A DNA stretch of 63,327 bases, the filler included, from Dimorphilus gyrociliatus (lineage: Eukaryota; Animalia; Annelida), in the NCBI GenBank assembly GCA_904063045.1. It is 4 parts of 4 records of this genome, joined end to end, with 100 filler letters (N's around TTAATTAATTAA, not from the genome) between each part and the next. Parts side by side here need not be neighbours in the genome. Positions count along the whole stretch, not along the records: positions 1 to 14,652 come from CAJFCJ010000093.1; 3 more parts are not named here. One strand, 5' to 3'. Both the position numbers and the translations under genes were made by a program. Positions within the stretch are counted from its first letter, which is position 1. Each line of letters opens with the position of its first letter. This document shows, in pieces, positions 1 to 63,327 of the stretch. Under the pieces are notes generated by a model. The model searched no databases and was not told the origin of the DNA. It saw only the letters and a program-made list of their open reading frames with translations.

Positions 1-1953
1 TGATGAATATCAAGAACTGTTAGACTCTGTTGTATGAAACAAAATTTAATCAAGCATAGGATATTTTATGGATTGCCAAAGATTCACAAAGAAAGAGATG
101 AATGGCTTATAAATGGAAAAATACCTAAAGGTAGACCTGTTGTAAGCAACTTGAGAACTGAATCCTATGAAATATCAAGATTTCTATCACACTACTTGAA
201 ACCAATTAGTACATTACATGCTTCCTATATTGACAACTCTCAAAATTTTTTAAATCAACTAAGTAGAATTAACATTCCCTCTGATGCTCTTCTTATAACA
301 CTTGATGTTAAAAATATGTACACAAATATTGATACATATACTGGTCTGAAAGCTGTCAAATACTTTTTCAAAAGTACCCTTCAAACAATAGACCTGATGA
401 CTTTCTAATAGAACTTCTCCAGTATAATTTGCACAAGAATCATTTTAAATTTTTAAACAAAATATTTCTTCAAAAATTTGGATGTGCTATGGGTCAGAGT
501 TATGCTCCAGCATATGCTAATTTATGGATGGCTTGGATTGAAGAAGTTTTTCTTTTTAATATAAAACCAAAGCCATTTTTCTATAAAAGATATTTAGATG
601 ATATCTTTCTGATTTGGACTGAAGGAGTTGAAAAATTTGTTAATTATCTTAGAAAAGCCAACAGTATTTTAAAGAATCTGAAATTCAAGGAAAAAATTAG
701 CTCAACTTCATCAACTTTCTTGATTTGGTTCTCTTTAAAGGAACAAGATTTCTGTCTTCCAATCATTTGGATCATATAACATACTTCAAAAAATGTGAAA
801 CATTTCACCAGTTACATCGAAATTCTCTTCATCCAAAGCACACTTTTAAAGGATTGTTGAAAGCTCAATTTCAAAGACTTTTTAAAAATAGTTCCTCCAA
901 TGTTATTTTTATCTAACCTGTCAAACTGTTATCCATCCACTCTTACAGCAAGGCTATCACCTAAAAGAAATAAGAAAAGCAATAAAATCTGTACTGCCAG
1001 AGAGAATTAAAAGAAATATGTGAAAAAAACAATGACATACCTGTGAAGATGAAAATCTTTTTCAACATCTCAAGCAAAATATATCATCCTCTTAAATTAC
1101 AATTCCTTTATAGAAATGGTTATATTAATTTTTTGGCTGAAAAACCCAGATTTACCTCCTTCAATGTAAAGAGTGTGGACAGTTAATGTTTTTTTCCATT
1201 TTCCAAAAGTACACAGATGTGAATATTTTTGAAACACTTGATTATTTACTGTCAAGACAGTACTTGAAAATTAAAAATGATGAACTAGTGGAGAATTTTA
1301 TTGAACATGGTCATTTTAATGAAAATCAACAAAATATTACAATATTTCCATATGAACAAATACAAAAAGAAATGTCTCCAATTGAAGTCTGTAAACATGT
1401 TTATATATTAAATACAAAATATATCATGTTTCATCCTTTTGGTTTGGCAAAATTCACTTCTTGCCAAAATTCAACAAAATTACCATTCATTATACCTTTT
1501 GGAAACCAACTACAGCCATTGATTAAAAAAATTCATAAATGTTATTGTAAATTTAGAATAGAAAATCCCACTTTGAAAAACCTTCATTTGATATTTGCTT
1601 ATACCAACAACACAAATATATATGTAAAACTAATAAATACTAATACAAGCTATCAACAGCAACAAATTGAATCCACTTCTTTTGCTTGCTCCAAGAACAA
1701 TAGCTCACATGATACAAGTACTGAAACATCTTTATTAGAAAAAGCCAAATTGCCAACAATCAAGAACTTCTACAAGAGGACAACTTGTCAAAAAGAACCT
1801 TCTTGCATTCCAGATAAGAAGCCAAAATTGGATGAAACAATCACCAGAAAGTTTAAATCCAATGAGCACAATGAAGGGAGTTGTGGAAAAACAAGTGATC
1901 CACCTGTAATTAAAAGAACTGGAAGAAGAATTAAGAAGATAGCAAAAAATTAA
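1..1953 (+). pseudogene. PLE reverse transcriptase ORF1, frameshifted (RT core, thumb, probable degenerate GIY-YIG, linker, basic tail)
   Basis: FYGLPKIHK...GRPVVS, LITLDVKNMYTNI, GCAMGQSYAPAYANLWM, YKRYLDDIFLIW, HRNSLHPKHTFKGLLKAQFQR and LLQQGYHLKEIRKAI are spread over ORFs 34-408, 429-779, 725-916 and 1186-1953. Frame changes occur mostly at or next to homopolymer runs. Confidence 0.9.
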
Positions 1954-2169
1954 ACAAAAACTTAATATTAGTTTCTTGTAGAACATAGAATTTGTTAAAG
2001 TTACCTTATGGTAAATTGTAGAAATAGTTAAAACATTTTGTAAAAGTTGTAGGCAGTATGTGTAGAACTTCCACAAAGTATACATTTATCCCAATATATA
2101 TATAGAACACATTTTTGAAAAAATACATTTCATTAACCAGTTTGCTTCATTTAAAATAGGTTTATACCA

Positions 2170-3237
2170 ATGGCTTCAAGTAATCCAATTAATACAAATA
2201 CTAAAGTGATCATTGAAAACTCAAAAAATGTGATTGCAAATAACATCAATGTTGATCATTTTCTTCCTTCTTCATTTCAAGACTTTTTCAACTTTCAATT
2301 GTATTACAATTGCATAAAAAAGTATATGAGAAATAAAGCCATCCAACCTCCACTATACAATGAGAAGGAACATGAAAAAGCTCTTCTTACCAAAATGTCA
2401 CAATTCAAAGAATTTTGTAACAAGGAATTATGGCTAGTTGAACATAATGAACAGAAAAGATTTATTAACACAGAACATCTTGTTAACTTAATCTATGAGC
2501 ATCTGAACAAAACAGACAACACTGTCAAACTTGAAAATTCTTTCAAATTAAACAGGAAAACAATTGACATCAGAGAAAATATTATACAGCAACTCCACAG
2601 AATTGGAATAAATTTGAGTGAAGATGAAGCTATAAATTCTTTTAAAATACAACAACCAGCAATCAACTTTCCAGATGTCTTGGATTTGCTAATCTTAAGT
2701 GATCATAGTTTGGGAGATGTTGATTTGAATAATGTTAGACTTGTTCAGAACAACATCAGATTTCAAGGAAATATAATCATTTTGAATATTAAAGAATTGT
2801 CATTTGCCAACTGTAAAGAAATACTTTTAAACTGGAAGTTAAAAGCAAAGGTAGTTTGTTTAAATGTTCCATTTCAAGAAGAACATGACACTGATAAACA
2901 CTTCTACCTGATATCAGAAAATAACTCAATAACAAAACATATCATGTTGGTTCAAAAATATCAGCTTCAGAAATCTCCAATCAACAACACATTCCAACAT
3001 ATCCTTCAGAAAATGTTTACAAATATTATCAATGTTAACCAAATGATAAAAGGAGACCCATTCCATGCAAGAATACCTCCAACTAAATTATCACCTTTAA
3101 GGAATGCTGTTCAACAACTAATTATGAATGAAATTATCGTACAGGCTCAAACCATTCTCAACCAACAAAACATCCAAAGAACTGGAAGGAAAAGAAAAAG
3201 ACTACAAGCCAATCAAAACAACAATCTTCAATCATAG
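2170..3237 (+). CDS. 355-aa ORF2 of the PLE; C-terminal half resembles an SGNH/GDSL esterase fold
   Basis: Intact ORF. Block pattern LLILSDHS / NIIILNI / AKVVCLNVP / NIINVN / GDPFH (DxxH) / final helix follows SGNH block spacing. Basic C-terminus RTGRKRKR. Confidence 0.6.
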   Translation: MASSNPINTNTKVIIENSKNVIANNINVDHFLPSSFQDFFNFQLYYNCIKKYMRNKAIQPPLYNEKEHEKALLTKMSQFKEFCNKELWLVEHNEQKRFINTEHLVNLIYEHLNKTDNTVKLENSFKLNRKTIDIRENIIQQLHRIGINLSEDEAINSFKIQQPAINFPDVLDLLILSDHSLGDVDLNNVRLVQNNIRFQGNIIILNIKELSFANCKEILLNWKLKAKVVCLNVPFQEEHDTDKHFYLISENNSITKHIMLVQKYQLQKSPINNTFQHILQKMFTNIINVNQMIKGDPFHARIPPTKLSPLRNAVQQLIMNEIIVQAQTILNQQNIQRTGRKRKRLQANQNNNLQS

Positions 3238-3471
3238 GACTCTAATAATTTTAAAAAATCATAGAACAATCAAAGTAAGTAAAAACTCTCATAGTCTAAC
3301 AATGCTAACAATACCAATACTCAGTTACCACTTAGAATTAAAATAAAAAATAATATTGAGCAAAACCTGTAAAAGTAAAAATAAATACAAAAAAAAATAA
3401 AATTGCTGGGAGTTGATACAATTCTAGAATTGATCTCTCCTCCCCTTGATTAGTATTCAAAACAATCAGAA

Positions 3472-3521
3472 TGACCCTGATGAGTCTTTGCTAAAGGGGA
3501 AGATGAAACCATGGTAGGTCA
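3472..3521 (+). ncRNA. Minimal type I hammerhead ribozyme (PLE pseudo-LTR type)
   Basis: Stem I TGACC (3472-76)/GGTCA (3517-21); core CTGATGA (3477-83); stem II GTCTT/AAGAT; GAAA (3505-08); palindromic stem III ACCATGGT (3508-15); GUA cleavage triplet, cut after 3516. Confidence 0.88.
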
Positions 3522-3701
3522 GTTACTCAAAAAATATTTTTCAAAAAATTTTTTACATCATGAACCAGGATATTGTTTTCTCTGTCAAACCTGTGCAGGA
3601 GGTCCACACTCTTGCATTCCATTTGGAACTCCTGAAAATTGGTGGAAGCTACCAACTTTTACCAGGACTTAGATCATAGTGTCAAGTTCAACTTTTATTA
3701 A

Positions 3702-3795
3702 AACCCTAACCCTAACCTAACCCTAACCAGTTCCCAAAAACATTACCAGAGTTGTGTGAGTGGCCTAACCCATAACCCTTACCAAACCCTAACCC
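3702..3795 (+). repeat. Telomere-like (CCCTAA)n stretches
   Basis: aaccctaaccctaacctaaccctaacc at 3702-3728 and degenerate cctaacccataacccttaccaaaccctaaccc at 3764-3795. Confidence 0.75.
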
Positions 3796-4530
3796 GGGAT
3801 GGAGAAAAGATTAGACTCTGTTGTGAACCTTTGCTGAAAAGACACCAAATGAAACAATAATAATGGTTTGTTATCTTATCTCAATTTTTGTATCTCAAAT
3901 GAGCATTGACACTTATGCATTTTCACAATGCAATCATTATCTAAAGCTATATTATCGGAAAGTTCCTCAACAAAAATTTGATTAAGTTCAGTGAGGAAAA
4001 GCAACAACGCTGGCCAATAAGAGTTGAGTAAAATTCTTGGAGCAAAATTATGACAAAATACTTAAAGTTACAGTTAGAAAATCGTAAAAAATCATACAAA
4101 GACTTACAGATTTTTGCTGTATTAATTGATTTTCACTTAAACAGACTTTTCTAAAATATAAATACTGTTAAAGTAAGAGTTTCTTGACTGAGAGACTGAT
4201 ATTGAAAATATCGTTATTCTTATCTTTCATCATCGTAATCAACATTTAACAAGTTGAATCTGAACAATCATAATTACGAATCCTATTTGAATATTTCTAT
4301 TTTGGCAATGGTGTTCATAAGACCAATATGACCTTGAACAAGTGTACTTTTCCACGATGTATTATATTTAATCTCATTTATATAGCCCTTGTTAAAACTA
4401 GAAACTACAATGGAATTATTGAATATACTGTAACTATAACCGTGTCACATGACCCTATCACAAATGTACCAATTTATTAATAATATTTGTGCGAATCAAC
4501 ATAATTGTGAATATATTAAGATTGGAAATT

Positions 4531-5672
4531 TTATATGCATACATTAACAAGTTTATCCTTAGAAGTGATTTCAATCTCGCAAATATTACAATAATTTGAT
4601 AAACAATTAACAATTATTTTGTTGAACTGTTGACCGAAACATTCAAATTTGCACAAGTTATCTTCCCCACTCTTAAGGTTACACAATACGGATTTATTGT
4701 TTGGATTATTTGTTACTGCAATATTCCAGCATTTATCGTTGTCCAATTTCGAGATTGCCACCTCGAAAGAATCATTAACAGCTTGTAAGATTGTATAGAT
4801 AATTTGACCGTTTAGCGGAATCTTTATCACTTCCGGTGGACACTCTAAAATTCCATCTCCAAGTGACGTAATCTGATTTCGAGAGCAAATATTCTTAGTT
4901 GAAACATGAATCATAGCTGTTCGTTTGTTTGTTTGTTTATAGATTATTCAATTATTATCGCCATACTCACTTAAACATTGAGGTTTTAGAAGATTATTTG
5001 CTGGTGGTTGGTAAAATAACGCACTGACAGCTGCAACTGATGAAAGGAGGCCGCAATCAGCCCCATTTTGGTTGATTGATTGGCAATTGGTAGTTTTGAA
5101 GCATTCTTCCCTGCACTTTTCTACCGTTACACCTTGCAAATCAGAGAGAACGCAAGGATCGCAACTATTGACAATTTTATTTGCTGTATCAATCCAATTT
5201 TCGCAGTCTTTAAACAATCAAAAAGCTTGTTTATGGTTAGACAACAACAACAAGAACAATGATAGATGGTTAATACTTATACCTGGATTAGTTATTTTAG
5301 TATAGAATAGGCTGTTATCTTGAGTTAATAGACCACCTTGGTAGGAACCATATGTCTTTGTTGTACAATCTTTACTTGCCTTATTATAGTGAAAACTTGT
5401 GCAATGATCAGAGTTTCTACACAGTTCCATACATTGTGCTAAATCCGAATTTGTATTTACTGCTGCACCATACAAATTTTCCAAAGCAGTATTCGCACGT
5501 CCAACGAATTCATTACAAACTGCAATAAACAAACAAAAATATTTATATAATTATTTACAGTATATATACTGTATATAGAATTTTTACGTGATTTTTCAAC
5601 ATATATCCGATTCAAAGTCACCAGACTAGGCAATGCCAAGAAAAGATAGAAAGTCTGAAATAGTCTTATCAT
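4531..5672 (-). CDS. Secreted protein, 4 exons: signal peptide, two PAN/Apple domains, C-terminal Cys-rich domain
   Basis: Hydrophobic N-terminus MIRLFQTFYLFLALPSLV. PAN patterns QCMELCRNSDHCTSFHYNKASKDC and KCREECFKTTNCQSINQNGADC. Phase-compatible GT-AG introns at about 5569-5520, 5282-5208 and 4970-4917 (first donor uncertain). Confidence 0.8.
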
Positions 5673-5989
5673 TTCTGTTTTATTTGAAACAACTGCACTG
5701 TATAGATTATTATTATTAGTATTATTATTAGTATTAATGTTATATTATACATTCTATTATATTGCCTTATGTAATATGCAAACTATCTACTGACCAGTTG
5801 AATGAAATGCACTGAATATCAGAATTCCATTGTTATTTCATAAATATAGGTTGAATGAAAAAAATTCAAAACAAAAAAACCCTTTTCTTTAACTGACTGC
5901 TTGCAGTACTCAAATGTTTGTCATTTAGTTAATGATTTATGTAATAGAAATGAATGGAAGCTTTTATCTTACGTGTCCTTAAAGTATGT

Positions 5990-6810
5990 CATTATATACG
6001 CTGATATCTCTACATCGATAATAAATCTTTTTACAGAACTCAATTCTCTCTTACAGTTAAAAAGTTATGGCACCATAAACTTTTCACTATTAAATATCAT
6101 CTATGCAGTTCATACAAAACATTCGTCATACAAAAAATAACTCTGTTATTATAAGATGTAGAACTTTCAAACTTGGTATAAAAATTATAATTGGTACACT
6201 GATCACAAATCTTTTTACAGAATTCAATTATCTCTTATAGTTCAAGAGCTATGGCGTTGTAAAGTTTGGTTAATATTTTGGCATAAAAACTTATACAATA
6301 AATATTCGTCATGTAAAAACTAACTTTGTTATTAATAAATGTAGGAATTTGAAAATCAATATATAGCTCAATTTTGTTATGCCGATGTCAAATCTTTTTA
6401 CAGAATTCAATTATCTTTTACCAGTCAAGAGTTATGGCACCGTAAAGTTTTGTCAGTATTTTGTCATTCAAGCCTATATAAGAAATATTCATCATGTAAA
6501 AACTAAGTTTGTTATTTGTAAACGTAGGAATTTGAAAATCGAGATATAGCTCAATATCGTTACACCGATGTCAAATCTTTTTACAGAATTCAATTATCTT
6601 TTGTGGTTCATGAGTTATGGAGCTGTAAAGTTTGGTCTATATTTTGGCTTCTAAGCCAATACAAAACATTCGTCATACAAAAATTAACTTTGTTATTAAT
6701 TAAGATAGAGTTTGGAAATTTTGTATATAGACTAATTTACACCTGACAATCCTAAATCTTTTTACAGAATTTAATTATCTTTTATCATTTTTGAGATATT
6801 TGGCATTAAA
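5990..6810 (+). repeat. Tandem satellite, about 183-bp unit, 5 copies
   Basis: The core aaatctttttacagaa(c/t)tcaattatct recurs at about 6025, 6207, 6390, 6573 and 6755. Confidence 0.85.
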
Positions 6811-7424
6811 GTTTTGTATAATTTTAAAGCCATAGAAAAACATTTTTTTTAGATTTTAATCTGTTACATCTTTTGAAGAGATATTTGTTTTTTATCACAA
6901 TTCATATATGTTTTTTTTTCAATTTAAAAAAAACAAAATGTACATTTATTTTTTAATTTTTTAGCACAACATGTAAGTTCACTTTTTTATTGGCACATTG
7001 ATATTTTCAAGTCACACAGGTATATTTGTTTCAAGTAAAACATTGTATAAACAAAAAAATTTTACAACACATATCACAGGACATTTTCTTTGAAGATATT
7101 TTTTGAGCATTGTGGTAGAGAGGGATAATCCTTGTAGATAGCCAAGTCCAAAGGGGTACAGATATCTTTTCAGTCCATCCAGCAGTCTTGCCTTTCAAAT
7201 TCTAATATAGCTTCCATTTATGAAAAATAAAATTAAGTTAAATATTTTCTTTCATATTAACTTTTAACAATAATACTTGACCTTTTTTTCAGAGATTTTT
7301 TTTGCCAAAAGATACTTAGCATAACCAGTTTATTTATCAACCACAACTCCTCATTTTGAAAAAAAATATAATCTATTTAAAATATTACACAACCTACAAT
7401 CCTAACAGTTCTTAATTTTAATTT

Positions 7425-8260
7425 TTTGCAACATAGAATAGTCTCCTCATACAAGATTAAAATCCCTGTTGCTGTATTTTAAGTTAAATACCTAGAGAAA
7501 TAGTGCAATTAGAGTAATCATCTCAAAAAAAGATTAAGACCCCACTTGCAAGAACACTTTAAAATAATTCCTAAACTTACAAATATTTAAAATTATTTAA
7601 AAAACCTAGTTACTTTAACTCCTAAGTTAAAATTAAATTATAAAACCAAAATTTAAATTTAATCTAATACCAAAACCTAAAAACCAGAAAAATTTGCAAT
7701 CAGAGTAGTTACCTCAGAATAAGATTACTACCCAGTTTGCACCCTACAACCTTACAATACAATTTTTGCTATAATACCTAAACCATAAACTTAAAATTAA
7801 TTTGTTTTAATTAAAAAACCCTTTGATCAACATGGAATAGTTTTCCCATACAGGATCAAAATTCATGTTGTCATACCTAAACCTTAAATATATTTTTTAA
7901 CAATTAAACCTTTTTAAAATTTATAAATCAGCCTAAATACAAAAGCCTAATATACCAGAAAAACATTGCAAAAAGAGTAGTCACCCCAAAAAAGGATTAA
8001 AACCCAGTTTGCTAACAACCTTATATAGCCTAATTTAAAAGAAATTGAAGAAATTTTTCATTAAAACTCAAAAATGTCAGAAAACCTTACACAGCCTAAC
8101 CTAACCTAAAACCAAAAGAAATTGCATTGAGAGTAATCACCTCAAAAAAAGATTAGGACTCAACAAGGCAGGAAATCCTACGAACCCTATCCTAAGGAAC
8201 TCTTAAAAAATTAGCATTAGGAGTGGTTACCTCAAAAAAAGATTACAACTCAAAATGCTA
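7425..8260. repeat. Irregular array of about 7 copies of a ~45-bp imperfect hairpin motif
   Basis: The motif gca..agagtarty-acctcaaaaaaagatta..acyc occurs at about 7511, 7702, 7974, 8130 and 8220, with more divergent copies at about 7430 and 7830. Confidence 0.7.
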
Positions 8261-9171
8261 GAAATCCTACTTAAATCATTTGTTAAAATTGTATAATCTG
8301 ATAAAATATCATGGAAAGGTTTTGTTTTTTTAAGGAAGTTCTGTTGAGTTTTTTGTGAAAAATCAGGATCATTGAAAGTATTGATTGTTCTTTGAATAAT
8401 TAACATATTTTGAAATTTATATTTCCTTTCATTCTTTCTTTGCAACTCATTAAAAAAAAAATCCTGTCTACTTACAGCATCATCATTCTGGACATCCTCA
8501 TCCAACTGCATCATTTCTCCAACTTCCAAATTCTCTCCAAGACCCATCTGATTGTAGATTTCCATATGCATTTCCTCAATATTTTCACAATTTGTAGATG
8601 GTAACTCAGATTCTAATCCAGTTGTTGGTGGTGCAGGTTCAATTCCAGTTGATTGTGGTGCAGATTCCAATCCAGTTGTTGGTTGTGCAGATTCAATTTC
8701 TGTTGTAAGTGGTTCCAATTCTGACTGCAGTGCTGATATAGCCATTTCTTGTTCTTGAAAATATTCTTCTCCTGATTCAAATAGTTGTGGTGTAACAGTT
8801 TCAATTCCAGATTGTTGTCTATGTTGAATAATCGTTGTTTCTTCTGAGAATCTTCTTGCAGTACTAGCAGTTGGCTGTGCAGGTACAATGATGTCTGTGT
8901 TTTCTGCTGGAGTTGTTGTTTCATTTTCCAATTCATTTTCAGTTGCAGATGATTGAGGGATAGGGTTGGTTGTTGTTGCTGTTGTTTCTTTAGTTGGAGT
9001 TGGAGCATGGCAGTCATTATAGAACTTAAGTAACTTTTTTTTCCAGTTGCTGAATACTTTATCACTTCTTTCTCCAATGATTTCCAAATTTTTTTTATTT
9101 ATATTTAACACTTTCTTTTCATAAAAGTCTAAAATATTTTTAAAAGCATCTTCCTCTTTAACTGTTTTCAT
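8227..9171 (-). CDS. Orphan 314-aa ORF, E/T/P-rich centre with three 10-aa repeats
   Basis: Long ORF in AT-rich DNA. ESAQPTTGL/ESAPQSTGI/EPAPPTTGL repeats (30-bp units at about 8610-8700). No recognised domain. Confidence 0.5.
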   Translation of the reverse strand: MKTVKEEDAFKNILDFYEKKVLNINKKNLEIIGERSDKVFSNWKKKLLKFYNDCHAPTPTKETTATTTNPIPQSSATENELENETTTPAENTDIIVPAQPTASTARRFSEETTIIQHRQQSGIETVTPQLFESGEEYFQEQEMAISALQSELEPLTTEIESAQPTTGLESAPQSTGIEPAPPTTGLESELPSTNCENIEEMHMEIYNQMGLGENLEVGEMMQLDEDVQNDDAVSRQDFFFNELQRKNERKYKFQNMLIIQRTINTFNDPDFSQKTQQNFLKKTKPFHDILSDYTILTNDLSRISSILSCNLFLR

Positions 9172-9214
9172 TAAATCTTTTAAGAATCTATAATTTTTTA
9201 AGTCTAGCTGTTTT

Positions 9215-9523
9215 TTATAAAATTTTCTTATATTTTTTTGATACAGATGTTAATTTTTGAATATATTTAAAAATAACTTTTAGCTCTTCTACATTGTCTG
9301 AAGGGTCAGCTAATGCCTCTTTAATACAACATGCTCCTAATAATTGATAGTTAAAGAATTGTTTACAGATAGCAGAATCAAAAGTTACATGAAATCTGCT
9401 ATAGTAGGCATTGTAGTAACAATGAAATAGAAAACTAATTTGAACTTTTAAATTTTTTTCAGTAATATCAATTGATTGAGTAGGATCTTCAAAAATTGGA
9501 ATACACCATCTATTAGTTTCCAT
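9215..9523 (-). CDS. Orphan 102-aa ORF, possibly the same gene as 8227-9171 (spliced or frameshifted)
   Basis: Co-oriented ORF ending 43 bp upstream of the 314-aa ORF, with protein-like composition. Confidence 0.35.
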   Translation of the reverse strand: METNRWCIPIFEDPTQSIDITEKNLKVQISFLFHCYYNAYYSRFHVTFDSAICKQFFNYQLLGACCIKEALADPSDNVEELKVIFKYIQKLTSVSKKYKKIL

Positions 9524-10129
9524 TGTAATGCTGTGTAAAAAAAAATTATTAGAAAAATTTCAAAGTGTATTTGTACAACTTACAAAAAATTTTTCAAAGC
9601 CTTCTCTTTTCCACAAAAAAGTAAACCAAGTTTCCAAAGTCAAACCTGAGACTGATTTAATGAATATTAAAAACACCCAGTTATATTTATATACATCTTC
9701 TTGGTTAAGAGTTTTTTTCTGTAAACAATTTAATTAACCAAACAATTGAAAAGGTTTTTAGTGATCTTTCCCTTGATCACCTTTTTACATAATATGCAAG
9801 CACTCACTAAACAACTATTAACCATTGAATACTTTCACTCTTGTCTTGTCAAACAAAGTTAATTTAAACTTACAAAGTTCAACTCTCCTTCAAAGCTTGA
9901 CTTTAGTTAATTCTATAAATTAATTATTTAAATATGCAGGGATGTGTTCTTTTCTTAATCTTTTTTTCTTACCAATCAAAAAAATTATAGCATAAAATAA
10001 ATTTCTTTAAGCCTTTAAATGTATAGAAAAAAATTTTCTTCAAAAAATAAATAATGTTTTCAACATTTAACTTACAATTTATTTATTTCACGTAAGAAAA
10101 ATACAACCAATTGATAGTATTATTTTTTG

Positions 10130-13100
10130 CCATTAATTTTGCTTCAAATTTGATCAAAATCGGTCCAGTGGTTGCTGAGATATGGATTCTCTTTAATGTT
10201 CCATTTTGACACTGTTATTGGCTTACATCAATCAAAAATATTCGTCATAAAAAAACTAAATTGGTTAATATTAGTGATACAGATCTGAAATTTTGTACAT
10301 ATACTGATATTGATATGCCGATTCCAAATCCTTTTACAGAATTCAATTATCTCTTATGGTTTGGGAGCTACATGGACTTGAAGTTTAATGCATTTTCTTT
10401 ATATAATTCATTGTCATAATTCATATTTTTGAATTGACAAATATTAATTTAATATATGGAATGTCTTTATAAATGTTCATATTATTTTCTAACAATAATT
10501 TTGGTTATAATCTTTTATAAAAGCCTATATAAAATATTTGTCTATGTTGTGCATACTCTGTTATTAATTAAGGTACAAAGTGCAACTGCCTTACATAAAA
10601 CATTTGTTATAAAATGATAATAAAGATTAATTGGTAGTTTTTTAATTTTTGTACATATAGCATTTAAGATATGCCAATTAAAAATATTTTTACAAAATTC
10701 AACTATGTTTTACAGTTATTAACAACTAATTGAAAGTAGATAATGATATCAGAGTGGCCAATTTTTTTATCTTATTTAAAAATTAAGAAAAGAAAAATAA
10801 TACTAAACCTTTATTAATATTTACAAAAAGACACATAGTTCTTTTTCAAAATTTTCATTGATGTACTCTTTCCTCCACAATTTAATGATATAGAACTTTG
10901 TATTAACTAATTTTGGGATGCCAATTTTAAATCTTACCATTACACAGATTTCAATTATGTTGTTTAGTTTTTAAGTTACTCTGCTTCAAAGTTTAATACA
11001 TTTCCTTTATATAAATCCCTAAAAGAATTGATATTTTTCAAGTGGGATTTATTTGAATGAGGTTTTGCTCACATTTTCATTGCTTACAATTTGTTTTAAT
11101 AATTTTTTTCCTTCAAATTTAATCTGACTCTTAAGAAAAACATAATAAGCAAAAGAATCAGCAAGCAGAGAATGCAGATCAAGATGTTGATCAAGAAGAT
11201 GAAGAAGAAGCTATGTATCTTGAAGAAGAAATAGATGTTATTGCCAGTTAAAGAAGTATTATACACTTTTGATGTTATAAATATTTTTATTGTTATGATA
11301 TAGTTGTGTTCAAAAGAATTCAACAAATTGTACTTAATTGGCAGATTGAGATCAGAGTGATTGTTTTTATTTGCAAGAAGTATCATAAGCAACTGGGATT
11401 TATAACTGTTGATTTATTTAAAAAAAATTAGAAAGAAATAGCAAAAAATGTATTAAAATGTATTTGTTTTTCCTTTGTATGTTTTTAATTTTAGTTTAAA
11501 GACATTTCTTTTTTTCTAATTTTTATATAGCTTCTTCTTAAATAAAACATTTTTTAAACAAAAAATATTAAAACTTTCTTTCAATTAACTTTTACAATTT
11601 TGATTCATTTTAATTGATATAGTCTCATTCTGTCATTAATTTTACTTCAAATTTCATCAAAAATCGGCCAGGTAGTTGCTGAGATATGGATTCTTATAAA
11701 TGTTCTATTTTAACACTGTTATTGGCTTACATCAATCAAAAATATTCGTCATAAAAAAATCAAATTTGTTAATATTTAAGTTAGAGCTTTCAAATTTGAT
11801 GCATATACTAATATCACTACGCCGATCTCAAATCTTTTTACAGAATTCAGTTATCTCTTACAGTTCCAGAGTTATGGCACCATCAAATTATGCTTGTTAT
11901 TTCTTACATATTGGTCTATAGGAAATATTCATAATGGCTGGACTAATTCTGTTGTTAATTAAGTTACATGTTTGTAATTCTGTATTTAGAATAGTATGAT
12001 AATGCCAATCATAAAAACACAATTCTTTTAAATATATATAATATAAAATAAAAAAAATTGATGTATATAGCTTACATTTAAATATTCAGTTATAGTCCTT
12101 TTTCTTACCATCAAGAAGTTGAAGAATAAAATATTCCTAAACCTATAAATGTACAGAAAATATATATTGTTTTATTTTGATTGAAGAGCATTTAGATTAG
12201 TATTCCAATTTGAATTTTTTTTACAAAATTTAACAATCTATTATGTTTTTCAGCAAGGGTCAGTTAATGTCATCTACATTTTCCTTATAAAGTTAGAGTT
12301 ATATACAGTATATTCTATTTGAATTCAATTATCTTTTGTAGTTTTTGAGCTACAGTGCTTCAAACTTTAATATATTTCCCTTTTATAATTCACTAAAAAA
12401 GTTGATATTTTTCAAGTGGGATTTATTTAAATAAGGTTATGATCACGTTTTATTTCTTATTATTTCTTCTAAAAAGTTTTTTCCTTAAAGTTTAATCTTG
12501 CATTACAACTCAGTGAAAATTTTTCATTATAGAGCTGTAAAGTTTTTTTTACATAAAACAAAAGTTAGCTAATACAATATTAATGTATTGAATAGGTTTT
12601 ATATGTTACTTTCCTCTTTCTCAAATATATATATATAATTGATTTCATTAAACATTGGAGAGATATATAAAGAATACTTTTATCAATTTAACCACAGCAA
12701 ACCAAATGCTACAATTCAAGATTCCTTTTAAAAGTATATAAAAATATTCAAAAGAATGATTTCCATCAGAACCAATAGAAAAAGTTTTGGAAGAAGAGGT
12801 CTATAAGAAAAGGATTAAGACAATAAGAAAAATAAACATGGTAAACAAGAAAACAAGAAAAAGGAACAGGAGAAACAGAAGGAAAACAAGAAGAGAAACA
12901 AACTCACCAAAAGGATGAGCAAGCAGAAGAGGCAGAGATGAAGAAAGTGTTATTTATTTTGAAGAAATAGATATTAAAAAAAATGATAAAAATATATATT
13001 AACCAAGAAATTTGATTCAAACATTTGATAAAAAATTGTTAAACTGAGAAGAATTGATCACTCTTACAAATAACTTTGTTTTTGGCTAAAATTCATAAAA

Positions 13101-13580
13101 AAATATTAATTATAGTAAAGAATGAAAAGTAATTATTATAAATTTAATACCAACAGCAAGACAGAATTGTAAAGTTATATTATATTATATATTTATTTAA
13201 ATTTCAATTTTGCCTTAAACTTTAATATATTTTCTTTATACAATTCATCACATTTCTATTAATATTTTTGGAATAAGAAATATTTATGTATTATGCAGAA
13301 CATCCCTCTAATTGTTATTATTTTTTCCTGACAATAATTTTGGTTCAAATTTGATCAAAATCGGCCCAGTAGTTGCTGAGATATGGATTATAAGAAACAT
13401 TATATATCAACTCTATTAAAAGCTTATATAAACAAAAATATTCGACGTTCAAAAAAACTAAATTTGTTAATATAAAAGTCAGAGCTCTGAAATTTGTACA
13501 TATACTAATATTGATATACCGATTATAAATCTTTTTACAGAATTCAATTATCTTTATAGTTTGGGAGCTACATTACGTTA
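10130..13580 (+). repeat. Degenerate higher-order tandem duplication (about 1.5-1.7 kb period) containing satellite monomers
   Basis: ttcaaattt(g/c)atcaaaa(a)tcgg...gttgctgagatatggatt at about 10143, 11645 and 13345, each followed by a 183-bp-family monomer (about 10325, 11829, 13528). aagtgggatttattt at about 11041 and 12414. Confidence 0.7.
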
Positions 13581-14652
13581 AAGTTTGTATTGAAGACTTT
13601 TTTTTAAAAAAAAAAAAAAAAAATTTTTCATCTTGAGTGATGTCTTAAAAAAAAAAGAACGGCGGTGGTGTCTGTTAATTAGTTTCAATATTACGAACTC
13701 AATATTATTTGGTCAGTCTGCCTACACCCCTACACATCAAAATGTAAGTAAAATTGTTAAATTACCCTGATTAATATCTGTTTTTGTAATTAATTTTTGT
13801 TGTATTTTATCTATTAAAATATGTAGAATGTTATCTGTTGCTTTTTAATTATTTTATTCAATTATGTACTTTGTTGTATTGTAATTGTAGGAATTTCTGG
13901 TTCGTCACAACTGTAATCGTCCTTTCCAATCATTTACCAACTTGCCAAAGTACTGGTCCAAATAGAACCTTTAAAGTTCGTCCACAAATAGTCTAACAAA
14001 GGCAATTTCGGTAGAAATTGATTAACAAAACACCAGTATTTCGTCCAAAGAATATGTATTGAGTAAAATGAGCTTCTAGTTCTAAACAAGCTAGTTTAAA
14101 CAACTAGCTGACGGTTAGAAAACTGAACTATCAACTGTTAATTTCGTAGGGTTTATATACTCTTTTAAGGGTTGATAGTTCACAAATTTCAATGTTCACA
14201 AAAACAAAAGTAACATTTGAAGACAAAGAAAAGTTCTAAATATGGTCATGTTTTTATTGTTTTCCTCTTCTAAATAATAGTTGAATTTCGAAGGTTGGAG
14301 AGTTGCATAAGATGTAACAATTTTAGTAGGACAAGTCCAACAATCAAGAAAACATGTAGATTGTATATTTGACCGTTTTTATATTCTACCTTAATAATGA
14401 TATTCAATTGATTGAGTTAGTAAATTTAGCATCAGCATATAGAGGAAGTATATCTGATTAATGCATGTTAAAAGAACAGTATTGTGTATACAAATGTTGA
14501 ATAGTGAATATAATCTAAACTTAGAATTTAAGCATAATTGATAATTAATTGAACTAGTTTTAGTTCGAAACATAAATTTATGGATTAATAAATTGTAATA
14601 TTAATGCTAGGTTGCAAATAGCAAATATTCTTTATATAATTCAATAGGTTTT

Positions 14653-14752
14653 NNNNNNNNNNNNNNNNNNNNNNNNNNNNNNNNNNNNNNNNNNNNTTAA
14701 TTAATTAANNNNNNNNNNNNNNNNNNNNNNNNNNNNNNNNNNNNNNNNNNNN
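14653..14752. other. Assembly spacer (N44-TTAATTAATTAA-N44)
   Basis: Identical 100-bp construct at three places; TTAATTAATTAA gives stops in all six frames. Confidence 0.97.
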
Positions 14753-17700
14753 TTTTTTAAAATTTTTCAAGAACTCTTTTTGATTGTACAGTTTTGCTCC
14801 ATATTTTAAAATACAATCCACAAATCAGTATACATTCAGTATAGTTGTGTGTTTGCCCAAAATTTTAAATTCTTTGATCAATACTAAAGAGTCTATAGTG
14901 ATAGTCTGTCAAGCAACTTTTAAATCATCTTTATATGAAATTTACTGCAAAAAATAAATGAACCTTTGTAATTATCTTCCTCACATCTTACTGATAAGGT
15001 ATATGCTCTCTATCTAAGGCATTTAAGCGACAAGTAGAGAAATCATTCTCAGACAATTTTTAATGGTAGAAAGAAAATACTACAATATCTCTATGAAACA
15101 CATTTCTGTAAGTGCAGTCCACTTGTCTCTGTAATAATAAGATTTTTCGTTTATAGAAAAAATCAACAGCATAAGCAAGCTTTCACCAGCTGCCATGAAT
15201 GTATTATTTGAAATATAGGATATACTGATTTATTTATTGTTGCACACAAAGATTTAGCAACTTTATCTGCATTTTCAGTCCTTTGAAATGTCAAAGGTAA
15301 GACTCCCAACTTTTTAGAATCAAACATAAACATTGTGCCAAAAGGTAATGATTCCACATAAATATATTTTTATATGCTTTTCAGAATTAGAACAACTTTT
15401 ACATCTGAAAGAAAAGATAAACTAAGTATTCACTGTTAATATGATTTGTATTATTACCTTTCAATTCAATGTAAAAACAATACAATCTTATTAAGTCTGT
15501 TTTGTCTGATTTTTTTAAAAGTTAAATCTTTGAAAGGAACAACAAAATATTCTCTAGAATATTCAAATTCGCAGTCACCATAAAATCGTGTGTTTTCACA
15601 CAAATGATTGCCTTTTTCATCATTTTTTATATACACCTGAAATGATGTTTTATTCAATCTCCAGAACATGGGATACTGATCAATATATGCATTGTCTGTA
15701 CCAAATTTACCAGCAAAAATATCTGAAGCATATAAAACAATATAAAAATGCTATTTATTACTTTTAAGTTAGAGATATAAAAGTGTTAATGACACTTACA
15801 TATTACATCAATTTTAAGACATTTTATACACCTGAGGTGTCTTTTATAATCCAAAATGTGTGACTTTATGGCTATTGAAATAATCTTTTTTGAACATTTG
15901 TTCAAAATCAATTTGTTCACTTGGAAATATGAAGCAAAAGGAATGATATACTTTTAATAGGAAATCCTGGGTTATTAGGATATACCAAATAAGGAAAATA
16001 CAGTTTTGGCATGGTGTATTCTTCCATAGTCTCCTTTATAATAGAATACCAAAAATTGCACAAACTCTAGCCTTTAGACAGAGGTGACCAATTAGAATTC
16101 GGGTCTGCCCAACCAAAAGATAGTCAAGTTTATTTTAACTGTTCAGATTGTGAACCAGAGAAAAGGCTACTATTTAAATTGGGAATTTATGAATTATCAA
16201 CTGCCAGTTATGGGTAATAAACAACGTACTTTAAGAGTCATTTTGTACACTTTTTTTCTTTGATTTTAAAAAAGCAAATTCTATTGGAATTTGTTTTGCT
16301 TCTCCATCATATTTAATAAAAGAGTAAACAAAAAAAAGCTGTACAAATGGATCTTTCACAACCTTAAAAAATCAAAATACCATACTTCCCTTTTACATAT
16401 AAATAAAGACAGCTGGTGTTTTTAGAGGCAAATAGTAAAACCCTTAGATAATTTACAACAAGATCGTTTTGAAAAAAATGATCATGTTATATTAATTTCA
16501 AAATCAATTTCGTTTGATTCTTTTGGCCTGGATTTTTGACTATTGATATTAGCTAGAGTTATAATTCACTTAGCCCTCTTAAGATGTGATCAAGCTATAA
16601 TTCATAGGCCTTCCTAAGGTGTGGCCCAGTTATAATTCAATTAGCCCTTCTTTAGATATGTAGGCTGGCAAAAAGATTTAAAAAATTTTCCTGTCAAATA
16701 TGCAGTGCTTATGTTTTCTTATTGTTGGACTTGTTGTATTAGAATTGCTACATCTTATACAACTCTCCAACCTCAGAAATTCAATTATTATTTAGAAGAA
16801 AGCAATAAAAACATGACCATATTTAAAAACTTTTCTTTGTCTTAAAATGTTAGTTTTGTTTTTGTCAACATTGAAATTTGTCAACTATCAACCCTTAAAA
16901 AAGCAAAAAAAAAACTACAAAACTGGATTTTGTAAACTCTACAAAATTAACATCACATAGTTCAATTTTCTAAGAGTCAGCTGGTTATTTACCTTGCTTG
17001 TTTAGAACAAGAAGCTCATTTTACTCAATACATAGAATACAATATAGAGAATTTTTTATAGAAATAGATGTCCTATTTTTAAAAATATTGTAGTAAAAAT
17101 AATGTGAACAGTGTAACAGACATTTTTTTGAAATATTTCAGACAGATACCAAAAAATGAAGTAAATTCTTTTGTTAAACGTTAAACTTTTGCCAGAACTT
17201 TTAAACTGCTAAGTCAAGAATCGCTATTCTGAACAGCAACTGTCTCTTATAGATTTACAAAGATTTTCAGTATAACTACATTCAATTTTACATTGAATAC
17301 ATATTTGGAATCTATCAAAATAGATTTCTTCCCATCACTGTTTAAATCGAATTAAATTGAAAGACAGAATGCCATCATTTTACTCTCTCTCCCTCTCTCT
17401 CTCTCATGAACTCTTAATACTCACTGGAGAAGATATTGCTTGATGAATGAAAAGGAAGACAAGGCAAATTGTAATTAAAATCTTCAGTGTTCTGTTGCAC
17501 TGTAAGGAATATCTTTTAGGTCTTCCAACACCAAATTGTTCACCCTGCGGGGAATTTATAAGAGAATATCTAATAATTCCATCTGTATCTAAAAATTCAT
17601 TGGATATGCCTCACTATAACTAATTAGTGTAGGCTTGTCCTCTTTATGCTTCAAATTCTGGCTAATCCTGAAAATTTATATTCGGCAATGATTCTTTAAG

Positions 17701-18063
17701 TTTACAATACACTGATTTTATGAAAACAATGTTCAACATCATTTTATTGATTCAGAATGAAAATGTCTCAAAATAAAATGGTCCAAAAAACGAAATATTT
17801 TTAAAAATTCTTAGAAAATATGATGTAGAAAAACATGACTTTTGTTAATTAAACAGAAAGGAACAACGACTTTCATTTTAAAAATCACTGAACAGGAAAT
17901 GTTGTTAAAAAAAAACTTAGACCATACTGAAGTTTATCCTGAATAAATAGTTTTGACTAGAGCATTGTTAACATCTGATTTACAATATTGTTGCATGTAC
18001 ACCACAGATCGCCTTAAGGTGATTTTATAACTTTATGCAAAATTGCAATATTTGGGTTAATTT

Positions 18064-21000
18064 TCAATCATGAGTGTCATTACTGTCATAATCATAGAAA
18101 TAACCATGATAAACAGAACCTGCTATTACTTTCAACTCATCATTAAAGTTCATACCATTTATTAAATTTTCATTCCCTCTAAGTTTTATAGATTGAAGAA
18201 ATGGACATTCTAATAATAAATGTTTGAGCCTTTCACAAACATTCTTTGTTAGGTTGCAATATTCCAAATTGACCTCCTCTAAATGGAGATATGAACTGTG
18301 AAGTTGTTCAATAATGCATTCAAATCCATTTCCCATATTTTCATTTGAACTTAGATCTATTGTTTGAATATTTTGACAGGAGGATAAAAAATTTGCAAGA
18401 ACTGTGCATAAATCTTGTCTTAAATTACAATTGGAAAGTATAATTTTTTGTAAAGAATAACTTGATTTTTGAAGTCCATTGCATAGATATTCAAAACCAT
18501 TTGACATATTTGGATTATAAGAAAAATTGACCGATTGAATGAAACTGGAAGAATTCAAAAAACGTCTTATGTATTCACACATTTTATCATCAAGATTGCA
18601 AAAACTAAAATTAACTTCAACCAGACTATCTTTAGATTGGTAAAAGTATTGAAGAATATTGAAAAGTCCATAACTATTTTGGAATGTTTCACCAAGATGT
18701 ACTTTGGAAATTTTATATGAATTTAAAATGATATTTCCAATATAATCTGGCATATTTTTATATGAATAGATGGTGCAACTAAAGATAATATCTTTATCAT
18801 TGATTTTCCCTCTAAAAACAAATGGTATCAATTGAGAATCAGAATTTCCAATTAGGCGAACAATGGGAGTATTGTAAAATTTTTTAAACATATTTTTAAG
18901 ATTTAACCAAATGTTTGTACCCATGTTACAATAACTCATGTCTATTACTTCTAATGAATTTGATAAATTTTCAAATTCAAGGCAAACTTCTGATGAAATT
19001 CCATTTTGGCTTATATCAATAGCTTTTATTTTTGTACACTTTCTTAATAGATTTCCAAGATTAATGATATGGCTATTTTTCAAACCACAAAATTTAAAAC
19101 TAATTTGCTTTAATGTAGCAGAAGATTTTTCTAATTCTTTAAAAATGTTAATCAATTCATCATAAAAACATTGATTTGAAGATAAGATTACCTTTTCAAG
19201 TTTAAAACATTTACTCAAAAGTTGTGTTACACTGGTGCAATTTTCACTTTTGATTGAACAGTAACTAAAATCAATTTCTTTTAAATTAATAGAAGATTTC
19301 TCCAGTTGTTCACAAATACTCTTAATTGAAATTTGTGCAAAAGAATTACTATGTAAATCTATTGATTCAATTTTTGAACACTTCATTAATAGATTACTAA
19401 TACTCTCACTTTTTTCAATATTAATCTCACAACAACTGAAATTTAAATTTCTCAATTTTTTTGAAGACTTTTCCATAGCTTTAGTAATTTTTGTAAAGCA
19501 ATCATTTGGAATACAAATATTTTTTGACAAATCAATACTTTCAATGTTAAAACATTTCTCCAAAAAAGTTCCTAAATTATTATAGTGACTTTTGTCTAAA
19601 TCATATCCCTTAAATTCAATAGCTTGTAAAGTATTTACAGAATTCTGTACCCCATTCCAAATACACGAAATTTGGTTATCCACATCAAAATTATCCACGA
19701 AAGACAATGATTGAATTTTACATTTGTTCAAAAAATTACAAACTCTATTCCATTCGCTGACATTCCAACGTGAACATGAAATATGAATATGTTTAATAAA
19801 GTCACATGACCATTCGAGAGCATTGCAAACTTTACATAGTGCATTTATATCATGTATACCAACTATTCTTACTGATTCAATCGTTGTATAATATTCTGTG
19901 ATAGCTGCTAAATCCATTATTGTACTCAAGTGCACATTACGTGAATCAAAATTAATTTCTTTTATAGTATTAGAAGATATAATCATTTGATCAGATAATA
20001 ATGTCAAATATTCATATATTTTTAAAGTAGTATTTAATATATTTATTTTTAGCCTATTTGAACATTTGATTAACAAATTCAACAAAGGCATCCATGATGA
20101 ACATTCGATCTCACATGACTTGAAATTTAAAACTTTCAAAGAATTGGAAGAATTTTCAAGTCCATTACAAATATTTGTTACATCATTTCTTGTGTAAAAA
20201 TCATTACTTACATTAAAAATTTCAATATTTGAACAAGATTTTAAAAAATTTCCAATATTTATAAAGCAATTTGAAGTTAACAGACAATGACTGAAATCTA
20301 ATTTTTTCAAAGTTTTACAAGATTTCTGCAAACCTTGACAAAGTGTATAGAATTCATCGTTTACAACATTATTAATTGATGGAAAGCTTACACTTTCAAG
20401 TTTTGAGCACCTGTTTAAAAGTCTTTCAAATTGGTTAAGCATTTGAAAATTAACTTTACATATAATATTTAGTTCTTTTAAATTTTTTGCAGATGCTTCA
20501 ACTGCAGAAAATATAGACGATTGTTGAAACTCATTCCTCAGCCCACCATTTATATATATACTTTGAATATTTTCACATTTTATTAGTAGATTTTCAATGT
20601 AATGTGAACTTCCTGGATGAAAGATTAAAGTATTTAAATGGAGTTCTCTTAATGTATTTGCAGATGTATCCAATGAAGAGCATAAAGTAAACAAATTCCT
20701 TGTACAAGATGAACAATTGTTAAATCTAATATTTTCAATTAGAGTACATTTCTTTAAAAGTTCACCCAAACATTTCTGCATTTTTTCATCAAATGCTGGA
20801 AACGTCAAAAATAAAGACTTCAAAGTATTTGTTGAGCTGTAAAGTCCAAAACAAATATGCAAAAATCCTGAGGTCTTTAGATTGTTTTCACATATGTTGA
20901 ATAGTTCAATTTGAAAGCATTCTATCATTAAATTTTTTATTGAGAGGCACACAGTGTCATCAATGTTGCATTTTTTAAATGTAATTTCTTTTAAATGTCT

Positions 21001-21300
21001 TGCTGAATTGTTTAACCCTTTGCAAATATTTGTTAATCCATTTTTCAAATCTCTATTATCAACTATAGTAATTTTTTCAATTTGATTACATTCATTTAAT
21101 AAGTTCATAATAGAAATACTATCCTTATAGTTAAGTCCAACCTTTTTAAAATGAATCACTCTTAAAGTTTTTGCTGATTTACTAAGTGCATTACAAATGA
21201 TAGGCCAAAAACTTTCCGGATTTGTCATATTATTAAACTGAGATGATAAAGAACACAATGAAGAAGCTTTGTAATTAAATTTTGAGATTGATAATGACAA
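18064..21300 (-). CDS. RI-like (NLR-type) leucine-rich-repeat protein, about 1080 aa in one large exon, no NACHT seen
   Basis: Repeated units such as LKEIDFSYCSIKSENC...LLSKCFKLEKVILSSNQ. A probable short 5' exon lies upstream (acceptor tttag before DIEESL; candidate ATG at about 21432). Confidence 0.85.
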   Translation of the reverse strand: MSLSISKFNYKASSLCSLSSQFNNMTNPESFWPIICNALSKSAKTLRVIHFKKVGLNYKDSISIMNLLNECNQIEKITIVDNRDLKNGLTNICKGLNNSARHLKEITFKKCNIDDTVCLSIKNLMIECFQIELFNICENNLKTSGFLHICFGLYSSTNTLKSLFLTFPAFDEKMQKCLGELLKKCTLIENIRFNNCSSCTRNLFTLCSSLDTSANTLRELHLNTLIFHPGSSHYIENLLIKCENIQSIYINGGLRNEFQQSSIFSAVEASAKNLKELNIICKVNFQMLNQFERLLNRCSKLESVSFPSINNVVNDEFYTLCQGLQKSCKTLKKLDFSHCLLTSNCFINIGNFLKSCSNIEIFNVSNDFYTRNDVTNICNGLENSSNSLKVLNFKSCEIECSSWMPLLNLLIKCSNRLKINILNTTLKIYEYLTLLSDQMIISSNTIKEINFDSRNVHLSTIMDLAAITEYYTTIESVRIVGIHDINALCKVCNALEWSCDFIKHIHISCSRWNVSEWNRVCNFLNKCKIQSLSFVDNFDVDNQISCIWNGVQNSVNTLQAIEFKGYDLDKSHYNNLGTFLEKCFNIESIDLSKNICIPNDCFTKITKAMEKSSKKLRNLNFSCCEINIEKSESISNLLMKCSKIESIDLHSNSFAQISIKSICEQLEKSSINLKEIDFSYCSIKSENCTSVTQLLSKCFKLEKVILSSNQCFYDELINIFKELEKSSATLKQISFKFCGLKNSHIINLGNLLRKCTKIKAIDISQNGISSEVCLEFENLSNSLEVIDMSYCNMGTNIWLNLKNMFKKFYNTPIVRLIGNSDSQLIPFVFRGKINDKDIIFSCTIYSYKNMPDYIGNIILNSYKISKVHLGETFQNSYGLFNILQYFYQSKDSLVEVNFSFCNLDDKMCEYIRRFLNSSSFIQSVNFSYNPNMSNGFEYLCNGLQKSSYSLQKIILSNCNLRQDLCTVLANFLSSCQNIQTIDLSSNENMGNGFECIIEQLHSSYLHLEEVNLEYCNLTKNVCERLKHLLLECPFLQSIKLRGNENLINGMNFNDELKVIAGSVYHGYFYDYDSNDTHD

Positions 21301-21730
21301 GGATTCTTCAATGTCTAAATGTATTGAGTTTTATATAGTTTTCAAATTAAATTATTTTACGATTTCTTGATTTTGGTTTAGAGCTGTTTTATTAAATAGT
21401 TTTAGTATTACACTGAGAAATTTTGACATCCATATATCTATCTATACTGTATATATATGAATATATAAATTTTATTGTAGCTTTTATCAGTTACCTGATA
21501 AGATAGAATGGAATTTTTTAAATTTTTTATCTATCATTTTTTATTGGTCTTAATAATTTTTAAAAATGTTCTGGGAATGAAATAATATTTATTGAAAAAA
21601 CACTAATGGCAGAGTAGAAACTTATAATTTTTATACCTCTTTTTGATAAATCCAATTATATTAATGTTTGGGTAGAGTAGGGTACAGTACAAAAAAAATA
21701 ATAGGAAGAAAGTTATGTCTGATTTAAACT

Positions 21731-21937
21731 GGGCTGACAGAAAACGTCCCCAAATGAGATTTTTGAAAGCAACATTTCGGATTGAAAAATGGTTAGGAGG
21801 GGTAAAGTAGCTTTTGATTTATAGTTAGGGGGGGTTCCATCTAAGGGTTAGGAGCAATCAAAAAGGTTAAGGAGAGACAAGGGCTAGGTTAGGGTTAGGG
21901 TTAAATCATGAATTTGGGGACGTTTTCTGTCGTATCC
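21731..21937. mobile_element. 207-bp MITE, MULE-type, copy 1
   Basis: TIR core gacagaaaacgtccccaaat / atttggggacgttttctgtc. 10-bp TSD GATTTAAACT at 21721-30 and 21938-47. Internal ggttagggttagggtt. Confidence 0.85.
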
Positions 21938-22199
21938 GATTTAAACTATGGTAACACTATACAAAATTGTATTATTTGAAAAGTTGGCACAATAGATTCA
22001 AAAGTCAAGTGTAATAAAAGGAATCATTTTTTATCTCGAAGGATAATCAAGGAAACAAGAAATTTAATCAAAATCTATAAAAAAGTTAATGTATGTGTGC
22101 ACTTTGATATGAGTTATTGACATCAGATGATTTTAACAGTTTTTTTTGTATTAAATGCATTAATTCATTTTCCAGATTATGTAATTTTGTTAACTGCTT

Positions 22200-22452
22200 T
22201 GAGGGGTTTTTACCAATCCTTTGCAAACTTTTGCTAATCCTTTTTTGTCCTAATTAGTCCTAATTAGTAACTAACACTTATCTTTTCAATTAGTGTACAT
22301 CTTTTTATGAATCTCTTAACAGCAATGCTATTCTCATCATTAAGTCCAGCTTTATTTAAAAATATTTCTTTTAAACTTTTTGTTGATTTGGAAAGACCCT
22401 TAGAAATGATAGGCCAAAAGTTTTCTCGATCTACATTATTGTTATATTGCAA
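22200..22452 (-). pseudogene. LRR gene fragment paralogous to the N-terminus of the 18064-21300 gene
   Basis: ENFWPIISKGLSKSTKSLKEIFLNKAGLN versus ESFWPIICNALSKSAKTLRVIHFKKVGLN. Interrupted by stops. Confidence 0.75.
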
Positions 22453-22815
22453 ATAAATTTTTTTGATTACACAATCGTGTGAGGTTGGTTAAAAATCTAC
22501 TTGAAGTGATAAATAGTAGTCAGATTGTCTCTAAAAGGAAGCTTATCAACTGAATATATCTTTTTATGATATACTTTCTAAATAATAAATCATAAAGATT
22601 TTACTTCCTGAAAAGGAGCTGATGGAAAGTTTAACATTCAGAGAAACACAAAAATACTAAAATTTTTAGCAAAAACAGAAAAAATGAAGACAAAACTAAA
22701 ATTGCCAAAATATTTGTATATTCAATTGTTTTAATCCTATATTCCTGATTCAAAAGCAGCTGTAATCAAAATACAGAAGGTAAATTTTCTTTTTTTGAAA
22801 ACTCTTGTCTTCTAG

Positions 22816-23022
22816 GGATGCGACAGAAAACGTCCACAAATTGTTGCTTTTACCCTAACCCTAACCCAGCCCCTGGCTGTACCTAACCTTTTCCATTATC
22901 CCTAACCCTTAGAGGAGACCCTCTTAAGTACAAATCATTTGCTGTTTTCTTCTTCCTAACCATTTCTCAATCCAAATTTTTGTCTTGAAATTTCTCATTT
23001 GTGGACGTTTTCTGTCGACCCC
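22816..23022. mobile_element. 207-bp MITE, same family, inverted relative to copy 1
   Basis: TIR core gacagaaaacgtccacaaat / atttgtggacgttttctgtc. 9-bp TSD GTCTTCTAG at 22807-15 and 23023-31. Internal accctaaccctaaccc. Confidence 0.88.
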
Positions 23023-23254
23023 GTCTTCTAGATCATATATTCTGATACTGAGAAATATATATGTATAGTAATATATATACAGTATGTATATATAAAGTAA
23101 AGGTCTAAAATACCCGGACACCGTATCTTTTTTTTAATCAAACAAGATATTTCTTTCTATTTTTTAGCAATGAAATATCAGGTGAATGTACAGATACATT
23201 TGTGAGCTATATTCTACAATAGATAAGTAGTAAACAGAACGTTATATACTAACG

Positions 23255-23500
23255 TTCCATTCACATTACATGATATGAGTGAATGTGTGTTAGTGTGCGA
23301 GTGTCAGTGTCTGAGCGTCACTTAAGAAGGGAGTTTGACTTAGCCCAGAGTCGGGACAGTCCAACTTGATGTTATGCCACATCGTTGATAACGACGTGGC
23401 ATGAACGTGGCATGAATGTGGCAATACAGATGAGCACAGTCAAACACCCAATTAAGTGACACTAACAAAGTATAAAAGGGAGTGAATGTAATAGAACGGT
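23255..23500. repeat. Nested inverted-repeat element (MITE-like)
   Basis: gtcacttaagaagggagtttgact (23317-40) pairs with agtcaaacacccaattaagtgac (23438-60). Inner hairpin atgccacatcgtt-gat-aacgacgtggcat (23374-402). Confidence 0.55.
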
Positions 23501-24367
23501 GTGAGAGACCAAAAGAATATCAAATAAAATTTATACGAAATTCTTAGGAATTTCGTGCTATAAGCGAAAAACAAAATCTTATAAAAGTAGTATTCAACAA
23601 GTATTTTACTGTGCAGATAGCACTGATAGAGATAAGCAGTGTTGATCTATTCACCTAGTTTCGCGTAGGGCAGTGCATATACAATGCGCGGCAATAAAAT
23701 CTATTAAATTATATACAGAATGTTGCTATTTGCAATCTAGCATTAATATCACAATTTATTAATCTATAAATTTATGAATCTCAACTAAAAGCAGTTCAAT
23801 TAAATATCAATTATACTTTAATTCTAAGTTTAGATTTTATTCCCTAGATTACTGATGTTGGTAAATTGTCAAATGATTGGAAAGGATGGTTACTGTTATG
23901 ACAAACCAGAAATTCCTACAATTACAATACAACAAAGTACAATGAAACTTGAATCTAGATATAAATTTCTATCAAATAGTATTTAGATAAGTTTTTACAT
24001 CATGTTTTTTGTTTTTTTATTGTTATTTTTTGACAAGTTTTCTTCTCATTTGTCCAAAAGTCATATTATTTCAGACAATGGTTTGGGGACCAATATTTTT
24101 ATTATTTTCGAACTTGATGACCTTCTCAATGCACTTGCTTATCCTATCATATATTAAGATTTTTTTTTTTAAAAAGAGAAAGTTGAGTGAAAGAAAGAAT
24201 AAATTATATAAATTGTTGCTATACTTTCAAGAAATTGTAATTATTCCACTCTAGTTCAACATTCAAAATTTTTACTTTTTAGACTACGCTGCAGATGTTA
24301 TATGGGAATAAGCAATGATTTTAATCAAAATATGCATACTCATGCTTTTGTTCATGTATTTAGAAAC

Positions 24368-25494
24368 TCAATCAGTCCCATTAACACTAATATCACATAT
24401 TGATACCTTTGTTAATGGATTTAGTTCTCTCTTGTTTTGTATCAGCCATTTAAGATAAATCATTTTACAAATTGATTGGCCACAATTACATTCATACAAG
24501 CAGGTGTCACTACTTTTTAAAATATTACACATAAGAAACTTACCACTCCATAAATCGTTAGCATTGAAATATTGATTATAAGCTTTAACATAAACCATTA
24601 GAAATGGTCTCAACAAGGAAGTTTCACTACAATCAAAATTATTTCCTCGTATTTCTACAAAAACTGCTGTAGTTTTTGGCTGAAAAATTTGATATAAAAA
24701 TTTCTGCTCAAAAGTTGTTGATGTAAGATTTGAGCAAGTTGAATATCTCTCTGGAATTGTTAAACCTCCAAGTTCACAAATACTATCAATCATCTTATAA
24801 GATTCCTTTCCTAAATGTGTATTTTGCTCTGGAATTACTATTGATAAAATTGTAATTGGTGAGCTGAATAAACATAAACTGATACTTACAAGGTGACATA
24901 AAAACTGAAGCAGTCTTATCATTAAAATTGGATCCAGGATAGAAAAAATTAAACATATTAGAGAGTGAACCCTCCTGAATAGAATGTTGGTACTGGTAAC
25001 TTCTACATACTGAACTTTGTAGAAAACTGCTAACAATCCAGACATAAATTCCTATTACATACCAAAGATTCAACATTTTTACAACTATTTCAAACTGTTA
25101 CAAATTCTTTCTCTTACCTTCAACTTGAACATAAGTATGATGATTTCTGTATGTGCAATTCTGATATTTTCTTATAATAGTCTCCTTTTCACCAGAATTA
25201 CCAATGGAGTTTTCATATAGATTAATCTTTCCTTTAAATGAAATATGTAACCTTCTTTAGAATTATTCTAGAAAATATGGGTTATAAAAAAGATAAACCT
25301 CCAGGAAGATAACAAGGAATGTATCTTGAACTGTTAAAACAGCAATTTAATTGTAGACATTCACTTAAGTCAATGCCATTCCATCCACATTCAATTGTCT
25401 CATCAATAGGATGAGTACAAACTTTACAAACCATAGAAGGAAAAAGCTGTAAAGAAACATAAAGAAATAACAAAAATGCTCTGTAATTCTTCAT
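24368..25494 (-). CDS. Secreted trefoil (P-type) domain protein with C-terminal Cys-rich domain; exon joining uncertain, possibly frameshifted
   Basis: Signal peptide, then CTHPIDETIECGWNGIDLSECLQLNCCFNSSRYIPCY (trefoil six-Cys pattern). The C-terminal CLYECNC...ICDISV resembles the end of the PAN gene. Confidence 0.6.
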
Positions 25495-26329
25495 ATGCAG
25501 ATAGACTTTATTTTTCCATAAAAATAAATAACATGAATATAATCTGCCCTATTTAAAACATTTCTTTTTAGAACTATAGGTCAGATAATTACAATACAAT
25601 ATAAATATTTTATCTGTACATTATTGAATATATAACTGACTTAATGGTTTCTTTTGTCATAAGAGTAAACTCTTAACATATTTGCTACCTTTGTTATTAG
25701 AAATTTTATGTAAATCCATTGAACACAACTTTAATTTTTTATCATAGTTTGAATAGTAATTGTTCAATGTTTATATAAGAAAAAATTATTGTTAAAAGAG
25801 AGTGGGAGGGAAACAATTTTTTAAAATTAAATATCAACCAATCAGCACAAGCTGATTTTCTAGTTTAATGCTAAAACTATTGCGCTTAAATTGAAATTCT
25901 AAGTACCATCCGAAAAAAGGATATTTGAAAAGCTATGATATTTTAAAACAAGATCTTCACCTTCATTCGCTCATTGCTCTTCTTAAAATAACACGGAAGA
26001 AAGCCTTAGTACATTTGGTTTCCTCTTTAACAGCTGCGTGTATTTGCTTTCGAAGCTCAGTTTGTTAAAGGGTTGTGCTAATAACGCGAATATCCTAGCT
26101 TTAACCCCCAAAGGGTGCAATTATTTTCTACCTTTTGTTTTTAAGTCAAGATTCGGTAGCACAAAACTATAAAATAGAATATAATTCAAATTTTAAATCT
26201 CTGTTAAGAAACGAGATGACCATCATTTTACATCTAGTTTAAGGATGGGACAAAATGGCCTAGTACGCAAAAGTTGAAGGTAAAATTATGAACATTTTTT
26301 ATTCTATTTTTTAGGAAGTGTTGAAAGAT

Positions 26330-28149
26330 GGGTGACAGGTGAAACCGTACCCATTGAGGGTGAAATCGTACCCAGGTGAAATCGTACCCATTGGTGGTGA
26401 ATCTCTTGCTGTGACCAAGTAAAACTGTTATTGTTGATTCATATAGAAATGAAAAAAATATGATAATGTATGTATTGAAGAGGTATTATACTATATGTTA
26501 ACTAAAGAAAAGAATAGATAATAGCAACTATGGAGTATAAATATAAGATGTCTGGATTAATAATTCATCAGCTAATATCCTTCCAAGCTTAAAATCATCC
26601 CAGATTTCAAATATTTTCTTCTCTATATCACCATATTTTTTTCTCTGATATTTGATAATCTTCTTCTCAGAGAGAAGTTTTTCATAAATACAAACCAAAT
26701 CAGCCTCTCTTTTCAATTCATCAATCAACAAATAGAATGATCCTTTTGATTGTACTTTATTATTCATTCTATTGTGCCATCCTTCCATACTATTATTAGT
26801 CCTTATTGATAATCCAAATATTGACCAATTCAATGGTTTCCAAGTAGAATTCAAAATCCAAGTATTTTCATAATATTCCAGCAAGTCTGAAAATTTTCTC
26901 TTTTCTTCCAGCTGACTCTTCAAGCTAAAAAATGTTGAATGTTCCATCTATAAACCAATGATTTGATTTACCAAGTAAATCAAGCTGATGATTTGTGGCA
27001 AAAATCAAGATTCTATTATTGTTTTCATAAATGTCATCTTTTAAGAAATCATCAGGAATGAAATTCTTATTTAAATCAAAGTCCACTTCTTTTGGTTCAT
27101 TAGGCCTAAGTTTCTGTCTGGTAAAATTTGCAACTCTTTTCAAATAGTCAATATTTGGCAGAGAGTCAGTTTGTTCTTGGTGTTTCAACAGAACTGTTTC
27201 TGCTAATCTTCTTCCACTTGAATGTGTGTCAGTTAGGCACATATCCCTTAAATCTTTCCTGATTGATATATTGGATGATAAACTTTGATTGGCTCCATGA
27301 ATGTGTTTTTTGCTTCCCTTTATAAATGAATTTCCTTGTTGGTGAATTCTTGCAGGACATCTCTGCTTTTTAGTTCTTTTACTGCACACCCAAATGCTAC
27401 TTTTAGAAGTTTTAGCCTTGAGTGTGAATGAAAATCCATTGTGTATCAGAATGTCCTTTCCCAGTTGACTTCCACCACTAATTATTTTAAAATCATTATC
27501 CATAACTTCTTGGAAAGTGTCAACAGCATTGACTGATGATATTTCATCATTATTTGTATTTGAATCTCTAAGATCATCACCTTTTCTGTTATCTGTTGTC
27601 TCTTCATCAATCTTTTCATCTTCATTCTCATCCAAAGCAACTCTTTCTTTCATTCCTTGATCTTCTAATCTTGTCATTTGAAGAAGACACTGTCTTTTTT
27701 CACAATCCAGACAAACTGACAGCCTGGAATCTGAAAGGAAGTAATTGTATATTTACAATTGACCAGATGAATTACAAAATTCTTACTGGTGATACATTTT
27801 TCATGAAGAAGCTCATTACATAGCAAACAGAATTTTCTCTTCTGTCTTCCATAAACTATAAGTTTGCAATTTTTGCACTTGATTGCCATATTTCAAAATG
27901 TGCAGATTTGAAATGTTTAATTTATTATTTGAAAAGCAGCAGAAAACTTTAAAACAAATATTTATAATACTATTTCAAGATTCTCTTATCAAGTAATCAA
28001 CAAACAAATTCCAAATGGCTGACCTGAAAAAAACTGGTACTTGTATATCACATATTTGTTAAAACAAATAAATTAATTATTTCATTTTTTGATTTTCTCA
28101 TGTTGACAGTTAAAATTTCATCCAGGTACGATTTCACCCTCAATGGGTA
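26330..28149 (-). mobile_element. Mutator-like (MULE) DNA transposon, internally deleted; right end cut by a gap
   Basis: Left TIR with tacccattgagggtgaaatcgtacc subrepeats (from 26330). Its reverse complement ggtacgatttcaccctcaatgggta lies at 28125-28149. Confidence 0.85.
26528..27889 (-). pseudogene. PHD-like + FLYWCH + MULE transposase, catalytic core deleted and frameshifted
   Basis: CKNC...CLLCNELLHEKC (PHD-like); LIHNGFSF...WVCSKR...CPARI...HIH (FLYWCH). WFIDGTF jumps directly, with a frame change, to YYENTW...RTNNSMEGWHNRMN, so the DFE/CxxH region is missing. Confidence 0.85.
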
Positions 28150-28249
28150 NNNNNNNNNNNNNNNNNNNNNNNNNNNNNNNNNNNNNNNNNNNNTTAATTA
28201 ATTAANNNNNNNNNNNNNNNNNNNNNNNNNNNNNNNNNNNNNNNNNNNN
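28150..28249. other. Assembly spacer (N44-TTAATTAATTAA-N44)
   Basis: Same artificial linker. Confidence 0.97.
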
Positions 28250-28559
28250 AATTCTAATAAACCTCCTCTACTCATTGTTTCCTGGTCTGTAACTGCAACT
28301 TTATAGACATTTTCTGCAGAATTTTTCATTACCCCTAACTATAAATCAATAAATGATTTTTTCCTCCTAACCGTTTCTCAACTCAAATATCCTACTTAGG
28401 GCCGTTTTCTTTTGATCCCCCTTTTTTTTACAATACTATAAATTTAGGCTGCTATCAAGTAATTATACTACTGTCACTATGAACTCATAATTATGAGTAG
28501 TCTTGTATTGTTCTATTGTTCTACAAAGAATTTAAAACAGACAATTTATATTAGAAATA

Positions 28560-29097
28560 TTAAAAAAAGCATCGCCTACCTTTTGAAATCTGCAAAAATA
28601 TTTTGCATCATTTGAGCATTCCAAACATGACCATTCGAGGTATTGAAACAAAATTTAATTGCAGACCAGCCACGGTGCGTCATACAAAAAATAAATTTAA
28701 AGAATTTGGAACAATACAACCAAACCTACATAGGTCTGGTAGACCACGCAAAACAATGAGGAAGATGGCTCACAAAAATTTGTAGATCAAACCTAAAATG
28801 GACAGCCAGGGAAGTTCTAGAAAATTCTGCAGTTCCTATTGAGATATCACGATAAAATGTGAAAAAAATTCTTTGCCATTACGAATTAAAAGGGAGAATT
28901 GCTTAAAGAAGCCGGCTCTAAATAGGAAGCAAGTTAAAAAAAGACCATTGTTTTGCAATCATAAGCTCAAACGGAGTTCAAGTATCTGGAGAAAAGTGAT
29001 ATTTAGCAAGAGAGAAAAATTGAACTTTATCCTCGTTGAAGGGAATATGTTAGGAGGTCAGCAGTACAGGAAATGATCCAAAATATACAACTAAAGC
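28560..29097 (+). pseudogene. Tc1-family transposase remnant, N-terminal part
   Basis: HTH-like ...KFKEFGTI...HRSGRPRKT; KKPALNRKQVKKRPLFC...WRKVIFS (degenerate W..V.FSDE); DPKYTTK. Confidence 0.8.
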
Positions 29098-30165
29098 ATT
29101 AATCCACTTGGTCCACAAATTGGAATAAGTTTATTTACATATATTAAAGATTATTGCAGAGAATTAGAAGCGGTATTTCTGAGAAATTGCGAGTTAGATT
29201 ATTTGTAATATTCTTGATGAAGCAATTGGAAAATTATCTAAACTTGTATATCTAAGCTTAGAGGATAATCCACTTGAATATTCAGTTGGTAAATGTCTAT
29301 TTGAAAATATTGATGGCAACTGTAAATATATCAGACTTCTATATTTAAACAACTGAAAATTCGATTTGAATATAGGCGATATTCTTGGTGTAGCTGTTGG
29401 CAAACAATTCGAACTTACCTATTTGAATTTAGATAATAATCCACTAGGATCGTCGATTGGCCAATGTCTAGTTAAAACTATTAGAAATAACTATAGAGAG
29501 TTAAAGAAGATCAATTTGGCGAATTGTAACCTCGACTCGCATACTGAAAATGTTTTAGACGATGCAAATTGGGCAATAGAATCGTCTAATTTCAATAGAT
29601 TTTCAAAGAAATCCACTAGGTTCAGAGGTTTAGGCTTTGGGAATAAACTATTTCGAAATATTATGGATAAATGTTCAGAACTGGAAGAAATTTACCTGAA
29701 CGACTGCAAATTTTGTGATACTGTTGGCCTTGTTTCTCGAGAAGTGTTCGCAGGAAAAATGAATCTATCAGTATTAAATTTACAAAATAACAATTTCGGT
29801 TCAACGCTTGGATAATACATTTTCAATGATATTAAAAACAATTGTAATCGAATTATTGAAATAAATTTAGAAAATTGAGGACTAGACGAGAAAACTGGTA
29901 AAGTTATTGGCAAAACAGATGGGAAACAAACTATAAATTCAAAGATATTGACATTATCAAAAAATCATCTTGGTTCTGAAGTTGGAAATGATTTATTTAA
30001 AAATATTATTGAAAACTGTTCAAATCTAACAGAGAGAGAGATAAGATTAAATGATTGTAATTTTGATTTAAATATTGATAATCTTGGTGAAGCAATTGGA
30101 AAACAATCTAAACTTGTTTGTTTAGATTTAGGAAAAAATCCATTCGAATCAGATGTTGGGCAAAC
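29098..30165 (+). pseudogene. RI-like LRR coding fragment lying inside the Tc1 remnant
   Basis: NPLGPQIG..., LNLDNNPLGSSIGQCL, LNLQNNNFGSTLG, LSKNHLGSEVG, LDLGKNPFESDVGQ. Several frameshifts. Confidence 0.85.
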
Positions 30166-30310
30166 AGTTCATCTTCCAACTGGAAGACAATGCGGGTTAC
30201 CACACTGCAAAAGTTACTAAAATGGCCGTATGGGATGAATGGCATCAATCCAATTGATTTGCCGGCAAAGAGTGCTGATGTCATTAAGAGCATGCGCGAA
30301 TGTAGGTCAA
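30166..30310 (+). pseudogene. Tc1-family transposase remnant, catalytic (second D) region
   Basis: FIFQLEDNAGYHTAKVTK matches the Tc1 FIFQQDNAPxHTAKxTK pattern. In the next frame, GINPIDLPAKSAD resembles GI.VL.WPAQSPD. Confidence 0.65.
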
Positions 30311-30699
30311 TACTACTTCTCTTTATCAATTCAAATCAGCATAGTGCAATGCTAACTCAACACTATCTAGATAAGTTTTGTAAGTGTATTTTTTCTGCTT
30401 TCAGCTGCATATCAATCTCCTATCAGAAGAAATAATGCTACACTAGGTTCATTAAAAATGTGATCCTTTCAAAATATCCTTTGCTCAGATTGTAATCTGA
30501 TAAGAGGATAATCTTATAATCTGCCATTTATCTTCGGTGCAAATTGTCTTTCTTTTTTTCCTAGACCTACGCCATTTATATTTTAATATACAAAAATGAT
30601 TCCAATAGTTTACAGTGTCCGTTTTTATAAATTCCCATTACCTATAATTTTTTAACCACGATTACACATCATCAGACTCTAGACGATAAACTTGTAAGA

Positions 30700-31962
30700 A
30701 TGACTGGCGAATTTTCTAGGTTAGAATATCTCTGTTTAGAACAAATAGTTAATTCGCTCCAACTACAAAGCAAAATTTGTCAACACATGAAAATACGAAT
30801 ACCTGCAATGATAACAAGTTCTATTCTAAACTATACAATAAAGAACTGTTCATTTGTTTTGTTCGAAGAAGATTTGGAATTATTCTCATTCAGAAATTCA
30901 CAATTATTCCAATTTAGTTTGAAATTTGATGACGAAATTAATTTATATTCGTTTTCGTTTCTGCAAAATCATCATCTAAGGAAATTAACGTTAATTGAAG
31001 TTGAAAGCTATGCAGAAATACTGGAAACCATTAACTGCGAATTTTTAGAGGAATTGGAAATTGAATTGGAAATGAAAGATTTTCCAGTCTCTATTCAACT
31101 GCAATGTATGAAAAGAATATCTGCAATAAAAAATTTAAAGAAATTAACACTGAAAAAGGTCTATATTTGTAGACAATCTGGTAATATTCTATTAAATATG
31201 TTAAAAAGGCAGAGAAATTTGAAAAATATCAATTTGAATTGTTTATTCATTGATAAGCATTTTGAAGATTTACTAAAAATATTAAATCAATTCAAACATC
31301 TTGAATCTATCAATTTAAAATCTCCTATCTTCTTAAATATACCAAATAGATTAATTCATCCGATTGTCGGTAATAATAAACAATTGAAGAGTCTAACCCT
31401 TCATTACTTTCCTAAATTTTATGAACATTTGGTTGAAAATCTATTGGAGACTTTAATGGAAAATGATATTCAATTGAGAAAGATTAATATTAAATTCAGT
31501 TCTGAAAATTCAATCAATTCTTCATTTGCAAATTTTCTTAATAGACAGAAATCTTTGGAAAATCTTTATTTAAACTTCGACCATTTTAATGGTATGGAAA
31601 ATTTTTTTAAATCTATATCTTCGATAACACATTTGAAAAGATTGACGTTTCAATGTGATGAATTGAATGAAAATGCTATTCAATTTATTAATTTACAAAC
31701 TAAATTAGAAAAATTGGCATTACTTTTCAATTATGAAAATTATTTACAACCTAGAACTATAAATTCAAGTTATTTCAAAATGATAAGAGACGCCTCTATA
31801 AGAAATATTTTAAAAATTCAAAATTGCGATATAAACTCAACAACATCCCGCAATTTGTCATTGCTGCTTGAAAAACAGAAAGACTTGGAATGTTTAAAAT
31901 TAAATGATGACGTATATACTAATCTTGATTGGTTTTTTCTATTGCACAGGTGCGACATATAA
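30700..31962 (+). CDS. 420-aa LRR protein with N-terminal BC-box/cullin-box-like motif (ZYG11/PRAME-like architecture)
   Basis: LEYLCLEQI fits LxxxCxxxI. IPAMITSSILNY is cullin-box-like. LRR strands LRKLTL, LKKLTL, LESINL, LKSLTL, LENLYL, LKRLTF follow. Confidence 0.7.
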   Translation: MTGEFSRLEYLCLEQIVNSLQLQSKICQHMKIRIPAMITSSILNYTIKNCSFVLFEEDLELFSFRNSQLFQFSLKFDDEINLYSFSFLQNHHLRKLTLIEVESYAEILETINCEFLEELEIELEMKDFPVSIQLQCMKRISAIKNLKKLTLKKVYICRQSGNILLNMLKRQRNLKNINLNCLFIDKHFEDLLKILNQFKHLESINLKSPIFLNIPNRLIHPIVGNNKQLKSLTLHYFPKFYEHLVENLLETLMENDIQLRKINIKFSSENSINSSFANFLNRQKSLENLYLNFDHFNGMENFFKSISSITHLKRLTFQCDELNENAIQFINLQTKLEKLALLFNYENYLQPRTINSSYFKMIRDASIRNILKIQNCDINSTTSRNLSLLLEKQKDLECLKLNDDVYTNLDWFFLLHRCDI

Positions 31963-33012
31963 ACAAGTTAAGTATATTTAGAGGCGGGTTGAAGCCAAAA
32001 CCTAAATTGGAGCTTAGCTAACAATAAATCCAATCAAATTTTCAAAACAAATCCTTTCCTAAAATGTTTTCAAAGTTGGAAATATTTGCTAAAAGATAAT
32101 TCGCACCCGACACCTTTAAGCATGTTCATGTTCAATTATACTGTATATTCACTTTGGACGCTTATATCTGTTCTCATTCAAGATAAAATAAAAAATATGA
32201 TTAAAATGATGATTACTCAATGAATCACACTAACTTTAACCTTAACCTTAACATTAACCATAACACTAAACTAACAGAATCACAGTTACTTTATTTAACA
32301 AGACAACTACCAAAGAAATATTGAAAGCTGCATTTCGCAAATTAGCATCATCATTATATTAATACATGATTTTGTCTCAACTTCTCAGCCCTATCACCTA
32401 ACCTTTAGGAAAATAACCCTGCCTAACCAGAGTACACAGTTTCGGGAGTCGACCTTAACCCAATCTACAATATTAATCCCCTTCAGCGGTCCCATCTTAA
32501 CCCTAACCCTGCCATTGACAAATCACCTTGACAAACTCTAACAATCTTTTTGAATTTAATGCGATATGATTATAATTGTCTTGTCAAGCGAAATCGGAGA
32601 CTTTTTGACAACACCCCATTTTAACATTCTCAAATATAATAAATAGTAAATATGACCTAGTTAAGTTTGAATATTCAAATAAACAACACACTGCAACGAT
32701 ATGTAATGAAAGAAGGCAAAGAGATACTAATGCTATAGACATTTCTGTAAGAACGTTTAGTTAGTAGATAAAGTTGCAAAGGATTGTTTTGTTAATTTTA
32801 TAATAAATATTGCAGTTTTGCAGTTTTTATTTAAAAAAAAATAACACAGTTATTATTACAGATGTTTTAAACCAACTATTATACCTAAGTATTAATGTGA
32901 AAGATATCTTATTGTAAGAAATATTTACATTTTCAATTACATAAATCATATTCTTCTTAAAGAAAAGATACACCTTTGGTTTTTCTCTTTTCTGTTCAAA
33001 TCACTTTATAAA

Positions 33013-34318
33013 ATGATAGACGGTAGAGTGTTGAGTATATTTTATAGTCTATTGGAAATTATTTCGGCCTATGAACAATGTACTTTCGGTAAAAATCCAG
33101 ATTATGGTCTATATTTAGATGATGGAAAACTTTTTCAATATTCAATAAAACCTTTAATTGAGAATAATTTTTCAATTTACGGCAAAATCTATATAAATTC
33201 GAAATCGAATAATGAATCGCTATATTTAGCTTTTGGTAGTGGAATTAATCAAAGATATCATAAGAAATTATGCCAATTATTAGGATACGATAATATTCAT
33301 TTTATCGCTCAAGTTTGTAATCCTGAAAAAGGTATAATTGGAAAAATATTTTTTTTAAATATTCAGAATTCCAAATGTTTTAATGATTTAAAGATATCTT
33401 ATCCCTGATTCCCGTGTTTATTAATGAGAGATATATATTGTAATTATTAAAAGAGAAAGTTGCTAAACATGACAAGCAAAATGTGGATGATGAGTCATTT
33501 TATCAATTTTCAATTTTCATTCTTGTCCACTATATACTATATTCAAATTTTTCACTAATTAATTAATTCTTTAACAGGAAATCTATAACCGGAAATGTTG
33601 GACAAGGAAAACTCGGTTCATTCTGTTTAAAATGCTATAAAACAACCTCACCTTGTAAGAGAATTCAAACATTTTTGAATATTTATTTTGAATAATTTTT
33701 GAACATTTTTTCCTTTTCAAACAATTCAAAAGTCTCTTTTGCAAATTTAAACTCTGATAAAAGTATCTATCAGCTTTATATTAGATATAAGAAACAAACT
33801 TTTCAATATATTCAAAATGGCAACTTGAACAGTCAACAATGCAATAGAATTCAATTTTATAAAAATACAACCAAGTTAAAAAATATTGAATCCAATAGAT
33901 ATTTCATTAGAAATGTTTATAATAAATATGTAATGAAAACTGGTAGAAATAGAACAAATTTTACATATATTTTTTGTTCTAAAAAGAATTTGGAAGGTTT
34001 TTTTATGAAAAAATTTGTTTTTGGCGTTTTTTCTGTCTTTCTTTCTTTTTTAAAAAATAGATTTTTCAATTGAAAAAATGGAAAATTTCTATAAAAGATT
34101 CTTATTTAATAAAACATTTACAAATTGGTTTTCTTTGTTAATTGTATCAAAAACTTTTGGCAATATTCCAGTAGTATTCAATCAACATGATAAAATTCAA
34201 GCTGCTTCTGTAACTTGTCAATTTAGTGAACAGACACCACTTCCAACTGATAGTTTAGTTATGACTGTCAATGATAAAGATAAAGTATAAATATATTTCA
34301 TATAGGCCTACTTTATAC

Positions 34319-34357
<39 letters not shown>

Positions 34358-63327: not shown

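What the first reader, a model, noticed from the sequence alone, without database searches (positions are those of the whole stretch)
1..3795. Terminon-like multi-ORF Penelope element with hammerhead and CCCTAA tail in a TTAGGG-type animal genome
Seen in sequence, all on the + strand: PLE RT, an independent 355-aa ORF, a hammerhead ribozyme, then C-rich telomere-like repeats. Established: canonical EN+ PLEs (Penelope/Poseidon, Neptune) have one ORF. Multi-ORF, co-oriented, hammerhead-bearing PLEs with C-rich telomeric repeats at the 3' end and accessory GDSL esterase ORFs are the Terminon/Athena elements of bdelloid rotifers, which use a different telomere repeat. Inference: this may be an undescribed Terminon-like, telomere-priming retroelement family in another protostome lineage.
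Basis: partly seen in the sequence, partly recalled or inferred. Interest (0 to 1): 0.88.

Follow-up and report, generated by a model that had tools for sequence, protein, structure and literature searches.

The report
Telomere-stacked Penelope retroelement with esterase-like ORF
The first 3.8 kb of this annelid contig is the 3' part of a Penelope-like retroelement with an endonuclease domain that looks inactive, an esterase-like second gene, a hammerhead ribozyme and a CCCTAA tail, stacked head-to-tail at chromosome ends much like the rotifer Athena/Terminon elements.

Summary
Window 1-1953 is the 3' part of a Penelope-like (PLE) ORF1. 2170-3237 is a conserved 355-aa ORF2. 3472-3521 is a minimal type I hammerhead. 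3704-3726 is a CCCTAA/CCTAA tract.

The genome is very probably Dimorphilus gyrociliatus, and window position 1 is a contig end. Full-length relatives ("clade A") are about 7-7.5 kb. Their ORF1 (1500-1700 aa) holds an SGNH/GDSL-fold domain, the RT and a GIY-YIG remnant. The remnant keeps the CCHH zinc finger but has lost the Arg, Glu and Asn catalytic residues. ORF2 is a paralogue of the SGNH-like domain.

Copies are co-oriented and 5'-truncated at varied points. They are capped by irregular TTAGGG/TTAGG tracts and lie at contig ends and true telomeres. Window 3723-3795 is the last 73 nt of a second, EN+ PLE ("clade B"), joined directly to single-copy DNA.

Best reading: an Athena-like element that primes on chromosome ends. 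It is not a giant Terminon, and its RT clade is unresolved. The main rival is insertion into telomeric repeats using clade B's nuclease.

Verdict: new variant of a known kind, interest about 0.68.

The parts
1..1953 (+). 3' two-thirds of clade A ORF1. It holds the PLE RT core (about 100-640), the thumb/linker, the GIY-YIG-derived remnant (about 1141-1460: YLLQCKECGQ..ENFIEHGHF..PFGLA), a C-terminal module and the basic end RTGRRIKK (1915-1938), with the stop at 1951-1953. It is cut by the contig end at position 1. The frame is interrupted near 29, 363, 710, 905, 992 and 1144.
2170..3237 (+). ORF2, 355 aa. Residues 112-265 (nt 2503-2964) are paralogous to the SGNH-fold domain of ORF1. It carries the motif LSDHSLGD (about 2694-2717), the motif GDPFH (3052-3066) and the basic end RTGRKRKR.
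3382..3703 (+). 3' tail unit, which also occurs on its own and in tandem elsewhere. It ends in ...cttttattaaaa.
3472..3521 (+). Minimal type I hammerhead. Helix I is 3472-3476 / 3517-3521, CUGAUGA is 3477-3483, helix II is 3484-3504 and GAAA is 3505-3508. The palindromic helix III is 3508-3515. The predicted cleavage is after A3516.
3704..3726 (+). C-strand telomeric tract (CCCTAA CCCTAA CCTAA CCCTAA CC), an irregular mix like the true terminal arrays.
3723..3795 (+). Last 73 nt of the tail of a different, EN+ PLE (clade B). It is 5'-truncated at an internal CTAACC and ends ...aaccctaaccc. It is 100% identical at 15 or more other loci.
3796..5990 (.). Single-copy DNA that abuts the element stack directly. 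It holds PAN-domain coding exons on the minus strand (4531-5532).

Best explanation
Window 1-3703 is the 3' 3.7 kb of a roughly 7-7.5 kb Penelope-like retroelement (clade A) of what is very probably Dimorphilus gyrociliatus.

Shown:
- ORF1 (1500-1700 aa in intact copies) contains an SGNH/GDSL-fold domain, a PLE reverse transcriptase and a GIY-YIG-derived domain. That domain keeps its CCHH zinc finger but has lost the YIG glycine and the catalytic Arg, Glu and Asn.
- ORF2 is a paralogue of the SGNH-like domain and is under purifying selection.
- The 3' tail carries a dimer-type minimal hammerhead and ends in C-strand telomeric repeats.

Inferred mechanism:
1. Lacking a working nuclease, the element uses chromosome ends as primers.
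2. The (CCCUAA)n at the 3' end of its RNA pairs with the TTAGGG overhang, and the RT extends that 3'-OH.
3. Erosion truncates the 5' side, and telomerase re-caps it with irregular TTAGGG/TTAGG repeats.
4. The next element is then added, which gives co-oriented stacks.

In the window the order of events reads from right to left. Single-copy DNA comes first, then a clade B tail of which 73 nt remain, then a 23-nt telomerase tract, then the clade A element, which runs off the contig end. The hammerhead probably processes tandem or read-through transcripts of the tail units. The esterase-like domains have an unknown accessory role.
For: Identity and anatomy.

Degenerate EN: alignments with EN+ relatives show CC..HH kept. 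Arg, Glu and Asn are replaced in all six clade A proteins and in an outside relative, P0121. Clade A gives no Pfam GIY-YIG hit, while clade B and P0002 pass the threshold.

Several diverged subfamilies keep ORF1 and ORF2 open. ORF2 dN/dS is 0.26-0.29.

SGNH fold: AF2 pLDDT 87.1 and pTM 0.85. Foldseek top hits are TesA, EstA and GDSL lipases. VIA Z is 12.4-10, and nearly all of the top 50 are SGNH/GDSL hydrolases. ORF2 to ORF1-domain paralogy has E 3e-9.

Terminal behaviour:
- Every mapped stretch directly upstream of a C-strand tract is an element 3' end.
- Every mapped stretch downstream is a 5'-truncated element, at varied positions.
- All are co-oriented (sequences).
- C162 starts with 623 bp of telomere followed by such a stack, and C251 ends with one.
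- Inter-element tracts have the same TTAGGG/TTAGG mix as true telomeres.
- RT hits lie only on small contigs and in the first 35 kb of the 3.2-Mb contig C3. The assembly N50 is 2.24 Mb (PMC7854359).
- The clade B remnant in the window is joined to single-copy DNA with no telomeric array on the proximal side.

The design matches published Athena/Terminon features (PMC6431247, PMC8557442).
Against: - No functional data. Loss of EN activity is inferred from residues only.
- A co-resident clade B PLE has an apparently intact GIY-YIG and the same telomeric stacking. EN-mediated insertion into telomeric repeats, in cis for B and in trans for A, would give the same junctions and orientation.
- Orientation relative to the nearer contig end fits in only about two thirds of the copies whose contig length is known.
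- The hammerhead cleavage site lies about 186 nt from the repeats, unlike Terminons.
- The window hammerhead has a G-U pair at positions 10.1/11.1.
- The contig stops inside the element, so a telomere beyond position 1 is not shown.
- The SGNH assignment for ORF2 is indirect. Its own model failed (pLDDT 36), and its block I reads D-x-S rather than D-S.
Confidence: 0.58

Rival explanations
1. Telomere-repeat-specific, endonuclease-dependent insertion. Clade B's intact GIY-YIG nuclease nicks TTAGGG arrays, as TRAS/SART do in silkworm. Clade A, whose own nuclease is degenerate, is mobilised in trans or by the same nicks.
For: Clade B ORF791 passes Pfam RVT_1 and GIY-YIG and keeps all catalytic residues. 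Clades A and B share the tail design (hammerhead, then 180-290 nt, then CCCTAA) and the same contigs. A constant junction phase (aaaa|CCCTAA) fits sequence-specific nicking as well as it fits RNA-overhang pairing.
Against: Clade A has diversified into several subfamilies with open ORFs while carrying a remnant that lacks Arg, Glu and Asn. Long-term dependence on another family's protein is not documented for PLEs. Tracts between elements are short (12-117 bp). The clade B remnant in the window joins single-copy DNA with no array on the proximal side.
Confidence: 0.27
2. Ordinary PLE copies that accumulated and were duplicated in subtelomeres. The CCCTAA tracts would be target or recombination leftovers, with no special end-directed mechanism.
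For: Copies C93, C50 and C195 are about 98-99% identical. The 73-nt remnant is 100% identical at 15 or more loci. Both fit segmental duplication or gene conversion between chromosome ends. Orientation relative to contig ends is imperfect.
Against: In the fetched loci all mapped element-repeat junctions are co-oriented with the C strand, and all mapped upstream flanks are exact element 3' ends. 5' truncation points differ between copies. The catalytic-residue changes are conserved across the clade.
Confidence: 0.1
3. Assembly artefact: chimeric joins of repeats at a contig end.
For: The element runs off the contig end. The length differences from the C50 copy are mostly in homopolymers, as long-read errors would be.
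Against: The same architecture recurs on many contigs. Contigs of an independent, evidently RNA-derived run cover 666-3693 piecewise.
Confidence: 0.03

Closest known systems
Athena / Terminon EN-deficient Penelope-like elements of bdelloid rotifers (Gladyshev & Arkhipova 2007; Arkhipova et al. 2017; summarised in PMC6431247 and PMC8557442)
   Same: - Co-oriented head-to-tail arrays at chromosome ends.
- Copies 5'-truncated by short telomeric tracts.
- A 3' end with reverse-complement telomeric repeats next to a hammerhead-bearing region.
- More than one ORF, with a GDSL/SGNH-type accessory domain.
- No nuclease with the catalytic residues.
- A long N-terminal extension of the RT protein.
   Different: - The host is an annelid with TTAGGG/TTAGG telomeres.
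- The element is about 7-7.5 kb with two ORFs, not up to 40 kb with many.
- A GIY-YIG remnant with CCHH is still fused to the RT, whereas Athena lacks EN.
- The hammerhead cleavage site lies about 186 nt upstream of the repeats, not immediately next to them.
- The SGNH domain occurs twice, once inside ORF1 and once as ORF2.
- Membership of the Athena RT clade is untested. A language-model search puts rotifer PLE-type clusters, listed without GIY-YIG, nearest, but that is only a lead.
EN- or EN-remnant families arising inside EN+ PLE clades, e.g. the Neptune-like MjPLE01 of kuruma shrimp and Chlamys PLE-X (PMC8557442)
   Same: Loss or decay of the GIY-YIG nuclease within a lineage whose relatives have it. 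The published inference is that such families switch to another source of 3'-OH.
   Different: Here the remnant is retained and conserved, the alternative 3'-OH source (chromosome ends) is visible in the junctions, and esterase-like domains are present. I could not read the shrimp paper, so details of MjPLE01 rest on the citation in PMC8557442.
Canonical EN+ PLEs with a CX2-5CxxC linker (Neptune-like; the closest full-length sequence hits P0002, P0003, P0005, P0008, P0037)
   Same: 31-36% identity over 73-85% of the RT-EN region. The same order RT, then EN, then a conserved A[FY]RxNxNL module. Hammerhead in the terminal region.
   Different: Those have a single ORF of about 700-760 aa with an intact GIY-YIG. 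Clade A lacks the CxxC linker and the catalytic residues. It has a 700-900 aa N-terminal extension and an ORF2.
SGNH/GDSL esterase domains of CR1/L2/RTEX non-LTR retrotransposons and of rotifer Vesta LTR elements (PMC5408684)
   Same: An esterase-fold accessory domain carried by a retroelement.
   Different: A different retroelement class. Sequence similarity is below Pfam detection. Common origin is not tested.

Membership tests
Penelope-like elements (PLE) | PLE-type reverse transcriptase | tested here: met
   PLE motifs are visible in the translation. All best database hits are PLE-type proteins carrying DUF8422/HTH_animal/RVT_1, with or without GIY-YIG.
Penelope-like elements (PLE) | Hammerhead ribozyme motif in the terminal region | tested here: met
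   Core and three helices at 3472-3521. The motif is conserved in at least 28 copies in 14 loci and is compensatory between clades A and B. Rfam scores are below threshold. Cleavage was not assayed.
Canonical EN+ PLE (Penelope/Poseidon, Neptune, Nematis) | Single ORF with a catalytically competent C-terminal GIY-YIG | tested here: not met
   There are two ORFs. Arg, Glu and Asn are replaced in all clade A proteins. No Pfam GIY-YIG hit.
Athena / Terminon | RT belongs to the Athena clade | not testable with these tools
   No Athena, Coprina or TERT reference sequences could be brought in. The tree with available relatives leaves clade A on a long, unresolved branch. The language-model neighbours are rotifer clusters listed without GIY-YIG, which is only a lead.
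Athena / Terminon | EN domain absent | tested here: not met
   A GIY-YIG-derived domain with CCHH is present and conserved, though it lacks the catalytic residues.
Athena / Terminon | Short reverse-complement telomeric repeats at the 3' end | tested here: met
   ...ttattaaaa followed by CCCTAA/CCTAA tracts in the window and in other copies.
Athena / Terminon | Hammerhead immediately upstream of the telomeric repeats | tested here: not met
   The cleavage site at 3516/3517 is about 186 nt upstream of the tract at 3704. In clade B the distance is about 290 nt.
Athena / Terminon | 5'-truncated copies capped by telomeric repeats, in head-to-tail arrays at telomeres | tested here: met
   True terminal arrays are seen on C162, C251 and C27.
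Athena / Terminon | Accessory ORFs such as GDSL esterase; giant size up to 40 kb | tested here: inconclusive
   An SGNH-fold domain lies in ORF1 and its paralogue forms ORF2. But the element is only about 7-7.5 kb with two ORFs.
SGNH/GDSL hydrolases (for ORF2 and the ORF1 domain) | SGNH alpha/beta fold | tested here: met
   ORF1 domain model: pLDDT 87.1. Z is 12.4 (5b5l), 12.3 (1yzf) and 12.1 (PAF-AH 1vyh), with 144-170 of 181 residues aligned. For ORF2 the link is only through hhalign paralogy. ORF2's own model failed.
SGNH/GDSL hydrolases (for ORF2 and the ORF1 domain) | Catalytic blocks: block I GDS Ser, block III Asn, block V DxxH | tested here: inconclusive
   ORF1 has SDSS (GDSS in P0126, GNSS in P0001), ANLN and KHLT without the Asp. 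ORF2 has D-x-S-L-G-D and GDPFH. The assignment is by motif position, not by residue-level superposition. No Pfam hit.

The most novel reading that the evidence does not exclude
An annelid carries its own lineage of telomere-priming Penelope-like elements. They have an inactivated but retained GIY-YIG zinc-finger domain and duplicated SGNH-esterase domains, and they build part of the chromosome ends together with telomerase. The Terminon/Athena design would then either have arisen twice or be far older and wider among animals than the rotifer-only record suggests.
Probability: 0.4. Interest if true: 0.8.

Novelty: new variant of a known kind. Interest (0 to 1): 0.68.

Why it matters
According to the papers read here, telomere-attaching PLEs with accessory enzymes are described in animals essentially from bdelloid rotifers. 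Those animals have unusual telomere repeats.

A second case sits in a culturable annelid with a compact 74-78 Mb genome and ordinary TTAGGG-type telomeres. It would let three questions be tested:
- How a retroelement switches from nuclease-dependent insertion to priming on chromosome ends. Here the intermediate state, a nuclease-derived domain that is retained but looks dead, is still visible.
- What the recurrent esterase domains do for retroelements.
- How retroelement addition and telomerase cooperate at the same chromosome ends.

It also adds an unannotated TE class to the D. gyrociliatus genome. The genome paper mentions neither Penelope elements nor telomeres (PMC7854359).

Tried and rejected
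- Rfam on the whole piece and on the hammerhead alone gave no hammerhead match for the window copy. A canonical copy gave only sub-threshold matches.
- Pfam found nothing for ORF2, for clade A ORF1 or for the SGNH-like segments.
- AlphaFold of whole ORF2 with 5 sequences gave pLDDT 36, which is unusable.
- The protein atlas gave no usable hit for ORF2.
- A PDB sequence search with the ORF2 and N-terminal profiles gave nothing.
- A homologue search with the ORF1 N-terminal 870 residues gave nothing.
- A profile search of 1.84 billion proteins with the SGNH-like domain gave only 7 hits, none with a Pfam name.
- The contig of the outside relative P0121 (Logan ERR14224706) has no DNA on hand. The P0125 contigs are too short to show context.
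- The apparent end of the C50 copy at window position 3381 is only where withheld N begins. I dropped the idea that C50 lacks the tail.
- I first took C195:11267 as the element's 5' end. It is a 5' truncation capped by telomeric repeats, and intact ORF1 runs about 2 kb further.
- The search of earlier findings was not open.
- The Terminon and Athena primary papers are not held.
- No RNA run with raw reads was available, so hammerhead cleavage and sense transcripts could not be examined.
Full report
**Where the window lies**

The window is G000:C93:1-14708 on the plus strand, so window position 1 is the end of a 63-kb contig. The genome has 77.9 Mb in 349 contigs and about 27% G+C. The only named close protein hit is DgyrCDS14925 of Dimorphilus gyrociliatus. 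It lies on a contig of 97,396 bp, which is exactly the length of C101. The published assembly of that species has about 350 scaffolds and an N50 of 2.24 Mb (PMC7854359). I therefore take the organism to be this miniature annelid. Its genome paper mentions neither Penelope elements nor telomeres.

**The observation**

All four features are present on the plus strand.

- *RT.* Window 1-1953 translates, in three frame segments, into the RT motifs typical of Penelope-like elements (PLEs). An EN-like segment and a basic C-terminus follow.
- *ORF2.* 2170-3237 is an open 355-aa frame.
- *Hammerhead.* 3472-3521 folds as a minimal type I hammerhead: helix I UGACC/GGUCA, CUGAUGA, helix II GUCUU..AAGAU, GAAA, a palindromic helix III ACCAUGGU, and cleavage after GUA.
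  - Rfam does not score the window copy. It scores a canonical copy only weakly (17 bits).
  - The motif recurs at the same relative place in at least 28 copies in 14 loci.
  - A second PLE family has the same core with all three helices replaced by other complementary sequences.
  - Most copies, and the expressed ones, have C at 3504. The window copy has U there.
- *Telomeric tract.* 3704-3726 is CCCTAA CCCTAA CCTAA CCCTAA CC, with 0.03 matches expected by chance.

**Full-length structure**

Copies on C50 and C195 are about 98-99% identical to the window. The C50 copy and three diverged subfamilies (C3, C76, C51) have an uninterrupted ORF1 frame of 1536-1707 codons, followed by ORF2 where it is intact. 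The window copy differs from the C50 copy almost only by five 1-nt and one 25-nt length differences, with a single substitution in 3.3 kb. Most of these sit in homopolymers, so they may be assembly errors or very recent lesions.

ORF2 is 41-44% identical in protein between subfamilies, with dN/dS 0.26-0.29. It is a real gene of the element. I call this lineage clade A.

**The nuclease remnant**

I aligned clade A with EN+ relatives.

- Clade A keeps the two Cys and two His of the PLE CCHH finger and the overall spacing.
- The YIG glycine, the catalytic Arg, the Glu of the RE..WI motif and the final Asn (GLN becomes GLA or GLV) are replaced. This holds in all six D. gyrociliatus proteins and in an outside relative, P0121 (43% identity, Logan run ERR14224706).
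- Pfam GIY-YIG does not match clade A even at E 0.1. It does match clade B and the relative P0002 above threshold.

So clade A carries a conserved EN-derived domain that very probably cannot cut DNA.

**The esterase-like domains**

A genome search with ORF2 gave weak hits inside the N-terminal half of ORF1. Profile-profile comparison confirmed a shared domain of about 150 aa (probability 96%, E 3e-9).

A 15-sequence alignment of this domain gave a confident model of the ORF1 copy (pLDDT 87.1, pTM 0.85). Foldseek's best matches are E. coli thioesterase I, EstA and GDSL-like lipases. On re-alignment nearly all of the top 50 entries are SGNH/GDSL hydrolases, with Z 12.4 to 10 and 144-170 of 181 residues aligned.

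Motifs sit where SGNH blocks are expected:
- ORF1: SDSS (GDSS in P0126), ANLN and KHLT.
- ORF2: D-x-SLGD and GDPFH.

Whether either copy is catalytically active is open. No sequence library recognises them.

**Behaviour at chromosome ends**

The genome has true terminal arrays: 623 bp at the start of C162, about 490 bp at the start of C27, and 190 bp at the end of C251. They are made of TTAGGG (65-77%) mixed with TTAGG.

On C162 the terminal array is followed, all on the C strand, by this series:
- a 5'-truncated tail of a second PLE;
- a full-length copy of that PLE;
- a further tail unit and the end of another element, each ending in a short C-strand tract.

This second PLE is clade B. It has three ORFs, and the RT-EN ORF of 791 aa has an intact GIY-YIG.

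I examined all C-strand tracts in the fetched loci.
- Every mapped stretch directly upstream of a tract is the exact 3' end of a clade A or clade B tail.
- Every mapped stretch downstream is an element truncated at a different internal position.
- All mapped matches have the same orientation.

The C195 copy of the window element is such a case. It is cut about 2.2 kb into ORF1 and capped by 41 nt of repeats.

RT matches occur only on small contigs and in the first 35 kb of the 3.2-Mb contig C3. Orientation relative to the nearer contig end fits the end-addition model in about two thirds of the cases with known contig length. Exceptions include inverted pairs (C68). Head-to-head telomere arrays inside C23 show that contig ends are an imperfect proxy for chromosome ends.

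**Reading the window itself**

Window 3723-3795 is the last 73 nt of the clade B tail (100% identity). It begins at an internal CTAACC that overlaps the telomeric tract. It ends ...aaccctaaccc and is joined directly to DNA that is single-copy in the genome (3796 to about 5990). That DNA holds PAN-domain exons on the minus strand.

The simplest history has four steps:
1. A clade B element attached to this end.
2. It eroded to 73 nt.
3. It was re-capped by telomerase.
4. A clade A element attached, and the assembly stops inside it.

**Mechanism and rivals**

The published model for Athena and Terminons has three parts. RNA with reverse-complement telomeric repeats beside a hammerhead pairs with the G overhang. 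The RT primes on the chromosome's 3'-OH. Copies become 5'-truncated, are capped by telomeric repeats and form head-to-tail arrays (PMC6431247, PMC8557442). That fits clade A best, given its degenerate nuclease remnant (confidence about 0.58).

The main rival is insertion into telomeric repeats by clade B's nuclease, in cis for B and in trans for A (about 0.27). It predicts the same orientation and junction phase, and I cannot exclude it. Passive subtelomeric accumulation (about 0.1) fits the near-identity of copies but not the exact, co-oriented junctions. Assembly artefact is unlikely, because the architecture recurs on many contigs and because contigs of an independent, evidently RNA-derived run cover the element.

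**Comparison with known families**

The element is a PLE. It is not a canonical EN+ PLE, because it has two ORFs and a nuclease domain without the catalytic residues.

It works like Athena/Terminon but fails or leaves open several membership features:
- An EN remnant is present.
- The size is 7-7.5 kb, not tens of kb.
- The hammerhead cleavage site lies about 186 nt from the repeats.
- RT clade placement is untested.

In my tree of 51 RT cores, clade A (7 rows) is well supported but sits on a long branch. It is unresolved against a CxxC-linker EN+ group and a Poseidon-like group. Clades A and B and the CxxC group share an unusual order in which a conserved A[FY]RxNxNL module follows the EN domain rather than preceding it. 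That argues for EN+ ancestry. A language-model search instead puts rotifer PLE-type clusters, listed without GIY-YIG, nearest. This is a lead towards Athena affinity, not evidence.

The literature already notes that EN- families can arise within EN+ clades, for example the Neptune-like MjPLE01 and Chlamys PLE-X (PMC8557442). I therefore rate this a new variant of a known kind.

**Limits**

There is no functional assay and no raw RNA reads. There are no Athena reference sequences. No telomere is shown beyond the contig end. The SGNH assignment of ORF2 rests on paralogy. Only part of the genome's copies could be fetched.

Noticed in passing
window 785-3061 (minus strand): A 2.1-kb contig of run X1 covers the element with two gaps of 80 and 101 nt whose ends read CT..AC on the plus strand, i.e. 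GT..AG introns on the minus strand. X1 is evidently RNA-derived, since it also splices the neighbouring PAN gene. So this is an antisense, spliced, apparently non-coding transcript. It runs towards the contig (chromosome?) end, which is the TERRA direction.
   Followed up: partly
L062 (C162:1-10000), L063/L064 (C41:129000-144217): Clade B is a second, multi-ORF PLE. It has an upstream ORF of about 290 codons, an RT-EN ORF of 791 aa with an intact GIY-YIG, and a 435-aa ORF with weak coiled-coil matches. Its own hammerhead differs in all helices. It is stacked directly under a 623-bp terminal telomere array.
   Followed up: partly
L031 6176-9652 (C195): Five tandem units of 839 bp, each carrying the clade A-type hammerhead. 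This is a retrozyme-like array, as recently linked to PLEs (bioRxiv 10.64898/2026.07.22.740005). 596-bp tandem tail units occur on C53 and C195.
   Followed up: no
window 6195-6700 and many other contigs: A 183-bp satellite (2.8 copies here) has dozens of 70-80% identical copies. They are largely on the same small contigs that carry the PLEs, so it may be a subtelomeric satellite.
   Followed up: no
window 4531-5532 (minus strand): PAN/Apple-domain coding exons (PF00024, E 3e-9). An intron at about 4873-4970 is confirmed by a spliced contig. The gene lies about 700 bp from the element stack.
   Followed up: partly
G000:C23:755867-758684: A TTAGGG array is followed about 1.2 kb later by a CCCTAA array, i.e. 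head-to-head telomeres inside a contig. This is either a scaffolding join of two chromosome ends or a fusion.
   Followed up: no
alignment (clades A and B, P0002-type PLEs versus fish Poseidon-like PLEs): The conserved module ..IPY/TTYS...A[FY]RxNxNLxDxLV lies after the GIY-YIG domain in clades A and B and in the CxxC-linker relatives. It lies before the domain in Poseidon-like and P0122/P0124-type proteins, so the domain order is permuted.
   Followed up: no
window 1915-1938 and 3181-3204; all subfamilies: ORF1 and ORF2 both end in the same basic motif, RTGRR(I)KK / RTGRKRKR. This may be a shared nuclear-localisation or RNA-binding signal.
   Followed up: no
terminal arrays of C162, C27 and C251, and the inter-element tracts: The telomeric arrays are an irregular mixture of TTAGGG (65-77%) and TTAGG (20-35%) units.
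   Followed up: partly
window 8227-9171 (minus strand): A 314-aa ORF with four 27-nt tandem repeats (8607-8713). It has no Pfam match and its nature is unknown.
   Followed up: no
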